Assembly (NCBI GenBank): GCA_965221165.1
Contig: CBDCRP010000002.1
Coordinates: 352,001-416,000, forward strand
DNA: 64,000 nt
Direction of reading: 5' to 3'
Source of the DNA: a bacterium
GTDB lineage: Bacteria > UBA8248
Positions 1-64,000 of this stretch are shown here, in pieces. A program made the position numbers and the translations under genes. Within the stretch, counting starts at the first letter, position 1, and each line of letters opens with the position of its first letter. Under the pieces are notes generated by a model. It did not search any database, was not told the DNA's origin, and was given only the letters and a program-made list of their open reading frames with translations.

Positions 1-4
1 TTTA

Positions 5-1105
5 TTGGTGCATCTCGATAACGGGCAGAACACGAACCGCTCGGCCGAAACCGAGTTTGAAGAATTAGCTCTCCTCACACGCGAGGCCGGTTTCATACCT
101 TGCGGGAGAATTCTGCAGCGCCGCAAAAAGCCGGACCCTCGTTTCGTCATCGGCAAAGGCCGGCTGGCGGATGTCTTGATGAACTCGATGCAGGTGGGAG
201 CCGAGGCATTGTTCTTCTCCAATGAGTTGACACCCTCGCAAATCAAGAATTTATCTGAATTCACCGATCTGAAAATTCTCGACCGGACACAAATTATCCT
301 CGATATCTTCGCCCAGAGGGCAAAGAGCCGTGTGGGAAAACTTCAGGTGGAACTGGCATTACTGCGGTATACGCTACCCCGCATCTCATCCCAACACACG
401 GCCTTGAGCAGGCTCACCGGTGGTATCGGCGGCAGGGGACCGGGTGAAACAAAATTGGAGATCCACCGTCGCCGCGCATTCGAGCGCATTCGCAGAGTGG
501 AAAAAGAACTTGAAAATTTACAAAGAAAACGCTCTCAGGGCAGACGCCTCCGCCGGCGTCGCCAAGTGCCGGTTTTATCCCTGGTGGGCTACACCAATGC
601 GGGGAAATCCACACTTCTGAACGTCTTAACGAATAGCGACGTTTTGGCCGAGAACCGACTTTTCGCCTCTTTGGACACATCAAGCCGAAGGCTCAGGCTC
701 CCACGCGAGCAGGAAGTCATTATTACGGATACCGTCGGTTTTATTCATGACCTCCCTCAAGAGCTGATAGGGGCATTCCGCTCGACATTGGAGGAATTGA
801 GTGAAGCGGACCTTCTTCTTCATGTGATTGACGCCTCATCTCCACATTGTGAGGACAACCTCTTTTCGGTAGAGAAAATCCTGGATGAGATTGGGCTGAA
901 AGACACGCCTCTCATTCGGGTTTTCAATAAAATCGACCAGACGGACGATATCCGCCTGGCCAATCTGTGCCGTCGATTCAACGGCATCGCCGTGAGCGGC
1001 ATAGATCCCGAGAGCCTAGTTCCTCTAGTAGAGGAGGCAGCCTCCCGCCTATCGAGCATGGACAAGCAAGATGAGATGCAAAAATACGAACAAATCGCAA
1101 ACTAA
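5..1105 (+). CDS. hflX: GTPase HflX (may be 5'-truncated by window edge)
   Basis: ILDIFAQRA, GKLQVELA, GGRGPGETKLE, G1 GYTNAGKSTL, DTVGFI, NKID motifs. Confidence 0.95.
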   Translation: MVHLDNGQNTNRSAETEFEELALLTREAGFIPCGRILQRRKKPDPRFVIGKGRLADVLMNSMQVGAEALFFSNELTPSQIKNLSEFTDLKILDRTQIILDIFAQRAKSRVGKLQVELALLRYTLPRISSQHTALSRLTGGIGGRGPGETKLEIHRRRAFERIRRVEKELENLQRKRSQGRRLRRRRQVPVLSLVGYTNAGKSTLLNVLTNSDVLAENRLFASLDTSSRRLRLPREQEVIITDTVGFIHDLPQELIGAFRSTLEELSEADLLLHVIDASSPHCEDNLFSVEKILDEIGLKDTPLIRVFNKIDQTDDIRLANLCRRFNGIAVSGIDPESLVPLVEEAASRLSSMDKQDEMQKYEQIAN

Positions 1106-1762
1106 TTTTTACTTTGCAAGAAAATTTCTCTTTTTGTCTATTTTGCTGATGGGTTTTCTGGCTGGTGGTTGTGCTGGAACCGGCCTTTCGTCGCAAGACA
1201 TCTGGGAAAAGACGAAATCCACCGCTCAATCCGCATACGTCAAGACCCAGCGAGCCGTTACGAACACCTTGATCTCCATAGGGAAATACCAACGAGAAAA
1301 CGCATACGAACAACAAAGCACCCAGGAAACAAAAACCACGCCAGATAAAATACAAAAAACAAAAGAAAAACCATCATTCGGCCCACCGAAACACCCCGTC
1401 TTCAAGACCGGTTTCCATCCAGAATGCCTCCTGCGCAGGAAGAAAACCTGAGCCTCGGACAAGCCCGGCAGACCGCCAAGAGAAACACACAGGGTGAAGA
1501 CTCGAGAGACACGGTTTTGGCGCCCCCCACGACGATGGCCCCGGAAGAATTGCGACAACGCATCCAAGAAATCGAACGAGAGCGAATTCACTCAAAAAAT
1601 CCCGACAGAAGACGCACGCTGGCTCATGAACAGAGGAAATTGGAGGAACTGTTGCTCAAATCCCAAAAAGAAGAGGTCATCATCGAGGAAATGGAGCAAT
1701 TACGTCGCCGGTTGAGAAAACTGCAAGAAGATTTGCTCAAAATTCAACAAACCGATCGCTAA
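1071..1762 (+). pseudogene. Putative lipoprotein with C-terminal coiled coil, split by a 1-nt frameshift (ORFs 1071-1451 and 1424-1762)
   Basis: Lipobox-like FLAGGC after a hydrophobic stretch; second frame opens at 1349 and overlaps the first across an A-rich tract (1347-1370). Confidence 0.55.
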
Positions 1763-1771
1763 AGAGTCAGG

Positions 1772-4495
1772 CTACTTCAAAGAATTGCTCGATACAGTCA
1801 CCAGGCATTCTTTACTCGGCTTCATAAAATGACGCGCGGCTTCTTTGACGGAATTCATATCCACCCGTTCAATTTGCCGCTTAGTTTCTTCGAGCGTTTC
1901 CCATCCCAAACCATGGGTGAATCTGCCCGCCAGGTCGGCCGCTCTCGCAAAGGCCCGCTGATGACTGCGAGACAACCCTCCAATGAGATAAGACTTGGCC
2001 CGATGGAATTCCTCATCACCGAGCCCTTGGAGGCTTACGCGCGCAATTTCCTGACGCATCAAATCGATGGCCAGTTTTTCCTTTCCCCCGGGCGTAGCCG
2101 CATAAATCGAAATGGGGCCCGGATCGAGAGATTCCTGAGAGGAAACGCTCACATCGTAGGCAAGACCACGCTTTTCTCTCAACTCCAGGAAGAGCCCTCC
2201 GCCTTGACTGCCCAAGACCGCCGCGATGACGGCAAGCGCATATCTTGCGGGATCGTGAAATGTCGTTCCCAAAAAAGACATATGGATATGGCTTTGCGAC
2301 GCTCCATCAAGCACATACGAGCGAAAACGCCTCCTCGAGAGGCTTCTGGGCGGAGCCGGCTGGAGAACAGGTGTTTCCCGAGGGGCGCTTCTTGCCCAAG
2401 GCGTCAACATTTCCGGGAGATTTTTTTTCAAACACGAGACGTCAAAATTGCCGGCGACTGCCAGGACCAAATTCGTGGGAGATGTTCTTCTTCGCCATTC
2501 TCGCCTCAAAACCCTCTGGTTGAAGGCGGCTATCGTCTTGGGAGTTCCAAGAGGATGGCGACCCAATGGATGTTTTCCATATAAAAGCTGATACCCCTTG
2601 AGCCGGCAGCATTGCCCCAGATCATCGAGTTCGCTGTCGCGCTCCGCATTGAGCTCGGCCCGGGCGAATTCAACATCATCCTCATCAAAAGCGGGCGCAG
2701 ACATGACCTCCACGAATTTTTCCATCACTTCGGGCAAAACCGCGCTAAGGCCGGAAGCAGTCAGCCCAAAAGTATTTCTCCCGGCAAACCCATCGATACT
2801 GGCGCCCAAACCCTCCACCTCTTTCGTAAGGACGAACGATGGGCAATTCCGGGTCGCCATGGGAGCTACAGACATCATCAGGGCATGCAGTCCGCCCTGT
2901 CGGGCGGATTCATTTCTTTGCCCCCCCGGGAATACGGCTCGTAAAGAGAAAACAAGGGGGCCGCTTCCAGGCAACATGACCAACCGCCCGCCACCGGGAA
3001 GCCTCGCCTCCATGGGTTTGTTCTTTGTCTTTGAGAGCCTTGAATTCCCGGCAAAATCTCTCCTTCGAGAAACGGAGCGGGCATGATCGGATGATGCCGA
3101 TTTTTCCGCTATGTCTCGATTTCTATTCGTGATGTCCTGTTTTTTCTCGCCACCATCGTTGAATCCGCTCAGTATCGCTTTTCGAATTCTTCGCACACCG
3201 ACTCCCGGTGCTTCCCCTTTGGGGAAGAACACGCCCGCGGTCAATCGCGATGGCGCCAGATACCGTCTCGCCACATCCGTGACGTCATTCGCATTCACCT
3301 CCATCAGCATCTTCATGTACTTCAAATAATAATTTGCGTCCCCGGTAATCAATTCGGAATAACCCGCCACATGGGCGCGCCCCGTCATTCTCTCGCGCCG
3401 AAACTCCAAACCGGTCAGATAATTCATACGTACCTTATCCAACTCATCCGGGGTGGTCGGTTTATCCCCGATGATTTGCTTCGCCACCTGAAGAATCTGC
3501 TCGGCAGCCTTCTCGACGTTTTCCGATGCGGCATACCCGCCCAAGAAAAACAGTCCCGGCCCTCCAGACAAACAGGTGTCTGCAGAAACATCGAACATCA
3601 AGGAGGTATCCATGCAAAGATGCCCATACAGGCGGGAGCTTTCGCCCGCTCCGAGAACGATGCCGAGCACCTCTAGCGCGGGAGCATCCCGGTGGGTCAA
3701 AGGAGGAATTTCAAAGGCAAGATCGAGGTGCGCCGTTCCCGTGCGGCCGCGTCGCACAACGATGCGCGGCCCTGCTTTCAGAGGGGCCGGCCCGGGAACT
3801 TTCGGCATTTTTCTGCGACCGGGTTTCGGCCACTTGATGCGCAATTTTTTTTGTCTTTTTCTCAAAATAGATTTGATTCTGGAGACATCGAAGGCGCCGG
3901 CAAACACCAGGAAGGCCGATGAGGGCGAATAGAATTTCTCGTGATATTTTCTCAATTCTCCCGCACTTATATTCTTCAGCGTGCGCCGCGTGCCTAGAAT
4001 GGCGCGTCCATAAGGATGCCGGTAGCCGTACGCCTCACGATAGAGATGATATTGAAGCAACTGGTCCGGTTGTTCGTATGTGCGATTCAACTCGGAGAGA
4101 ATGACCTGTCTTTCCTGGTGAACCTCGTTCTCGTCAAACCGTGGCCACCAAAGCGCATCGAGGAGCGCTTCCAGACACCCCTCGAATTTATCCGGCATCG
4201 ATATCAGGTCGTAATGGGTGGATTCGCTCGTCGTGTAGGCGTTAATGTCTCCACCGGAAGACTCGGCCAGCGAAGCGAGTTCCCCTACTTCCAAATTTTG
4301 GGAACCCTTGAATATCATATGCTCTAAAAAATGGGAGATGCCCTCGAGCGGGTCTGTTTCAGTGAGGCTGCCGACGCGAAACCATGCCTGCACGCTCACG
4401 GCGGGAACTGTGGAATCCGGCAGAAAAAGACAAACTGGGCCTCCCCTCACTCGGGAGACGAGAGGTTCCATATCTTTGGTGAACTCTTCGTTCAT
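1772..4495 (-). CDS. M16 (pitrilysin/insulinase) family zinc peptidase, two-module
   Basis: HFLEH (HxxEH) motif, GGDINAYT, duplicated M16 architecture. Confidence 0.9.
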   Translation of the reverse strand: MNEEFTKDMEPLVSRVRGGPVCLFLPDSTVPAVSVQAWFRVGSLTETDPLEGISHFLEHMIFKGSQNLEVGELASLAESSGGDINAYTTSESTHYDLISMPDKFEGCLEALLDALWWPRFDENEVHQERQVILSELNRTYEQPDQLLQYHLYREAYGYRHPYGRAILGTRRTLKNISAGELRKYHEKFYSPSSAFLVFAGAFDVSRIKSILRKRQKKLRIKWPKPGRRKMPKVPGPAPLKAGPRIVVRRGRTGTAHLDLAFEIPPLTHRDAPALEVLGIVLGAGESSRLYGHLCMDTSLMFDVSADTCLSGGPGLFFLGGYAASENVEKAAEQILQVAKQIIGDKPTTPDELDKVRMNYLTGLEFRRERMTGRAHVAGYSELITGDANYYLKYMKMLMEVNANDVTDVARRYLAPSRLTAGVFFPKGEAPGVGVRRIRKAILSGFNDGGEKKQDITNRNRDIAEKSASSDHARSVSRRRDFAGNSRLSKTKNKPMEARLPGGGRLVMLPGSGPLVFSLRAVFPGGQRNESARQGGLHALMMSVAPMATRNCPSFVLTKEVEGLGASIDGFAGRNTFGLTASGLSAVLPEVMEKFVEVMSAPAFDEDDVEFARAELNAERDSELDDLGQCCRLKGYQLLYGKHPLGRHPLGTPKTIAAFNQRVLRREWRRRTSPTNLVLAVAGNFDVSCLKKNLPEMLTPWARSAPRETPVLQPAPPRSLSRRRFRSYVLDGASQSHIHMSFLGTTFHDPARYALAVIAAVLGSQGGGLFLELREKRGLAYDVSVSSQESLDPGPISIYAATPGGKEKLAIDLMRQEIARVSLQGLGDEEFHRAKSYLIGGLSRSHQRAFARAADLAGRFTHGLGWETLEETKRQIERVDMNSVKEAARHFMKPSKECLVTVSSNSLK

Positions 4496-4589
4496 ATCGC
4501 CTTGAAATTTCTTGAACCAGCATTAAATAGGCCTTTTTTCGCCCATGTAGCTGATTCGACTTCACCTGAATCCAGAATTGGCGAATCCC

Positions 4590-4617
4590 TTGACTTCTAG
4601 CGAACGGAGCGTATCAT
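4590..4617 (+). promoter_or_regulatory. Candidate sigma70 promoter for the ferredoxin/UxaA genes
   Basis: TTGACT-N16-TATCAT in the divergent intergenic region. Confidence 0.45.
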
Positions 4618-4720
4618 CTCCCTCTGGTAAAGTCATTCAGAAATGATGTCGAGAGATTTTGAAGCCTCACGCGAAAAAATTCCATAAGAGACTATCGCTA
4701 ATTTGAAAAGAGGATGGCCC

Positions 4721-5062
4721 GTGGAACATATCAAAAGACACGTTTTCGTCTGCATCAACCAACGCCCACCGAATCATCCCATGGGCTGTTGCCAGAGCAA
4801 GGGCAGCATCGAAGTCGCACAAGCGATTACGGAGGCGATTGGCTCGAATGACGACCTCGCTGCGGATACGGCCATGGCAGGCGCGACTTGCCTGGGTCCG
4901 TGCACGATGGGTCCCACCCTAGTCGTCTACCCGGAGGGCGTCTGGTACACGGGCGTGAAGGTAGAGGACGTTCCTGAACTCATAGAGGAACACCTGAGAA
5001 ACGGTCGCCCGGTCGAGAGACTGCGGTTAAGGCTGCCCGGAAACGTCGAAAACAACGATTAG
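4721..5062 (+). CDS. Thioredoxin-like [2Fe-2S] ferredoxin
   Basis: HVFVC...GCC...CLGPC..GP..VVYPEGVWY; GTG start after AGGA. Confidence 0.9.
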   Translation: MEHIKRHVFVCINQRPPNHPMGCCQSKGSIEVAQAITEAIGSNDDLAADTAMAGATCLGPCTMGPTLVVYPEGVWYTGVKVEDVPELIEEHLRNGRPVERLRLRLPGNVENND

Positions 5063-5083
5063 AATGAAAATGGAGACCCCTCG

Positions 5084-5356
5084 ATGAGCCGTGGGCTGGT
5101 GATGCACTCGAAAGACAATGTTGCCACCGTGCTGGAGGACATCGCCTCCGAGCAAAATGTGGAAATCGAAGGTGGTGGGGAAATTTTGATGATTTACGCG
5201 ACGGAAGCGATTCCTTTTGGCCACAAAATCGCACTGCGAAAGATATCCTCAAGCGGAAAAGTACTCAAATACGGCGAGGTCATCGGCACCGCCACGCAAA
5301 ACATATCCGCCGGTAGCCACGTTCACGTTCACAACATCAAGAGCACCAGAGGCTAG
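5084..5356 (+). CDS. UxaA-family dehydratase small (SAF domain) subunit
   Basis: DNVATV, IPFGHKIAL, KYGEVIG, HVHVHN. Confidence 0.9.
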   Translation: MSRGLVMHSKDNVATVLEDIASEQNVEIEGGGEILMIYATEAIPFGHKIALRKISSSGKVLKYGEVIGTATQNISAGSHVHVHNIKSTRG

Positions 5357-5358
5357 GC

Positions 5359-6537
5359 ATGCCCAGAAAAAGGGGCACCCCTACTTTTTGGGGCTACAGA
5401 AGGCCCGAGGGTCCTCCGGGCGGCCGGAATCATCTCGCCATTATCAGCGGGATGGACAATTCAAACCCTATTGTCCGTAGAATCGGCTCACTGGTACGAG
5501 ACGCCACCCCCGTCAACACATCGTTCGGACGCGCTCTGATGGGTGAGGACGAGGAACAGCATTGGCGGGTAATGGGGCACACCGCCGCGCACCCCAACGT
5601 AGGGGCAGCCATTATCGTGAGCTTAGAACCCAAGAGTGCCAACGCCATTGCGGAAGTAGCCACGAGAACATCCCCCTGGATGCCCATAGAGGCTGTGAAC
5701 ATCCAGGAAATCGGGGGCACGCTCAGCACCACCTCTCATGTCGTGGAACTCGCCACAAAACTTTCTGCCCACCTCGCATCCGCCAAGCGGGTTCGCTGTG
5801 AGTTGGGAGAACTCACCATCGGGGCCGAATGCGGGGGTTCTGATACGACCAGCGGCGTCATTTCGAACCCCGTGACGGGAATGGTCGCCGATAAGGTCGT
5901 AGAGGCGGGGGGATCGGTCATCTTCTCCGAGACACTGGAAATTGTGGGGGCCGAGCATCTTCTCGCCCGCCGGGCCGCAGACAGAAAAACGGCGCAGAGA
6001 ATCATCGCTTCCGCCAAAAGCGCCGTTGATTACGCCGAAAGCATCGGCGTCGACTTCATCGGCTCGAATCCGGCGCCCGATAACATCCGGGGCGGTCTTT
6101 CATCCATTGAGGAAAAAAGCCTGGGAGCCATCAAAAAAGCGGGCAGCCATCCCATCGTCGAGGTCGTTGGCGTGGGCGAGCGCCCCTCGAAAAAAGGCAC
6201 CATCTTCGCCGACGCTCCTTGCGCAGGCGTAGAAAACATATCTTCGCTCGCGGCCAGCGGAGCGCAAGCGATTATTTTCTCGACCGGCATCGGCAATCCG
6301 ATCGGTCATCCCATTTCCCCCACCATCAAGGTGACCGGAAATCCCCGAACCGCCCGGACGATGGCCGAGAACATCGATGTGGACATCAGCGGCGTCATGG
6401 AAGGGACGATGCGCATCGATGAAGCGAGGGATTTGCTCGAAAAAGAACTAATCGCGGTGATGAGTGGAAAACTCACGACATCAGAGCTTTTGGGAGAGAC
6501 CGAACTCACGGTCAGCCGGGCCGCATTAAGCCTCTAA
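5359..6537 (+). CDS. UxaA-family dehydratase/lyase large subunit (altronate dehydratase/SuyB-like)
   Basis: HPNVGA, ECGGSDTTSG, GGLSSIEEKSLGAIKKAG, FSTG.GNP. Confidence 0.88.
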   Translation: MPRKRGTPTFWGYRRPEGPPGGRNHLAIISGMDNSNPIVRRIGSLVRDATPVNTSFGRALMGEDEEQHWRVMGHTAAHPNVGAAIIVSLEPKSANAIAEVATRTSPWMPIEAVNIQEIGGTLSTTSHVVELATKLSAHLASAKRVRCELGELTIGAECGGSDTTSGVISNPVTGMVADKVVEAGGSVIFSETLEIVGAEHLLARRAADRKTAQRIIASAKSAVDYAESIGVDFIGSNPAPDNIRGGLSSIEEKSLGAIKKAGSHPIVEVVGVGERPSKKGTIFADAPCAGVENISSLAASGAQAIIFSTGIGNPIGHPISPTIKVTGNPRTARTMAENIDVDISGVMEGTMRIDEARDLLEKELIAVMSGKLTTSELLGETELTVSRAALSL

Positions 6538-6583
6538 AACCTCTTGTTGCGAGCAACTCAGCCGACCAAAAGACGTCCGCAGC

Positions 6584-7096
6584 TTAAAAACCCATCCCCA
6601 CGATGAGCCGATTCCAGGCGTTGATGAGCGCGATGGCGCCGAGAAGTTCCACTATCTGCGCTTCTGAATAGTGCGCCTTGAGCGCCTCAAAAGTCTCATC
6701 GGAAACACTCACCCCCTGTGTGCTTTCCTCACAAAGGCGCAGCGCCGCTTTTTCTGGATCATTGAAGAGGTCGCTCGAGGAACCCTCTTGCGCGGCTTTT
6801 GTCTTCTCATCACCCACCTTGTGCATCCTTGCCATGTTTGAATGCATGTTCGTGCAAAAATGGCACCCGTTGAGCACCGATGCGCGAATGTTCAGGATTT
6901 CCTTGAAACCTATGTCGATCTCTCCCGGGCCATCCGCCACCGTGGTCAAGCTCAATAAAGATCGCAAGAAATCCGGTTTATGGGCCAAGGCCTTCACCGG
7001 TGGAATCACGACGCCGAATTGTTTTTTCAAATTCTCCATGATGCGTTTTGCGGACGCTTCCGCCTGTTCGGGCTCTAACTGGGAAATCCGTGCCAT
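6584..7096 (-). CDS. Carboxymuconolactone decarboxylase/AhpD-like protein
   Basis: SVLNGCHFCTNMH (CxxC..H), INAWNR. Confidence 0.85.
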   Translation of the reverse strand: MARISQLEPEQAEASAKRIMENLKKQFGVVIPPVKALAHKPDFLRSLLSLTTVADGPGEIDIGFKEILNIRASVLNGCHFCTNMHSNMARMHKVGDEKTKAAQEGSSSDLFNDPEKAALRLCEESTQGVSVSDETFEALKAHYSEAQIVELLGAIALINAWNRLIVGMGF

Positions 7097-7330
7097 TCCA
7101 TGCTCCTTAGATTGATTCGTCGGGGTGGATGCTTGCGCACGAGAGATACGCTCATTCCACCGATATTTACGTCACCTCGAGGGTACCGGTCAATGAATAC
7201 TCCAAAACCACCCCGCATACCGCTATAAACTCTAATGAGCGGAAGCACAAAACATCTTCTTTTGTTAAACTATACTCCTGTGAATTTCCTGTTTTCTGCG
7301 GCATTCGCCTTAAACGAATGGATGAACCCT

Positions 7331-8158
7331 ATGGACAAGCAAATTTCTTTACGAGAAGCCGCTTCCCTCATCGAGGATGGAGATGCGATTAGTCCCGGCG
7401 GCACTCTTCTGCACAGGACTCCTGCCGCCCTCGTGCGCGAAATCGCGCGCGCAGGCACCCGGCGTCTAACGCTCATCAAGCCTTCCCCCGGCTATGACGC
7501 CGACCTCCTTTGCGCCGCAGGCGCCGTCGAGAGGGTCATCAGCGGTATCGTCACATTCGAGGCGGAATTCGGATTAGCGCCCCAATATCGAAAGGTGATT
7601 GAGAAAGGGTTGACCGGCCTCACCGAACACGCCTGAGCCAGCGTTCTCGCTGGGCTGCGGGCCGCAGCCTACGGCATCCCTTTTCAGCCCATTCGTGGAT
7701 TCACGGGGAGCGACATTCCGGAGCAAAGCGGTATTTTCACGATTGAAGACCCGTACACGAAAGAGGAACTCTACGCGATTCCCGCCCTCAAACCGGACTG
7801 GGCATTGATTCACGTTCAAAAATCAGACGCGCAGGGAAACGCCCAAATTCTGGGCAACCAGCAGTTTGACGTTGAAATGACGCGCGCGGCGCAAAAAGGG
7901 GTCATTCTCACAACCGAGAAAATCGTTGACCCCGAAGAACTCGCAGCGGAACCCGAGAGAACCACCATACCGGGTTTTCTCGTCAAAGCGGTCGTGGAAA
8001 CGCCGGGAGGGGCGTCTCCTTGCAGTTGCCATCCATACTACGGGGTCGATAAGGATGAAATGGGTCGTTACCTGGCCCTGACCCAAAGCAAGGATGGACT
8101 TGGGGAATATCTTGCCGGTACCGACCAGACACACACGCAAGACGCGTTGAGAAGATAG
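7331..8158 (+). CDS. Family I CoA-transferase-like alpha subunit with in-frame TGA (predicted selenocysteine at codon 102)
   Basis: ORFs 7235-7636 and 7805-8158 share a frame. After TGA 7634-7636 the frame continues without a stop as ASVLAGLRAAAYGIPFQP...DPYT...AIPALKPDWALIHVQKSD..GNA, which are family-typical motifs. Confidence 0.85.
7651..7671 (+). promoter_or_regulatory. Candidate bacterial SECIS hairpin
   Basis: TGGGCTGCG-GGC-CGCAGCCTA: 9-bp stem, G-starting loop, stem begins 15 nt after the UGA. Confidence 0.65.
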
Positions 8159-8160
8159 CG

Positions 8161-8913
8161 ATGGGCAATCGCCTGGCTTCGTTGCCTGAACACGTCATCC
8201 GCGCCGGAAACCAGATGGTCGTCACGCTGTCGCACCTCATCGAAGATGGTGACAAAGTGTTTCACGGGGTCAACTCTCCGCTTCCGATGGTTGCGATTTT
8301 TTTGGCCAAAAAACGACACGCGCCCAACTGCATGCTCATAGAAGTCGCGGGTTCCGTGGACCCGAAACCACGCTTCATGCCGAATAGCACGGCCGACCCC
8401 GAACTCTGCCACGGCGCGGCTTCAATGTTCTACAACCCGGACATGTACGATCTTTTTGCACGTGGAGAGATGGACCTCGCTTTTCTGGGCGCCGCCCAAC
8501 TCGATAAGCAAGGACGAGCCAACATGAGCTATATCGGCGACCCGTTTCACCCGAAAGTCAGGCTCCCCGGTGGAGGGGGAGGCTCCGTCATCATGCCCCA
8601 GGTGAAACGAACGGTTATTTGGCGAACGGTGCACGACAGGCGATTTCTCGTGCCGAGGGTCGATTTTTCGACGCAATCCGGAAATCTGAGCCACGTGGTG
8701 ACATCCATCGCCTTGTTTGAAAAAAAATCGACAGGGCTCGAACTCGCCAGCGTTCACGCGGGTCATTCGATGGATGAAGTGGTCGAGAAAACCGGATTTG
8801 ATTTGCATCGCCCGAACGTTGTCGCGCAAACGCCCCTGCCGAGCGCCGATGAACTAAGCGCTTTGGAGGAACTCGACCCGGATGGCGTGCGCTTTTCAGA
8901 ATTTCGTGTATAA
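8161..8913 (+). CDS. Family I CoA-transferase-like beta subunit (GctB/IpdB-like)
   Basis: FLGAAQLD..G.AN, RLPGGGG, HDRRF...VDF; starts 2 nt after the alpha-subunit stop. Confidence 0.88.
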   Translation: MGNRLASLPEHVIRAGNQMVVTLSHLIEDGDKVFHGVNSPLPMVAIFLAKKRHAPNCMLIEVAGSVDPKPRFMPNSTADPELCHGAASMFYNPDMYDLFARGEMDLAFLGAAQLDKQGRANMSYIGDPFHPKVRLPGGGGGSVIMPQVKRTVIWRTVHDRRFLVPRVDFSTQSGNLSHVVTSIALFEKKSTGLELASVHAGHSMDEVVEKTGFDLHRPNVVAQTPLPSADELSALEELDPDGVRFSEFRV

Positions 8914-8995
8914 ATCACGCTACTTTGATTGAAACGGCAATGATCCCATTGCCACTTGGCGTTGATGGTTTTTGATATGAAGGATATCGGAGAAT

Positions 8996-9640
8996 TTGAT
9001 GAGCAGTGAATTGATGAATCGTTTGAAAAACTATTCTGCCTGCCAGGCGGCGGACGCCTTCGATAAATTAAATATCAGAGGCCACATGCCCGACATCATC
9101 CTGTTGTCCCCCGACCCGGATTACCGAATGGTGGGCGAGGCCCATACCGTTCGGATGGTTCCCGCCGGCGGCGGCGCTCTGCCCAAACGCGAGGCCCACC
9201 ATATCGACGCGGCGCCCGGGGGGAGCATCGTCGTCATCAGCATCCCCTCTGGGGTGACGACGGCCAACTGGGGCGGGATGATGAGCACGCGGGCGAAAAT
9301 GATGAACCTGGGCGGAGTCGTCCTGGACGGCAGAGCCAGGGATATCGAAGAACACCGCCAGATGGGATACCCCGTGTTCGCCAGAGGGGTGTCTGTTCAC
9401 GGCAGCGGCGGATATACGGTTCCCATCAGCGTGGGAGAACCGATCAATTGCGGGGGCGTCGCGGTAAGGCAGGGAGACGTCATTCTGGGAGACGTCAACG
9501 GTGTGGTCGTCATCCCCAGGGAAAGGCTCGAGGAAGTCATCGATAAAATGGATGAATTGGCGAAAATTGAAGAAAAAATCATCTCTGAGTTGGAAAAAGG
9601 CGCGAGCATCGGCGAGACGTTCGCCAAGTATCGAGGCTAG
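8996..9640 (+). CDS. RraA family / HMG-CHA aldolase-like protein
   Basis: ADAFD, WGGMMS, DGRARD, GDVILGDVNGVVVIP. Confidence 0.88.
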   Translation: MMSSELMNRLKNYSACQAADAFDKLNIRGHMPDIILLSPDPDYRMVGEAHTVRMVPAGGGALPKREAHHIDAAPGGSIVVISIPSGVTTANWGGMMSTRAKMMNLGGVVLDGRARDIEEHRQMGYPVFARGVSVHGSGGYTVPISVGEPINCGGVAVRQGDVILGDVNGVVVIPRERLEEVIDKMDELAKIEEKIISELEKGASIGETFAKYRG

Positions 9641-9772
9641 CCCAATACCACGACAACCACCCGAATACGCAATTTCATGAAATTTACTGAAAAGGCTTAT
9701 CCATCTGGCAGCAACAGATGAACCTGATATAATGCCGACGTAATTTAAGAAATCCGCCCCAGATAAGCTCAA

Positions 9773-10435
9773 ATGAAACCAAAAAACATCCTATCGCACA
9801 TCATCCCCTCGCCGGGTTTCATCATTTGTTTGTTTTTTTTCATTTCTTTGGGTGGTTGCGCCTTCTACCCTATGTCAATGGGCCACTATATCCAGGGCGG
9901 GGATTTACACGGCATCGCCTCTTGGTATGGGAACCCCTACCACGGGCGCAAGACGGCGAATGGCGAAACCTACGATATGCACGCGCTCACGGCCGCGCAC
10001 CGCACCCTGCCCTTTGGTTCAAGGGTACGGGTGCGCAGAAGCGACGACGGGCGGGAAGTGGAAGTCCGGATTAACGATCGCGGCCCCTTTTTCATAAACC
10101 GCGTTATCGACCTCTCGCAAGAGGCCGCTCGTAGAATCGGCATGTTGCGCAGCGGCACAACCCAGGTTCAGGTCGAGCCCCTCTATGTCCCCCGAGAATT
10201 GAATTCGAAATGGATGATCCTGGTGGGCGGTTTCACCCAAAAGCCAGAGGCGCAAGAATTCGCCGATTACTTTCACCGCAACGGCACGACTTCTGAAATC
10301 CGGCCCGGCTGGCACGGGAACTACAACCACTACCATGTGCAGATCAGAGGATTGGGCCGGGAGAGAAAAGCAAAGAGATTAGTCCAAAAGTTGCAGCGCA
10401 ACGGATACGGGGCATTCATCGTGCGGGCGAAATAA
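9773..10435 (+). CDS. rlpA: RlpA-family lytic transglycosylase lipoprotein with SPOR domain
   Basis: Lipobox LGGC; GIASWYG, TANGE, TAAHRTLPFG, RINDRGPF, IDLS. Confidence 0.9.
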   Translation: MKPKNILSHIIPSPGFIICLFFFISLGGCAFYPMSMGHYIQGGDLHGIASWYGNPYHGRKTANGETYDMHALTAAHRTLPFGSRVRVRRSDDGREVEVRINDRGPFFINRVIDLSQEAARRIGMLRSGTTQVQVEPLYVPRELNSKWMILVGGFTQKPEAQEFADYFHRNGTTSEIRPGWHGNYNHYHVQIRGLGRERKAKRLVQKLQRNGYGAFIVRAK

Positions 10436-10440
10436 AGAAT

Positions 10441-12513
10441 TTAATTCTTCTGGAGCGCTTTTTCGATAGCACTCAGATCCGTGAGCGGTTCCTTGCAAGT
10501 GAAATTTTCACACAGATACACGGTGGTTCGTCCATCCACCATGGATTTCCCGTCGAGCAGGGGCACTGTGGCATCTGCTTCTTCGCCTGATGATTCCGAC
10601 TTGAAAGCCAAAACTTTGTTGGGAATAAAGCGCGAATCAACGGCCCTGAGAGTTGCGCGCGTATCTTCTGAGTCCCTCTCGCCGACAATCGCCACCTCCA
10701 CCGGGGAGTCGAGACAAAAATCCAACGCCACCAGCATCATATGAAAGGCGGCCGGTGCGCGGTCCAGATATTCACCAAACGAGCGCAACACACCCAAGCC
10801 GCATTCCGCGAATTCAGCCTCGCCCGAGAGTTTCGCCAATTTCAGCAAACCCAGCGCCGCCATGGAGTTCCCGCTCGGAGTGGCGCCATCCTGCGTCATT
10901 TTCTTTCTCACGATGAGTTGTTCATGATCGTGGGCCGTAAAGAAAAATGCGCCGCCCTCGTCATCCCAATATCGCGATATCATCTCCCTCGCCAAATCCG
11001 AGGCCGCGCGAATCCACCGGGGCTCAAAGCTCGCCTCGTATAAATCCACCAGACCCACGATCAGAAAAGCATAATCATCGAGATACGCGTTGAACTTGCT
11101 CACGCCTGCCCGGTGGCTCCTCAACAAGCCCCGCTCATCGCGCATGTTGTTCAAAATAAAATCCGCCGCCTTGCCCGCTTCGTCAATATAGGGGCGGTGC
11201 TCCATAATCCTGCCCGCCAAGGCCATCGAGCCAATCATGAGCCCGTTCCAACTCGTGAGAATTTTATCGTCCAGACCAGGCTTCACGCGCCCTTCCCGCT
11301 CGGCAAAGAGTTTTGCGCGTCCCCTTTGCAAAATCTCAAAGAGCTTTTCTTCGGTGATTCCCACTTCTTTGGCGAAAACGCGGGGTGGTTTCTGGATGAA
11401 CAATGCGGAGGTTTTCCCCTCGAAGTTCCCCTCATCCGTCACACTATAGAACCGGCAGAATATGTCCGCTTCATCCTTCCCGAGAATCTCCTCTATCTGC
11501 TCGGGACGCCATACGAAGAACTTCCCCTCCTCGCCCTCGCTGTCGGCATCCTGCGCAGAATAGAATCCGCCGTCCGGGCTGGTCATTTCACGCAAGACGT
11601 AATCAAGCGTATCCCCCACCACGGAGCGATAAAACGCGCTTCCCGTCGCTTGATAGGCCTCAAGGTACACCCTGGATAAGAGACCATTGTCATACAGCAT
11701 TTTTTCGAAGTGCGGGATGAGCCAGTAAGCATCCACGCTATATCGGTGAAACCCGCCGCCGAGTTGATCATACATCCCGCCCAGCGCCATCCTCTGGAGC
11801 GTTATCTCGATCATCTTCAGCAATTCCTGATCCCGGGATCGTCTCCACTTTCTCAAAAGCAACATCAACGCCATGGAAGGTGGGAATTTTGGAGCTTGCC
11901 CAAAACCACCCCAAGTAGAGTCGAATCGATCCTTCAGTTCTCGCGCGGCTTTGTCGATCCACTCCGCTTTCAAATCACCATTTGTGGATGCAACGACTCC
12001 CATTTGCTGCAAATTCGCCGTTATGCTCTCCGCGTTATCCTGCAAATCCTCTTGTCTCGTCCGATAAACTTCGGCCAGCCTCAAGAGCACGTTCTTGAAG
12101 CCGGGCCTGCCCCATTTGTCATGTGGTGGAAAATATGTACCCCCAAAGAAGGGCCGTAAGTCCGGGAGCAGAAAAACGCTCATGGGCCACCCACCCTGGC
12201 CCGTCATCATCTGCACCGCCTCCATATAGATCCCATCGATATCGGGACGCTCTTCGCGATCCACCTTGATGGAGACGAAATGCTCGTTCAGGATTTTGGC
12301 GATTTCCTCATCCTCGAAACTCTCATGCTCCATCACATGGCACCAGTGGCAAGCGGAGTAGCCGACGGATAAAAAGATGGGCTTGTTTTCTTCTCTCGAT
12401 ATGCGGAGCGCATCCTCGCCCCAGGGATACCACTGCACCGGATTGTATTGATGCTGCAAGAGATAGGGGCTCGTCTCCTGTGCGAGGCGGTTCTGCTGCT
12501 GGGGCTGATTCAT
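10441..12513 (-). CDS. Thioredoxin-domain / alpha6-barrel protein (YyaL/SSP411, DUF255)
   Basis: [36 protein letters not shown]. Confidence 0.92.
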
Positions 12514-12586
12514 GAATTCCTCATATGAATGGATGGGAAACCGCTAGCCACAAAAGGATGCCTGCCGACAGGGTATGGGAGAATGT

Positions 12587-13090
12587 TCAACAAAACAATT
12601 CCGGCTGGGGAGCTATTTGCGCGTGTGTCTCCACACGCCCGTCTCCACGGATATGCGATATATCCTCATCAAAACTCTCCGCCCAGGCAGCGGATATCAG
12701 GTGGAGGCGATGACAATTTTGGGGATTCTCCTCCGCGCAGAGAATCGCCGTGGGCGTTTTTTCCGCCTGTTCTCTCAGGCGTTCCATAGCGCGGATAAAA
12801 TTTTCACTACGCCTCACTTTTATCCAGTCAATGCACCCTTTGGCGTCAAAGAACTCCGGATTTTTCCTGAAATCGCGTTTTCCGCCCAGCGCCTCTCCCT
12901 CCCAGACATATGCGATGTTTCTCGATGAGAAGCTCAGTCCCATTTTTTCTCTGTTGTACTGTGGATTTCTTCTGCTGTAGGGAATGCTGCGCACATCCAC
13001 CACGCATGCGATGCCGTGGCAGCTCAGCAAGTCCAGGAATTTCTCTGCACTGTGGTTGCTATGGCCTATCGTCCAAAGCGGATGTTTCAA
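12587..13090 (-). CDS. DUF488 family protein
   Basis: TIGHS, DVRSIPYSR, LCAEE...CHR. Confidence 0.88.
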   Translation of the reverse strand: MKHPLWTIGHSNHSAEKFLDLLSCHGIACVVDVRSIPYSRRNPQYNREKMGLSFSSRNIAYVWEGEALGGKRDFRKNPEFFDAKGCIDWIKVRRSENFIRAMERLREQAEKTPTAILCAEENPQNCHRLHLISAAWAESFDEDISHIRGDGRVETHAQIAPQPELFC

Positions 13091-14427
13091 ACGAGGCCTC
13101 CCATGAGAGTCGCCGCAATCTCGCAGCCACGATGAAAAATCTCTACGTCGATATTCTCATCCGGGGCATGGGTGTTTGAATCCGCATTGGCGAGGGGGAA
13201 CCACACGGACGGGATGCCTAGATCCCTCGTGAACATGCTGTCGGGCACACTGCCGCCGAAGTTCGGATAGATGACGGGCTCGACTCCGTAACCGCCGACG
13301 GCCTTGATCACCCTTTGCACAAAAGGGTCGTCCGCAGGTGTCTTGCTGGCATCGAACGTGGCCATCTTGCGCACCTCGATGTCCTCGAAGCCCTCTGCTC
13401 TCAAAAACGAACACACGTCCTCGAAAAGCCTGTCCGGGTCCTGCTCCACCACGAGGCGGAAATCCAGCTTGGCGCGCACGGAGCCCGGGAGGACCGTTTT
13501 CATGCCATCTTGAGAATATCCCCCCTGGAATCCACAGATGTTCAGGTTCGGCTGCGTGAGAGATTTCGTATAAAAGGCGGAAAGATCCGGAATCCGGTCG
13601 GCGCCTTCTCCGATGACGGCCCGAAGCTCCGCCTCCGGATCGGGAATTCCGTCCAGAGCATCCCGATCGGCATCGCCAATCGGGAGCACGGATTCATAAA
13701 ATCCAGGCACGCGCACCCTTCCTTCGCCGTCGCGCAGACACTGCACGGCATCCATGAGGCGCCAGAATGGATTCGGGGCCGGCCCGCCATAAGACCCGGA
13801 ATGGAGGTCCTTGCCGACGCCGTGCGCAATAAGCTCGATATAGAGCAATCCCCTGCAACCCAAAGAAAGCGTTGGCCTGCCCGATGGGTGCAAGGAACCA
13901 TCCGAAGAGCAGGCGATATCGGCCTTCAGCAACTCTTTGTTCGCCAGTATGAATTTCCTCAGGTTGGGAGAACCCATTTCCTCTTCCCCCTCTATCAAAA
14001 ACTTGAGGGTGATGGGCATCTCCGTGTTCGTTCGGTAGTAGGCTTCCACCGCCTTGATCTGGGCGAAATGCTGGCCCTTGTTGTCTCCCGCCCCACGGGC
14101 ATAGAGGCGGCCATCGCGCATTTGGGGCTCGAATGGCTCGGAACTCCAGCCCTCGGATATATCGGCCGGCTGAACGTCATAGTGGCCATAGATCAGCATG
14201 GTCGGGGCATCTGGAGGCCCCTCCACTTCTCCGTACACGAGAGAAATACCCTCGGTCGGTAAAATATCCGCCTCGATACGTGCACTTTTCATCAATTCCA
14301 CCAAATGCGCCGCCGCCTCCTCGACACCGATACCCAAAGTGCTGATGGAGGGCATTTTGAGATATTCGATGAGTTCCGTCAGGTTTTGCTCCCTTCTCGA
14401 TCGCAGAAAATCGATCACCGTCGACAT
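13087..14427 (-). CDS. M20/M25/M40 metallopeptidase (dipeptidase-like)
   Basis: YGHYDVQP, RGAGDNKGQ, EGEEEMGS, DLHSG, HAPDE. Confidence 0.92.
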   Translation of the reverse strand: MSTVIDFLRSRREQNLTELIEYLKMPSISTLGIGVEEAAAHLVELMKSARIEADILPTEGISLVYGEVEGPPDAPTMLIYGHYDVQPADISEGWSSEPFEPQMRDGRLYARGAGDNKGQHFAQIKAVEAYYRTNTEMPITLKFLIEGEEEMGSPNLRKFILANKELLKADIACSSDGSLHPSGRPTLSLGCRGLLYIELIAHGVGKDLHSGSYGGPAPNPFWRLMDAVQCLRDGEGRVRVPGFYESVLPIGDADRDALDGIPDPEAELRAVIGEGADRIPDLSAFYTKSLTQPNLNICGFQGGYSQDGMKTVLPGSVRAKLDFRLVVEQDPDRLFEDVCSFLRAEGFEDIEVRKMATFDASKTPADDPFVQRVIKAVGGYGVEPVIYPNFGGSVPDSMFTRDLGIPSVWFPLANADSNTHAPDENIDVEIFHRGCEIAATLMGGLV

Positions 14428-14549
14428 TCAACTCTCCTCTGCAACAAGCCTAACTGGCGAGGATGTTGCCGAAATTGTTTCTCCAGATTATCCTCAGACA
14501 TGGCATGAACCTGCCAAATTCTTTTGCGCCGCGTAAAAGTGGACTATTC

Positions 14550-15560
14550 ATGATTCAATCTGTTCTTAGCACAATTCATCGCTTTTTCAAGGTCATCCGC
14601 ATAAGACGGCTCTTGCTCCTCATCTTCGCCATGTTGATGGTGACAAGCTGCGCTCGCCCCCGCACATTGGGTCTTACTCCTGCTCCCGCAGGAAACTATG
14701 GCCATCAGGAAAGCTATGTAGAACTGCCATCAAGCATTGCAAACGCCCCGATATCGGGGTATCTGGCGCGCCCTTTGGGAGAGGGGAGATATCCTTGCGT
14801 CATATTGCTGCACGGTAAAGGCGGTTGGTGGCAGGCATACATCCGCTACGCCAGAAAACTCGCAAGCCACGGATTTTCATCTTTAATCATCAATTATTTC
14901 TCGGTGCACCAAGTGGACCTCTCGGGCCTCACGACGCCATTCGCTCGACGAAAATTAAATTTTGAGCGTCAAAATGAAGATATCAATCGAGCCGTATCCG
15001 CCTTTGCGAAAAGCGCGCATTGCACCAAAAACAAGATCGCTCTCATCGGATTCTCTCTCGGCGCGGATAAGGCTTTCAGGGCGGCCGCGTCGCTTCCGGA
15101 AGTGGGTGCCGTAGTAGCCTACTATGGGCCATATGATTATGTTTCTCTCATCAAAAAGCGCATCAACTCTGTAGTCCTCGCCCTTGCGACCCAAGATTTG
15201 CTCCGCTGGAAAAGATATTTGGAACTACACAGCCCTGCCAACAAGATACGGAACACAAAAGCTTCCGCCCTGATGTTTCATGGCGTGGTGGATGGGGTGA
15301 TTCCCGCGCAGCAGTCACTCACCATGATGAAAAGACTACGCGCAAGAACATCAGGCCACGCAGAACTGAAACTTTATGAGGGCACCGGCCACAATTTTGT
15401 TCTCAGAAGAAGCACTCCTCTGGAAAGAGAAGACTCGATTCGGCGGGTATTGGTTTTCCTCAAAAACCACCTGCCCCAAATCCGGGATCTGCCCAAAGCG
15501 AATGATATGGGTAAAAAGCGAGCAACCTTTCGCCCCAAATACAGAAAACAGGACGGTTGA
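14550..15560 (+). CDS. Dienelactone-hydrolase-like alpha/beta hydrolase, probable lipoprotein
   Basis: VTSC lipobox, LLHG, GFSLG nucleophile elbow, FHG..D.VIP, GHNF; start uncertain (14463-14550). Confidence 0.75.
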   Translation: MIQSVLSTIHRFFKVIRIRRLLLLIFAMLMVTSCARPRTLGLTPAPAGNYGHQESYVELPSSIANAPISGYLARPLGEGRYPCVILLHGKGGWWQAYIRYARKLASHGFSSLIINYFSVHQVDLSGLTTPFARRKLNFERQNEDINRAVSAFAKSAHCTKNKIALIGFSLGADKAFRAAASLPEVGAVVAYYGPYDYVSLIKKRINSVVLALATQDLLRWKRYLELHSPANKIRNTKASALMFHGVVDGVIPAQQSLTMMKRLRARTSGHAELKLYEGTGHNFVLRRSTPLEREDSIRRVLVFLKNHLPQIRDLPKANDMGKKRATFRPKYRKQDG

Positions 15561-15563
15561 TAA

Positions 15564-17786
15564 ATGATGGATACGACGCCAGACGGCAGACACGGAAAGA
15601 GCGAATCCTGGGTTCGTGAATGGGTGGGCTGGAGTGAACTCATTCCCGCCGGCAAGGTAGAAGCGGGCACATGGGGCACTTGGACGATCATCTATCACGT
15701 GGGCAAATATGGCGTGGACGATGGCGGGACAATCGTGCTCTCGCGTCGCTTTGCCAGCGATTGGGCCAAGCCGCAAACCGATGCGCCCGATGAGGCTCAC
15801 TATGCGAACGCGACTACGAGCGGCAACGCCTCCTTGAGAATAAGATGGGACCCGAAATCGAACATCAGGCCCTGGCAGCAAGGCTTGGCTATTGATGTGT
15901 TTGATAGCTATCTGGCGGAAGGCGACACGGTCAATATCGTTCTAGGGGACCAAAGCCGTGGCGGCGCGGGAACCCGCGCGCAAACTTTTTGTGAGAAAAA
16001 TTTTCGTTTCCGGCTCTTTGTCGATTGCTTCGGCTCGAATCGCTTCATCGAAGCAGCCGATACACCCGCATTTTCCATCGTCCCGGGAAAACCCGCCCGC
16101 CTCGTTATGCATGGCGCGACCGAACAAGCGCCGAACGAAACTTCCTGGATGCAAGTGAAACTCGAGGATATCTGGGGAAACCCATGTCATGACATAGACA
16201 CGGAAGTCTCGCTCACCGCGGAAGGAGGAACCTGCGAGGGCTTGCCCAAGGCCGTTCGATTCGAGCGCGAAAAACCCGCCGTAGTTCGCTTGGAGAATTT
16301 GTCTTGGGAATCCGGAAAGTGGGAACGAATACGAGGCGACGCAAACATCGACATTCCTCATGCATACAGCAACTACGTGCGAGGAACGGAGAAAATCCAC
16401 CAATGGCGGCCATTTTGGGGCGACCTCCATGGCCAAAGCGGAGAAACAGTAGGCACGAATACCGTGGATGATTACTTTGCATTCGCCCGCGATATGGCTG
16501 GAGCGCAATTTTCTTGTCACCAGGGAAACGATTTTCAAGTCACGGAAGATACCTGGAACGCCATTCGCGCGGCCACGAAGAAATACAATGAGCCGGGTCG
16601 CTTCGTCACATTCCTGGGGGTCGAATGGTCCGCCGTGACGGGCATGGGCGGGGACAGGAACGTCATGTATCTTGGTGATGATGGGCCCTTGCACCGAACC
16701 AGCCATTGGCAAATGGATGATTGGGATGACCAGCAAACAGACCGATATCCCCTTGATGCCCTCTACGACGCTATGGAAGGACGCGGGGACGTCACGCTCA
16801 TTCCTCACATCGGGGGTCGGCGGGCAAGTCTGGACTATCACCACACAGAGCTCGAGCGCGTCATGGAGATATACTCTTCCTGGGGACGATTCGAGTGGTT
16901 TGTGGAAGAAGCCTTGGAAAAGGGCTGGCGCGTGGGCATCACGGCGGGGAGCGACGGACATAAGGGGCGTCCGGGAGCCAGCTACCCGGGCGCCGCTATT
17001 TTCGGAGTCTATGGTGGTTATGTTTGCATCTATGCAGAAGAACTCACGCGCGAGAGCCTGTGGGAGGCGATTCAGGCGAGGCGCGTCTACGCAACAACGG
17101 GGAAGAAAATTCATCTCTCCTTCTCGGCCGGAGACCATTTTATGGGAGAGGAATTTGAATCCGCCAAACCTCCCGTGTTCAAAGTCCGCGCCATGGGGGA
17201 ATGCGGCATAGAATCGCTAGAATTGAAGCGCGCCTCAAAAACCATCTGCTCTTATCGGCCCAAAGATGCAGACGCGCGAAATTCAGATTGGTTCCGTGTC
17301 TCCTGGAGTGGCGCCCGCATACACCAGCGCAACCGCCAAACCCACTGGCACGGCGGCCTGCGGGTTGATAAAGGAAAGATTAAAGAGCCCAGAAATTGGC
17401 AAGTGGACAACCGGGAAGAAGGCATTCAATCACTTGATGAGCGGAATATCCGGTGGTTGAGCCGCACGACCGGCGATGCGGACGGCGTCGAATTTCGTCT
17501 TTCAGACGCAGATGGCGCAAGGCTCCTTTTCGAAACCAAAGTCGTTTCTTTCGATGTAAAACTCGATGCGGTCGGCACCGTTCCATATGTTGTGGACGCA
17601 GGCGGCGTTCGTCAAAAGGTGGAAGTGCAGCGCATCAGTCCAACTCCTGGAGACCCTGGCGCAAACATCACGTTTGACGTCAGCGAAAATGACTTTCACG
17701 ATGGATGGAACCCCTATTTTGTCAGGCTGATGCAAGAAGACGGGGCATTGGCCTGGAGTAGCCCCATTTTTGTGAAAAAGGGTTGA
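15564..17786 (+). CDS. DUF3604/PHP-like metallohydrolase domain protein
   Basis: WGDLHGQSGETVG, IPHIGGR, AGSDGHKGRPG, YATTG, AWSSPIF. Confidence 0.8.
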   Translation: MMDTTPDGRHGKSESWVREWVGWSELIPAGKVEAGTWGTWTIIYHVGKYGVDDGGTIVLSRRFASDWAKPQTDAPDEAHYANATTSGNASLRIRWDPKSNIRPWQQGLAIDVFDSYLAEGDTVNIVLGDQSRGGAGTRAQTFCEKNFRFRLFVDCFGSNRFIEAADTPAFSIVPGKPARLVMHGATEQAPNETSWMQVKLEDIWGNPCHDIDTEVSLTAEGGTCEGLPKAVRFEREKPAVVRLENLSWESGKWERIRGDANIDIPHAYSNYVRGTEKIHQWRPFWGDLHGQSGETVGTNTVDDYFAFARDMAGAQFSCHQGNDFQVTEDTWNAIRAATKKYNEPGRFVTFLGVEWSAVTGMGGDRNVMYLGDDGPLHRTSHWQMDDWDDQQTDRYPLDALYDAMEGRGDVTLIPHIGGRRASLDYHHTELERVMEIYSSWGRFEWFVEEALEKGWRVGITAGSDGHKGRPGASYPGAAIFGVYGGYVCIYAEELTRESLWEAIQARRVYATTGKKIHLSFSAGDHFMGEEFESAKPPVFKVRAMGECGIESLELKRASKTICSYRPKDADARNSDWFRVSWSGARIHQRNRQTHWHGGLRVDKGKIKEPRNWQVDNREEGIQSLDERNIRWLSRTTGDADGVEFRLSDADGARLLFETKVVSFDVKLDAVGTVPYVVDAGGVRQKVEVQRISPTPGDPGANITFDVSENDFHDGWNPYFVRLMQEDGALAWSSPIFVKKG

Positions 17787-18514
17787 AAATGACGGCAGAC
17801 AAACTACCCGCCTTGGATGAAAGTTGGCAGCGGGCGCTGGCCATCGTGGCGCATCCTGATGACATGGAATTTGGCGCATCGAGCGCAGTCGCCAGATGGA
17901 CGGCGCAAGGCAAGGAAATCTCCTATATCCTTATGACGAGTGGCGAGGCGGGTATTGATGGCATGTCGCCGGAAGAAGCAGGCCCTGCGAGAGAAGAGGA
18001 AGAACTTGAAAGCGCCGCCATAGTCGGTGTGGAAAAGGTGGAATTCCTGGGCTACACGGACGGAGTCATTGAATACAATCTGGATTTAAGACGCGATCTC
18101 GCCCGAAAAATCAGAACATACCGCCCTGAAATTTTGATCACTCTTTCCCATCACCTCACCTGGCCGGGCGGACCTTTGAACATGGCGGATCACCGCTGGC
18201 TCGCTTATGGCGTGATGGACGCAGGACGCGATGCGGGAAACCGCTGGATTTTTCCAGAGCTGCTGGAGGAGGGATTAGAACCCTGGACGGGCGTCCGCAT
18301 GGTTTTGCTCAGCGGTTCTCCAAGGCCTACGCATGCCGTAGACATCAGCGAATACCTCGAGAAAGGAATCGCATCCCTACAGGCACATAAACTCTATATC
18401 GACAATCTCGCGCAAGGGTTCGACCCCGTCGGTTTCCTCACCCAGGCGGCTCTCGAAACAGGGAAACATGCAGGATTTCACTATGCGGTATCATTCGAGG
18501 CGATCTCCATATAA
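17783..18514 (+). CDS. PIG-L/LmbE family deacetylase
   Basis: VAHPDDMEFG, TSGEAG, ADHR. Confidence 0.9.
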   Translation: MKMTADKLPALDESWQRALAIVAHPDDMEFGASSAVARWTAQGKEISYILMTSGEAGIDGMSPEEAGPAREEEELESAAIVGVEKVEFLGYTDGVIEYNLDLRRDLARKIRTYRPEILITLSHHLTWPGGPLNMADHRWLAYGVMDAGRDAGNRWIFPELLEEGLEPWTGVRMVLLSGSPRPTHAVDISEYLEKGIASLQAHKLYIDNLAQGFDPVGFLTQAALETGKHAGFHYAVSFEAISI

Positions 18515-18633
18515 ATTTCTGAAAAAATTGCTTGCCAAGGCTATCTCTTCTCAACTGAATTGGGTAGTATTCGCCTGCGGTTGGGCCATTATGCCCCTTA
18601 TCCTATTGATTTTTACATCTAACGAGGAAATGA

Positions 18634-19578
18634 ATGCTTGACGATGCAACAAAACAGGAACTAAGAGAAAAACACTACAACGCAACACTCGTGGATATCG
18701 TCTGGCAGCATGAGACGCTCGCATGTTTTCGTGTAAAACCCGATTTCGACTTTCCCCAATACAAATCGGGTCAATATACGACGTTGGGCCTGGGCAACTG
18801 GGAGCCCCGTCACGAGGACGCCGTCAAGGAAAAAGAACTTGACGAGAAAAGAATCAGGCGAGTGGGCAGGCGCGCCTATTCCGTCTCCCATCCCGTTGTC
18901 AATGGTTCGGGGGAATTGTATCCGACGGAAAATTTGGATTTCCTGGAATTCTACATCGTCATGGTAGTCGGCGTAGAAAGCGAGCCTGCGCCTCTCCTCA
19001 CCCCGAGGCTCTTTCTCCTAAAAGCCGGCGATCGTGTTCACATGGGCAAAAAGTTCACCGGTGAATACACGCTCGGTTGCATGAACGATATTCGGGACAA
19101 TGAGAACTCTCTCGTGGTCTTCGCCGGTACGGGAACCGGAGAAGGACCCCACAACCACATGATATGGGAGCTTCTTCGCACGGGCTACAAAGGCCAAATC
19201 GCCAGCATCAACGTCGTGCGATACAATAATGACCTGGCATATGAGCCCCTCTATCGAGAGCTCGAGAAGAAATACCCCGCCCTCTCATACCACGCGCTCA
19301 CCACGCGCGAGGCAGACACCGTGAACAATAAAGTGTATGTGCAGGATTATCTGGCCACGGGCATGTTCGAAGAAAACATCGGACGCAAAATGGACCCTGC
19401 GAACACGCACCTGTTCTTGTGCGGAAACCCCGCGATGATCGGCATCCCCAAAGTTCGTGAAGGTAACAAGATATGGCCGGAAGGTGCGCCGGGTGTCATT
19501 CAGATCATGGAAGATCGCGGCTTCACGATGGACTATGGCCGCACGAAGGGAAATATCCATTACGAAAAATACTGGTAA
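18634..19578 (+). CDS. Ferredoxin-NADP(+) reductase (bacterial Fpr type)
   Basis: GQYTTLGL, RRAYSV, GTGTG, LCGNPAMI, C-terminal EKYW. Confidence 0.88.
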   Translation: MLDDATKQELREKHYNATLVDIVWQHETLACFRVKPDFDFPQYKSGQYTTLGLGNWEPRHEDAVKEKELDEKRIRRVGRRAYSVSHPVVNGSGELYPTENLDFLEFYIVMVVGVESEPAPLLTPRLFLLKAGDRVHMGKKFTGEYTLGCMNDIRDNENSLVVFAGTGTGEGPHNHMIWELLRTGYKGQIASINVVRYNNDLAYEPLYRELEKKYPALSYHALTTREADTVNNKVYVQDYLATGMFEENIGRKMDPANTHLFLCGNPAMIGIPKVREGNKIWPEGAPGVIQIMEDRGFTMDYGRTKGNIHYEKYW

Positions 19579-19634
19579 GGCCTACATCTCAGACACCACC
19601 TCGGCGCAAGTAGACAGAATCCGCAGGAGAACCC

Positions 19635-20432
19635 ATGCCCGATTTTATTCATGAAGCCGGGGGCGCACTCTCCACCTTGAAGTTCAACAGAAAAGATGTT
19701 CGCAACGCCATCAACGAAGAAATCATGGAGGGTCTCTCCGATACCCTCAACATCCTCGAAGCATCGCGCGAGCTAAGAGCCGTCATCCTCACGGGCACGG
19801 GCGAAGAAGCATTCTGCTCAGGTGGCGACTTGAAATGGCTACAATCTTTTGAATCCCATGGCGAGGGCTTGGGCATGAGCAGGCGGATGCAGGAAATACT
19901 GGAGCGCCTATCCGCCCTGCCGGTGCCCGTCATCGCCGTTTTGAATGGATACGCTTTAGGTGGCGGGACCGAAATCGCCATGGCCTGCGACATGCGGATT
20001 ATGGAAGAACACGCCTACATGAGTTTCAAGCAAGCTCGGGTGGGTCTCATGACGGGTTGGGGAGGCGGGGGGCGTCTCCTCCACGCTATCGGCTACGGGC
20101 GAGCGATGGAATTGTTGACCACATGTAAAGAGTTAGGCCCGGAAGATGCGCTGGGCATGGGGCTCGTCAATACCGTAGTCCCAAAAGGAGACGGTCTTCA
20201 TGTCGCCAAAGCGATGGTGGAAGAAATTTCCAAAAGCGCTCCGGGTGCGATCCGTTCCTTGAAGGAATTGCTCTTATTCGGCATAGAAAATACACTAGAG
20301 AAAACGACGAGTTTAGAATCATCACTGTTTGCGGATCTTTGGGTGTCACAAGATCATAATGAGGCGGTAAAAGCGTTTTTTGAAAAGCGAAGCCCCGCTT
20401 TCAAGGGAAAACAAACGCGAAATGACAAATGA
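19635..20432 (+). CDS. Enoyl-CoA hydratase/isomerase (crotonase) family
   Basis: AFCSGGDL, GYALGGGTEIAMACDMR, TGWGG. Confidence 0.9.
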   Translation: MPDFIHEAGGALSTLKFNRKDVRNAINEEIMEGLSDTLNILEASRELRAVILTGTGEEAFCSGGDLKWLQSFESHGEGLGMSRRMQEILERLSALPVPVIAVLNGYALGGGTEIAMACDMRIMEEHAYMSFKQARVGLMTGWGGGGRLLHAIGYGRAMELLTTCKELGPEDALGMGLVNTVVPKGDGLHVAKAMVEEISKSAPGAIRSLKELLLFGIENTLEKTTSLESSLFADLWVSQDHNEAVKAFFEKRSPAFKGKQTRNDK

Positions 20433-22008
20433 CCATCCACAGATAAGAACACACTCAGGCCTCGCAGTGGAGAATACCTACGGTCCCGGGGATATGCCTG
20501 AGAACCATGACCCGGGCAAACCAGGCGTCTATCCTCTGACGCGCGGCATCCACCCCGAGATGTACAGAAAACGCCTATGGACGATGCGCCAGTATTCGGG
20601 GTTTGGAACCGCCGAGGAAACGAACCAGCGATACCGCTTTTTGCTCGACGAGGGGAACACCGGGCTTTCCGTCGCACTCGATCTCCCGACGCAACTAGGG
20701 CTCGACAGCGACAATGAGAAATCAGCAGGCGAAGTCGGCAAAGTCGGTGTGGCCATCGACTCGCTGGCGGATATGGAGACCATTTTTCAAGGCATCCCGC
20801 TCGATAAGATCAGCACGTCTTTCACCATCAACTCAACGGCCGCCATTCTGTACGCCATGTACATTGCGGTTGGGAAGAAACAAGGTGTTTCGCCCTCTCA
20901 ACTAACGGGCACCATCCAGAACGATATCTTGAAAGAATACGTTTCTCGCGGCACATGGATATTCCCGCCCGAGCCATCCTTGAGACTGATCGTCGACACC
21001 ATTGAATACGGCGTGAAAAACACACCGAGGTTCAACACCATCAGCGCTGCGGGCGCTCATTTTAGGGATGCAGGCGCCACTGCCGTCCAGGAAGGTGGCC
21101 TCACCCTCGCGGACGCCATCGTCTATGTGGAAAGATGCCTGGAGCGTGGCCTTGATATTGACGAATTCGCCCCCAGAATCAGTTTTTATTTTTATACCCA
21201 CATGGATTTTTTCGAAGAAATCGCCAAATACCGCGCCATGCGGACACTTTGGGCCAAAACCATGCGTGAGCGCTTTGGCGCCAAAAACGAGAGAAGCCGG
21301 CTTTTCCGCTTTGGCGTCGTTTGCGGCGGCAGCACCCTCACCGCACAAGAGCCCGAGAACAACATCGTCAGAGTCACCTATGAGGCGCTATCCGCCGTGC
21401 TCGGCGGCGCCCAAACCATCTTCACTTGTGCTTATGACGAAGCGCTTGCGCTGCCGACCGAGGAAAGCGCTCTGCTCGCCCTGCGCACCCAGCAGATTAT
21501 CGCTCATGAAAGCGGCGTGCCCGACGTGGCCGATCCTTTTGGTGGTTCATATTATTTGGAAAACTTAACTGGCCGCATGGAAAATGAAATGGCGCAAATT
21601 ATCGAAGACGTGGAAGAACGCGGCGGCATGGTCGAGTGCATACAACGGGGCGTGGTGCAAAGGTGGATTGCAGAGAGCGCTTTCCGCTGGCAAAAAGCGG
21701 TGGAGACACAAGAGCAGACCATTGTCGGCGTCAACAAATATGTGCGAGAGGAGCCACCCTCTCAAAAGATATTCACGATTGGCCCTGAACTTGAAGAACG
21801 CCAAAAGAAACAACTGGAAAAGGTGAAAAAAGAGCGAGACTCCGCGCAAGTGGAACTGAGTCTCAAGCGTCTCGAAGATGCCGCCAGGGGCGATGATAAT
21901 CTGATGGAGGCAATCTCCGAGGCAGTGGAAGCCTATGCTACTATTGGAGAGATGACGGACGTGCTCCGCGGGATTTTCGGAGAATTTCAAGAGCCAGTAG
22001 CTTTCTAG
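20422..22008 (+). CDS. B12-dependent acyl-CoA mutase large (substrate-binding) subunit, methylmalonyl-CoA mutase family
   Basis: WTMRQYSGF, GLSVALDLPTQLG, GTIQNDILKEY, EEIAKYRA.R, YDEALALP; no DxHxxG B12-binding domain. Confidence 0.9.
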   Translation: MTNDHPQIRTHSGLAVENTYGPGDMPENHDPGKPGVYPLTRGIHPEMYRKRLWTMRQYSGFGTAEETNQRYRFLLDEGNTGLSVALDLPTQLGLDSDNEKSAGEVGKVGVAIDSLADMETIFQGIPLDKISTSFTINSTAAILYAMYIAVGKKQGVSPSQLTGTIQNDILKEYVSRGTWIFPPEPSLRLIVDTIEYGVKNTPRFNTISAAGAHFRDAGATAVQEGGLTLADAIVYVERCLERGLDIDEFAPRISFYFYTHMDFFEEIAKYRAMRTLWAKTMRERFGAKNERSRLFRFGVVCGGSTLTAQEPENNIVRVTYEALSAVLGGAQTIFTCAYDEALALPTEESALLALRTQQIIAHESGVPDVADPFGGSYYLENLTGRMENEMAQIIEDVEERGGMVECIQRGVVQRWIAESAFRWQKAVETQEQTIVGVNKYVREEPPSQKIFTIGPELEERQKKQLEKVKKERDSAQVELSLKRLEDAARGDDNLMEAISEAVEAYATIGEMTDVLRGIFGEFQEPVAF

Positions 22009-22142
22009 TAACCCTTGCTCCGTCCAACCCCCCTTGCTCAGACGGACAAAACACGGAATAATCACTGCCTGAAATAACAATCATCTAAAATATATAAACT
22101 TAGAATCCCAAGCGGCATATACACAGGAGGTGGCAACAAAAA

Positions 22143-24011
22143 ATGTGGACAGACGCCAAAAACGGAAACAACGCGGCAACTGATTACAAGTACAGAAGCG
22201 CTACAGTCGATCTCGGCAGTGGAAACATCACGATAGAAGAGAAATCCTGTGAGGATTTAGAGGATTTTCTGGGCGGGATTGGCAGGATTTTCAAAATTCT
22301 CTCACACCACGATGTATCCGACCCCTATGATCCCTCCGCCCCGCTCGTCATGGAACTCGGCTGTTTCTCAGGCACGAACCTGATGACGGGACTCAGGACT
22401 TTCTTCGGCGGCTATAGCCCGCTCAAGAGCACGCTCGCCGGCGCCCCTTCGGCGATGTATTCGGCAGGTTCGGGCAAATTCGGAACCAAGGTAGCCTGTG
22501 CGGGCATAGATGAAATCATCTTTACCGGCAGAAGTGACAAACCCGTCACGCTGGTGATCAAGAGCGATGCTCTCGGCGGCCCTGCGAGTCTCGAACTCGT
22601 GGAAGCTTCATCTCTTGTTGGCCAGGATTCGCACGAGAAAATCATGGCGCTCGCCGATGAATATGACGACGCGCATTTCGCCGTTATCGGCCCGCCGGGG
22701 GAGAATTACGAAACGAACCGCATGGCGTCCATCGTCCTGAGCACCGAAAACCAGCTTAAAACGAGCGAGTGCAAACCGAGATTCTGCGGGCGAGGCGGGT
22801 TCGGCGGCGTCATGGGTTCAAAAAACCTCATCGCCATCGTCGCGCAGGCACCCGACGACAAAACGGCCGTTACGAATATCGTCAAAGAGGCGAACAAGGT
22901 CATCTCCCGAGGCGCCGGCTCTAAAAACTACCGCGACGCCCACAAGGCCGATGGCGGCGGCGGCACATGGCGAAACATCGCGGGTCTGCACCCCATGGGC
23001 TGTTTGCCCGAGAGAAACTTCTGGGCTCCGGGGAATGACGATGCCGTTCAGCTCTACCGGGGCAGTTTTGAAGAACCCTACGTCATCAAAGACGAGTCCT
23101 GCTTCAAATGCGGCATTGCGTGCCACAAAAACATCTACGACAGGCCCGAGGGAGAAACCGCCGAGGGAAGAAGAGCGAAAAAAGGGAAATTCAGGGTCAA
23201 GTTCGACTACGAGCCGCTCGACCTCATCACGGCGAACTGTGGCGTCTACGATGCGGAAGAATCTCTCGATCTTGTCGAACTGGGCGATCGCATGGGCTAC
23301 GACGCCATCAGCCTGGGCGCCACCATCGGCTACGCGATGGAGTGGAACGAGAGAAGTCCCGACAAGCCCGTACTTGACGACATCCGGTACGGCGATGCCA
23401 AAAAGATGGATGAATTGATCCGAAAAGCAGCGGCGGGCGAGTGTGAAGAACTGGCGCAAGGCACCATGCGCCTGGCCCAGCAATGCGGCGACCTTTCCTT
23501 CGCCATGCAGGGCAAGGGCCTCGAATACCCGGCCTACCTGCCCGAAACCAACCCGGGCTACCCCTGGGCGCTGGCCGGCGGCCACATGAGCATGCGCACG
23601 TTCCTGCTCCTCATCCTGGATGGCCAGCAAACGGACATCGATTATTGGGAAAACGCCATCCTGAACGGCATCTACTATACGCGGGATGACCTCATCGGCA
23701 CGTGTAAATTCGCAGGCGTACCCAATGAGAACATCGTCGATAGCTTAAACGATATGTTCGGCCTCTCCCTAACGGAAGGAGAAGTGAACCAGGCCATCAG
23801 GCGCTCTTACTTGAGGGGGCGTTTGCTGGAGAAAAAAGTGGGCTATACCGATGAAGAATACGACGTGCCCTCCCGCGTGTATGAAGGGGCGAATGAGAAC
23901 GTCAAAATGCCCAGCTTCATGACGCGCGATTTCATGGATGAGCTGAAAAAACGAACCGAGGCGAATTGGGACAGGCTCACGGAGGAGGAGGGCATCGCCC
24001 TTCCCGCCTAA
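22143..24011 (+). CDS. Aldehyde:ferredoxin oxidoreductase (tungstopterin) family
   Basis: IGPPGEN, GRGGFGGVMGSKN, CFKCGIAC.K, DYE, D.MG.DAISLG, KGLE.PAY. Confidence 0.88.
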   Translation: MWTDAKNGNNAATDYKYRSATVDLGSGNITIEEKSCEDLEDFLGGIGRIFKILSHHDVSDPYDPSAPLVMELGCFSGTNLMTGLRTFFGGYSPLKSTLAGAPSAMYSAGSGKFGTKVACAGIDEIIFTGRSDKPVTLVIKSDALGGPASLELVEASSLVGQDSHEKIMALADEYDDAHFAVIGPPGENYETNRMASIVLSTENQLKTSECKPRFCGRGGFGGVMGSKNLIAIVAQAPDDKTAVTNIVKEANKVISRGAGSKNYRDAHKADGGGGTWRNIAGLHPMGCLPERNFWAPGNDDAVQLYRGSFEEPYVIKDESCFKCGIACHKNIYDRPEGETAEGRRAKKGKFRVKFDYEPLDLITANCGVYDAEESLDLVELGDRMGYDAISLGATIGYAMEWNERSPDKPVLDDIRYGDAKKMDELIRKAAAGECEELAQGTMRLAQQCGDLSFAMQGKGLEYPAYLPETNPGYPWALAGGHMSMRTFLLLILDGQQTDIDYWENAILNGIYYTRDDLIGTCKFAGVPNENIVDSLNDMFGLSLTEGEVNQAIRRSYLRGRLLEKKVGYTDEEYDVPSRVYEGANENVKMPSFMTRDFMDELKKRTEANWDRLTEEEGIALPA

Positions 24012-24030
24012 GTCAATATCCAAAAACAAC

Positions 24031-24069
24031 AAAACGCCCCCTCAGGTGCTTCCTGGCGGGGCGTTTTTA
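24031..24069. terminator. Rho-independent (likely bidirectional) terminator
   Basis: AAAACGCCCC...GGGGCGTTTTT between convergent genes. Confidence 0.75.
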
Positions 24070-24110
24070 TTTCATGAAACCAATAATTTGTATCTTTTGC
24101 CTAAATGAAG

Positions 24111-24815
24111 CTAGACCCCCCGCTTGTCCCCCCACAACATGACATGAAGCCTCGGGGTGAACCGGAAACCGCGCTTCATCGAAGCCTCCGCCAGGGACAA
24201 CAATCTGTGCTCCATCTGCTCGCGCGTCTTGCCTCCCGGGGAGATGATGATGCGACTTCGCGGGAAATCACAAAGGCCGCATTTTTCGAGAACGGCGTCG
24301 ATTTCATCGAGTTCATCCGCCCGGTGAACCACGAATTTGAGGTAGGGTTCTTTGGCCTGGTGGAGCCAGTCGAGGGTTTTCGGCTGTTTTTCCTCTGAAA
24401 TTTGGGCCGACTGTAGTTTAGGCGAAACATTCCACTGATTCACTCGCTGGAGAGCGTCTTCAGATGGCCGAACGTGGCCGGCCGTTTCCACCTCCACCCT
24501 TAAACCTGCACGATGGAGCGACTCGATGAGCAGTGGAAATTGTGGGGATTCCAGAGGCTCTCCCCCCGTCACCACCACCTGGGCGCCTTCGTGCTCTTCG
24601 CAAAAATCCAGAATTTCAGAAATCGTTTTCTCTTCCAGCGGAGGACCCGCCCAGGAATACTTCGTGTCGCACCACACACAGCCCACCGAACATCCCATCA
24701 GGCGGATGAAGACGGACGCGCGGCCGATGGTCGCGCCCTCTCCTTGTAAAGAGAAAAAAAGCGGATCCGCAAGCGATACCTTGAAATCCGCTTTTTCTTT
24801 TATTGTCATCATCAC
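24111..24815 (-). CDS. queE: 7-carboxy-7-deazaguanine synthase (radical SAM)
   Basis: SLQGEG, CSVGCVWCDTKYSW, TGGEP, VSPKL, PRLH..LWG. Confidence 0.9.
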   Translation of the reverse strand: MMMTIKEKADFKVSLADPLFFSLQGEGATIGRASVFIRLMGCSVGCVWCDTKYSWAGPPLEEKTISEILDFCEEHEGAQVVVTGGEPLESPQFPLLIESLHRAGLRVEVETAGHVRPSEDALQRVNQWNVSPKLQSAQISEEKQPKTLDWLHQAKEPYLKFVVHRADELDEIDAVLEKCGLCDFPRSRIIISPGGKTREQMEHRLLSLAEASMKRGFRFTPRLHVMLWGDKRGV

Positions 24816-24890
24816 TTTAGGCCCGCTTCTTCACCCTAGCCTGTAGACTCTCGACCCGAGAGTCAAAAGGGCAACAACACTTCTTATCAA

Positions 24891-25172
24891 CTACCCTAAC
24901 GCCGCTGCGACGATGAGCGCCACGCCGATGAATATCGCGCCCACTACTATACCGACCGCCCTGTTTTGATCTTTCGATAACGCATCGTTCACCGAGAATG
25001 GCGTAATCCACTCGAAAATCTTGTACCCAATCATCAACAACGCAATGCCGATCAGGCCATATACAATCGAAAGAAACAGGCCCGTGCCAACCCCTATGCG
25101 AGGCGCGCCTTGGGCGAGGGCCACGGCAGGCGTCATCAAGCTCAAAGCGGCTGCAATCGCTAATTTTTTCAT
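24891..25172 (-). CDS. DUF350 membrane protein
   Basis: YGLIGI.L...GYKIFEWITP...QNRAVGIVVGA; ATG at 25172 after GGAG. Confidence 0.8.
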   Translation of the reverse strand: MKKLAIAAALSLMTPAVALAQGAPRIGVGTGLFLSIVYGLIGIALLMIGYKIFEWITPFSVNDALSKDQNRAVGIVVGAIFIGVALIVAAALG

Positions 25173-25204
25173 CTGTGAAACTCCTTGTTGGATAAAGGAA
25201 AAAC

Positions 25205-25705
25205 TCAACGTCGAGACATCATTCTCAAAATAAATATCAAGATGAGGGGGAAGAGAAGCATCCGCCCCAGACCGAAAAGACCTAGGCCGCCGAATCCCCA
25301 TCCCCCCAGCATTCCCAAACCCATGCCCATGCCAAAACCGCCTAACCCGCGCCGCCCGGCAGACCTTTGGCTGTAGCCCCGGCCATAGCTTCGCCTTGAA
25401 AAAGAACGCGCGCCGAAAGAACGCATACGCCCGAATCCGCCGAACGACATGCCGCCGCCAAAGCGTCTGGCCTCCGCAATGGATGGTTGAAGCACGAGGG
25501 CAGTGGTGATGGCGGAAATTCCCACGGCGCCGCGCACGATTGGCGGCAGCGAAACGGAGGCAAGTGTAATGAATGCACCCACAATAATTACCGAGAGGTA
25601 ATATACAGGGCGAAACGAGTGTAGGGCTGTTTTCAATGCGGCCTCGCATCGGGGGGGCGGTCGAAACAATAGAATGAGCCTAGCAGGGCGTGCGCAATTT
25701 CTCAA
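25205..25705 (-). CDS. Gly/Arg-rich hypothetical membrane protein
   Basis: AEARRFGGGMSFG signal-like motif, Gly-rich tract, C-terminal TM; start uncertain. Confidence 0.55.
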   Translation of the reverse strand: MRNCARPARLILLFRPPPRCEAALKTALHSFRPVYYLSVIIVGAFITLASVSLPPIVRGAVGISAITTALVLQPSIAEARRFGGGMSFGGFGRMRSFGARSFSRRSYGRGYSQRSAGRRGLGGFGMGMGLGMLGGWGFGGLGLFGLGRMLLFPLILIFILRMMSRR

Positions 25706-25715
25706 TCACTCGTTT

Positions 25716-26495
25716 TTAGTCCCATTTCCTGCCCGGCATGTGATTATAGACGCTGTTCAGGATGCCGCCATCGATATCGAGGCGCGAAGCCGTAATCCAG
25801 TCGGATTCCTCGGAGAGCAAGAACAAGATGCCGTGCGCGATATCCACGGGCTGGCCCACACGCCCAAGGGGCGTCACGTCGCTTCTGCCCTTTTTGATCT
25901 CGGGGTCTTGCAGATAGGCGGTGAGCGGCGTTTCCGTGTGGCCGGGGCATACGGCGTTCACGCGAATTCCCTTGCGCGCCCATTCGATGCCCAACTGCTT
26001 CGAGAGCATGATGATGCCCGCTTTCACCGTGCTGTACGCGCCCGACATGCCGTAAGGCTGCACCCCTGCGTTTGAGGATAAATTCACCATGACGCCCGGC
26101 CTTTCGTTCTCTATCAACCAGCGGCCCGCCGCCTGGCACATCAGGAACATGCCCGTAAGACCTATATCCAGCACCAGCTTCCAACTCGCCAAAGGCAAAT
26201 CGACCAAAGGGGCGGGGTCCATCTTGATGGCGCAGTTCACCAGATGGTTCAGGCCGCCGAACTCACTCACCGTTCGCTCCACCGCCGCCTGGCAAGAAGC
26301 CTCATCCGTTACGTCGAGCCTTTGAAATACCGCTTTCTCCTTGCCGAGTCTGGCCTCCAGTTCGACTCCCAACTCCTCGTTCACGTCTCCGATGAGAACG
26401 CGCCCGCCTTGTTCCACGTACATTTCACACGTCTTCGCGCCGATGCCCCGGGCGCCCCCCGCGACGATGCAGACATCTCCATCAAAACGGCCCAT
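25716..26495 (-). CDS. SDR oxidoreductase
   Basis: GGARGIG, YSTVK, VNAVCPG. Confidence 0.92.
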   Translation of the reverse strand: MGRFDGDVCIVAGGARGIGAKTCEMYVEQGGRVLIGDVNEELGVELEARLGKEKAVFQRLDVTDEASCQAAVERTVSEFGGLNHLVNCAIKMDPAPLVDLPLASWKLVLDIGLTGMFLMCQAAGRWLIENERPGVMVNLSSNAGVQPYGMSGAYSTVKAGIIMLSKQLGIEWARKGIRVNAVCPGHTETPLTAYLQDPEIKKGRSDVTPLGRVGQPVDIAHGILFLLSEESDWITASRLDIDGGILNSVYNHMPGRKWD

Positions 26496-26510
26496 GCTCC
26501 ACCTCCCCTC

Positions 26511-27317
26511 TCAAGTCGTCCTATATGTTATTTCCCTGCCGCCCCAGTTTCGCCCGGGCGTATGAATCATCTTGCTCTCCACCTGTCCGCCGTCGACGGG
26601 CAGGTTCGCCGCCGTGATGTATCTCGCCCGGTCCGAGAGAAGGAACACGCAGCCCTCCGCGATGTCCTCGGGCGTGGCCACGCGGCCCATCGGCACCACG
26701 GCGGCGCGGCCCGCCGCGAGTTCTGGGTCCTGGAACATGGCTTCGGTCATCGGGGTGCGCACCTGGCCCGGAGAGACGGTGTTCGCGCGAACGCCGCGTC
26801 CGCCCCACTCCACGCCGAAGAGCTTGCTGAGCATGATGGCCCCCGCCTTGCACACGCTGTAGGCGCCCGCGAGGGGGTAGGTCTGCATGCCGCCGATGGA
26901 AGACACGAAAACGATAGAGCCCGCCCCCTTCTCAAGCATCGCCCCGCCCGCCGCCTGGGCGCAGAGGAAATAACCCTTGAGCCCGATATCCATCACCATG
27001 TCCCAGTCGTCCTCGGGCAGGTCTTCCAGTTTTCCGGGCACGAGCTTGATCGCGCAGCAAACGAGGCCATCTATCGTTCCAAAGGCGTTGATAGCCTCTG
27101 CCGCCATGCGCTCGGCATCGGCTTTTTTCGAGGTGTCCATCTCTATGAGAATCGCCGTGCCGCCCTTTTCCTCGACCATGGAGACCGTCTCGGCGGCGGT
27201 TTCGGGGTTGATGTCGGCCACGGCGACGTCGGCTCCCTCGCCCGAGGCGAGGACGCACGTGGCCCGGCCGATGCCGCTGCCCCCTCCCGTCACGATGACC
27301 TTTTTGCCTTCGAGCAT
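26511..27317 (-). CDS. SDR oxidoreductase (paralog of neighbour)
   Basis: TGGGSGIG, YSVCK, NTVSPG. Confidence 0.92.
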   Translation of the reverse strand: MLEGKKVIVTGGGSGIGRATCVLASGEGADVAVADINPETAAETVSMVEEKGGTAILIEMDTSKKADAERMAAEAINAFGTIDGLVCCAIKLVPGKLEDLPEDDWDMVMDIGLKGYFLCAQAAGGAMLEKGAGSIVFVSSIGGMQTYPLAGAYSVCKAGAIMLSKLFGVEWGGRGVRANTVSPGQVRTPMTEAMFQDPELAAGRAAVVPMGRVATPEDIAEGCVFLLSDRARYITAANLPVDGGQVESKMIHTPGRNWGGREITYRTT

Positions 27318-27719
27318 GGCGCGCGATCCTCCAAAGATTGATTATTCAATATATTACGGCCCATCGAAGCCCTGTGGAGGACATCTTACGCCAGGGACGC
27401 TTCCCGGGCCATCCTCGATTTAATCGCCTCGGAAGAGAATAATTTTCATCATATATAACAATGAGTTACGTGGATAATATAAAATTATTTCGAGGCTTGA
27501 AAATCGAATTTTAATTTTCGGATATTTTCCCCTTTTTTTCCCTTTTTTCAGATATTTTCACTTATTCATTTATGTCTGTTCCTGGATTTTCCGGCAACGC
27601 TCACGCCCGCCCGAGACGACTTTTGGCGCCTCGCTCCCCCCTTTTGCCCCTATAAGGAGGGAGGCGGAGTATATGCGCGCCAGAAACCCTATCCCACCCC
27701 AAGTCCGGGCAAATGCGTT

Positions 27720-27844
27720 GGTCAAACCCGACCTGTGAGGGAAGGTTTGACCGACCGATCCAGCAAGGATTGCGATTCCTGTAGTGGGGCGTTCGTGAAC
27801 GCCCCACGTTCGTGAACGCCCCACGTTCGCGAACGGCCCCTACA
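27720..27844. repeat. Palindromic repeat cluster: GGTCAAACC..GGTTTGACC hairpin plus a GTAG-type REP with internal 17-nt tandem duplication
   Basis: 27720-27752 hairpin; 27780-27844 TGTAG...CTACA containing CGTTCGTGAACGCCCCA x2 plus a variant. Confidence 0.8.
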
Positions 27845-27940
27845 GATACAAAACCGCCCACTCTAGAATTTCATACCGAATGTGACGCATCCGGAATATT
27901 ACGCCTCGCCTGAATCGGCGGCCACTTGCGGAGCAATACC

Positions 27941-28372
27941 TTAGGGCAGCACTTTAATCGAGATGGTCGCCGACCACTTCTTGGCGTAGGAGCGGTGCAG
28001 GCCGTCGGCGAACTGCATCGTGAGCTTATAATCCCCGGGAGCAAGCTTGAGAGACGCTTCCGTCTGTCCCTTCCCGTAGTGCGGGTGCATGGCGTCGGTG
28101 GGTATCACCTTGCCTTTGCGCATGGAACCTCCGTTGATGATAATGTGATGATGCCCTGTCCCCTTGACCACCCCGCCCGAGGGTTTGATGGTCATGCCCT
28201 TAAGGCCCATCACGACCTTGACGGGGCTTTTCACCTGCGCGCCGTCTTTGGGTTCGACGAACCAGACGCCGTCTTTCATCTCCTTCTTTTCGGCTCCTTG
28301 CGCATATCCCGTAAACGCCACAAACGCCGCGAATCCAAATGCAAACAACCCGAAGAACACTCGTCTGCTCAT
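27941..28372 (-). CDS. DUF4399 domain exported protein
   Basis: Signal peptide; FVEPKDGA, TGHHHIII, HYGKGQTEA, LQFADG.H-like motif. Confidence 0.85.
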   Translation of the reverse strand: MSRRVFFGLFAFGFAAFVAFTGYAQGAEKKEMKDGVWFVEPKDGAQVKSPVKVVMGLKGMTIKPSGGVVKGTGHHHIIINGGSMRKGKVIPTDAMHPHYGKGQTEASLKLAPGDYKLTMQFADGLHRSYAKKWSATISIKVLP

Positions 28373-28520
28373 TTCGAACTCCTTTCCGGCTCCCGCGCAG
28401 AGAGCCTGCAAGTGATGCGTGAAGGGCGCGATGCCCGCTTGCCGGTTCGAGCAATTCCGCATCAGTATATCGCATAGAGAGTTCGAGTCCACGAAAAACA
28501 CGCAGCGCTCTTCCCTTGAG

Positions 28521-28905
28521 AGTCAAATCCGAACGGGGCGTTTGCGATTTTTGTCCGTCATTCCGGCGCATGCCGGAATCCAGAACCGAGTAGAAGTACA
28601 CCATTGCCGAATGAACATGAAAACAATCGAGCAACAACAAAAAGACGAAGGCAAAATCCCTGGATTCCGGCCTGCGCCGGAATGACGGCGGGGTGGCCAA
28701 ACCCGACTGAGGAAGGAGGGTTTGCGGGTTTTTGTCGGAATGATGGCAGGGGCTCCCCGATTTTCGCGAGAGGAATAGCGTATTGTAGGGGCCGCATATA
28801 TGCGACCCTGCTTTTTCGCCTTCCGTCCTTGGGCCGCATATATGTGTGGCGGACATATATGTCCAACCTACGAGTCAATACCGATCGCGGAATGAGGAAT
28901 TGACC
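28521..28905. repeat. Composite REP-like cluster (inverted CGTC pair, GTAG REPs, hairpin family)
   Basis: CGTCATTCCGGCGCATGCCGGAATCCAG 28556-28583 with inverted copy 28660-28687; GTAGGGGCCGCATATATGCG 28785; hairpins at 28697 and 28873. Confidence 0.8.
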
Positions 28906-28959
28906 CTCAAGGGGGGAGCGATTAGAACCCTATACCCTATAACCCCAAGGAATGGGCCC

Positions 28960-29724
28960 TCACTCACGCGCGCCGCCCGCTTTGAGTATCTCGATCACTT
29001 TATGAAACGGCTCCTTGTTTCCCTCGTTCCCCTTCATGCCGAGCAGGGCTTCGGTGAGGGGCGTCTGCCCGCGGTTGTTCTTCGCGTTCACCTCCGCACC
29101 CGCATCGAGCAGGGTCTGCGCAGCAGCCGCCTGCCCGCCGAAAGCCGCCCAGTGAAGCGGGGTCTTTCCTTGCTCATCGTCTTTGGCCTCTATCTTCGCA
29201 CCGCCTTTGAGCAGCACCTTTATCGCCGCTGGCTGTCCGTTTCCCGCCGCGATGTGAAGCGGCGTCAGCCCCTTCGTGTCTTTCGCGTTCACCTCCGCTC
29301 CGCCCGAGAGCAATGCCTCCATGCTCGCCGCGCGCCCTTTTATCGCCGCCCCATGAAGCGCCGTCGATTCCCTCTTGTCCCTCCCGTTGGGCTCCGCCCC
29401 TCCACGGAGCAGCGCTTCGACCGCCGCCGTGTGCCCCTGAAACGCCGCCCAATCCAGCGGAGCCTTTCCTATCTTGTCTCTTAAGTTCGCGTCCGCCCCA
29501 CCCGAGAGCAGCGCCTCGATACCCGTCGCGCGCCCCTTGATGGCCGCGAGGTGAAGCGGGGTCATCCCCACGTGGTTTCGCGCGTTCGCGTCCGCGCCGC
29601 CTGAAAGCAGGGCTTTAATCTGAGCCACCTCGCCCTTGAACGCCGCCCCGTGAAGCGGAGCCGCGAAAGCGGGGGAGGTCCACAGGCAAATCGCAAGAGC
29701 CGAAATGGTCAATCGGTGGAGCAT
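28960..29724 (-). CDS. Secreted ankyrin-repeat protein (about 6 repeats)
   Basis: Signal peptide ..SPAFA; repeated TPLH.AA..G....LL.GGA.VNA. Confidence 0.92.
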   Translation of the reverse strand: MLHRLTISALAICLWTSPAFAAPLHGAAFKGEVAQIKALLSGGADANARNHVGMTPLHLAAIKGRATGIEALLSGGADANLRDKIGKAPLDWAAFQGHTAAVEALLRGGAEPNGRDKRESTALHGAAIKGRAASMEALLSGGAEVNAKDTKGLTPLHIAAGNGQPAAIKVLLKGGAKIEAKDDEQGKTPLHWAAFGGQAAAAQTLLDAGAEVNAKNNRGQTPLTEALLGMKGNEGNKEPFHKVIEILKAGGARE

Positions 29725-29857
29725 GGAGTACCCTCCACATACAAGGGAACAAACAACGGAAGCGTGCTTCATTGCTGTACCCAAAAGAAGCTTCGAAATA
29801 AAACTAAAATATTTTTGAGACGCGCCCGAGAGCAGTCTCTCTTCATACCCCAACGTC

Positions 29858-30811
29858 TTATGTATCGTCGCTATTGACTGCGGAATCCACTGGCCACAGA
29901 TCCGTCAGCTTACGCGCTAAGAGAAGCTTAGCGAGCGTCGTATAACGTGGACTTTGCACCGACCAGGGTGGGAGGTCTCGGGATATCGGCTCGATAGCCT
30001 TGGCCTTCTCCGAAAAGATGAGCTTATATTTACCTCCCTCACCGTAAGACTCGATACGCTCGACCGGCGCATAATGCGTGATCGCAGACACAGGTGCTGT
30101 CTGATAACCCGCAACGTACTTGATGCTGTCGAGCTTGCCGCCAGAAATCCGAATGGGGTACCAACAATCATCATCAAGAAAAGTCTCTTTGAATCCTTCT
30201 AGGCGAGCTGGCACAACGATCGTATCTGGCTCGTCGCCTTTCAGAGGATCGCCCATCGGCGGAGTAATGGATCGTGGTTTCGCGACAGTCTTAGGAATCT
30301 CGAAGACACGTAACCCCACCAGAGGCAGGATTTGAAAGATGTCCTTCAGGAAGGCGCGGGTGTCAGCCTTTTCGGCCTCGCTGAGCGGCGGCTCTTGCGG
30401 TGCATTTCCATTAACCAAGTGGCAACGCTTCGTTTTGTTTGCCTGAGCAATGAGCGAATATTCCAACCAAGTCACATGCGCACTGTTCAAGCTATCACTA
30501 CTTGAAACGAACATGACGCCCCAATCCCAGAAATCCTTACTATTGCTACCGGTGTAGTGGGACTGAATCCGCTTTGATACGTCGTCTGTGTGTCCGATAT
30601 AGACGGTCGGAAGATCGTCATCCTGTTCCGTGTACCCGATGAGGATGTATACTCCTGGGCGTTGCGGTTCAGGGCGACGCTTTACTTCCTCCCATTTGTT
30701 GCGAGGAAAAACCAATCCAAGACCGGTCCAATTCATACGGGAGATTAACCGAACACCGTCCGGCTCTCCATCAGGGACGAAAATACGGATGGTGAATGGC
30801 TCAGGCATCAA
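29858..30811 (-). CDS. GIY-YIG nuclease family protein with extra C-terminal domain
   Basis: PGVYILIG...VYIGHT...RI.SH...KDFW, WLE..LI. Confidence 0.8.
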   Translation of the reverse strand: MMPEPFTIRIFVPDGEPDGVRLISRMNWTGLGLVFPRNKWEEVKRRPEPQRPGVYILIGYTEQDDDLPTVYIGHTDDVSKRIQSHYTGSNSKDFWDWGVMFVSSSDSLNSAHVTWLEYSLIAQANKTKRCHLVNGNAPQEPPLSEAEKADTRAFLKDIFQILPLVGLRVFEIPKTVAKPRSITPPMGDPLKGDEPDTIVVPARLEGFKETFLDDDCWYPIRISGGKLDSIKYVAGYQTAPVSAITHYAPVERIESYGEGGKYKLIFSEKAKAIEPISRDLPPWSVQSPRYTTLAKLLLARKLTDLWPVDSAVNSDDT

Positions 30812-31024
30812 TAATCTCCGTCTTTAGAGCAATTTGAGTCCCATCGGTTTGGGGTGCTTTTTCATATATTGGCTTGCAATTTTGAAATCCGATAATTACA
30901 GAGTAAATTCAGGATTTGCAAATCTTATTCATTCTCACACTCCCCATCATGTGGACACGGTCGCCCTGAACAAATTCTCCCTCCTCGGCCAGAACAATCG
31001 CTCCCTCTTCGGTCGCGATTGACC

Positions 31025-31399
31025 TCACACAGGAATATACGCCCCTCTAAATTCCATCAAATCATCGCGCCGGGGGCTGAAAATCTGGAGATCCTGCGAG
31101 CCGTCCTCGAGGGCCTTGAGCCAGTGCTCGACGTTCGACTTGCAAACCACCACCTCGCCCGCACCGACTTCGCGCTCTTCTTCGCCCTCGACGCGGAACA
31201 AAAAGCGGCCCCGCTGGATGAAGGACATCTGCTCGTGGGGGTGTTTGTGGGAGGCGACTTCCGAACCCTCCGAGAAGGTCCAGAGCGCCAGCGTCTGGTT
31301 CTCACCCACTATCATCTGGAGTTCGATGACGCTCTCGGGCGGAATGTTCTCGTGGATGATGCGCATCCGGGGAATACCGTCCCATCGCTGAAAGATCAT
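31025..31399 (-). CDS. Cupin domain protein
   Basis: HKHPHEQ...G, EH, IFSP.R.D. Confidence 0.88.
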   Translation of the reverse strand: MIFQRWDGIPRMRIIHENIPPESVIELQMIVGENQTLALWTFSEGSEVASHKHPHEQMSFIQRGRFLFRVEGEEEREVGAGEVVVCKSNVEHWLKALEDGSQDLQIFSPRRDDLMEFRGAYIPV

Positions 31400-31467
31400 G
31401 TCTCCCTCCTTGTGGTTGAATGAACTGCAAGCCGCTCCGGAGTGTTGGCGAGGGCGTATTGGGAAAA

Positions 31468-31683
31468 TCAGGGATTCGTTGACGTCTCCTCATCGCCCAG
31501 GTCGAGCGGGCGGTAGCCGTAGCGGACGCGCGGCGGCAGTTCTACCCCGTGCTCCGGCCCGAAATACCGCTTGAATACCTCCGAGGGTTTTGCGCGACGC
31601 TCGGCCTCATCCTCTTCATCCATATCGTGAATGGTGATCTCGTCGCTCGCCGGATGACTTCCTCTTGTTTTGTTCCGTCTCAT
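31468..31683 (-). CDS. Small protein resembling an internally deleted FitA-like antitoxin
   Basis: ITIHDMDEE and FGPEHGVELPPR resemble the two ends of FitA-like RHH antitoxins. Confidence 0.35.
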   Translation of the reverse strand: MRRNKTRGSHPASDEITIHDMDEEDEAERRAKPSEVFKRYFGPEHGVELPPRVRYGYRPLDLGDEETSTNP

Positions 31684-31748
31684 GACGATCGGATGATACG
31701 CCGACTCGTCGCCAGAGAAAACAAAGGGTGCGCACCATTCCCTCTTTA

Positions 31749-31835
31749 GGGTCTTACCCGACCTAAGAGGAAGGGTTTGCTGCGGATGAAGAAAACATAG
31801 GTTCGCAATTCCTCGCTCCTCGCTCGGAATTGACC
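31749..31835. repeat. Two hairpin-family repeat copies
   Basis: GGTCTTACCCGACCTAAGAGGAAGGGTTTGC and GCAATTCCTCGCTCCTCGCTCGGAATTGACC match copies at 27.7, 28.7-28.9 and 59.5 kb. Confidence 0.65.
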
Positions 31836-33040
31836 TACCCCACACCCTCGCCCGCCATGAAGCGCGAGATTTCCTCCTCCGGCCAGTCGAGCCATTCCCG
31901 GAGAACCTCCCCGGTGTGCTGACCCAGCAGGGGCGGCGGCTTTATATCGGCCTGCGCGCCGCTCATCATCCACGGCGCGCCCACCACGCGAATCTCACCC
32001 GAAACGGGGTGTTCGACTCGCCGGATGAGGCCCCGGTGCGCGATTTGGGGGTCATCAAGCGCACGCGTGTAGTCGTTCACCGGGGAGAAGCCCACGCGCT
32101 CGGCTTCCAAGCGTTCCTGCCATTCGGCCATCGTCCGCGAGGCGAAAATCTTAGAAACGCGCTCGTTGATGGCGTCTCTGTTCGCCACGCGCGCCCGCGC
32201 GGTGGAAAAGCGTGGGTCCTCCAGGCAGTCCTCGATTCCCAGCGCGCGGCAAAAGCCCGGCCAGAAACCGTCGTGCTGCACGATGACGGTGACGTACTCC
32301 CCATCGCTCGTTTTATAGGTGTTCGCGGGCACCCGGATGGGGTTCTGGTTCCCGTGCCGACCGGGGGCTACGCCCGCCTGGAGCGTCTCGCCCATGCGCG
32401 GCCCCAGGGCGGCCACCATGGCGTCCTGTATGCTAACGTCGATGTAGCGGCCCTCGCCCTCGCGCCGCACCGCGTGGAGCGCGCTCACGATGGCGTAGGC
32501 TGCGAACATGCCCGCCAGCACGTCGGCCAAAGGCGCGCCTATCTGGGTGGGGTCCTCCATTCCCGTCACGCTCATGACGCCCGAGACGGCTTGTAGAATC
32601 GGGTCGATACCCACGCGGTCGCGATAGGGGCCGCTCTGGCCGAAGCCCGAGAGCGAGCAATAGACGATTTTGGGATTCGCCGAGCGCGCATCCTCCCAGC
32701 CGAGGCCCAATTCGGTCAGCTTGCCGGGCGCCATGTTTTCGATGAGCGCATCGGCCTCCCCCGCCAGGGCGCGCACGGCGTCCCTGCCCGCGCTCGTCTT
32801 CATGTTGATGGCGACACTCTTTTTCGAGCGGTTGTTCGCATAAAAATAATCCTCGTGTTCCTCGCGATCCTTGTAGCGGGTGATGCGGCGCGTATCGTCC
32901 CCGAAGCCGGGGCGCTCTATCTTCACCACCTCGGCCCCCATGTCGGCCAGCATCGTGGCGCAGAAAGGACCCGCGACTACCTGTGTGAAATCCAGCACCC
33001 GGAATCCGCTCAAAGGCGCGGCTGCTTTCTCTTCTTGCAT
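31835..33040 (-). CDS. CaiB/BaiF (family III) CoA transferase
   Basis: LSGFRVLDFTQVVAGPF, LADMGAEVVKIE, NRSKKS, SGFGQSGPY, PPLLGQHT. Confidence 0.92.
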   Translation of the reverse strand: MQEEKAAAPLSGFRVLDFTQVVAGPFCATMLADMGAEVVKIERPGFGDDTRRITRYKDREEHEDYFYANNRSKKSVAINMKTSAGRDAVRALAGEADALIENMAPGKLTELGLGWEDARSANPKIVYCSLSGFGQSGPYRDRVGIDPILQAVSGVMSVTGMEDPTQIGAPLADVLAGMFAAYAIVSALHAVRREGEGRYIDVSIQDAMVAALGPRMGETLQAGVAPGRHGNQNPIRVPANTYKTSDGEYVTVIVQHDGFWPGFCRALGIEDCLEDPRFSTARARVANRDAINERVSKIFASRTMAEWQERLEAERVGFSPVNDYTRALDDPQIAHRGLIRRVEHPVSGEIRVVGAPWMMSGAQADIKPPPLLGQHTGEVLREWLDWPEEEISRFMAGEGVG

Positions 33041-33152
33041 CTCTCCCTCAACGGATGGAACCGGCGCGACGGAAGGCGGAAGACCTCATCGCCCCGGCTT
33101 ATTCGACAACAGCTAAATGAAGACTACATCCTGGATGTGCGCCCGGCGCGCA

Positions 33153-33238
33153 TGGTACCCGGGGCCGGACTCGAACCGGCACGGCCTCTCGGCCAAGGGA
33201 TTTTAAGTCCCTAGTGTCTACCATTCCACCACCCGGGC
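33153..33238 (-). tRNA. tRNA-Leu (TAA)
   Basis: GCCCGGGTGGTGGAATGGTAGACAC..GACTTAAAATC..long variable arm..GGTTCGAGTCC..ACCA. Confidence 0.95.
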
Positions 33239-33351
33239 AGGTGTGGGGAGAATACCCCACCAGGCGGCGTTTCCGCCACTTTGATACTTCTTGAGAGGGG
33301 GGAAAACTCCCAAAGGAAGCGGGAGGACGCGCGCGTATCTGCCGCACGAGA

Positions 33352-33399
33352 AGAAAAGGGCCGCAGGCGTGAGAGTGAAACCCCGCGCGCCGCGGCCCT
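33352..33399 (-). terminator. Probable terminator downstream of the LVIVD gene
   Basis: Minus strand AGGGCCGCGGCGCG...CGCCTGCGGCCCT followed by TTTCTT. Confidence 0.5.
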
Positions 33400-33497
33400 A
33401 CTTCGGCGAGAGATTATTGCCTAACCCGTGCAATTCACATCGTGAAGTCTTGGAGCTATCGTTACCAGGATCACCACCGGGCAGACAATTATGAAAG

Positions 33498-34772
33498 CTA
33501 GCCCGTGTACTCCATGATGTGCAGGCCCAGCCCCCAGCGATCGGCCATGTAGATGAGGCCCGTGTCCTTGTCCACCTGCACGTCGTTGCTCTGCGGGCAG
33601 CAGCGCTCCTTCGTGCCTGCGGGGATGTAGTAGCCCACCTCCTTGGGGCTGAAGGGATTCGACCAGTCCACCACGCGAAGGCCTGCGTTGAACCAGCAGA
33701 TGTACATGAGGTCGTCCTTCGTCATGTCGAGCCAGATGTTGTGCGCGCCGTGGCGCGAGCCCGTCTTGTTCCATTTATCATCCAGCGGCCGCATCTCGAT
33801 CGGGTCGATCTCATAGGGCATGAACGTGCTCACCGGCAGAGGCTCGTGAATGTTCCTGAGGTCGTAGAAGGTCACGAATGCAGGCGGATCGTCGCAGTTC
33901 ACCGTGGTGGTCTCCTGCGTCACGATGCCGAAATCAGACCCCTCCGGCACCAGGAAGCTGTGGTAACAGCCCGCCCAGCCGTGCGTCTCGTGCGGATTGT
34001 GGCGCCACATGAGTTCGGGCTTTGTCGGGTCGCTCAGATCAAACAGCGCGACCCCTGCGTCCCAATAGCCCGCCGTGACGTAGTTCCCCCAGGGATTTCC
34101 CTCGTGAATCCACGCGCCGTCGCCCACGATCTCGGGGTCCCAGGAGGGCGCTTCCCCATCCTTTTGGCCCGGAATCGCGCCCATGCCGATGAATTCGGGC
34201 GCCCAGGGGTCCTTCATGTCGTGGACGAGGAGCACCTTGCCCGCGTAGCCGTCCTTGAAGCCCGAGCTGTACATCAACTGACGCTTTCTGTCGTAGATCG
34301 GCCGGTGGATGCCGAATCCGTCCACTTCCACGTAGTTCACGAATTTGGGGTGGAACGGGTCGCGGTTATCAAAAATGCGCAAGCCGCCGATGGCGTCCGG
34401 GTACTGAGCGCGCAGGGCGGGCCTGAGCTCGGAGTTCGTGATCAGCACCTCGTCGTTGATGCGGAGCACCTTGTGCGTGCGCGCCGCCGGGCTGTCGACG
34501 ATCTGGTTGATGATCTTGGGATTCGTCGGGTCGGTGACGTCGAGAATCGTCATGCCGTCGTGGCCGTTCACGCCCGAGGCCGCGACGTAGCAGATGCCGC
34601 CGCCCACCTGAATCTGGAACGCGTCGCCCCAGCCGTTCAAGTCCGAATGGGCGACGAGGCGGACGTTATGCGCCTCTTCCTTCCAGGGTTCGGTGAGCAC
34701 GTGGTCCACGCCGGTGTAGGCGTCGTTGCCGCCGCCGCGAATGGGGTTTGGGTGATACGAGGGTCTGGGCAT
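33498..34772 (-). CDS. LVIVD-repeat (beta-propeller) protein
   Basis: ILDVTDP..P, LFDLSDP..P, GAHN, WFNAGLRVVD...P..P.EVGYYIP. Confidence 0.85.
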   Translation of the reverse strand: MPRPSYHPNPIRGGGNDAYTGVDHVLTEPWKEEAHNVRLVAHSDLNGWGDAFQIQVGGGICYVAASGVNGHDGMTILDVTDPTNPKIINQIVDSPAARTHKVLRINDEVLITNSELRPALRAQYPDAIGGLRIFDNRDPFHPKFVNYVEVDGFGIHRPIYDRKRQLMYSSGFKDGYAGKVLLVHDMKDPWAPEFIGMGAIPGQKDGEAPSWDPEIVGDGAWIHEGNPWGNYVTAGYWDAGVALFDLSDPTKPELMWRHNPHETHGWAGCYHSFLVPEGSDFGIVTQETTTVNCDDPPAFVTFYDLRNIHEPLPVSTFMPYEIDPIEMRPLDDKWNKTGSRHGAHNIWLDMTKDDLMYICWFNAGLRVVDWSNPFSPKEVGYYIPAGTKERCCPQSNDVQVDKDTGLIYMADRWGLGLHIMEYTG

Positions 34773-34903
34773 GGTTCCTCCATCAAAAATGAATGATGCC
34801 GAACAAACGAACGTGTGAGATTCGCGGCGCATTCTATGGGAAGAGCGTGGACTTGGGAAAGGGCTTCGAGGGGATTTTTCGGTATTACGCCTCTAGGAAC
34901 AAA

Positions 34904-36025
34904 CTATTCTTCCCGAAACAGGCGGATGAAATCATCGAAAGGAGCGGGCGGAATTTTGGCGACCTCCATGTTCTCGACGACGTGGTCCATCTGGCGCATG
35001 CCCACCAGGGCGACGGCCACGCCGGGCGCGCTGCGGGTGAACTGGATTGCCCGCTGCCCGTCGGTGGAAAACCCCGGAAACACCTCCCCTATCATGGGGG
35101 GAAGCCCATCAGCCGCCTGGCCCTGGAGTATCGAGCCGCTCGTCATGACGGTAACGCCGTTTTTGGCCGCAGCGGCCAGAAAACACGTCATCTCGCCGTC
35201 CAGGGCCTGATTCGGCTTGTAGAAGGCCTCGGGCATGCCCAGGTTCAGCGGCAATTGAACGACCCTGAAATGGTGATCCTCCCCGCCCGCTGCCCGCGCA
35301 ACGCCCAGAACCTCTTCCAGCGATAGATACTCTCCCTCGCCCGGCTCCATGCGATACCCGTTCCAGGTGGCCGTGCCGTAGCTCCTGATCTTCCCCTCCG
35401 CCACGGCGCCCTCGAGCGCCTCGAAGGCGTCCCTGAGCCGGCTCAGGAAAACCTCGCGCGACACTTCCTGAAGCTGCGTCTCGGGGTTGTGCACGTAGTA
35501 GACGTCGATGGTCTCGACTCCCAGGTTCTTAATACTCGCATCGAGTTCGTGCCTCAGATACGCGGGCGTCATGCAGTGGCAGTTCGCAACGACGTCCTCA
35601 GGCGTGCAAACCCCCGGCTCGAAATAGGTTTTTTGCATGTAGTCCATGAAATCCGCCTGCCCCTGGGGCGGATGGGTATCGAAGGGGATGAATCCCCCCT
35701 TGGTGGCTATTACCAGCGCCTCCCTGCCCACTTCGCCCCCGGCGAACAAATCGTCCAAAGCCGCGCGGATGCTCCTTTCGCTGCGCTGGAAGCGGTAGTT
35801 CACCGCCGTGTCGATGACGTTGCATCCGCCCCGGACGGCGGCGGCCACGGATTCGCGATAGGCGGCGTCGGTCGCCTCGTCCGCTTCCCCGAGATAGGTG
35901 CCGATGCCGATCGAGGAGAGCCACAGACCGTCCAGTTGCCTGAAATGCTCGGGGTGCAAGACGGACGAATGGGCTTGCGCGTAGCTCTGCGTACCCTCGG
36001 TCGTGGCGAAACCTGCATGGGCCAT
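34904..36025 (-). CDS. Aldo/keto reductase
   Basis: SSIGIGTYLG, IDTAVNYR, TKGG, YYVHNPE, VQLP.N. Confidence 0.9.
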   Translation of the reverse strand: MAHAGFATTEGTQSYAQAHSSVLHPEHFRQLDGLWLSSIGIGTYLGEADEATDAAYRESVAAAVRGGCNVIDTAVNYRFQRSERSIRAALDDLFAGGEVGREALVIATKGGFIPFDTHPPQGQADFMDYMQKTYFEPGVCTPEDVVANCHCMTPAYLRHELDASIKNLGVETIDVYYVHNPETQLQEVSREVFLSRLRDAFEALEGAVAEGKIRSYGTATWNGYRMEPGEGEYLSLEEVLGVARAAGGEDHHFRVVQLPLNLGMPEAFYKPNQALDGEMTCFLAAAAKNGVTVMTSGSILQGQAADGLPPMIGEVFPGFSTDGQRAIQFTRSAPGVAVALVGMRQMDHVVENMEVAKIPPAPFDDFIRLFREE

Positions 36026-36137
36026 AAGTTCATATCCTAACGATTAGTGAAAAGATGGGTCATCCTACACGCATTGGGGATAAAAGGCGATGAGATGAAA
36101 TCCAGGGGTCTGCGTTCATCCGCCTCTAATTATCGTC

Positions 36138-36167
36138 TTGACACGGGCCGCTCATATCAACAATAAT
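36138..36167 (+). promoter_or_regulatory. Candidate sigma70 promoter for the cox-like operon
   Basis: TTGACA-N18-AATAAT. Confidence 0.45.
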
Positions 36168-36275
36168 ATTTTCACTCGATAACTTGATGGAGGAGCACTT
36201 TTCTTCGGCGATGGAGAAGCCCTCCTTTCTCAGGGATTCGCTTCGGACATCTTTCATCGTGGGGGCCGGGATACC

Positions 36276-36740
36276 TTGGAAATCAACATCAGCATCAACG
36301 GCGAGAGCCGGACATTCGATGTGGAACCCAGAACCCTTCTCGTTCATCTGCTGCGCGATGATGCGGGCCTCACGGGCACGCACGTCGCGTGTGAAACCTC
36401 GATATGCGGCGCCTGCACCGTCCTGATCGACGACAAGGCGGTGAAAAGCTGCACCGTCCTGGCCGCGCAGGCGGATGGTTGTGCGGTCACGACCATCGAG
36501 GGGCTCGCTGACGGTGAGCAGCTCCACCCCTTGCAGGAGCAGTTCTGGGAGAAACACGGCCTTCAGTGCGGCTACTGCACGCCGGGCATGATCCTGACGG
36601 CGAACCAGCTCATCGCGTCCAACTCCGATCCGACGGACGAGGAAATCAGGCACGGCATAGAAGGCAACATTTGCCGCTGCACGGGTTATCAAAACATCGT
36701 CGACGCCATTTCAGCGGCGGCGGCTCAGATGAGGGGATAA
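36276..36740 (+). CDS. coxS: Mo-hydroxylase [2Fe-2S] small subunit (CoxS-like)
   Basis: CETSICGACT, QCGYCTPG, GNICRCTGY. Confidence 0.9.
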   Translation: MEINISINGESRTFDVEPRTLLVHLLRDDAGLTGTHVACETSICGACTVLIDDKAVKSCTVLAAQADGCAVTTIEGLADGEQLHPLQEQFWEKHGLQCGYCTPGMILTANQLIASNSDPTDEEIRHGIEGNICRCTGYQNIVDAISAAAAQMRG

Positions 36741-36743
36741 GAG

Positions 36744-39071
36744 ATGGCCCAAGCCCCCAAATTCATCGGCGCGCCCATCAAAAGACGAGACGATCCGCGT
36801 CTCATTCAGGGTCTCGCCCATTATGTGGACGATTTCAACCCTGCCGGCACCCTGCACATGGCAGTGGTGAGAAGCCCCTTCGGCCATGCCGCCATACGCT
36901 CGGTCGATATTTCCAGGGCGAAAGAAGCGGACGGCGTCGTAGCCGTCTACACGCACGAGGAGACGAAGGGCATCGGCCCCGTTCCCGTGGGCGGCCTCGT
37001 GCCCGACGCCAAGGTGCCGGAACAACCGATACTGGCCGATAAAAAAGTCCTGTTCGCCGGCGAACCCGTCGTCGCGGTTATCGCCGAGACGCGCTACGGC
37101 GCATGGGACGCGGCGGAATTGGTCGAGATCGACTACGAGCCGCTCGACGCCGTGGTCGACCTGGAAAAGGCTCTCGAGCCCGGCTCGCCCAAGGTGCACG
37201 ACGCCTATGAGAGTAACGAGGCGTTCAAATGGGGGATCGCCGGCGGCGACGTGGAAGCCGGCTTCCAGGAAGCCGACGTCATCGTCAAGGAGAAGATCAC
37301 CAACGCCCGCGTCGCCCCGCTGGCACTGGAGCCCAGAGGCGTTCTGGCGCACTACCTCCCCGGCGAGGACAAGATGACGATATGGACCTCCACCCAGGTG
37401 CCCCACAAGGTGCGCACGCTGGTGGCGCTCCAGATCGGTATGCCCGAGAACCGCATGCGCGTCATCGCGCCGGAAGTAGGCGGCGGCTTCGGCAGCAAGC
37501 TCAACATCTACCGCGAAGAGGCGCTCGCCGCTTACGTCACGCGCGAACTCGGCCTTCCGATCAAGTGGGTGGAAAGCCGTTCAGAGAACTTCATGACCAC
37601 CATCCACGGGCGCGGCCAGGTGGGCGAGGTGGAAATGGGCCTCAAGAGCGACGGCACCGTCACCGCGTTCCGCTACAACGTGCTGGCCGATTGCGGGGCC
37701 TACTACCAGTTGCTCACCGTGGCCATCTTCACGCTGACGGGCCTCATGCTTCCCGGCCCCTACAAAATCGAGAACATCGAGATGAACGCCACCGGCGTAT
37801 TCACCAACAAGGTGGCGACCGACGCCTACCGGGGCGCGGGCAGGCCCGAGGCGACCTACATTCTCGAACGCATGATGGACATCGCGGCGATAGAACTGGG
37901 CATGGACCCCGTGGATATCAGGCGCAAGAATTTCCCGGATAAATCCGAGTTCCCCTTCAGCACGTCCGCAGGTCTCAGCTACGACAGCGGGGATTACCAC
38001 CTGGCGCTCGACCGCGCGCTCGAAGCGGCGGATTACCCCGCCATGCGCGCGCAGCAGGAAGAAGCCAGAAAAGACGGCAGGTATCTGGGAATCGGCTTTT
38101 CCACCTACGTCGAGATATGCGGCATGGGACCCTCCGCCGCACTGGGCGGCCAGGGTTGGGAGAGCGCGCGCGTGCGCGTGGAGCCCACGGGCAAAGCCAC
38201 CGTGTTCTCGGGCGCATCGCCCCACGGACAGGGCCAGCAGACTTCTTTCGCCCAGATCGTGGCGGACGGGCTGGGCATCTCCGTGGACGACGTGACCGTC
38301 ATCCACGGAGATACCGACGTGGTTCCCTACGGCGTGGGCACCTTCGGCAGCCGGGGCACCGTGGTGGGCGGCTCGGCGGTCGTCTACGCGCGCGACAAGG
38401 TGCGGGCCAAAATGGCCAAGTTCGCGGCGATGGAATTCGAGGCCGACGAGGACGACATCGAATTCGAGGACGGCAAGGTATTCGTCAGGAGCGCGCCCGA
38501 GAAATCGGCCGGCTTCGCCGAGGTCGCGATGATGGCCTACAGCGCCATCGCGCTTCCCGAAGACACCGACCCGGGCCTCGAGGAGACGCACTTCTTCGAG
38601 CCGAGCAACTTCACCTTCCCCTTCGGGACGCACATCGTCCTGGCCGAGGTCGACCCGGAAACGGGCGAGGTGGAGATTCTCCGCTACGTGGCGGTGGACG
38701 ACGTGGGCAACATGATCAACCCGCTGCTCGTGCACGGACAGATCCACGGCGGCATCGCCCAGGGGATGGGACAGGCTCTGGAAGAGGAGATGATTTACGG
38801 CGAGGGCGGGCAGCCGCTCAACGCATCTTTCATGCACTACGCCCTTCCCAAGGCGAACAGGCTGCCCCGCTTCGAGCTTCTGCACACCACCACGCCGACG
38901 GACGTGAACCCCCTCGGCGCGAAAGGAGTGGGCGAGGCCGGCACCATCGGCTCGACACCCGCCGTAGTGAACGCCGTGCTCGACGCTCTCTCGCCATTCG
39001 GCATCACGCACATCGACATGCCGCTGCGCCCCGAGAGGTTGTGGCGCGCCATCGCCGAGAAGAGGGCCTAA
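36744..39071 (+). CDS. coxL: Mo-hydroxylase molybdopterin subunit (form II CoxL-like)
   Basis: VGGGFGSK, AYRGAGRPEA, HGQG, GQIHGG, AKGVGE. Confidence 0.88.
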   Translation: MAQAPKFIGAPIKRRDDPRLIQGLAHYVDDFNPAGTLHMAVVRSPFGHAAIRSVDISRAKEADGVVAVYTHEETKGIGPVPVGGLVPDAKVPEQPILADKKVLFAGEPVVAVIAETRYGAWDAAELVEIDYEPLDAVVDLEKALEPGSPKVHDAYESNEAFKWGIAGGDVEAGFQEADVIVKEKITNARVAPLALEPRGVLAHYLPGEDKMTIWTSTQVPHKVRTLVALQIGMPENRMRVIAPEVGGGFGSKLNIYREEALAAYVTRELGLPIKWVESRSENFMTTIHGRGQVGEVEMGLKSDGTVTAFRYNVLADCGAYYQLLTVAIFTLTGLMLPGPYKIENIEMNATGVFTNKVATDAYRGAGRPEATYILERMMDIAAIELGMDPVDIRRKNFPDKSEFPFSTSAGLSYDSGDYHLALDRALEAADYPAMRAQQEEARKDGRYLGIGFSTYVEICGMGPSAALGGQGWESARVRVEPTGKATVFSGASPHGQGQQTSFAQIVADGLGISVDDVTVIHGDTDVVPYGVGTFGSRGTVVGGSAVVYARDKVRAKMAKFAAMEFEADEDDIEFEDGKVFVRSAPEKSAGFAEVAMMAYSAIALPEDTDPGLEETHFFEPSNFTFPFGTHIVLAEVDPETGEVEILRYVAVDDVGNMINPLLVHGQIHGGIAQGMGQALEEEMIYGEGGQPLNASFMHYALPKANRLPRFELLHTTTPTDVNPLGAKGVGEAGTIGSTPAVVNAVLDALSPFGITHIDMPLRPERLWRAIAEKRA

Positions 39072-39073
39072 GA

Positions 39074-39946
39074 ATGATTCCAGCTTCTTTCGACTACGTT
39101 CGACCACAATCGCTAGAAGACGCTCTCGCGCAACTCGGGGAGCATGGAGAGGAAGCGCGAGTCCTCGCCGGAGGCCATAGCCTTCTGCCCGTGATGAAGG
39201 CGAGGCTCGCCGACCCGGGCGTCCTCATCGACATCGCCCACATCGAGGGCCTCTCGGGCATCACCGAGTCTGAGGGCGGAGTTCGCATCGGCGCGATGGC
39301 GACCCACGCCGAAATCGAGAATTCATCTCTGGTGCAGGAAAAATGCCAGGCCCTCGCGGAAGCGGCGGGCTCGATTGGCGACGTGCAGGTAAGGAACCGG
39401 GGCACGCTGGGCGGCTCTCTCGCCCATGCCGACCCCGCCGCCGACTACCCGGCGGCCGTACTCGCGGCGGGAGCGGAAATAACCGCAGCAGGCGCGGATG
39501 GCGAGCGCGTCATCGTAATCGATGATTTCTTCACGGGCACGTATGAAACGGCCCTCGCCCCCGGCGAGATTCTCACATCCGTTCGCATACCGGCTCCGGC
39601 CGCGCGGGGCGGAAGTGCGTATCTCAAGGCGGCGCAACAGGCGAGCGGCTTCGCGGTTTGCGGCGTGGCGGCTCAACTCACACTGGACGGAAACGGCTCT
39701 GTCGAATCCATCCGCGTGGGCGTGACGGGCGTGGCCGCGCCCGCCTATCGGGCCACAAACGTCGAGGACGCCCTCATGGGCAGCGCGCCGAGCGCGGAGT
39801 CGATTCGCAAGGCGGCTGCGGGGGCTGGTGAGGGCGTCGATGCGCTGGATGATTTTTACGCCGGGGCGGATTTCAGACGCCATCTGGCCGGCGTCTATGC
39901 CGCGCGCGCCATCGGCAAGGCCTGGATCCGCGCCTCGGGCAACTAA
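39074..39946 (+). CDS. coxM: Mo-hydroxylase FAD subunit (CoxM-like)
   Basis: MIPASFDY.RP, LAGGHSL, QVRNRGTLGGSLAHADP. Confidence 0.9.
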   Translation: MIPASFDYVRPQSLEDALAQLGEHGEEARVLAGGHSLLPVMKARLADPGVLIDIAHIEGLSGITESEGGVRIGAMATHAEIENSSLVQEKCQALAEAAGSIGDVQVRNRGTLGGSLAHADPAADYPAAVLAAGAEITAAGADGERVIVIDDFFTGTYETALAPGEILTSVRIPAPAARGGSAYLKAAQQASGFAVCGVAAQLTLDGNGSVESIRVGVTGVAAPAYRATNVEDALMGSAPSAESIRKAAAGAGEGVDALDDFYAGADFRRHLAGVYAARAIGKAWIRASGN

Positions 39947-40045
39947 CGCCTCCCTTGCGGGCGTGCATATTCCCCGACAAAACGTGTTTTCCTCCCATCG
40001 CCCGCATAACTTGCGGGCGATTTTCATGTCCGTAGCGATTTCAAA

Positions 40046-40870
40046 TTGAATAGCGCCCCGCTTCTGCCCTCGATCCCCTGGCTCGCGCACGAGAGCGCGC
40101 GCTTTATCGCCCATCTTCGCGCGCTTTCAGATGCCGATTGGCTGAAGCCCACCTTCTGCCCGGGATGGAACGCGGCCCAGCTCATCGGCCACATGACGGG
40201 AGGGGCCGTCTCCTATGCCGAGCGTATCCGGGCGACGCGCAGAGGAGAGGTCATCCTCTCTCTCGGGGCCGGGACGCCGGCGGAATTTCAGGCGGCGCGC
40301 GATGCCATCACCCGAAAATCCATCGCCATGCCCTCCCAAGAGCGCATCGACTGGATAGAGCAAAGCCAGGACGCGCTCCAGGATGAATTGACGCGCTTAG
40401 AACCCGGCGATCTGGACCGAAAACTCTGGCACCGGAAGGGCGACACACGGGTGCGAACTTTTCCCGATCAGCGCCTCTACGAAGTGGCGCTTCACGGCTG
40501 GGATTTGGAAAACCGGCCCGACTCACCGCTTGAGACCGAATCTCTGGGCGCGCTCGTGGCGATCCTCGAAACGAGGCTTCCCATATACGTCAACCGCGCC
40601 GCGCCTACTGGAATTACGGGTGTGTTTCGCTTCGAGACGACGGCACCCGGGGCGGCATGGGAAATGGCGATAGCAGGTGGCGAAGCATCGCCCACGGAGG
40701 GTCTATCTGAGGCGCCCGACGCCGCTTTCTCCGCATCTGCGAGCGACATGGTGCTCTTGTGCGCGGGCCGGGCGAATCGCGCGCAGAAAATCGAGAATGG
40801 CTCTCTACGCATTCAGGGAGACGCGCAAAAAGCAACAAAACTCATGGACGTCCTCTTTCAGCCCTTTTGA
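40046..40870 (+). CDS. Maleylpyruvate-isomerase N-terminal (DinB-like) protein with SCP2-like C-terminus
   Basis: W..PT.CPGW....LIGH, E.ALH.WD. Confidence 0.75.
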   Translation: MNSAPLLPSIPWLAHESARFIAHLRALSDADWLKPTFCPGWNAAQLIGHMTGGAVSYAERIRATRRGEVILSLGAGTPAEFQAARDAITRKSIAMPSQERIDWIEQSQDALQDELTRLEPGDLDRKLWHRKGDTRVRTFPDQRLYEVALHGWDLENRPDSPLETESLGALVAILETRLPIYVNRAAPTGITGVFRFETTAPGAAWEMAIAGGEASPTEGLSEAPDAAFSASASDMVLLCAGRANRAQKIENGSLRIQGDAQKATKLMDVLFQPF

Positions 40871-40897
40871 GCGCAGCGCGGGAGCAGGGGAAAAGTC

Positions 40898-41410
40898 ATG
40901 CGGCTCGTCATCGATGGATACAACCTCATACCCGCCATCGCCGAACTCAGGCGCGTTCTTCATCAGGATTTGGAAGCCGGGCGCGAGGGCCTCGTCGAGA
41001 TGCTCCAGAGCTACCGCAGGAATTCTCAGGGAAATCCCCAGATTACCGTCGTGTTCGACGGCAAATCCCACCATGACCGAGGGGGGAGAAGCCCGGGCGG
41101 CGTGGAGGTGTTGTTCTCCAGACACGAAATCGCCGACGCGCTTATCCTGCGTCTCTTAAAAGACAAATATAGGGGAGCGGTTCTCGTCACCTCGGACAGG
41201 GCGCTCGGCGAGGCGGCGGCACCCTTCGCGTCTGCGGTCGTGCGGACGGGCGAGTTCCGGGATCGGCTCCATCAGGCGGCCTTCATGGAAGATGACGCGC
41301 CAGAAGATGAGCCATCCAGAACGCCCAGGCACGACACGAAGAAAAAAGGAAACCCCAGGCGCGCGCCCAAAAAAGAGCGCAAAAGAAACCGGCAACTCAA
41401 GAATCTTTAG
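40898..41410 (+). CDS. NYN/YacP-like PIN-fold ribonuclease
   Basis: IDGYNL, VVFDG, AD..I, VTSDR. Confidence 0.85.
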   Translation: MRLVIDGYNLIPAIAELRRVLHQDLEAGREGLVEMLQSYRRNSQGNPQITVVFDGKSHHDRGGRSPGGVEVLFSRHEIADALILRLLKDKYRGAVLVTSDRALGEAAAPFASAVVRTGEFRDRLHQAAFMEDDAPEDEPSRTPRHDTKKKGNPRRAPKKERKRNRQLKNL

Positions 41411-41640
41411 CGCGGTGCCCATGCGAGGCGGGCGCTGGCACCTCGCGCGGCGGTTTTCGTCTCTTTTCCCGAAAACCCATCGCCCTGTCCGGCACACGCA
41501 GTTTTTCGCAGCCCCGCGCGGGAATCGCATGACCCCTACGTTCATGTGAATGTCCTTGGAATAGAATACCGCTCAGCTTTTCAATCGCCCGCGCATGGCC
41601 CCGAAATGCAGGATGATGGAGAGCGTCGCCCGTATAAAAC

Positions 41641-42543
41641 CTATTCGGAGCGCAGTCTGGGGTCGAGCGTATCGCGCACGGCGTCGCCGAAGAGGTTGAA
41701 GGCGAAGACGGCGGCGGTGATGGCGAGACCGGGGAAAACGGGAATCCACGGCGCGCTTTCGGCGTATTCCTCAGCCCCTCCCTGAAGCATCAACCCCCAG
41801 GCGGCGGTGGGTTCCTGTACGCCGAGACCTAAGTAGGAGAGTGAGGCTTCGAGCAGTATCGCCTGGCCGAGGAAAGCAGTGAGCATGATGAGATAGGGCG
41901 CCATGACGTTGGGGATCATGTGCCGGAAGATGATGCGCACGTGCGCGAAGCCGAGAGCCCGGGCGGCGTCCACGTAGGGAATCTCGCGGATGGAGAGCGC
42001 GCTCGAGCGCACCACGCGGGCGCATCTGGGGATTAAGGGAATCGTGATGGCGAAAATCACGTTCTGCGTTCCGGTGCCGAAGATGGAAACCACCGAGAGC
42101 GCCATGATGATGAGCGGAAACGAGATGAAGATATCCATGAAGCGCTGAAAGATGAGGTCGAAGCGCCCGCCGAAATACGCACTCCCCACACCCAGGACGA
42201 GGCCGGCGGTGGAGCCCATTATGGAGGCCGAAAAGCCGATGAACAGCGCCGTTCTGGCGCCGAAGACGATGCGCGTAAAAATATCGCGCCCGAACTGATC
42301 CGTCCCGAACCAATGCGCGACGCTCGGGGCGACGTGCATGCTGTCGAAGGCATTCTGCACCGGATCGTAGAAGGTGATGACGTTCGCGAAACCGGCCAGC
42401 AGGATCATCACGAAGACGGCGCACGCGCTCACCGCGCCCAGCGGCTTCTTCCTCGCGGTATCCTTGAGCTTGCTCAACAGCGAGCGCTCGGGGACGGCGT
42501 CGAAATCCATCTCGGAGACGGCAAGGTCGGTGGGGGACGCCAT
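41641..42543 (-). CDS. Peptide/nickel-type ABC transporter permease (DppC-like)
   Basis: HWFGTDQFGRD, EASLSYLGLG, FNLFGD. Confidence 0.92.
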   Translation of the reverse strand: MASPTDLAVSEMDFDAVPERSLLSKLKDTARKKPLGAVSACAVFVMILLAGFANVITFYDPVQNAFDSMHVAPSVAHWFGTDQFGRDIFTRIVFGARTALFIGFSASIMGSTAGLVLGVGSAYFGGRFDLIFQRFMDIFISFPLIIMALSVVSIFGTGTQNVIFAITIPLIPRCARVVRSSALSIREIPYVDAARALGFAHVRIIFRHMIPNVMAPYLIMLTAFLGQAILLEASLSYLGLGVQEPTAAWGLMLQGGAEEYAESAPWIPVFPGLAITAAVFAFNLFGDAVRDTLDPRLRSE

Positions 42544-42554
42544 GGCGAAATCTC

Positions 42555-43526
42555 CTAGCTGTAGCGTATGCGCGGGTCGAGCCACGCATAGAGGATGTCG
42601 ATGAACAGGTTCGTAAATATAAAGACGACGGCCACGAGCATGACGAGCGACTGCGTCATGGTGTAGTCGTGGTTCGTCACCGACTCGACGAAGAGTTTCC
42701 CCAGGCCGTTCAAGTTGAAGACCTGTTCGGTCACCACCAGCCCGCCCATCAGGAAGGCGAACTCCAGGCCGATGACGGTCGCCACGGGCAGAAGCGAATT
42801 CTTGAGCGCATGGCGGTTGATGATGAGTTTCTCAAGCAACCCTTTCGCGCGTGCGGTACGCACATAATCCTCGCGCAGGACCTCTAAAAGGGCCGAGCGC
42901 GTCATGCGCGTGGCGACGGCGGAGTATCGATAACCCGTCGCGACGGCCGGCCATATCAACTGTGATATGTTGGCCACCGGGTCCTCCCATATCGGGGTAT
43001 AGTGAATCGGCGGCATCCAGGGGTCGCCGAAGAATTTTTGCGTCATGATCAAAAGGCCGAGAATGATGAGAATGCCCAGCCAGAACGAGGGCATGGCGAT
43101 GCCTGCGATGCTGATCGAGCGCACGACGTAGTCGATCCAGGTATCCTGCTTGATGGCGGATATCGTGCCGAGCGGAATGGCGATGAGGATGGCCGTGAGC
43201 GTCGCCATGATGGCGACCTGCAAGGAGAGTTCGAACCTAAGGCCGACCTCGTAGAGAATCGGCTTGCCCGTCCACATGGAGTTGCCCAGGTCGAACGTGA
43301 AGAATCCCGTGATGAAGTCGATGAACTGCACGTAGATGGGCGCGTCAATGCCCAGGTTCTGCTGGCACGTCGCTATCGCTTCCTTGTCCACGTACATGCC
43401 CGAGCCGGCCATGCGGAGTTCGCACACGTCACCCGGTATCAGGCGGAGCATGAAGAACACCAGCACCGCCGCTCCCAGGAGCGTCGGGAACATCAGCAAA
43501 ATTCTCTTGAGCGTATATTTGTACAC
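42555..43526 (-). CDS. Peptide/nickel-type ABC transporter permease (DppB-like)
   Basis: EDYVRTARAKGL, LDPRIRY. Confidence 0.92.
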   Translation of the reverse strand: MYKYTLKRILLMFPTLLGAAVLVFFMLRLIPGDVCELRMAGSGMYVDKEAIATCQQNLGIDAPIYVQFIDFITGFFTFDLGNSMWTGKPILYEVGLRFELSLQVAIMATLTAILIAIPLGTISAIKQDTWIDYVVRSISIAGIAMPSFWLGILIILGLLIMTQKFFGDPWMPPIHYTPIWEDPVANISQLIWPAVATGYRYSAVATRMTRSALLEVLREDYVRTARAKGLLEKLIINRHALKNSLLPVATVIGLEFAFLMGGLVVTEQVFNLNGLGKLFVESVTNHDYTMTQSLVMLVAVVFIFTNLFIDILYAWLDPRIRYS

Positions 43527-43618
43527 TTCCTGCGCCCCTGCGTTTCAGGCCACGTGCGGCCCCGGGCCGCCCTCCCCCACCACCCCGGCGATCCGGGCGG
43601 CGAGGGAGACGATGCGGC

Positions 43619-45241
43619 CTATTTGTCGAGCCAGACGTTATCCAGATGCTGGTTCAGATAGTGGCTCGGCGCGATCTTCCAACCCTTCACGTAGCTTCGG
43701 TGGGGGTTGATCTTGTACCACCAGAGCGTCACGAACTGGTGCGCCATCTCATCGAGGGCGCGCTTTTCATACTTGCGCATGATGGCGCGCTGTTTCTTCA
43801 CGTCGGGCTCGCGGTTCATCTCGTCGAACCATTTGTCGAGCTGGCGATCCTGGTATTGCGCATACTGGTTGCCCGCCTTGTCGTCGGAGATGAATTTCGA
43901 TACGTCCACCAGCGGATTGATGACCGACTGGCAGTTGAAGTCGATGGACACGTCGAAGTTCTTCTTCTTTCTGAGCGTGGCGTAAAAAGGCCCGGAGGGC
44001 TGCACCCACTGCTTGACCTTTAGCCCGATTTTCCGCCACTGGTCGATGACCCAGGTGCCCACGACCTTGTAGGGCTGATCCACGCCCCGGTTATGCAGGG
44101 TGAACTCGAAGCCGCCCGGGAAGCCGGCTTCCTTGAGGAGCCTCTTGGCCTCGGCGCGGGATTTGTTGATGTCCGGCCAGTAGCCCGCGATTTTCGTCAA
44201 CTCCTCTTTCGTGGCCGCCAGGGGATGCTTGGGAAAAACCACGCCGCCCACGGTCTTCACGATGGCGATGCGAGAGAGGTATTTGGAGCCGCCCCAGCGG
44301 TCAATCGCCAGCGTAAGCGCCCGGCGCACGCGCGCGTCGTCGAAAGGCTTGCGTTTGTGGTTGGGCGTCACCATGAGATTGCAGTTCCAGTCGCTTTCCT
44401 GGACCGTGAGCTTATCGCCCAGCGCGTTCTTGAGATCATCGCGCGCCTTGGGCGGAAATCCGCGAAATTCGATGGCCGCGCGGTCGCCCCGAATGGCCTG
44501 GAGGCGAATGGCCATCTTGGGCGCGGAAATCGCCCGATAACCATCGAGGTAGGGTTTTCCCTTGTGGTGGTATTTGGCGTAGCGCTTGCCCTCGACGAAC
44601 GCGCCCGGCTGGTGCTGCACGAACGTGAAGGCGCCCGTGCCGTTCACGTTTTTCTGATGCCATCTGTAGCCGTGCTTGTCGAGGTCGGCCTTCGAGTAGA
44701 TGAAGTTGTAGGGAAGCGCGAGCGCCGGAACGAAGGCGCCCGTGGGGTATTTCAGCTTAAAAACCAGCGTCTCGGGGTCCGGTGCGGTGACTGATTTCAC
44801 CATGCTGAAAAACGCCTTGCGGTTGCTCTCGATGCCCTTCGGCGGGCTGATGATCTTATCGTAGGTCGCCTTCACGTCCGCCGAGGTGAGTTTCTGGCCG
44901 TTGTGGAACGAGATGTCCTTGCGGATTTTGAAGGTGTACTTCGTGTGCCCTTCGGTCGGCTTCGGCACCCCGCCCTCGCACACGTCGCAGATGAAATCCG
45001 TGGGCGATGCGGGGTTATCCGGATTCACGCGAATCAGGAGGCTGTAGAAGGGACGAAGCGGGTGAATCATCCCGAAGGTGGATTCGATGTGGCCGTCGTA
45101 TGAGGGAATCTTACTGCCGACGACGAATTTGAGAACGCCGCCCTTCCTGGGAGCCGCCTCGGCGGGTGGAGCAAAACTCCAGAGCGCCAGAGCGAACAGC
45201 GCCGCCAAGATAAGTGAGGTTTTAAAACAGGTCTTAAACAT
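43619..45241 (-). CDS. ABC transporter substrate-binding protein, family 5
   Basis: Signal peptide; FHNG..LTS.DV, GTG.F, PFDD.RVRRAL. Confidence 0.9.
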   Translation of the reverse strand: MFKTCFKTSLILAALFALALWSFAPPAEAAPRKGGVLKFVVGSKIPSYDGHIESTFGMIHPLRPFYSLLIRVNPDNPASPTDFICDVCEGGVPKPTEGHTKYTFKIRKDISFHNGQKLTSADVKATYDKIISPPKGIESNRKAFFSMVKSVTAPDPETLVFKLKYPTGAFVPALALPYNFIYSKADLDKHGYRWHQKNVNGTGAFTFVQHQPGAFVEGKRYAKYHHKGKPYLDGYRAISAPKMAIRLQAIRGDRAAIEFRGFPPKARDDLKNALGDKLTVQESDWNCNLMVTPNHKRKPFDDARVRRALTLAIDRWGGSKYLSRIAIVKTVGGVVFPKHPLAATKEELTKIAGYWPDINKSRAEAKRLLKEAGFPGGFEFTLHNRGVDQPYKVVGTWVIDQWRKIGLKVKQWVQPSGPFYATLRKKKNFDVSIDFNCQSVINPLVDVSKFISDDKAGNQYAQYQDRQLDKWFDEMNREPDVKKQRAIMRKYEKRALDEMAHQFVTLWWYKINPHRSYVKGWKIAPSHYLNQHLDNVWLDK

Positions 45242-45329
45242 ATGGATGCCTCCTTTTTAAGTCCTCGGGTAAAATTCGTACATCCCAAATCAAGTCATGA
45301 AACAAGAGAAACAACAAATCCAAAAAATT

Positions 45330-46364
45330 TCAGACTTCCGTACAGGCCACCCAATGGCCCGGCCTCAACTCCCGCAACGCAGGCACCTCTTTAGAGCAGC
45401 TATCCACCGCGATAGGACACCGGGGATGAAACACACAGCCCGCCGGCGGGTTTATCGGGCTGGGCACCTCTCCCGCGACGATTCTGATATCCCGTTTTTG
45501 CTCGACTTCGGGGTCCGGCACCGGAACGGCCGAAAGCAGCGCCCGCGTATAGGGATGCATCGGATTATCGTACAAATCATCACAATCCGCCAATTCCACG
45601 ATCCGGCCCAGATACATGACCGCCACCCGGTGGCAAAGGTGGCGCACCACGCTCAAATCGTGCGCAATGAACAGGTACGTCAGATTATATTCGTCTCTCA
45701 AATCTTCGAGCAAATTGATGATTTGCGCCTGAATGGACACGTCGAGCGCCGAGACGGGTTCATCGCAGATGATAAAATCGGGCTTAAGGCTCAAGGCCCG
45801 GGCGATTCCCACGCGCTGGCGCTGCCCGCCGCTCATCTCGTGAGGGTATCTATCCGCCATCTTGGGATTGAGCCCGCAGACGCTGAGCAGTTCGCTGACT
45901 GCGTGCTTTCGCTTCCGGGCGTCGGGTTCGATGCCGTGGACGTACATGGGCTCGTCTATCATCTCGCCGATCTTCATGCGCGGGTTCAGAGAGCTGTAAG
46001 GGTCCTGGAAGATGACCTGTATCTTCTGGCGATACTCGCGCAGCGCCACCTGATCGAGTTTCGTCAAATCCACGCCGTCGAAAAAAATTTCGCCCTCCGT
46101 GGGTCGTTCGAGTTGAAGAATGCACCTGCCCGTCGTCGTCTTGCCGCAGCCGCTCTCGCCCACGAGACCCAGCGTCTCGCCCCGCCTGATGTGGAAATCC
46201 ACGCCGTCCACCGCCTTCACGAGGCCGACGAGCTTGTTGAAAACGATGCCCTCGGTTATGGGAAAGTGCATCTTGAGGCCCTTGACGTCCACGAGCACGT
46301 CGCCAAGCCCCCCGTTTCGGGAGAGTTGAGCATCATTTTCGAGGGTGGCCGCGTCATGAGTCAT
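45330..46364 (-). CDS. ABC transporter ATP-binding protein (DppF-like)
   Basis: [25 protein letters not shown]. Confidence 0.93.
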
Positions 46365-46368
46365 TCGC

Positions 46369-47358
46369 TCATCCTTTCACCGTTTCAAGATTGTACTTTT
46401 CCCAGCAAGCGGCGAGATGCCCGTTTCCCACAGTCTCCAGCGGCGGCATCTCACTCGCGCATCTACCCACGGCGAACTTGCACCGTGGCAGAAAAGAGCA
46501 ACTCTCCCCCAGGCGCGTGAGGTCGGGCGGTTGCCCGTCGATGGGATCCAGGCGCTTTTGTCTGGGCTGATCGAGCCTCGGCACGGAACTCAGCAGCCCC
46601 AGGGTGTATGGATGTCTGGGTTCGCGGTAGATGTCCGCCGCAAGACCGCGCTCGATAATCTTTCCGGCATACATGACGTTCACGCGATCCGCATACCGGG
46701 CCACCACGCCGAGGTTGTGCGTGATGATGATGAGCGCCACGCCGAGACGCTTGGTGAGGTTTTTCATCAACTCCAGAATCTGGGCCTGGATGGTGACGTC
46801 GAGCGCCGTCGTCGGCTCATCCGCGATGATGAGCTTCGGCTCGCAGCAAAGCGCCATCGCAATCATCACCCTTTGCCGCATCCCGCCGCTTAAGTGATGG
46901 GGATATTGCCGAATACGCCGCTCAGGCTCGGATATACCCACGAGGCGGAGATATTCGACCGCTTTTCTCTCCGCGTCGGCTCTTTCCATGCGGAGGTGAT
47001 GCTCCATCGTCTCGGTGAGTTGTAATCCGATGGTCAAAACGGGATTGAGGGAGGTCATCGGCTCCTGAAAGATCATGCCGATCTGGCGGCCCCGGATGTT
47101 TCTGATCTGGAGATCGTCGAGCCCAATCAGATCATCGCCCAGAAAGCGTATCGCTCCCCCGACGATGCGGCCGGGCGGGTTCGGGATGAGACCGAGAACA
47201 GAGAGCGCACTCACGGACTTCCCGCAGCCCGATTCGCCGACAATCGCCACCGTCTCGCCTTCCTGAACGTCGTAGGAGATGCCGTTGACGGCCTTGACGA
47301 CGCCGGAGGAGGTAAAAAAATGGGTGTTCAAGTCCTCGATTTCAAGAAGCGCGCTCAT
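46369..47358 (-). CDS. ABC transporter ATP-binding protein (DppD-like)
   Basis: [26 protein letters not shown]. Confidence 0.93.
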
Positions 47359-47531
47359 CGACCCTCCCCCTTACGAAACCAGGAAGAAACAAAGTCGAAA
47401 AATGTCACTGGAGCTTTGTCAATCCAGGGTAGGGAAAACACTAAATGTTGTTGAATGCAAAGTCAATCGGCGATTTTCGACGCATGGGCGGGGGCCTTTT
47501 TCAGGCGTTAAATAGTGGGCGAAACGCGGCG

Positions 47532-49643
47532 TCAGGCGGAGTTTCCGGTGATGACGAGCGCATCCGCCACGAGGCATCCCCTGCCCGCCTCGCGCAGAAA
47601 AACGGGGTTCAAATCAATCTCCTCAATCTGCTCACGGTGAGCGAAAGCGACCTCTCCCAGGCGGCGGATGGCCTCGGCGAAGGCTTCCGTGTCGAGCGGC
47701 CCGCACCCCCGGTGGCTCCCGAATATCTTTTTGCTCTTAAGCTCATCCATCATCTCGTGGGCGTCATCAAGCACAAGGGGCGCTGCGCGCGCGCTCACGT
47801 CGTCGAGCAGTTCCACGTCCCTCCCGCCCAGGCCAATCGTCACCATCGGACCGAACTGAGCGTCCTTTCTCACGCCCAACAAGAACTCGACGCCATCCTC
47901 GACTTGCTCCTGAAGGAGATAGCCCTCCAGATCACATTTCTCCCAGAGGCTCGTGATTTCAGAGAGGGCGGCTTCGAGCGACGCCTCATCGCCTAAGCCC
48001 GTTTTCACGAGCCCCCATTCCGTCTTGTGGTGAATTTTCGAGGACACCCCCTTCAAAACGAGCGGAAAGCGCAAATCCCTCGCTGCGCGGCGCACCTCTT
48101 CTTCTGTGCGGCAATACCGATGGGCCACCACGGGCAAACCGAAATCTCGAACGAGCGCCAGACATTGCGCCTCATTCAGTGATCCAGCGCTCGACAGGAT
48201 CTCCACAACCGAGGGGGATGGCGCTTCATAAGCGGGCCGCGGCGCGCTCTTTTTTCTTCTCTTCAAAACTTTTGCATACCGCACCAGAGCCGCCGCCGCG
48301 CGTGCACAGCCCGAGATGGACTGAAAAGAGGCGATTCCCTCTCCCGCAAGAAGCCTGTGCGCATCCTCCGCATGGGGATTGAAATAGGCCAGCATGGGAA
48401 CATCCGGGCTCGTCCGCTTCAACCGGACGATGGGTTCGACCCCCATCTCGGGCTTGAACTGCGCGCTCGAACCCACGATGGGGATCACCGCGTCGAAAGA
48501 GCCGCTCTCGAGAAAAGATTCGAGAAAATCAGAATACAGATGAATGTCCGCGATGGTGGTATCGAGCGGATTCTCTATCCGTCCGAACGCGGGGTGTTTT
48601 TCCTTTATCCGCGCGCGCAGGGCGTCATCCATCTCGGCGACCTGAAGGCCGAGCATCCCGCATTTATCGGCCATCAAGGCGCCGGCCCCGCCCGTCGTCG
48701 TCACGACCCCCACCCTGTCTCCTGCAGGTCTCGACGAGACGCAAAACATGTGCGCGACCTCGAAAAGCGCTTCGAGGTCATCCACCCGCGCAACGCCCCA
48801 TTGCCGGAACAGCGCCTCATACACCCTGTCCTCACCCACCATGGCCCCCGTATGGCTCAAGGCCGCGCGTTCACCCTCGCTCGCTTCGCCCACCTTCAGC
48901 ACGACCACGGGCTTCTCCCGGCGCAGCGCTTTTTCGAGAACCTTTTTGAATTTCTCCCCGTCGCGCACCCCTTCGAGATAGACCGCGACGGCGTGGGTGT
49001 GGGAATCGTCGATGAGATAGTCGAGATAATCCGAGACCTCCAGATCCATTTCGTTGCCGCAGGAGATCAGGTAGCTGAACCCGATGCCGCGCTGCGTCGC
49101 GCGAGAGAGCAAAGCGCCGCCGATGCTCCCGCTCTGGCAGACGACCCCGATGCGCCCCGGCAGCATCTCCTCCACGTCGAGCGCGATTAAGCCCGCCAAA
49201 TGAAAATTATGATGAAAATTATGAACGCCCGCCGTATTCGGCCCGCAAACGCGGATGCCGGCATCCCGGGCGATGCGCTGAATGTCAGCTTCCAGGCCCG
49301 CACCCGCCTCGTCCGCCTCGGAAAACCCGCCGGTATAGATGATGGCCGCGCCCACTCCCGACTCGGCGCATTCGGCCAGAACGCCCGCCACTCTCTCTCT
49401 TCCTACGGTGATGAAAGCGACGTCCGGCGCTTCGGGGAGCGCGTCGAGCCGCGGCCGGCAGCGCAGTCCGGCCACTTCCTCGTATTTGGGATTTATGGGA
49501 TATACCCGTCCCGAAAAACCGTGGCGAAGCAGGTTCTTCACCACGCGGCCGTTGAATTGCTCCAAATTCGCCGACGCCCCGACCACGGCTATCGACTCGG
49601 GCGTGAGGAGACCCTCGATTCCTTTGGGGGTAGCGCGTCGCAT
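47532..49643 (-). CDS. ADP-forming acyl-CoA synthetase (acetate-CoA ligase family)
   Basis: SIAVVGAS, GPN, QSG, GNE.D, SHTG, NPLD, ATP-grasp DLNP. Confidence 0.9.
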   Translation of the reverse strand: MRRATPKGIEGLLTPESIAVVGASANLEQFNGRVVKNLLRHGFSGRVYPINPKYEEVAGLRCRPRLDALPEAPDVAFITVGRERVAGVLAECAESGVGAAIIYTGGFSEADEAGAGLEADIQRIARDAGIRVCGPNTAGVHNFHHNFHLAGLIALDVEEMLPGRIGVVCQSGSIGGALLSRATQRGIGFSYLISCGNEMDLEVSDYLDYLIDDSHTHAVAVYLEGVRDGEKFKKVLEKALRREKPVVVLKVGEASEGERAALSHTGAMVGEDRVYEALFRQWGVARVDDLEALFEVAHMFCVSSRPAGDRVGVVTTTGGAGALMADKCGMLGLQVAEMDDALRARIKEKHPAFGRIENPLDTTIADIHLYSDFLESFLESGSFDAVIPIVGSSAQFKPEMGVEPIVRLKRTSPDVPMLAYFNPHAEDAHRLLAGEGIASFQSISGCARAAAALVRYAKVLKRRKKSAPRPAYEAPSPSVVEILSSAGSLNEAQCLALVRDFGLPVVAHRYCRTEEEVRRAARDLRFPLVLKGVSSKIHHKTEWGLVKTGLGDEASLEAALSEITSLWEKCDLEGYLLQEQVEDGVEFLLGVRKDAQFGPMVTIGLGGRDVELLDDVSARAAPLVLDDAHEMMDELKSKKIFGSHRGCGPLDTEAFAEAIRRLGEVAFAHREQIEEIDLNPVFLREAGRGCLVADALVITGNSA

Positions 49644-49681
49644 GCTCAGGCGAAATCCCTAAAATTCATGGCGAGTAGAAA

Positions 49682-50833
49682 TTACGCTCTTGGCGGGCGC
49701 TGGCTGAAGGGGCGCTCATAGATCAGGGAAGCCAGGCGGTTTCTCAACATCTCGGCGGAGCCTCCCGCGATGGACCACCCGCGAATCTTGCGGTAGAGAA
49801 ACTCGAGCGGCATCTCGGTCGAAAAACCATAGCCGCCGTGAAGCTGAATCGCGTCGTCCGCCACCTGGCGCGCCATCTCGTTGCAGTAGAGTTTCGCGCT
49901 CGTCGTCTCCAGCGCCGAGGGCAGACCCGCGCGCGCGTTCGAGAGCGCCCTATACAGGAGCAGGCGCGCCGCTTCGAGCTTGACCCGCATGTCCGCCACC
50001 ATCCACTGCACTCCCTGAAACTCACACAAGGGGCGCCCGAATTGGCGCCTCTCGCTGGTGTGGGCGACCGTCATATCGTAAGCCGCCTGCGCCAGGGCGA
50101 GGCAGCGCGTGGCGTTCCCCAGCCGCTCCACGTTGAACACGGGCATGAGCACCTGAAAACCCTCCGCATCCACCAGCACGTTCTCCTTTGGCGCGCGCGC
50201 GTTCTCGAAGTGAAGCGCGCAGTGCGCCTCCCCGCTCATGTAATGCTCGGTCTTTCCCTTCGTGAAGCCGGGCGTTCCCGTCTCCACCACGACGGCCCCG
50301 CAATCCCGCGGCCTGGGGCCGAAGCGGACGTAGACGACGAACAAATCCGCGTGCGGGGCGTTGGAGCTGAAACACTTCCGGCCGTTCACGACGACGCTCT
50401 CGCCGTCATATTCCGCCGTGGTTTGTAAATCCGTGGCGGCTGATCCGGCGTCGGGCTCCGTCATGCTGATGGAGATGATCTTCTCGCCCCGGCATATCGA
50501 GGGCAAAAAGCGTTTCTTTTGCTCGGCGGAACCCAACTCGTCTATCACGCGGATGGGCCCCATGTTCCCCATCTGCACCACGTCGCCGCTGTGGGGGCAC
50601 ACCTGGGAGACCGCTTCCATCACCAGGCAGGCCTCGAATATCGAGCGCCCCGCTCCGTGGGGTTCGGCCACCGTCATGCCCATCATGCCGTGCTCGGCCA
50701 GCACCTGCATCGAACGCCGGGGGTATTCGCCCGTCCGCGCATAGGAGAAGGCATCGGGCGCGAATTCCCTTAAGGCCAACTCGCGCGCCGTCTGCTGGAG
50801 CATGCGGTCCGAATCTTCGAGTTGAAAATCCAC
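49682..50833 (-). CDS. Acyl-CoA dehydrogenase family
   Basis: MTEPDAGS, RRQFGR.L..FQG, AIQLHGGYG. Confidence 0.92.
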   Translation of the reverse strand: MDFQLEDSDRMLQQTARELALREFAPDAFSYARTGEYPRRSMQVLAEHGMMGMTVAEPHGAGRSIFEACLVMEAVSQVCPHSGDVVQMGNMGPIRVIDELGSAEQKKRFLPSICRGEKIISISMTEPDAGSAATDLQTTAEYDGESVVVNGRKCFSSNAPHADLFVVYVRFGPRPRDCGAVVVETGTPGFTKGKTEHYMSGEAHCALHFENARAPKENVLVDAEGFQVLMPVFNVERLGNATRCLALAQAAYDMTVAHTSERRQFGRPLCEFQGVQWMVADMRVKLEAARLLLYRALSNARAGLPSALETTSAKLYCNEMARQVADDAIQLHGGYGFSTEMPLEFLYRKIRGWSIAGGSAEMLRNRLASLIYERPFSQRPPRA

Positions 50834-51073
50834 AACCTTCCCTCACATTTGTTTCAAGGATCACATCGCAATACCTAAAAACGCGCCGCCTGCCCTGCTG
50901 CTCACTCCAAGCGGACGCGTGCGGTACCCCAAGTTTTACAACACCTTCGGTTTCGAGGCGAGTTTCCGCCGCGCACCGATGAAATACTGCCGTGCCCCGG
51001 GTCCGGGAGGGCTTTGGACAGCGCCCGAATTATTCTACAATCACAGAATCCACCATCCGCCACGGAGGCCGCG

Positions 51074-51775
51074 ATGACCACCACACATGACACCCCGTTT
51101 CGCGTCGGCCTTCTCGTTCCCTCCTCGAACTCCACGATGGAGCGCGATTTTCACAAGAACCTGCCGGAGGGAGTCTTCACCGCCACCTCCCGCATGTTCC
51201 TCGATGAGACGACGAAGCAGGCCGAAATCCGCATGATCGAAGAATCCCTGCCCGAGGCGAACCGGATGCTCAGGACCGTTCATCCCCATTTTTGCGTCTT
51301 CGGCTGTACGTCGGGCGGCGCACTCTTCGGACAGGCGCATGACCAGAAAATAAAAGCGCAAATCGAAGAGCAAACCGGCGCGGAGACGGTCACCATTCTT
51401 TCTGCGCTTGCGCGTGAATTCGCCGAAATGGGAGCGAGGAAACTCGTGGTGCTCACGCCATATATCGATGAGTTGAACGGGGCCATACGCGCGTCGCTTG
51501 AAGAAGACGGGCTGGAAGTTCTCTCGATAGACGGCATGGGGCTGACGGACAACATCGAGATCGGCAACACGCGGGCGGATAAAATCCTCAAATTCGCGGA
51601 CGAGAAGCTCTCCCCTCAGAACTTGAAAAAAGCTGACTGTCTTTTCATCTCCTGCACGAACCTGCCCGCCGTCGACGCTTTACCTGAGATTCACGCCCGC
51701 TACCCCGACTTGCCCGTGATGACGAGCAACCTCGCCGCTCTCCTGGCGGTGCGTAGAAAATTTGAAGGAGAATGA
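51074..51775 (+). CDS. Maleate isomerase / Asp-Glu racemase family
   Basis: LVPSSN.TME, FGCTSG, TPY, ISCTNL (two catalytic Cys). Confidence 0.88.
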   Translation: MTTTHDTPFRVGLLVPSSNSTMERDFHKNLPEGVFTATSRMFLDETTKQAEIRMIEESLPEANRMLRTVHPHFCVFGCTSGGALFGQAHDQKIKAQIEEQTGAETVTILSALAREFAEMGARKLVVLTPYIDELNGAIRASLEEDGLEVLSIDGMGLTDNIEIGNTRADKILKFADEKLSPQNLKKADCLFISCTNLPAVDALPEIHARYPDLPVMTSNLAALLAVRRKFEGE

Positions 51776-51948
51776 CAAAGGCGGGCGCTCCCATATTGCG
51801 CCTCGCTCTCTTTCTCTCCCGGAAAAATCGGTGTAGGATGCTCTTACGCTTTATAGGCATGGAAGGCATCCGGCACCAAGGCCGCTCGGGGCGCGATCTC
51901 CTTGCGCAGGATGCGTATGAACCTCACCAGAATGGAGTGAATTCAATC

Positions 51949-53325
51949 TTGGAAGCGCGCGTACTCTCCCCTTGCGGCGTCATCGGCTCCGGCTTTCCCG
52001 AAAGCTCCTTTAAGCGCGGGTTGTCCATGAAACCCCACGTCATCGCCTGCGACGGGGGATCGACGGACAACGGGCCGGCTTTTCTCGGCGCGGGAAAACC
52101 GAATTTCTCACGCTCGGCGACCAAGCGCGACCTGAAGCTCATGCTCCAGGGACGCGAAACCCTGGGCGTCCCCGTGATCGTGGGGTCATGCGGCACGGCG
52201 GGCGGCGACGCAGGGCTCGAGTGGATGCGCGATATTTGCCTGGAAATCGCCCGCGAGGAGGGCCTGAGCTTCAATCTCGCACTGGTGCGCGGCGAACAGG
52301 ACAAGGCGTATCTCAAGAAAAAATACAAGGAGGGCCGCATCCGGGCGCTCGACCCGGCACCCCCGCTCGATGAAGAGATAATCGAAAAGAGCGCGCACAT
52401 CGTGGGCATGATGGGCGATGAACCCATCGCCCGGGCGCTCGACCAAGGAGCGGACGTGGTGTTGACCGGCAGGGCTTCGGACACGTCGGTTTTCGCCTGT
52501 CACCCCGTGCGAATGGGTGCGGACCGGGGCCTTTCCTGGCACGCGGCCAAAATACTCGAATGCGGCGCGGCCTGCGCCGTGCACCGCGCGCGGCCGGATG
52601 GCTGTTTCGCCTGGATTCGCGACGATCATTTCGTGGTCGAGCCGCTGAACCCGCAGATGTACTGCACCCCGCAGAGCGTGGCCTCCCATACGCTGTATGA
52701 AAACACGGACCCTTACCGTATCACCGAACCCGCGGGCGTCCTCGATACGACCCACTCGGCCTACGCGGCGGAAAGCGAGCGCGCCGTGCGCGTGGGAGGG
52801 TCCGAATTTCATACGGCGGAGCGGTATTCCATCAAGCTCGAAGGGGCCGAACTCGTCGGCTACCAGTCGGTGATCATCGGCGGGGTGCGCGACCCCATGA
52901 TACTCAAGCAACTGGACTCCTGGCTCGACGGGGTCAGGGAGGGCTTCGAGACGCGCGTTCAGGAAATCTTCCCCGACCGGGAGATACCGCCCGTCTATCA
53001 ACTCCACATCCGCGTATTCGGGCGCGACGCCGTGATGGGGACGCTCGAACCGGAGGCGGGCCGGATGCCGCACGAGGTGGGCGTTCTCTTCGAGGTTACG
53101 GCGGAGGATCAGGTATCCGCCAACACGATGGCGGCCACCCTGGCCCATTTCGCGCTCCACTACCCCATTCCCGAGTGGGGCGGCCTCATTTCGACCCTGG
53201 CGTTTCCCTTCACGCCGGCGGAACTCGAAAAAGGCCCCGTTTATCGCTTCAACCTGAACCACGTCGTCTACCCGGACGACCCCTACGAGATGTTCCCGGC
53301 CGAGATGATGGAGGTGTCGAACTGA
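51949..53325 (+). CDS. AtuA-family (DUF1446) protein
   Basis: DGGSTD.GP..LG, GSCGTAG, GRASD, WHAAKILECGA, HTLYE; start approximate. Confidence 0.82.
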   Translation: MEARVLSPCGVIGSGFPESSFKRGLSMKPHVIACDGGSTDNGPAFLGAGKPNFSRSATKRDLKLMLQGRETLGVPVIVGSCGTAGGDAGLEWMRDICLEIAREEGLSFNLALVRGEQDKAYLKKKYKEGRIRALDPAPPLDEEIIEKSAHIVGMMGDEPIARALDQGADVVLTGRASDTSVFACHPVRMGADRGLSWHAAKILECGAACAVHRARPDGCFAWIRDDHFVVEPLNPQMYCTPQSVASHTLYENTDPYRITEPAGVLDTTHSAYAAESERAVRVGGSEFHTAERYSIKLEGAELVGYQSVIIGGVRDPMILKQLDSWLDGVREGFETRVQEIFPDREIPPVYQLHIRVFGRDAVMGTLEPEAGRMPHEVGVLFEVTAEDQVSANTMAATLAHFALHYPIPEWGGLISTLAFPFTPAELEKGPVYRFNLNHVVYPDDPYEMFPAEMMEVSN

Positions 53326-53639
53326 TGGCCACGCTCGGCGAACTCGCCAAACTCATTCGCTCAAAAAACGCAGGACCCTTCAACCTCACGTTCGACGTCA
53401 TGTTCGATGAGGAAGAGACCTATCGGCGCGTGGTGAACGCAAACGTCCTCACCAAGGAGGTGTTTTGCCGCCTCTACAATCTGACCGAGGAGAAAGTGCT
53501 GCTCGTGCACCACGACGCCGCGCGCGCGATCAAGATATCCATTCCCCGCCCCGTGTTCTCCTGCGATCCGGAAGACGGCGACTGCTACGGCGGCCAGCAG
53601 TTCGGCCCCCTCGTCGGCCTCGAAGTCCCGGACCCGTAA
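53325..53639 (+). CDS. DUF4387 family protein
   Basis: IRSKNAGPF.LTFD, AIKISIPR, D.YGGQQ. Confidence 0.85.
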   Translation: MATLGELAKLIRSKNAGPFNLTFDVMFDEEETYRRVVNANVLTKEVFCRLYNLTEEKVLLVHHDAARAIKISIPRPVFSCDPEDGDCYGGQQFGPLVGLEVPDP

Positions 53640-53663
53640 GAAAGACCAAGCGGAGAGAAGAAG

Positions 53664-54272
53664 ATGGCGATTCAGACGAACGCGGATGAGATTCGAGCGC
53701 TCTTCCCGGAAGTGAACCAAATCGAAGACCCCGCTTTACGCGAGGGCGTAGTCGACATCTGGCTCGACCTGGCCGCCGAGACCGCCTGGGAGCGTTTCGA
53801 GGACATTCCCAAAAACCTGAAAGAAGAAAAACACATGACGCTCATCGGCCACGTTCAGGGCGTCACCCAGATGGCGCTCGCCCTGGCCGAGGTCGCCGAA
53901 AGACTCCACGGGGTCGCCATAGACCGCGACCTGCTCATCGCCTCGTGCATCCTGCACGACATCTCGAAACCACTCGAATCAGCACCCAACCCCGGAGGCC
54001 CTCCGACGGGCAGCAGCGTGCCGCCCGGGAAAATCACCGAATTCGGCGCGAAAATTCAGCACGCCGTCTACGGGGCGCACAAAATCTGGGCCAAGGGCCT
54101 GCCCAAGGCCCTGGAACTGGCGCATCTGGTCATCACCCACACGCGCACGAGCAATACGCGCTCGAACAGCTATGAGGCCGCGCTGCTTTTCTACGCCGAC
54201 TGGGCGGATTCCGATGCGGGCATCGTCCTGGGCGGAGACGTGCCCTTCTCCGCGAAATGGGTGGAGAAATAG
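53664..54272 (+). CDS. HD domain protein
   Basis: H......LHDISK, H, H, YAD. Confidence 0.8.
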   Translation: MAIQTNADEIRALFPEVNQIEDPALREGVVDIWLDLAAETAWERFEDIPKNLKEEKHMTLIGHVQGVTQMALALAEVAERLHGVAIDRDLLIASCILHDISKPLESAPNPGGPPTGSSVPPGKITEFGAKIQHAVYGAHKIWAKGLPKALELAHLVITHTRTSNTRSNSYEAALLFYADWADSDAGIVLGGDVPFSAKWVEK

Positions 54273-54301
54273 GCGCGAACTCTCCCACCTTCTGATTCCC
54301 C

Positions 54302-55198
54302 TCACTTCCCCCACGCAATCGCGAACGCGCCCACCACGGACAAGACGCCGCCTATCACGATGCGCAGGGTGATGCTCTCCTGTTTCTTCAGGAACAGCCA
54401 CGAGAAGAGGATGACCCACAAGACGGAGAGGCGGTTGATGGGCACCACTTGCACCACCTCCCCCTCCCTGAACGCCGTCCAGAAGCAGAGGGCGGCTATT
54501 ATATTCGCGACGACCCCGCAGGCAATCGTCACCAGCCCTCTGGAATTCAAGTCTTTCACGCCTCCTTCTTCCTTCGTGAACGGCATGGCGAGAAGGAGCA
54601 GGGCCGACGCAGTGATGGTGGAAATCGCGATTCCCAAAGATTCCGAGGGCAAGACGACGAGGGCGTATTTTCTGAAAACAAACGTCAAGGAAAACAGGAA
54701 AGAGGCGATAACCGGAACGAGAAAGTAAAAGAGTAAAACATCCTTCTCGCCAGACTCTTCTTTGGCGGACTCTCTTTTATAGACCAGGAGAACGGCCCCT
54801 ACCATGATGGCCAACGTGCCGCCGGCTACGCCCGCCGAGAACCGCTCACCAAGTATGAACACCCCCATGAGCGCCGACCACACCAGTACCGACTGCACCA
54901 TAATCTGCGTCCGCGCCAGGCCGATCAGGCGCATCGACCCGAAAATCATGTACCGCCCGATCGAACTACCGAAGATGCCTATGAGCATGAACCATATGAC
55001 GCCCTCCAGGGACCATGAAATTTCGTCATCCAGGACGAGGTGCATCACGAACGCCATCATCGCGGAGAGAACGTTCATCGCGATGGCCGCAATCCCCGGT
55101 CCGATATGGATCAGCGCTTTTCGATAGAATACCTGGGAGATGGCGACGAAAAACGCCGCGATGAACGACAGGAGGTTCGGGTCTAAGGATTTGAGCAA
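54302..55198 (-). CDS. EamA/DMT family transporter
   Basis: About 10 TM segments, ILGE, FLKE-like motifs; start approximate. Confidence 0.85.
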   Translation of the reverse strand: MLKSLDPNLLSFIAAFFVAISQVFYRKALIHIGPGIAAIAMNVLSAMMAFVMHLVLDDEISWSLEGVIWFMLIGIFGSSIGRYMIFGSMRLIGLARTQIMVQSVLVWSALMGVFILGERFSAGVAGGTLAIMVGAVLLVYKRESAKEESGEKDVLLFYFLVPVIASFLFSLTFVFRKYALVVLPSESLGIAISTITASALLLLAMPFTKEEGGVKDLNSRGLVTIACGVVANIIAALCFWTAFREGEVVQVVPINRLSVLWVILFSWLFLKKQESITLRIVIGGVLSVVGAFAIAWGK

Positions 55199-55426
55199 AA
55201 CTACCCCACAAAAGGACGGTGCGAGCGGCGCTACTTCATCCGGGGTCTCGGGAAAGGGCATCGCACCCGGACTCTCCCCGCACTGACCCTCCAAAATCAG
55301 AGAATCATCCAGGATTTGCTCCTGATTGACTCCGGAACCGGTGCATGGGGACTCATCCGGCAAAAAGAGCCTGGTGATCGGAACGGCTCACACAACGACC
55401 CTGCGCGCAAAAATTCTCGACGCCGC

Positions 55427-57322
55427 CTAGTCGAAGGGATAGCCCAGCCCGGCGAGCGCCTCGGTGATCTCGGGCAGAATGGCCGGATCGTCGATGGTGG
55501 CCGGCACCTTGTATTCCTCGCCATCGGCGATGTTCGACATCGTTCCCCGCAGAATCTTGCCCGAGCGCGTCTTGGGCAGGCGCTTCACCACAGTCGCCTG
55601 GCGGAACGAGGCCACCGCGCCGATTTGCCGGCGAACGAGCTGCACCACCTCGCCGACGATATCTTCATCTTTTTTCTCGACACCCGCCTTTAAGACCAAA
55701 AAACCGAGCGGAAGCTGGCCCTTGAGTTGATCCTGCACGCCGATGACGGCGCACTCGGCCACGTCGGGGTGAGACGTCAAGACTTCTTCCATCGCGCCCG
55801 TAGAGAGCCTGTGGCCCGCCACGTTGATGATGTCATCCGTCCTCGACATCACATAGACGTAGCCCTCCTCGTCCACGTATCCGGCGTCGCCTGTTTTGTA
55901 GAAACCCGGGTATTCGCTCAGATAGGAGTCGATGTAACGATCGTCCGCGTTCCAGAGGGTGGGGAGACACCCGGGCGGCAAGGGGAGTTTGACGCACAGC
56001 GCGCCCATCTCACCCGCGCCCAGCGCGCGGCACTCGCTGTCGAGAACCTGAAATTCATAGCCGGGCACCGGCTTCGTGGGGGAGCCGTACTTGACGGGCA
56101 ACTGCTCGATGCCGATGGAATTCGCCAGCATCGGCCAGCCGCTCTCCGTCTGCCAATAGTGGTCGATGACGGGAACCTTCAGATGATCCTCCGCCCACTG
56201 CACCGTGTCCGGGTCGGAGCGCTCTCCCGCCAGAAAAAGGGTGCGGAAACAACCGAGGTCGTAATTCTTCATGAGATCGGCGTCCGGATCGTCCCGCTTG
56301 ATGGCGCGAAACGCCGTGGGCGCGGTGAAGAAAACCTTCACCCCGTGCTCGGAGATGATGCGCCAGAAAACGCCCGCATCGGGCGTACCCACGGGCTTGC
56401 CCTCGAAGAGGATGGTGGTGCAGCCATGAATCAGCGGCGCATACGTGATGTAGGAATGCCCCACCACCCAGCCGACGTCGGACGCCGCCCAGAACACCTC
56501 GCCCGGCGCCACGCCGTACACGTTTTGCATCGACCACTTGAGCGCCACCAAGTGGCCGCCATTGTCCCGCACCACGCCCTTGGGCTCGCCCGTCGTGCCC
56601 GAGGTATAGAGGATATAAAGGGGGTCCGTGGCGGCGAGGGGAACGCAGCCCGCGGGGGTTGCGTCTTTGAGCGAATCGCTCCACTCGATGTCGCGGCCCT
56701 CGATGAGTTCCGCCTCGACCTGGGAGCGCTGCAAGATGATGCATTTTTCCGGTTTTGCGCTAGAAATGTCGATCGCCTCATCGAGCAGGGGCTTATAAGC
56801 GATGACGCCCGAGGGCTCGACCCCGCACGAGGCGGATATCATGAGTTTTGGTTTCGCGTCTTCGATTCGCGTGGCCAGTTCATTCGGCGCAAAGCCACCG
56901 AAAACGACCGAGTGCACCGCGCCGATGCGAGCGCAGGCCAGCATGGCGATTGTGGCCTCGGGCACCATCGGCATGTAAATGATGACGCGGTCGCCCTTCT
57001 CCACCCCCTGGGCTTTGAGAGCGCCCGCGAAGTGCGCCACCTTGTGCAACAATTCGCGATAAGTGAGCTTTTGGGTGGGTTCGCCCGTGATGGGGGTGTC
57101 GTATATCAGAGCGAGTTGATCCGCCCGCCCCCCCTCGACGTGTCGATCGACCGCGTTGTAGCAGGTATTGACCTCGCCTCCCGTGAACCAGCGGTAAAAG
57201 GGCGGGTTCGAGTCATCAAACACCTTGTCCCATTTCTTATACCAGTGGATATCCTCCGCCGCCTCCGCCCAAAACGCTTCCGCATCCGAGAGGGAGCGAC
57301 CGTGAACTTCTGCATAGCCCAT
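55427..57322 (-). CDS. prpE: Propionyl-CoA synthetase / AMP-forming acyl-CoA ligase
   Basis: YTSGTTGEPKG, ASDVGWVVGHSY, YWQTE, NVAGHRLSTG, KTRSGK. Confidence 0.85.
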   Translation of the reverse strand: MGYAEVHGRSLSDAEAFWAEAAEDIHWYKKWDKVFDDSNPPFYRWFTGGEVNTCYNAVDRHVEGGRADQLALIYDTPITGEPTQKLTYRELLHKVAHFAGALKAQGVEKGDRVIIYMPMVPEATIAMLACARIGAVHSVVFGGFAPNELATRIEDAKPKLMISASCGVEPSGVIAYKPLLDEAIDISSAKPEKCIILQRSQVEAELIEGRDIEWSDSLKDATPAGCVPLAATDPLYILYTSGTTGEPKGVVRDNGGHLVALKWSMQNVYGVAPGEVFWAASDVGWVVGHSYITYAPLIHGCTTILFEGKPVGTPDAGVFWRIISEHGVKVFFTAPTAFRAIKRDDPDADLMKNYDLGCFRTLFLAGERSDPDTVQWAEDHLKVPVIDHYWQTESGWPMLANSIGIEQLPVKYGSPTKPVPGYEFQVLDSECRALGAGEMGALCVKLPLPPGCLPTLWNADDRYIDSYLSEYPGFYKTGDAGYVDEEGYVYVMSRTDDIINVAGHRLSTGAMEEVLTSHPDVAECAVIGVQDQLKGQLPLGFLVLKAGVEKKDEDIVGEVVQLVRRQIGAVASFRQATVVKRLPKTRSGKILRGTMSNIADGEEYKVPATIDDPAILPEITEALAGLGYPFD

Positions 57323-57404
57323 GCTTTTTCCTCCAAGCAGAAACATCTTATTTTCAGTTGTGATCAAAAAACGCATCATATCAAATTCCGCCTCTCTTTG
57401 CGCG

Positions 57405-57450
57405 GCTTACCGGGATGATTCGCGCTTACCGGGATGATTCGCGCTTACCG
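57405..57450. repeat. 19-bp tandem repeat in divergent promoter region
   Basis: GCTTACCGGGATGATTCGC x2 + GCTTACCG; partial copy ATGATTCGCGCTT near 57509. Confidence 0.8.
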
Positions 57451-57578
57451 CCGAGTGATGGCCGCCATCCTGACGAACACTCCCACCTCCCCCACCCGCC
57501 CTATACGAATGATTCGCGCTTGTCCGCGTTCTGGGCCGGTGCTAGGCTCGATTCTCTCCATCAGAGACGGGATTCGCC

Positions 57579-58838
57579 ATGGGCATGACCCTGACAGAGA
57601 AAATCATGGCCAGAGCCTCGGGCCGAAACACTCTCCGCGCAGGCGACATTGTTTACCCGGAAGCCGATCTGGCGACGATTCACGATCTCTACGTCGTGGA
57701 AGCAGACCGCCAACTCACCGAACTCGGCGTGGAACGCCCCTGGGACCCGGAGCGCGTGTTCGTTTGCTTCGACCACGACACGATTCCCCAGACCATCGCG
57801 GTCGCGAATCGCGCCAAGAAGATAAGAGAGATCGTAAAACGCTGGGGCGTAAAGCATTTTTTCGATGCGGGGCGCGGCCAGGGCCATGTTTTTCCGATGG
57901 AAATCGGCATCATCAAGCCCGGAGCCTGCGTCCTGGCCTATGACATTCACGTCACGAACTACGGCGCGGTGGGTTGTCTCGGCCTGGCGCTCGTCTTCGA
58001 GTTCCCCGCCGTGCTAGCCACGGGCAGCCATTGGCTCAAGGCGCCCGAGACGATTCGAATCGATTTGAGCGGAAAACTCTCGCCGGGCGTCGGCATCCGG
58101 GACGCCGCCGCGCGCATCATCCACGAAATCGGCCCCGACGCCGCCGATTACCGCGTCTTCGAGTACGCCGGAGAGGCTCTCGCCCACCTCGGGGTCGACG
58201 CGCGGGTCAAGCTCTGCAACCTGCCGATAGAGATCGGGGCGAAAAGCGCCATCATCCCTGCCGATGAAGTCGTGGCGCGGTGGATGCGCGACAGAAACAT
58301 CGACGGCTTTCAAGCGACCCGGAGCGACCCGGACGCCATATTCGCCGAAACTTATGAGTTCAATCTCTCCGAGATGGAGCCCACCATCGCGCTTCCGCCG
58401 AGACCCGAGAACGTGGCCCCGCTCACGGAAGCCTTGGGCCTCCCGATTCACGCGGCCTATCTGGGCTCGTGCGCTGCGGATCAGTATGAGGACATGGCGG
58501 AGGCCGCCGGGATTCTGCGCGGCAAGAAACTCGCCCCGGGCGTGCGGATGATCGTGACGCCCGGCAGCCAGGAGGTGCTCGCCCGCTGCGTCGAGAACGG
58601 ATTGATGGACATCTTCTGCGAGGCGGGCGCCATGGTGGGTCCGCCCGGGTGCGGCCCCTGCGCCATCGGCAAGGGAGGTCCCCTGGCGGACGGGGAGACC
58701 TGCATCGCCACGGTGACGCGAAACGACGTGGGGAGGATGGGGAGCCGGGAGGCGCAAATTTACCTCGCCAGCGCGGCTACGGTGGCGGCCTCCGCCGTGA
58801 GGGGCGAGATCGCAGACCCCAGAGAGTTTCTGGACTGA
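57579..58838 (+). CDS. Aconitase-family (LeuC/HacA-like) dehydratase large subunit
   Basis: MTLTEKI, FDH, GSC, CGPC, RN..GRMG, YLAS. Confidence 0.88.
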   Translation: MGMTLTEKIMARASGRNTLRAGDIVYPEADLATIHDLYVVEADRQLTELGVERPWDPERVFVCFDHDTIPQTIAVANRAKKIREIVKRWGVKHFFDAGRGQGHVFPMEIGIIKPGACVLAYDIHVTNYGAVGCLGLALVFEFPAVLATGSHWLKAPETIRIDLSGKLSPGVGIRDAAARIIHEIGPDAADYRVFEYAGEALAHLGVDARVKLCNLPIEIGAKSAIIPADEVVARWMRDRNIDGFQATRSDPDAIFAETYEFNLSEMEPTIALPPRPENVAPLTEALGLPIHAAYLGSCAADQYEDMAEAAGILRGKKLAPGVRMIVTPGSQEVLARCVENGLMDIFCEAGAMVGPPGCGPCAIGKGGPLADGETCIATVTRNDVGRMGSREAQIYLASAATVAASAVRGEIADPREFLD

Positions 58839-58848
58839 GGAGGACGCC

Positions 58849-59376
58849 TTGAACTGGACGATGCAGGGGCGTTGCTGGAAATTCGGAGATAATCTTTCTC
58901 TCGATGACGACATCCTCGAATTCGCCAAAGTCTTCGTGCAGGGGGTGCGCGTCTCGGACCCCGCATACTTGAAGAAGCACGTTTTCACGAATCTGATTCC
59001 CGATTTCCCGGAACGCGTGAAGCCGGGCGACGTCGTGGTGGCGGGGAAACGATTCGGCCAGGGAAATCCGCACATATACGGTCTCCTCGGAATGGCGGGC
59101 CTGGGTGTCGGCCTGATTGCCGAGAGCGTTCCCCATTTCACCTACCGGATGATCGTGGCGGCGGGGCTTCCCGCACTCCCTTTCTTCGCCGACATCGGCT
59201 CGCACGTGGAGGATGGGGATGAGGTGCGCGTTGATTTCGAAACCGGAGAAGTCGAGAATCTGAGCCGCGGCGTTCAATGCGCATCGGAACCGTTGCCGGG
59301 TGCGCTGAGAGAGATCATCGAAATCGGCGGTTTTCTGCCCGCCCTCAAGAAACGCCTGGAAACGTCTCTTTCATAA
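58849..59376 (+). CDS. Aconitase-family (LeuD/HacB-like) small subunit
   Basis: GR.WKFGD, GDVVVAG..FG.G, IAES, GG.L. Confidence 0.85.
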   Translation: MNWTMQGRCWKFGDNLSLDDDILEFAKVFVQGVRVSDPAYLKKHVFTNLIPDFPERVKPGDVVVAGKRFGQGNPHIYGLLGMAGLGVGLIAESVPHFTYRMIVAAGLPALPFFADIGSHVEDGDEVRVDFETGEVENLSRGVQCASEPLPGALREIIEIGGFLPALKKRLETSLS

Positions 59377-59444
59377 AACGGCGACGCGAAGAGTTGGCCT
59401 CGCGCGTTTTTCGGAGCGAATGCGGAGTCAAACCCAATCGAAGA

Positions 59445-59868
59445 GGGGTTGTTGAAAAACCCCCTCAAGGGGAAAATGCCTGCGGCGCATTCGCCGCCCC
59501 GGCGCGTAATACCTCTCTCGTCGGTCGGCAAACAAATCCTCGCTCCTCACTCGGATTTGACATTCCTCACTCGCGTTTGATCCGCGACGTATTCGCCGCC
59601 CTGGCGGCGAATACCTCCCTCATCCCGAGTAGGCGCGCTCGCGCGCCGTATCGAGGGTTTGACCCTACCGAGGAGGGAGGGTCAAACGGGGCCCTTCGAT
59701 ACAAGCGCTCCTTTCTCAGTCGCGTTTGACCTTCGGCGGCTACTCAGGGTGAGGTCGATACGGCGGCATGCAAGACGAGGGCTTGACGCGACCGATGAGG
59801 TCAGTTCCGACTGAGAAAGGAGGAACTGCATTTGCGCTCGCTCCCAGGACCGGGTTTTCAACAACCCC
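59445..59868. mobile_element. Non-autonomous MITE (424 bp) with terminal inverted repeats and 5-bp target duplication
   Basis: GGGGTTGTTGAAAAACCC / GGGTTTTCAACAACCCC termini; GAAGA at 59440-59444 and 59869-59873. Confidence 0.75.
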
Positions 59869-59889
59869 GAAGAAGGAGGGGTTGCCTGT

Positions 59890-60404
59890 CGTAGGGGCGG
59901 ACCTGCGTGTCCGCCCGCTTGCGCATCCGCCCGTAGGGGCCGCATATATGCGACCCGACCGATGAGCGGCGGGTGTTTTCTTTAAGGGCCGCATATATGC
60001 GGCCCCTACGGGCGTCCGACGCTTGATATTTCTGGATTCCGCATTTCCTCCCTCCCCGGTCGGGATTCACCACCGTCATTCCGGCGCATGCCAGTGGCAA
60101 CCGTAAGGTTGACCAGAACCGATGAGATGGATATATCGCGGCGTTTCGTTCCTTCTTTGATCAAGCGGGAACAACGCCGGAAAACGAAAGGCGAAAGACA
60201 AATTCTCTGGATTCCGGCATGCGCCGGAATGACGGCAATCTTCAATTCGGCCTATGGCGGATTCAGAAACCGTAGGGACAGGTCGCGACCTGTCCCTACA
60301 AGATGTCCCCCCATCGTATGAATCTTGCTCCCTGGCGTCGAGGGCGGACACATAGGTCCACCCCTACGAAAGATCAATCCCTCCTTCCTCAGTCGGGATT
60401 GATC
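59890..60404. repeat. Composite REP-like cluster (GTAG REPs, CGTC inverted pair, hairpin family)
   Basis: GTAGGGGCGGACC 59891, GTAGGGGCCGCATATATGCG 59933, CGTCATTCCGGCGCATGCC 60074, CTGGATTCCGGCATGCGCCGGAATGACG 60207, GTAGGGACAGGTCGCGACCTGTCCCTAC 60272. Confidence 0.82.
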
Positions 60405-61621
60405 TACAACTCGATCACGTCCATCGCGTCGGGAGTCAGGATCCGCGGGCCGTTCTCCTCCACGATCACCTGGGGGCCGAAGACGATGAACATCCTGTCC
60501 TCATACGCGGCCTTCACCTCGACGGCGAGGGACATGCTCTCCTCGACCTCGAAATCCTCCAGAAAACCGTAGAGATCGCCCGCGAGTTCGCGCCATTCGG
60601 GGTTTTCAGACAGGCTTCCTTCCACGAAGGGCTCGCGCCACGAGGAATTTCTGGGAATATCGCCCGCGCATATCGTCGTCATGAGCGGCTCGATGCCGTC
60701 GATTCCCACCCCGTGCACCTGGGGGATCTCATGGTAGTAACCGCTCCTGAGCACCGCTTCGCGCAGGGGCCCATATTCCTCATCCATCGGCCCAATCGAC
60801 ATCGAGGTGTGCGGATGGCTCCAGTAGCCCCCGTAGCGCGCGTAATAGCCGATGCACAGCATGTCGCCTGTCCGCAGAATCCTGTCCGTAGGTCTTCTGT
60901 TCACCGGATATCCCTTCCCCGAGCAGAGGATGAGCCAGCTATCGCGGCCCGGCTCCGCGCCCGCGCGCAGGCTCGCGCTGAAAAGCTCCGCGTATACCTC
61001 GCTCTCCCGCACCCCGGGGCGGCAGCAGCCGAGCACGGCGTCTATCTCGACGTTCACCATCTCGGCCGCTTTTTCGAGCATCGCGATCTCCTCAGGACTC
61101 TTTATCATGCGAAGGCGCGTGAGGATGTCCGAAGCATCGGCGAACTCCGCATCCGGCAGAAGCCTTTTGAGGTTTTGGTACGTCATGTAGGGAATCGCAC
61201 CCTCGGCGCCGTACCCCCCGCCTATGAGGCCGACGATTCCGATTCTCCCGCTCTCGTAGCCCAACTCCTTGATGGCGTCGGTGGCCACGATGCTCACCTT
61301 CTCTTCGTGCCCCCGGTAGCGCACCCCCTCGAAGCACGATTCGGTGTACCACTTGCCCCAGTTCTGGAGGAGCCAGAAGGTGACGGGCGCTCCTTTTCTG
61401 GGAAACACCATGCTGCGCTCCCCGTAATCGCCTCCGTCGAGCCAGCGGGTGTTGCCGTTGCCGTTCGAGCCGCGCCCGATGACGATGAGGCAATCGAGCC
61501 CGCGCTCATCCATGGCGGCGCGAACCGCGTTCCACCGCCTGTCGCGCTCATCGGTGGAAAAAGAAGCCGCCGCGTCGCCCGTGCGGCCGTCTTTCGGGAA
61601 AAACCCGGGGTCCGTTACCAT
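60404..61621 (-). CDS. M24 (creatinase/Xaa-Pro peptidase fold) hydrolase, possibly with an internal deletion
   Basis: ERDRRW..VR..M, LRMIKSPEEI, PGV.E.EV, HGVG. Confidence 0.75.
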   Translation of the reverse strand: MVTDPGFFPKDGRTGDAAASFSTDERDRRWNAVRAAMDERGLDCLIVIGRGSNGNGNTRWLDGGDYGERSMVFPRKGAPVTFWLLQNWGKWYTESCFEGVRYRGHEEKVSIVATDAIKELGYESGRIGIVGLIGGGYGAEGAIPYMTYQNLKRLLPDAEFADASDILTRLRMIKSPEEIAMLEKAAEMVNVEIDAVLGCCRPGVRESEVYAELFSASLRAGAEPGRDSWLILCSGKGYPVNRRPTDRILRTGDMLCIGYYARYGGYWSHPHTSMSIGPMDEEYGPLREAVLRSGYYHEIPQVHGVGIDGIEPLMTTICAGDIPRNSSWREPFVEGSLSENPEWRELAGDLYGFLEDFEVEESMSLAVEVKAAYEDRMFIVFGPQVIVEENGPRILTPDAMDVIEL

Positions 61622-61740
61622 TGCCCTCTCCTGAAATTTTCGGGGCGCATCTCCTCCGCGCGACTGGACGCAGACGCGCGGAATCATTTAGCCTCAAGAG
61701 TCATTTACCCTCACTATAATGGATGAATCGGGTCCGGAAA

Positions 61741-62874
61741 ATGAGTAACGTGGAATTCGCCTGTATCGACTGCGGGGAGGAATACCCCCCGAATCTCCCC
61801 CGCTGGCGGTGCGCCTGCGGCGGGCCTCTGGAGGTGGAGCCGAGCGGCATCTTCACGCGTGAATCCTTAAGCTCCCGCCCCGCCACCCTCTGGCGCTACA
61901 GAGAGGCGATTCCCATAGCTGCGGATGAGAACATCGTCAGCATGAACGAGGGCATGACGCCGCTCGTTCCCCTCGTTCTTTCGGATATGGAAATTCTCTG
62001 CAAGCTCGATTTCCTGTTCCCCACCGGCTCGTTCAAGGATCGGGGCGCCACCGTGCTCATGAGCAAGATAAAGGAGTGGGGACTCACGCAAGTGCTGATG
62101 GATTCTTCGGGCAACGCCGCCGCCGCCGTCTCCGCCTACGCGGCGCGCGCAGGCGTCGAATGCGATATCTACGCGCCCGCTTCCACCTCCGCGGCCAAGT
62201 GCGCGCAAATCACCGCATACGGCGCGAATCTTCACAAAATACCCGGTCCCCGGGCCGCCTCCACAGACGCCGCCATGGAGGCCGCCAGGGAGCGCTTCTA
62301 TGCCTCACATTTCTGGAACCCCTGGTTCAACCACGGCACCAAGACCTGGGCGTTCGAGGTGTGGGAACAACTCGGCTTCCGTGCACCCGACGCCGTCGTC
62401 GCGCCGGCCGGACACGGCTCGGCGCTCATCGGCGCATACCTGGGCTTCTCGGAACTCCTCCGGGCCGGCTATATCGATAAACTTCCAAAAATCTTCGCCG
62501 CCCAGGCTATGAGGTGCGCGCCGATGGTGCGGATGTGGGAGGAAAACCTCGAAACCGTCCCCGAAATCACTCCTGAGGACACGCTGGCGGAAGGCATCTC
62601 CATCTCAGCGCCCGTCCGCTGGAAGCAGATGCGCGAGGCCGTGAGCGAGAGCGGGGGTTGTTTCATCGCTGTCGAGGACGCAACGCTCCCCTCCCTCCTC
62701 CGGGAGTTCGGCGGGAACGGCATCCTGATGGAGCCGACGAGCGCCGTCGCGTTCGCCGCGGCCCAACTCTTGAGAGAGCAAGGGAAGATCAAGGCGTCTG
62801 AAACGATAGTCGTTCCGGTGACGGGCCACGGCTTAAAGGCCGCCGACAAACTCGAAAAGATCATGAGTGTCTGA
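61741..62874 (+). CDS. Threonine synthase-like PLP enzyme
   Basis: CxxC..CxC N-terminus, EGMTPL, PTGSFKDRG, SSGNA, EPTSA, TGHGLK. Confidence 0.85.
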   Translation: MSNVEFACIDCGEEYPPNLPRWRCACGGPLEVEPSGIFTRESLSSRPATLWRYREAIPIAADENIVSMNEGMTPLVPLVLSDMEILCKLDFLFPTGSFKDRGATVLMSKIKEWGLTQVLMDSSGNAAAAVSAYAARAGVECDIYAPASTSAAKCAQITAYGANLHKIPGPRAASTDAAMEAARERFYASHFWNPWFNHGTKTWAFEVWEQLGFRAPDAVVAPAGHGSALIGAYLGFSELLRAGYIDKLPKIFAAQAMRCAPMVRMWEENLETVPEITPEDTLAEGISISAPVRWKQMREAVSESGGCFIAVEDATLPSLLREFGGNGILMEPTSAVAFAAAQLLREQGKIKASETIVVPVTGHGLKAADKLEKIMSV

Positions 62875-63599
62875 TGGATTTTCGCCGCACCGACAAGACC
62901 AGGGGAGCCTATTTTCGCCAGGGCATGAAACACTGCGTCCAGGCCCCCGGCATCGGGCTTTTCGCCGCCATGTCGGGCTTCGGCGCCCTCGCCAAGGAGA
63001 GCGGCGTGTCGCTCCTGATCGCGTTGGGCATGACGGGCGGCTTGTGGAGCACGCCGGGCCAGGTGGCCTTCGTGGAGTTGTTCGCCACGGGCATCGGGGG
63101 AGTCGCGCTCATCGCCTCGGTCACCATCGCCAACGTGCGGATGTTCCCCTTGACCATCGCCACCATGCCGCTCCTGAGAGCCCGGCCGGGTCTGCAGCCC
63201 GTGCAATTCTGGATAGCCCACGTCAATTCGGTCACCTCCTTCGTCCAGGTCGTCGAGATGAGCCACCACGTCTCGGACAGGAGCCTGCGCACCGCCTATT
63301 TCTTCGGATTCACGACGGCCACGATGTCCCTGGGGCTTCTCGGCACCACGTTCGGCTACACGATGGCCTACCAGTTGCCCGGCGTGGTGGGCCAATCGCT
63401 GGTGTTCATCACGCCGCTGTACATGCTGCTGCTGGCCGCCCAGAGCAGCCAGCGATCGGTTCAGTTGTCGGTGGTTTTAGGCTGCGCGCTCGTGCCCCTG
63501 GGATACCTGGCCTCCACCAACTGGGGGCTTCTCACGGGCGGCGTCCTGGCCGGAACGCTCGCCTTCGCGGTCGACAGAGCGAGGAAGCGCCATGCCTGA
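62874..63599 (+). CDS. azlC: AzlC family permease
   Basis: Multi-TM, GFGALA, PGQ, N.R; paired with an AzlD-like gene. Confidence 0.8.
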   Translation: MDFRRTDKTRGAYFRQGMKHCVQAPGIGLFAAMSGFGALAKESGVSLLIALGMTGGLWSTPGQVAFVELFATGIGGVALIASVTIANVRMFPLTIATMPLLRARPGLQPVQFWIAHVNSVTSFVQVVEMSHHVSDRSLRTAYFFGFTTATMSLGLLGTTFGYTMAYQLPGVVGQSLVFITPLYMLLLAAQSSQRSVQLSVVLGCALVPLGYLASTNWGLLTGGVLAGTLAFAVDRARKRHA

Positions 63600-63924
63600 C
63601 GCCGCGAGTCTGCTGGGAATCGCCATCGTCTGCACCTATTCCTGGCGGTGGATGGGCGTGCTCATCGCGGGGCGGATAGATGACGACAGCCCCGTCTTCG
63701 AGTGGGTGACCTGCGTGGCCTACGCCATCGCCACCGGCCTGATGATGAAGATCATCCTGCTCCCCGGCGGCGCGCTCACCGAGACGCATCTCATCGACCG
63801 CCTCGCGGGTCTGGCCGTCTGCATGGGTGTATTCTATTCTTTGGGAAAAAACCTGCTCGCGGGCCTTGGCGCGGGCGTGTGCGTTTTCATGCTGTTTCCG
63901 GGCTTGCGGAGCCTGCTGTTTTAA
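63592..63924 (+). CDS. azlD: AzlD domain protein
   Basis: TY.WR..G, small membrane protein overlapping the azlC stop. Confidence 0.78.
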   Translation: MPDAASLLGIAIVCTYSWRWMGVLIAGRIDDDSPVFEWVTCVAYAIATGLMMKIILLPGGALTETHLIDRLAGLAVCMGVFYSLGKNLLAGLGAGVCVFMLFPGLRSLLF

Positions 63925-63953
63925 CGTCGAGCGAACACGAGAGGAGAAAAACC

Positions 63954-64000
63954 ATGGACACCACCCCTTGGGCGCATGAGAAAAGCTGGCGCGAGGTGCG
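63954..64000 (+). CDS. Start of a gene running off the window (MDTTPWAHEKSWREV...)
   Basis: GAGGAG RBS then ATG. Confidence 0.5.
   Translation, partial: MDTTPWAHEKSWREV

Follow-up and report, generated by a model that had tools for sequence, protein, structure and literature searches.

A single reading frame with one internal TGA lies in front of a CoA-transferase beta subunit gene

The window analyzed here is a stretch of 64,000 nucleotides (contig CBDCRP010000002.1, positions 352,001 to 416,000 of the forward strand) from the bacterial assembly GCA_965221165.1. The locus of interest contains genes for the alpha and beta subunits of a predicted CoA-transferase-fold enzyme together with several conserved neighbors (Table 1). 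The alpha gene occupies one forward frame, 7331-8158, whose sole internal stop is the TGA at 7634-7636. When this TGA is read as selenocysteine (Sec, U), the frame yields a protein of 275 amino acids with U102 in the context ..GLTEHA-U-ASVLAGLRAAAYGIPFQP... Translation table 11 instead splits the frame into two calls, 7235..7636 and 7805..8158, and leaves the 56 codons between them uncalled. The Pfam CoA_trans domain (PF01144) matches residues 6-223 of the read-through product and spans the TGA (E 2.4e-22). The first-pass annotation had treated the two predicted open reading frames as a single frame broken only by this TGA, and both the translation and the Pfam match across the stop agree with it. 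The frame offers no further ATG, GTG or TTG until 7805, 56 codons past the TGA. Of the 61 open frames in the window that reach 250 codons, 29 terminate in TGA, which makes TGA an ordinary stop codon here.

Table 1. Predicted features at the locus, in window coordinates
Feature	Position	Strand	Basis and remarks
SAF-domain small ORF	5084-5356	+	Pfam SAF; neighbor within the genus only
UxaA/GarD-type dehydratase C-terminal protein	5359-6537	+	Pfam GD_AH_C / GD_AH_second; neighbor within the genus only
AhpD/CMD-family protein with C-H-F-C motif	6584..7096	-	Pfam CMD; divergent conserved neighbor in the clade
Alpha subunit, GctA/IpdA/AibA-type CoA-transferase-fold enzyme, 275 aa, predicted Sec102	7331..8158	+	Single-TGA frame, Pfam, PDB matches, AlphaFold, Foldseek
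UGA predicted to be read as selenocysteine (U102)	7634..7636	+	TGA column conserved in related and metagenome loci; aligns with R. jostii IpdA E105
Candidate bacterial SECIS hairpin	7652..7670	+	Stem 7652-7658/7664-7670, apical loop 7659-7663 (GGGCC)
Beta subunit, CoA_trans, Val62 at the classical catalytic Glu column	8161..8913	+	Pfam CoA_trans 19-209; AibB E 3e-34
RraA-like protein (class II aldolase / oxaloacetate decarboxylase family)	8996..9640	+	Pfam RraA-like E 1e-31; conserved downstream neighbor in the clade

The TGA is conserved across related genomes and alternates with cysteine codons

A six-frame search of 41 related genomes identified 23 places with exactly one TGA inside the match, at 67-100% identity, in 22 of the genomes. 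These were the source genome itself (G000), 20 of the 22 other genomes of its genus, and one of the two other genera of the family. Of the 22, 21 (all but G017) also carried a paralogue free of stops, at 47-53% identity. The species-genome collection contributed 25 further loci, with titles naming Nitrospinota, Nitrospinaceae and Candidatus Tectomicrobia metagenome-assembled genomes. Over loci L025-L068, the column codon was TGA in 43 of 44 and TGC in L067 (55% identity). The loci reduce to 27 distinct orthologue gene sequences from Nitrospinota and Tectomicrobia, 63-91% identical, and every one of them carries the TGA, which indicates that it is not a sequencing error. Contigs from four public runs also span the codon, and no change at 7634-7636 is among the differences listed for them, which is weak support since 83 further differences are not included there. 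No RNA data set is listed as holding this sequence.

Metagenome contigs were scanned with an alignment of the short forms, a query that favors TGA forms, so that the proportions found are not frequencies. TGA stood at the column in 67 of 80 loci and TGC or TGT in 13 genes, with one locus (L073) carrying one gene of each kind and one locus having missed the search pattern. Family-typical sequence continued in frame upstream of each TGA, and at least seven sequence subfamilies were represented. A protein database search returned full-length homologues (44-57% identity) with Cys at the U102 column, as well as many calls of 157-171 amino acids that start just past the column, the signature of genes cut at the TGA. 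One source attributes a Cys-type homologue (P0087) to the cultured Paralcaligenes ureilyticus. Within the clade the column therefore holds Cys or TGA and never Trp, Arg or Gly, and in more distant relatives it holds E, N, S, Q or G. Homologues with only Trp, Arg or Gly at this position, or a TGA that was an error in the reads, would have refuted the selenoprotein reading put forward in the first-pass annotation, and neither was encountered within the clade.

The codons on both sides of the TGA also vary in the manner of coding sequence. Between the window and eight orthologues, differences at third codon positions outnumbered those at the other two positions by 2.3- to 8.6-fold, whether the codons lay before the TGA or after it. 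Codons 115, 117 and 119 each use two to four synonymous codons, with the residue invariant in 27 of 27 orthologue sequences. Judged by these substitution patterns, the codons either side of the TGA are under purifying selection. The 56 uncalled codons, described beforehand as typical of the family, are accordingly conserved as protein with synonymous variation.

In order to place the Sec and Cys forms relative to each other, a quick maximum-likelihood tree of 85 rows was built, with sampling biased toward Sec forms. The 58 Sec and 13 Cys forms made up one clade (99% SH-aLRT), with further Cys forms below it. Parsimony gives four changes of Sec/Cys state, of which well-supported branches force at least two. 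The window falls within a clade of 13 rows, all Sec, with 100% support.

The genome encodes a complete selenocysteine machinery

All four components of the bacterial selenocysteine system were found in the genome, each over its cut-off. These are selA (564.2 bits), selB adjoining it (383.8 bits), tRNA-Sec (75.9 bits; called by ARAGORN as tRNA-SeC with anticodon TCA), and selD (329.8 bits). The selD gene has its own in-frame TGA, giving U29 in the context ..KAGGUGSK... A genome lacking these genes would have counted decisively against selenocysteine. The alpha gene resembles bacterial selenoprotein genes of the SelB/SECIS type, such as this selD, in having UGA at a Cys column alongside a complete selABCD set, and in having a hairpin that starts 15 nt downstream with a G-rich apical loop.

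A conserved hairpin follows the TGA

The hairpin at 7652-7670 has a stem of seven base pairs and begins 15 nt after the UGA. The two additional pairs of the earlier description (7651/7671 and 7659/7663) are possible in this sequence, and an alternative 6-bp hairpin can form at 7638-7653. The folding energy of the single sequence is not unusual (z -1.3; 23 of 200 shuffles fold equally well), so by thermodynamics the hairpins do not stand above chance, and an Rfam scan of 7560-7760 with E values up to 10 gave zero matches.

Evidence for the element comes from comparison. When codon entropy was taken in windows of eight codons over the 27 orthologue sequences, codons 107-115 gave the lowest values of the gene (0.27-0.33, relative to a mean of 0.93 for the gene as a whole). 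Codons 108-114 (Gly, Leu, Arg, Ala, Ala, Ala, Tyr) are near-invariant in nucleotides, and these are the codons that form the hairpin. Eighty distinct 60-nt segments downstream of the TGA were collected; 65 were aligned, and 15 segments of the "MTLV" subfamily were left out. In the 65 sequences, 97.4% of 455 cells of the stem 7652-7658/7664-7670 are paired, versus 37-61% with the partner slid by one to three columns, and none of 500 shuffles reached the observed pairing or covariation score. Of the seven pairs, four are constant, two differ on one side only, and one covaries, being C-G in 37 sequences, A-U in 17 and unpaired in 11. All 65 sequences share GGC as the central three bases of the loop (alignment columns 27-29). 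The omitted "MTLV" segments have the 3' arm three bases earlier and a four-base loop, and in that register all seven pairs form in eight segments, six in one, and five in six. The covariation is limited to a single pair, at which 11 of the 65 sequences are mismatched.

The hairpin is not simply a by-product of the protein sequence, as an average of only 3.9 of seven positions are paired in ten distinct genes of the Cys form, whose encoded residues are the same or similar. The covarying pair is visible in the protein as Leu109/Ala113 versus Met109/Ser113, which means that the hairpin forces amino acid changes at residues 109 and 113 to go together, so that protein sequence is here clearly shaped by RNA structure. 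The alternative hairpin at 7638-7653 was also considered as a conserved element and rejected, since it is only 60.5% paired over the 65 sequences and 498 of 500 shuffles do as well. The earlier proposal of two hairpins consequently holds in that both can be drawn in this sequence and 7652-7670 is conserved, while 7638-7653 has no comparative support.

Sec102 aligns with a functionally important residue of IpdA

The PDB sequence matches of the alpha subunit are AibA, IpdA and GctA (E 1e-31 to 4e-28), with AibA the best (E 1e-31) and GctA at E 4e-28. An AlphaFold model built on the alignment has a mean pLDDT of 94.8 and a pTM of 0.92, and in Foldseek it gives TM 0.89 to both IpdA and GctA (1POI_A) and 0.85 to AibA. 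The first-pass assignment to an alpha subunit of CoA-transferase fold was made from the sequence alone, and it is confirmed by Pfam, by these PDB matches, and by Foldseek on the model. No NCBIfam model attains its cut-off with the alpha protein.

In the model, helix 102-114 starts with residue 102 and comes right after strand 96-99. Single-sequence and profile alignments are both ungapped around U102, and its column contains E in 6CON and 6CO6, A in 6COJ, Q in GctA, and G in AibA. The PDB title of 6COJ is "Rhodococcus jostii RHA1 IpdAB E105A COCHEA-CoA complex", which places Sec102 at the position of IpdA Glu105. Crowe and colleagues reportedly proposed in 2018 that Glu105 of IpdA is catalytic. 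The role of this residue is taken from the 6COJ title and that reported proposal. The inference of a catalytic role for the column is limited to the alignment with IpdA alone; GctA has Q and AibA has G there. Glu99 does not vary among 58 Sec and 24 Cys forms, nor do several further residues of acidic or basic character. A universal second Cys was sought in the alpha subunit and not found; C61 is present in 49 and C233 in 39 of the 58 Sec forms.

IpdAB is the COCHEA-CoA ring-cleaving hydrolase of steroid catabolism, with structures from R. jostii RHA1 (6CO6, 6CO9, 6COJ) and Mycobacterium tuberculosis (6CON). The predicted enzyme is like IpdAB in its two-subunit CoA-transferase fold (TM 0.89; profile E 1e-64 to 1e-66), in having a functionally important alpha residue at the same column (IpdA E105, mutated in 6COJ), and in having an acidic residue three positions before that column (E99 here). 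It is unlike IpdAB in that it lacks Glu105, the column being Sec here and Cys in relatives, in that identity is only about 30%, and in that steroid-catabolic neighbors are missing.

The best sequence match for both subunits is AibA/AibB, the 3-methylglutaconyl-CoA decarboxylase of Myxococcus xanthus (PDB 5MZW-5N03). The resemblance extends to the beta subunit, where the catalytic Glu is lost in both; AibA differs in having Gly at the Sec column. The founder of the branch is GctAB, the glutaconate CoA-transferase of Acidaminococcus fermentans (1POI), which shares the fold, the subunit architecture and CoA_trans domains in both subunits, but has Gln at the Sec column and a catalytic beta Glu that corresponds to Val62 here.

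The beta subunit lacks the classical catalytic glutamate

The beta gene follows alpha wherever a locus extended far enough. AibB is the best solved relative of its product (E 3e-34), and GctB matches at E 2e-21. According to published work, the conserved catalytic Glu of glutaconate CoA-transferases is replaced by Cys56 in AibB, and AibAB does not transfer CoA (PMC7756340). The AibB Cys56 column, which is variable among five AibB crystal variants, aligns with Val62 of the beta subunit. The Gct catalytic Glu was placed at Val62 with AibB Cys56 as a bridge and not by direct alignment to 1POI_B. Among 13 aligned beta subunits, this column holds V, I or L in 12 and G in the archaeal one (L069). 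The enzyme therefore meets one hallmark of family I CoA-transferases, a CoA_trans domain in both subunits (with the fold supported by the alpha model), and fails the other, the beta catalytic Glu. The Cys56 expected of an AibAB-type decarboxylase is likewise absent, Val62 standing in its place.

One residue before the catalytic column is Glu61, which occurs only in the clade of the window; elsewhere the position is N, S or T (V in L069). A shifted transferase mechanism that uses Glu61 is not excluded in this clade. A search for an invariant Cys among the 13 beta subunits found none.

Gene neighborhoods are conserved within the clade and differ between subfamilies

The unit of divergent AhpD-like gene, alpha, beta and RraA-like gene keeps its order in orthologous loci down to 63% alpha identity, both in the AhpD-like gene upstream of alpha and in the RraA-like gene after beta. 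The AhpD-like protein matches the NCBIfam model "YciW-related (seleno)protein" with E 1.9e-24, below the cut-off of that model. The SAF and UxaA-like genes were present in the 82-91% orthologue loci that reach far enough upstream and absent from the 63-73% ones. RlpA and DUF255 genes also lie at the locus. The steroid ring C/D catabolic context that would accompany an IpdAB was not found among these AhpD-like, RraA-like, SAF/UxaA-like, RlpA and DUF255 neighbors.

A neighborhood shared with the other subfamilies was sought as well, and the beta subunit alone was common to them; the AhpD-like neighbor was missing in those examined. A TctC receptor gene was found in two of two "MTLV"-type loci, and other neighbors varied, including genes for a luciferase-like monooxygenase, a 4Fe-4S protein, an ABC ATPase, a glycogen phosphorylase, and a zinc alcohol dehydrogenase. 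The neighborhoods differ between subfamilies, and no substrate can be inferred from them.

Proposed function of the Sec-containing enzyme

On the comparative evidence, and without physical selenium or expression data, we hold with high confidence that the gene at 7331-8158 encodes a real selenoprotein. The 275-amino-acid product with Sec102 inferred in the first pass is supported in the same way, by the TGA/Cys column, the hairpin, and the Sec machinery. In the proposed mechanism, SelB and tRNA-Sec would read the UGA at 7634-7636 as selenocysteine under the direction of the hairpin at 7652-7670, a role for the hairpin that is supported by comparison and by no experiment. The product would be the alpha subunit of a two-subunit enzyme of the family I CoA-transferase fold, with the beta subunit supplied from 8161-8913. 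Sec102, which is Cys in relatives, is inferred to be the catalytic residue. Its target may be the acyl part of a CoA thioester that would be held at the alpha/beta interface, with Sec102 serving as nucleophile or acid/base. The enzyme would be grouped with the non-transferase members IpdAB (a retro-Claisen hydrolase) and AibAB (a decarboxylase). Without the classical Glu at the aligned beta column, the enzyme probably does not transfer CoA by the glutamyl-CoA route, and hydrolytic, lyase or decarboxylase chemistry may take its place, as in IpdAB and AibAB.

We judge the proposal as a whole, an intact Sec gene with hairpin-directed recoding and a catalytic Sec102 in an alpha/beta acyl-CoA enzyme, to be very likely. 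Its parts differ in strength: Sec102 probably sits at the catalytic position, and the chances for and against non-transferase chemistry on acyl-CoA seem to us evenly balanced. We raise only tentatively, as a doubtful possibility, that Sec102 defines a class unrecognized in the superfamily, in which an alpha selenolate or thiolate replaces the beta Glu in covalent, non-redox acyl-CoA catalysis. The covalent route in such a class might run through a selenoester, or through a Michael or retro-Claisen adduct. If this were true, the enzyme would be one of very few non-redox selenoenzymes, and widespread in soil, freshwater and marine bacteria.

The main functional rival is a redox role, in which Sec102 would cycle through selenenyl-sulfide or selenenic states and be re-reduced by the neighboring AhpD-like CxxC protein. 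A divergent CMD/AhpD-family gene with the CHFC motif does accompany alpha down to 63% identity in the clade, and prokaryotic selenoproteins mostly carry redox motifs in the review tables consulted (PMC13188914, PMC9312934). Against this, neither the alpha subunit nor the 13 beta subunits have a second Cys that is always present, the AhpD-like neighbor does not extend to the other subfamilies examined, and acyl-CoA chemistry is what the fold and the IpdA residue at this column suggest. We therefore consider redox cycling unlikely, though it should be kept in mind.

Other alternatives concern the decoding of the UGA. Readthrough that inserts something other than Sec, either by a near-cognate tRNA (Trp, Cys or Arg) or under a changed genetic code, would equally explain a conserved frame past the TGA, and nothing specific favors it. 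It is very improbable given that TGA ends 29 of 61 long frames in the window, that relatives have Cys, the usual partner of Sec, that a hairpin specific to TGA forms is conserved downstream, and that the genome has the complete Sec machinery along with a Sec-containing SelD. Slightly less credible still is termination at the UGA, whether as a truncation under regulation or as a split gene whose C-terminal part would have a start of its own after the 101-amino-acid N-terminal part. Gene callers do split the gene in this way in many assemblies (the 157-171-amino-acid calls), yet the next in-frame start lies 56 codons on, at 7805, and those codons are conserved as protein; moreover, the start codons of the short calls differ between subfamilies. 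A nonsense pseudogene or an assembly error, to which the lone in-frame stop and the 8.47% contamination estimated for this metagenome-assembled genome might point, can practically be dismissed in view of the same TGA in 27 distinct orthologue sequences and 67 metagenome loci, purifying selection on both halves and, weakly, the unchanged codon among the listed differences of the contigs from the four runs (83 further ones unlisted).

A very probable additional family of the prokaryotic selenoproteome

The locus almost certainly contains a selenoprotein gene that has escaped annotation; its family, with Sec and Cys members, is widespread and has the CoA-transferase fold. The family is absent from the lists of bacterial selenoproteins that could be searched, which sets it apart from those already catalogued. 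A search for literature combining selenoprotein or selenocysteine with CoA-transferase found nothing relevant. CoA-transferase is also absent from the accessible main texts of selenoproteome studies (PMC2398784, PMC1794560, PMC5029168, PMC13188914, PMC13326102, PMC12013277, PMC9312934), where a supplementary listing is not excluded. In the available tables of a 2026 review, CoA appears only in CoA-disulfide reductase, the acetyl-CoA synthase gamma subunit, and a crotonase-family protein (PMC13188914). The statement of the first-pass annotation that the fold lies outside the classical selenoenzymes is compatible with these searches, supplements excepted.

With this gene the prokaryotic selenoproteome gains a family whose fold had not been linked to selenium in the lists searched. 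Its Sec does not belong to a thiol-redox motif and occupies a position that is held by a catalytic carboxylate in a related enzyme. The alternation of Sec with Cys among naturally occurring members of the tree allows a direct test of why selenium is employed in chemistry other than redox. The enzyme would also represent a third solution, after IpdAB and AibAB, for CoA-transferase folds without the beta Glu. Gene callers halve these genes, and the annotation of this widespread enzyme would be put right if the Sec codon were recognized; one of the short C-terminal database entries is named "hypothetical protein".

Selenocysteine decoding in the source genome
The selD gene of the genome from which the window derives is itself a selenoprotein gene, with its single in-frame TGA giving U29 in the context ..KAGGUGSK.., and so offers an internal positive control that Sec is decoded. 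The tRNA-Sec model also gave a weak match within the window (40.2 bits, under the cut-off); the gene at this site is a regular tRNA-Leu whose anticodon is TAA, and the genuine tRNA-Sec gene is located elsewhere in the genome.

Hairpin covariation and related loci
At one pair of the candidate SECIS hairpin, a compensatory change from C-G to A-U corresponds to coupled Leu109-to-Met and Ala113-to-Ser substitutions in the alpha subunit; the loci concerned are L078-L088 and L099-L141. One subfamily, the REFS-U-VGVM type, retains a C-U or U-U mismatch here. In some genomes a Cys-type alpha paralogue directly follows the Sec-type alpha/beta pair, and almost every genome from the genus to which the window belongs carries a Cys-type paralogue elsewhere. 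In a Candidatus Tectomicrobia MAG, the beta-subunit gene is broken across two frames in the record, with tblastn recovering residues 1-54 and 94-250 as separate pieces; this split is a frameshift or assembly error.

Gene neighborhoods
The AhpD/CMD-family neighbor is a Cys form with a CHFC motif, belonging to a family that has Sec members elsewhere. The cluster is flanked by a DUF255/thioredoxin-domain protein gene and a small ORF. Both loci examined from the 'MTLV' Sec subfamily have an upstream TctC-type receptor gene in divergent orientation, which hints at a carboxylate substrate.

Coordinates of the features discussed (window positions unless a locus or genome is named)
Feature	Location	Strand	Remark
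Covarying hairpin pair	7655/7667		codons 109/113 (7655-7657, 7667-7669)
AhpD/CMD-family neighbor	6584-7096	-	NCBIfam 'YciW-related (seleno)protein', below cut-off
DUF255/thioredoxin-domain protein	10441-12513	-	690 aa
Small ORF	4703-5062	+	weak thioredoxin-like [2Fe-2S] ferredoxin matches, below cut-off
TctC-type tricarboxylate-transporter receptor	L125:58-1068, L146:135-1148	-	
selD	L019:1450-2520 = G000:C2:975065-976027	-	one in-frame TGA
tRNA-Sec, genuine	G000:C2:1080614-1080710		outside weak-match site
Weak tRNA-Sec match	33153-33238	-	
Sec-type alpha/beta pair plus Cys-type alpha paralogue	L073:1189-3226, L074:849-2613, G023:C378:33778-36163		
Cys-type paralogue, source genome (example)	G000:C2:1220247-1221023		
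Split beta gene	L061:1626-2230

Follow-up and report, generated by a model that had tools for sequence, protein, structure and literature searches.

An in-frame TGA in a CoA-transferase-like gene

A gene of a CoA-transferase-like pair in the window (the whole stretch of 64,000 nucleotides analyzed here) is interrupted by an in-frame TGA, raising the question of whether this gene is broken or encodes a selenoprotein, and, if the latter, what a selenocysteine (Sec) would do in an enzyme of this fold. Standard translation (table 11) breaks the gene, alpha, into an upstream ORF of 133 aa and a downstream ORF of 117 aa, as would a nonsense mutation, a pseudogene or an assembly error, in which case the TGA merely terminates a broken gene. 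Translating positions 7235-8158 with TGA as U gave a single open frame, whose lone odd codon was U134 (the U102 of Table 1), set in the context TEHAUASVLAGLRAAA. The alpha product matched the Pfam family CoA_trans (PF01144) with 79.4 bits (cut-off 23), the match running through the TGA, and homologues of ~265-285 aa matched both of its halves. Its best full-length database match had only 57% identity, compared to 94% for matches of the beta subunit, because gene callers split the Sec-type alpha genes.

Table 1. Features of the alpha-beta locus (positions in the window)
Feature	Position	Strand	Remarks
AhpD/CMD-family protein with CHFC (CxxC)	6584..7096	-	Divergent from alpha; the Nitrospinota clade keeps it beside its Sec-type alpha genes
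Alpha subunit gene of a putative CoA-transferase-fold heterodimer	7322/7331..8158	+	One UGA presumably read through; start at ATG 7322 or ATG 7331; about 275 aa; CoA_trans match across the TGA
In-frame TGA, predicted to be read as Sec	7634..7636	+	U102 counted from MDKQ at 7331; comparative evidence
SECIS-like hairpin, GGGCUGCG-GGC-CGCAGCCU	7652..7670	+	8 pairs, GGC loop; onset 15 nt past the UGA, over the G-L-R-A-A-A codons
Beta subunit gene	8161..8913	+	250 aa; starts 2 nt past the alpha stop; CoA_trans match
Beta Glu61-Val62	8341..8346	+	Val62 in place of the canonical CoA-carrying Glu; Glu61 a clade-specific, non-conserved neighbor
Beta glycine loop PGGGGG	8566..8583	+	Residues 136-141; G139/G140 align to AibB Ala133/Gly134 (hand count from alignment)
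RraA-like aldolase/decarboxylase-family gene	8996..9640	+	Downstream of beta, same strand; position kept in Nitrospinota/Tectomicrobia Sec-type loci

The sequence-only reading of this locus had predicted Sec at the TGA, and comparison with related genomes lent this prediction strong support. The TGA was found at the identical codon position in all 29 orthologous loci, namely the window's own and those of 28 related genomes (the search covered 22 genomes of the same genus, 20 of which had the locus, and 14 of other genera in the family, of which 8 had it), and in 42 of the 83 family rows that were left once genomes fetched twice had been removed. Among these 42 are loci with the labels Thermodesulfobacteriota, Chloroflexota, Rokubacteria/Methylomirabilota and Burkholderiales. 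The protein halves on both sides of the TGA were conserved, with identities down to 63%, and all 120 full-length homologues listed carried a Cys at the Sec column. The same genome encodes the Sec machinery, with selB (383.8 bits), selA (564.2 bits), selD (329.8 bits) and tRNA-Sec (75.9 bits) all exceeding their cut-offs; selD itself contains one TGA. With the hairpin described below, all four of the usual comparative marks of a selenoprotein were found: a conserved UGA, Cys homologues, a downstream hairpin and Sec machinery.

The sharing of the TGA by all these loci and by several phyla, the conservation of both protein halves and of the hairpin, and the complete Sec machinery already contradict the broken-gene reading, which we regard as scarcely credible, even though the case for readthrough is itself a comparative one. 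An intact alpha gene is the best explanation of the sequence data; the TGA is almost certainly a Sec codon, and the product of the stop-interrupted gene is most likely a selenoenzyme with the CoA-transferase fold. No selenoprotein of this fold was described in the searchable literature, where we found no Sec-containing CoA-transferase-like protein (the BSepDB family list might include one), and a literature co-occurrence (PMC5736913) was unrelated to such a protein. The alpha genes, split as they are by gene callers, would add a selenoprotein family with at least five phylum labels.

A conserved hairpin downstream of the TGA

The SECIS-like hairpin 3' of the UGA (Table 1) would direct its decoding as Sec. 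All eight pairs were intact in 32 of the 42 distinct Sec sequences, compared to none of the 43 Cys sequences, and the synonymous sites of the hairpin were invariant in the Sec forms only, where the sole changes preserve pairing. RNAalifold, given 27 aligned Sec sequences, drew seven of the hairpin pairs, all of them kept throughout; one-sided changes occur in several, and one pair takes the forms G-C, G-U and A-U. The covariation term of the consensus fold was small (-0.48, with one compensatory pair), and the hairpin is backed more by conservation than by covariation. Single-sequence folding of 96 nt (7625-7720) performed no better than shuffles (z = -0.56), with another hairpin as the MFE structure, and an Rfam search of the window returned tRNA only, with no match at the hairpin. 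In its in-frame UGA, downstream SECIS hairpin and Cys-containing homologues, alpha resembles bacterial selenoproteins generally; unlike them, its hairpin is coded within a protein motif, GLRAAA, which the Cys forms retain too.

The beta subunit lacks the canonical glutamate

The beta product likewise matched CoA_trans (68.7 bits, cut-off 23), and we infer that the two proteins form a class I CoA-transferase-fold heterodimer, whose closest solved relatives are AibA/AibB, IpdAB and GctAB. An excerpt of a published study (PMC5380842) gives Glu54-beta as the catalytic Glu of the transferase GCT and describes IpdB as having Gly57-beta and no catalytic Glu. In the window, beta residues 54-64 read APNCMLIEVAG (positions 8320-8352), and the canonical Glu, as had been noted from the sequence, is missing: Val62 stands in its place, the column holding V in 82 and I in 37 of the 120 homologues listed (119 in all, with one gap), and the Glu of a same-genome paralogue with the canonical 'FEGG' falls on this very column. 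The Glu one residue earlier that had also been pointed out is present (Glu61) but not conserved, with E in 63, N in 36 and S in 18 of the 120 listed.

Should Glu61 carry the CoA, the pair would be an ordinary class I CoA transferase and the Sec a bystander. This would accord with the Glu61 of the window and of those 63 homologues, and a one-residue register shift is a possibility; however, N or S occupies the column in 54 of the 120 homologues listed, and Sec forms in other phyla carry NV, NI, SI, SV or AI at beta 61-62, most of those outside the Nitrospinota clade being without Glu61, which is therefore no family requirement. Moreover, the curated NCBIfam transferase models compared (pcaI/scoA, pcaJ/scoB and acetate CoA-transferase) were not reached, with 38.9 bits against a cut-off of 128.5, 35.6 against 315 and 26.1 against 243.55, and a genuine transferase pair, with 'FEGG', is encoded elsewhere in the same genome. 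We consider an ordinary transferase very improbable. With GctAB (PDB 1POI) and other class I CoA transferases the pair has in common the fold, PF01144, the two-subunit layout and the glycine loop, in which P136, G137, G138 and G140 were invariant; it differs from GctAB in the missing Glu54-beta and in the Sec column, where GctA has Gln. The Gly134 of AibB, to which this loop aligns, contacts the enolate oxygen through its amide in a DFT study (PMC7756340).

The Sec column across the superfamily

The sequence-only reading had further placed the Sec at the catalytic position of IpdA and predicted that Sec or Cys in alpha goes with loss of the Glu in beta. In a phmmer alignment, U134 fell, within a gap-free and high-confidence stretch, on the Glu of 'remdE' in IpdA chains 6co6_A and 6con_A, and chain 6coj_A has an Ala at exactly this column. 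We take the Glu to be Glu105 and catalytic in IpdA, and 6COJ is presumably the E105A variant, in agreement with the proposed placement. It is the sequence alignment to IpdA alone that would locate the Sec in the active site.

Among the best 150 of 251 diverse superfamily representatives at E <= 1e-30, the alpha column held E in 65, C in 32, N in 13, G in 11 and H in 6. The Cys/Sec types made up about a fifth of these 150. A beta Glu occurred only alongside an alpha N, H or Q and was absent alongside E, C/Sec, G or T. Ten natural alpha-beta fusions gave the same picture, the beta Glu being present in the two with an alpha N and missing in the eight with an alpha E, C or T, as did the window's own genome, in which the Sec pair and a Cys pair lack the beta Glu and a His pair has it. 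The predicted covariation was thus recovered in the superfamily columns, the fusions and the pairs of a single genome, and the Sec-bearing position of alpha appears, from these sequences, to be a catalytic hot spot. Because Sec/Cys pairs strongly mark catalytic residues, the one seen here indicates the working residue of a large, uncharacterized superfamily branch. With the covariation added, it would sort the CoA-transferase superfamily into beta-Glu transferases, alpha-Glu (IpdA-like), alpha-Cys/Sec and AibAB-like enzymes, a four-way grouping from which functions can be predicted and assays targeted. Conservation of a Cys does not by itself make it essential in this fold, since AibAB keeps its activity when its active-site Cys56B is mutated (PMC7756340).

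A putative non-transferase enzyme and its possible chemistry

With a beta subunit that lacks the CoA-carrying Glu and an alpha Sec/Cys at the column of the IpdA catalytic Glu, the pair is most likely no CoA transferase. We propose, with moderate confidence, that it is a non-transferase enzyme that would use the alpha Cys/Sec catalytically on a bound acyl-CoA-type substrate. In such an enzyme Val62 would replace the CoA-carrying Glu while the glycine loop is retained, the bound substrate would be processed as it is by IpdAB and AibAB, and the Sec/Cys would be the catalytic group, attacking a carbonyl or enoyl carbon as a nucleophile or else shuttling protons. The conserved glycine loop and the CoA-related neighbors in relatives point to a thioester substrate; the type of chemistry at the Sec is one that we infer, and that of the Sec-type enzyme has probably not been described so far. 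The earlier suggestion of new selenium chemistry is not supported in its original wording: the Sec takes the place of a Cys that never varies in a large family of mainly Cys-containing proteins, and any special chemistry would therefore be the thiol/selenol chemistry of the family and not specific to selenium.

IpdAB, the COCHEA-CoA ring-cleaving hydrolase of steroid catabolism (PDB 6CO6, 6CO9, 6COJ, 6CON), likewise pairs an alpha with a beta subunit in the class I CoA-transferase fold, with a functional residue on alpha in the same column as the window's Sec and a beta subunit that, as here, is without the transferase Glu. It differs in having Glu, not Sec/Cys, in the alpha column and Gly, not Val/Ile, in the canonical beta column; the match of the window's beta to IpdB was weak (E = 2.8e-6), and an unsystematic look at the annotated neighbors of the pair revealed no steroid-catabolic genes, whereas IpdAB-type hydrolases are marked by a gene context of steroid ring C/D catabolism (KstR2 regulon). 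A thiolase- or IpdAB-like C-C (or C-S) cleavage, in which the alpha selenol would attack a carbonyl to give a covalent selenohemiketal or acyl-selenoester, is a tentative and rather unlikely version of our proposal, and the acyl-selenoester or C-C/C-S cleavage raised from the sequence earlier is pure conjecture. If true, such a cleavage would represent a non-redox, nucleophilic use of Sec in acyl-CoA metabolism, and an alpha Cys/Sec would constitute a third catalytic solution beside beta-Glu transferases and alpha-Glu hydrolases.

AibA and AibB (3-methylglutaconyl-CoA decarboxylase of Myxococcus xanthus; PDB 5MZW-5N03) were the best solved matches of the two subunits (E = 1.3e-31 for alpha and 3.3e-34 for beta) and, like IpdAB, form a non-transferase member acting on a CoA ester. 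Both AibB and the beta subunit of the window have another residue where transferases have the beta Glu, Val62 aligning with an AibB position that varies between C, V, A, S and N across entries 5mzw-5n03. This likeness, and the enoyl-CoA hydratase/isomerase genes that adjoin the pair in relatives, would suit an AibAB-like decarboxylase or double-bond isomerase, in which the Sec/Cys only moves a proton on a glutaconyl-type CoA-ester enolate, with no covalent intermediate. In AibB, Cys56B substitutes for the catalytic Glu of glutaconate CoA-transferases, and DFT calculations support a general-acid role for a Cys in AibAB (PMC7756340). However, the proposed AibB residues are lost here, Cys56B corresponding to Val62 and the nearby Glu72B to Ala78 (by hand count, the latter match being less sure for the gaps beside it), and AibA has Gly at the Sec column. 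At neutral pH a selenol, its pKa being near 5, serves poorly as a general acid, and the repeated exchange of Cys and Sec is therefore harder to explain by proton transfer of this kind, to which we assign a low probability.

Gene neighborhood of the alpha-beta pair

Nearly all characterized selenoproteins are oxidoreductases, and on that point a redox role is favored: the Sec/Cys would cycle between a selenol and a selenenylsulfide or selenenic acid, in a reductase or in a reductive C-X cleavage like that of glycine/proline reductases, and an AhpD-like CxxC protein would recycle it. In the window a divergent AhpD/CMD gene with CHFC adjoins alpha. Of the 24 Nitrospinota/Tectomicrobia-type Sec loci (L055-L078), 22 have an AhpD/CMD gene in this place, one of the other two (L067) having only 12 bases available upstream. 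The PDB relatives of the AhpD/CMD protein include the thiol-dependent debrominase Bmp8; the protein is a possible redox partner of alpha. A GrdB-like gene lies ~4 kb upstream in one of the Thermodesulfobacteriota Sec loci. The shared synteny is weak evidence because the 22 loci are close kin, and the 21 Sec-clade loci outside Nitrospinota yielded no AhpD-like gene. Neither does the pair possess a family-specific invariant second Cys, as C265 of alpha occurs in GctA and AibA too, and none of the beta Cys residues is invariant; to our knowledge, the CoA-transferase fold has no redox member or cofactor site. All in all, we find a redox selenoenzyme improbable.

Returning to the non-transferase acyl-CoA enzyme that we favor, in the window's organism it would be encoded alongside the RraA-like aldolase/decarboxylase, and no gene of a CoA-activating enzyme adjoins the pair in the window. 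The gene contexts vary strongly among clades (ORFs of high-GC loci were called with a GC3 filter). Some relatives encode, on one strand, a CoA-transferase III, an enoyl-CoA hydratase, alpha, beta and an acyl-CoA ligase (L128, L133 and L134, as well as L109 minus the first gene); other orders were IclR, alpha, beta, ligase and TctA (L084), and alpha, beta and CoA-transferase III (L127).

The neighbors of a Nitrospinaceae Cys-paralogue locus, including ScpA/B, EVE, ApbA, PfkB and Amidohydro_2, say little, and a neighboring dehydratase is named 'UxaA family hydrolase' in the protein atlas. A link of the Sec-type pair to organosulfur metabolism is an idea only, hinted at by an adjoining SuyAB-like split SAF + GD_AH, CDO-like cupins near relatives, and TauD and luciferase-like neighbors.

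An in-frame TGA in alpha is very probably decoded as selenocysteine

Under translation table 11, the frame of alpha, the first gene of the CoA-transferase-like pair, ends at a TGA, and the same frame stays open to the end of the gene (Table). Translated with TGA as selenocysteine (Sec, U), alpha read as one protein whose only odd codon lies within TEHAUASVLAGLRAAA, the odd residue being U102 when counted from MDKQ at ATG 7331 (this ATG or that at 7322 is the likely start). Both U102 and the beta segment APNCMLIEVAG, described in the sequence-only reading, were found again when the window was re-read. Pfam CoA_trans matched both subunits, the alpha match crossing the TGA, and we regard a pseudogene as a barely credible explanation of alpha.

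Table. Features of the alpha/beta locus and of related loci (window positions unless a contig or locus is named)
Feature	Position	Strand	Remarks
2Fe-2S ferredoxin-like gene			first in the window's gene order, ahead of the split dehydratase
UxaA-type dehydratase, SAF part	5084-5356		90 aa
UxaA-type dehydratase, GD_AH part	5359-6537		392 aa
AhpD/CMD-family gene	6584-7096	-	CHFC motif; divergent from alpha
alpha	7322 or 7331-8158	+	CoA-transferase-like subunit
TGA (U102)	7634-7636	+	in frame in alpha
hairpin GGGCUGCG-GGC-CGCAGCCU	7652-7670		15 nt past UGA; overlies codons for G-L-R-A-A-A
beta	8161-8913	+	begins 2 nt past the alpha stop; APNCMLIEVAG at residues 54-64
RraA-like gene	8996-9640		after alpha and beta
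selD	G000:C2:975065-976027		window's genome, outside the window
Cys paralogue pair	C2:1219447-1221026		window's genome
third pair	C3:964612-966259		window's genome
reductase component B-domain protein	L084:532-2757		Thermodesulfobacteriota MAG; 742 aa

In the window's genome (3.69 Mb, 3 contigs), selB, selA, selD and tRNA-Sec are all present above cut-offs. One in-frame TGA also lies within selD, and judging by this codon its product, selenophosphate synthetase, is probably another selenoprotein. Cys occupies the alignment column of U102 (hereafter the Sec column) in all 120 of the best full-length database homologues of alpha. The best database match of alpha was 57% identical, whereas beta had 38 matches at 77-94% identity, a gap that is expected if close orthologues of alpha are likewise cut at a TGA and miscalled. 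When 60 related genomes and the window's own were searched in six frames, this expectation was confirmed: 29 genomes gave an alpha match containing an in-frame TGA (20 of 22 of the same genus, 8 of 14 from other genera within the family, plus the window's genome itself), and the TGA stood at the identical codon in 29/29 fetched loci. Beyond these relatives, loci from a species-genome collection have TGA at the same codon in records labelled Thermodesulfobacteriota, Chloroflexota, Rokubacteria/Methylomirabilota and Burkholderiales/Betaproteobacteria, two differently labelled MAGs grouping with the Burkholderiales sequences.

In a quick maximum-likelihood tree of 83 rows (42 Sec and 41 Cys, genomes fetched twice removed), a single clade with an SH-aLRT of 99 held 41 Sec and 5 Cys rows, and at least four Sec/Cys changes were needed, three being forced by starred branches; as the search was brief and several branches are long, its coarse picture alone is trustworthy. 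In some Nitrospinota relatives (L049, L052, L053, L075 and L089), the contig with the Sec-type genes also bears, not far from them, an alpha paralogue of the Cys type (about 50-55% identical), in the order Sec-alpha, beta, Cys-alpha in L075 and with Cys-alpha following beta in L089.

The hairpin past the UGA is conserved specifically in the Sec forms. The 29 related loci yield 28 distinct sequences, in which the hairpin codons show no synonymous variation while the flanking codons vary, and the only two changes within them lead to G-U pairs. On an alignment of 27 Sec sequences that spans several phyla, RNAalifold drew seven hairpin pairs, none ever broken and one occurring as G-C, G-U and A-U. 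All 8 pairs were present in 32 of 42 distinct Sec sequences, with 7 in four more and 4-6 in the remaining six, which by reading are Burkholderiales-type, with a hairpin 3 nt shorter and in another register; none of 43 distinct Cys sequences had all 8. The 96-nt stretch of the window that holds the hairpin, folded alone, was not better than shuffles (z = -0.56) and gave a structure other than the hairpin, the covariation term of the 27-sequence consensus fold was small, and a search of Rfam gave no match for the hairpin. These three results speak against the hairpin, and the case therefore rests on the conservation particular to the Sec forms. We consider decoding of the TGA as Sec to be very likely. 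In L079, a Nitrospinota MAG with the Cys form (55% identical), the G-L-R-A-A-A codons retain most of the hairpin (GGACUGCGUGCCGCAGCC), perhaps left over from a change of Sec to Cys.

According to the main text of BSepDB, Nitrospinota-labelled MAGs are among the bacteria richest in selenoprotein genes, with 48-54 each (PMC13326102); if the window's genome belongs to that group, the use of Sec here would be one case of many.

The pair resembles the non-transferase members of the fold

Searched against the PDB with phmmer, alpha matched AibA (5MZW, E = 1.3e-31), IpdA (6CON, 6COJ and 6CO6, about 1e-28) and GctA (1POI, 6.7e-28), subunits of solved relatives. In an ungapped, high-confidence block, U102 lies opposite the 'remdE' Glu of the wild-type IpdA chains; 6COJ, differing from 6CO6 at this one column, has Ala there. 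Crowe and colleagues (2018) reportedly named the IpdA residue Glu105 and treated it as the catalytic base, and we take the Glu at the Sec column to be this residue, as the mutant chain 6COJ suggests. In place of the Sec of alpha, AibA has Gly and GctA has Gln. The Glu three residues before the Sec column is nearly invariant (motif E-[HN]-[AS]-C), and may assist catalysis.

The best PDB matches of beta were AibB variants (E about 1e-34), followed by GctB, with Val62 aligned to the AibB position that varies among PDB entries, Cys56B. This Cys takes the place of the Glu that is catalytic in glutaconate CoA-transferases (PMC7756340). The transferase Glu corresponds to Glu54-beta of GCT, and IpdB has Gly57-beta at this position (PMC5380842). 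Counted by hand from the PDB alignment, G139/G140 of the conserved beta PGGGGG loop match AibB Ala133/Gly134, and the amide of Gly134 touches the enolate oxygen in a DFT study (PMC7756340); AibB Glu72 corresponds to Ala78, also by hand count and beside alignment gaps. Among 120 beta homologues, the canonical Glu column holds V in 82, I in 37 and a gap in 1, and the preceding column, that of Glu61, holds E in 63, N in 36 and S in 18. At the same loci, alpha Sec is paired with beta 61-62 EV in 48 cases (some genomes counted twice), EI in 2, and NV, NI, SI, SV or AI in 14, and alpha Cys with NI in 31 and EV in 4. Glu61 is thus a trait of one clade, and was rejected as a shifted catalytic Glu. An ordinary CoA transferase using Glu61 is therefore very unlikely, the more so as the curated NCBIfam models of true CoA transferases are missed widely, alpha and beta falling far short of their cut-offs.

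When a natural Cys homologue was used as query in a full HMMER scan, 2671 representatives of the superfamily passed E <= 1e-3, and 251 of them passed E <= 1e-30. At the Sec column, the best 150 had E 65, C 32, N 13, G 11, H 6, gap 6, A 4, S 3, T 2, Q 2 and six singletons; some short entries among them start directly past the Sec position, like split gene calls. Ten of the 150 were natural alpha-beta fusions, two with alpha N showing beta 'FEAG' and eight with alpha E, C or T lacking the beta Glu. In the window's genome, the Sec pair and the Cys paralogue pair lack this Glu, and the third pair, with His on alpha, carries 'FEGG'. The solved pairs are consistent with this (alpha/beta residues Q/E in GctAB, E/G in IpdAB and G/C in AibAB). 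The covariation of alpha Sec/Cys with loss of the beta Glu, which the sequence-only reading had proposed examining, was thus borne out in fusions, genome and solved pairs, a small and partly related sample with no exceptions. Glu is the commonest state at the IpdA column across the 150 diverse GctA-like proteins (representatives P0242-P0391), and IpdA-like alpha-Glu enzymes may be far commoner than steroid degraders.

We propose that alpha and beta most likely form an enzyme that, like IpdAB and AibAB, is not a transferase; an acyl-CoA-type substrate would be bound at the subunit interface and the alpha Sec/Cys would serve as a catalytic group. Within this picture, covalent nucleophilic catalysis is a tentative option: Sec/Cys would attack a keto or enoyl carbon, leading to thiolase-like or IpdAB-like C-C cleavage, or to hydrolysis via an acyl-Se intermediate. 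Weighed as a separate alternative, an action of the residue purely as a proton shuttle, as in a decarboxylase or isomerase, seems to us rather doubtful. Alignment and covariation thus uphold part of the earlier interpretation, namely Sec at the IpdA Glu column and a beta without the canonical Glu, and the selenium chemistry that it envisaged remains tentative.

The CoA-transferase fold and its non-transferase members are already known. Our literature searches found neither a catalytic Cys/Sec at the IpdA column nor a selenoprotein of this fold, though BSepDB's family list or two Haft papers may have catalogued one, and NCBIfam holds no dedicated model for the family.

In part of the Sec clade, neighbouring genes point to CoA-ester metabolism

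The split SAF and GD_AH layout of the upstream dehydratase is also the architecture of the sulfolactate sulfo-lyase SuyAB; this pair adjoins alpha/beta solely in nearer relatives. Among 24 Nitrospinota/Tectomicrobia-type Sec loci (L055-L078), an AhpD-like gene adjoins alpha in 22, and 21 have an RraA-like gene after beta; some of the loci that lack these genes are cut off by a contig end. As these loci are kin, the synteny supports a functional link weakly. A redox role of Sec/Cys together with the AhpD-like neighbour appears improbable. The AhpD/CMD protein is here a Cys form; its best NCBIfam match, the 'YciW-related (seleno)protein' model, scores 83 bits where 310 are required.

The pair has other neighbours in the sister part of the Sec clade, and there they point to CoA-ester metabolism. 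L128, L133 and L134 encode on one strand CoA-transferase family III, enoyl-CoA hydratase, alpha, beta and acyl-CoA ligase; L109 has the same order without the CoA-transferase. The order is IclR, alpha, beta, ligase and TctA/TctC in L084, and alpha, beta, CoA-transferase III, CDO-like cupin and hydratase in L127. A separate CoA-activating enzyme beside the pair fits the processing of a CoA ester rather than its making. TctC receptors were the most frequent neighbour (17 of 135 scanned proteins), Rokubacteria have a flavin amine oxidase upstream, and no pathway was shared across the annotated contexts of Sec-clade loci. In L084, a protein with a glycine/sarcosine/betaine reductase component B domain is encoded ~4 kb upstream of Sec-alpha. 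Near alpha/beta in the Burkholderiales-type L126, L127 and L128 is a cupin similar to type I cysteine dioxygenase, and TauD and luciferase-like genes are also among the neighbours of such pairs, which hints at organosulfur metabolism.
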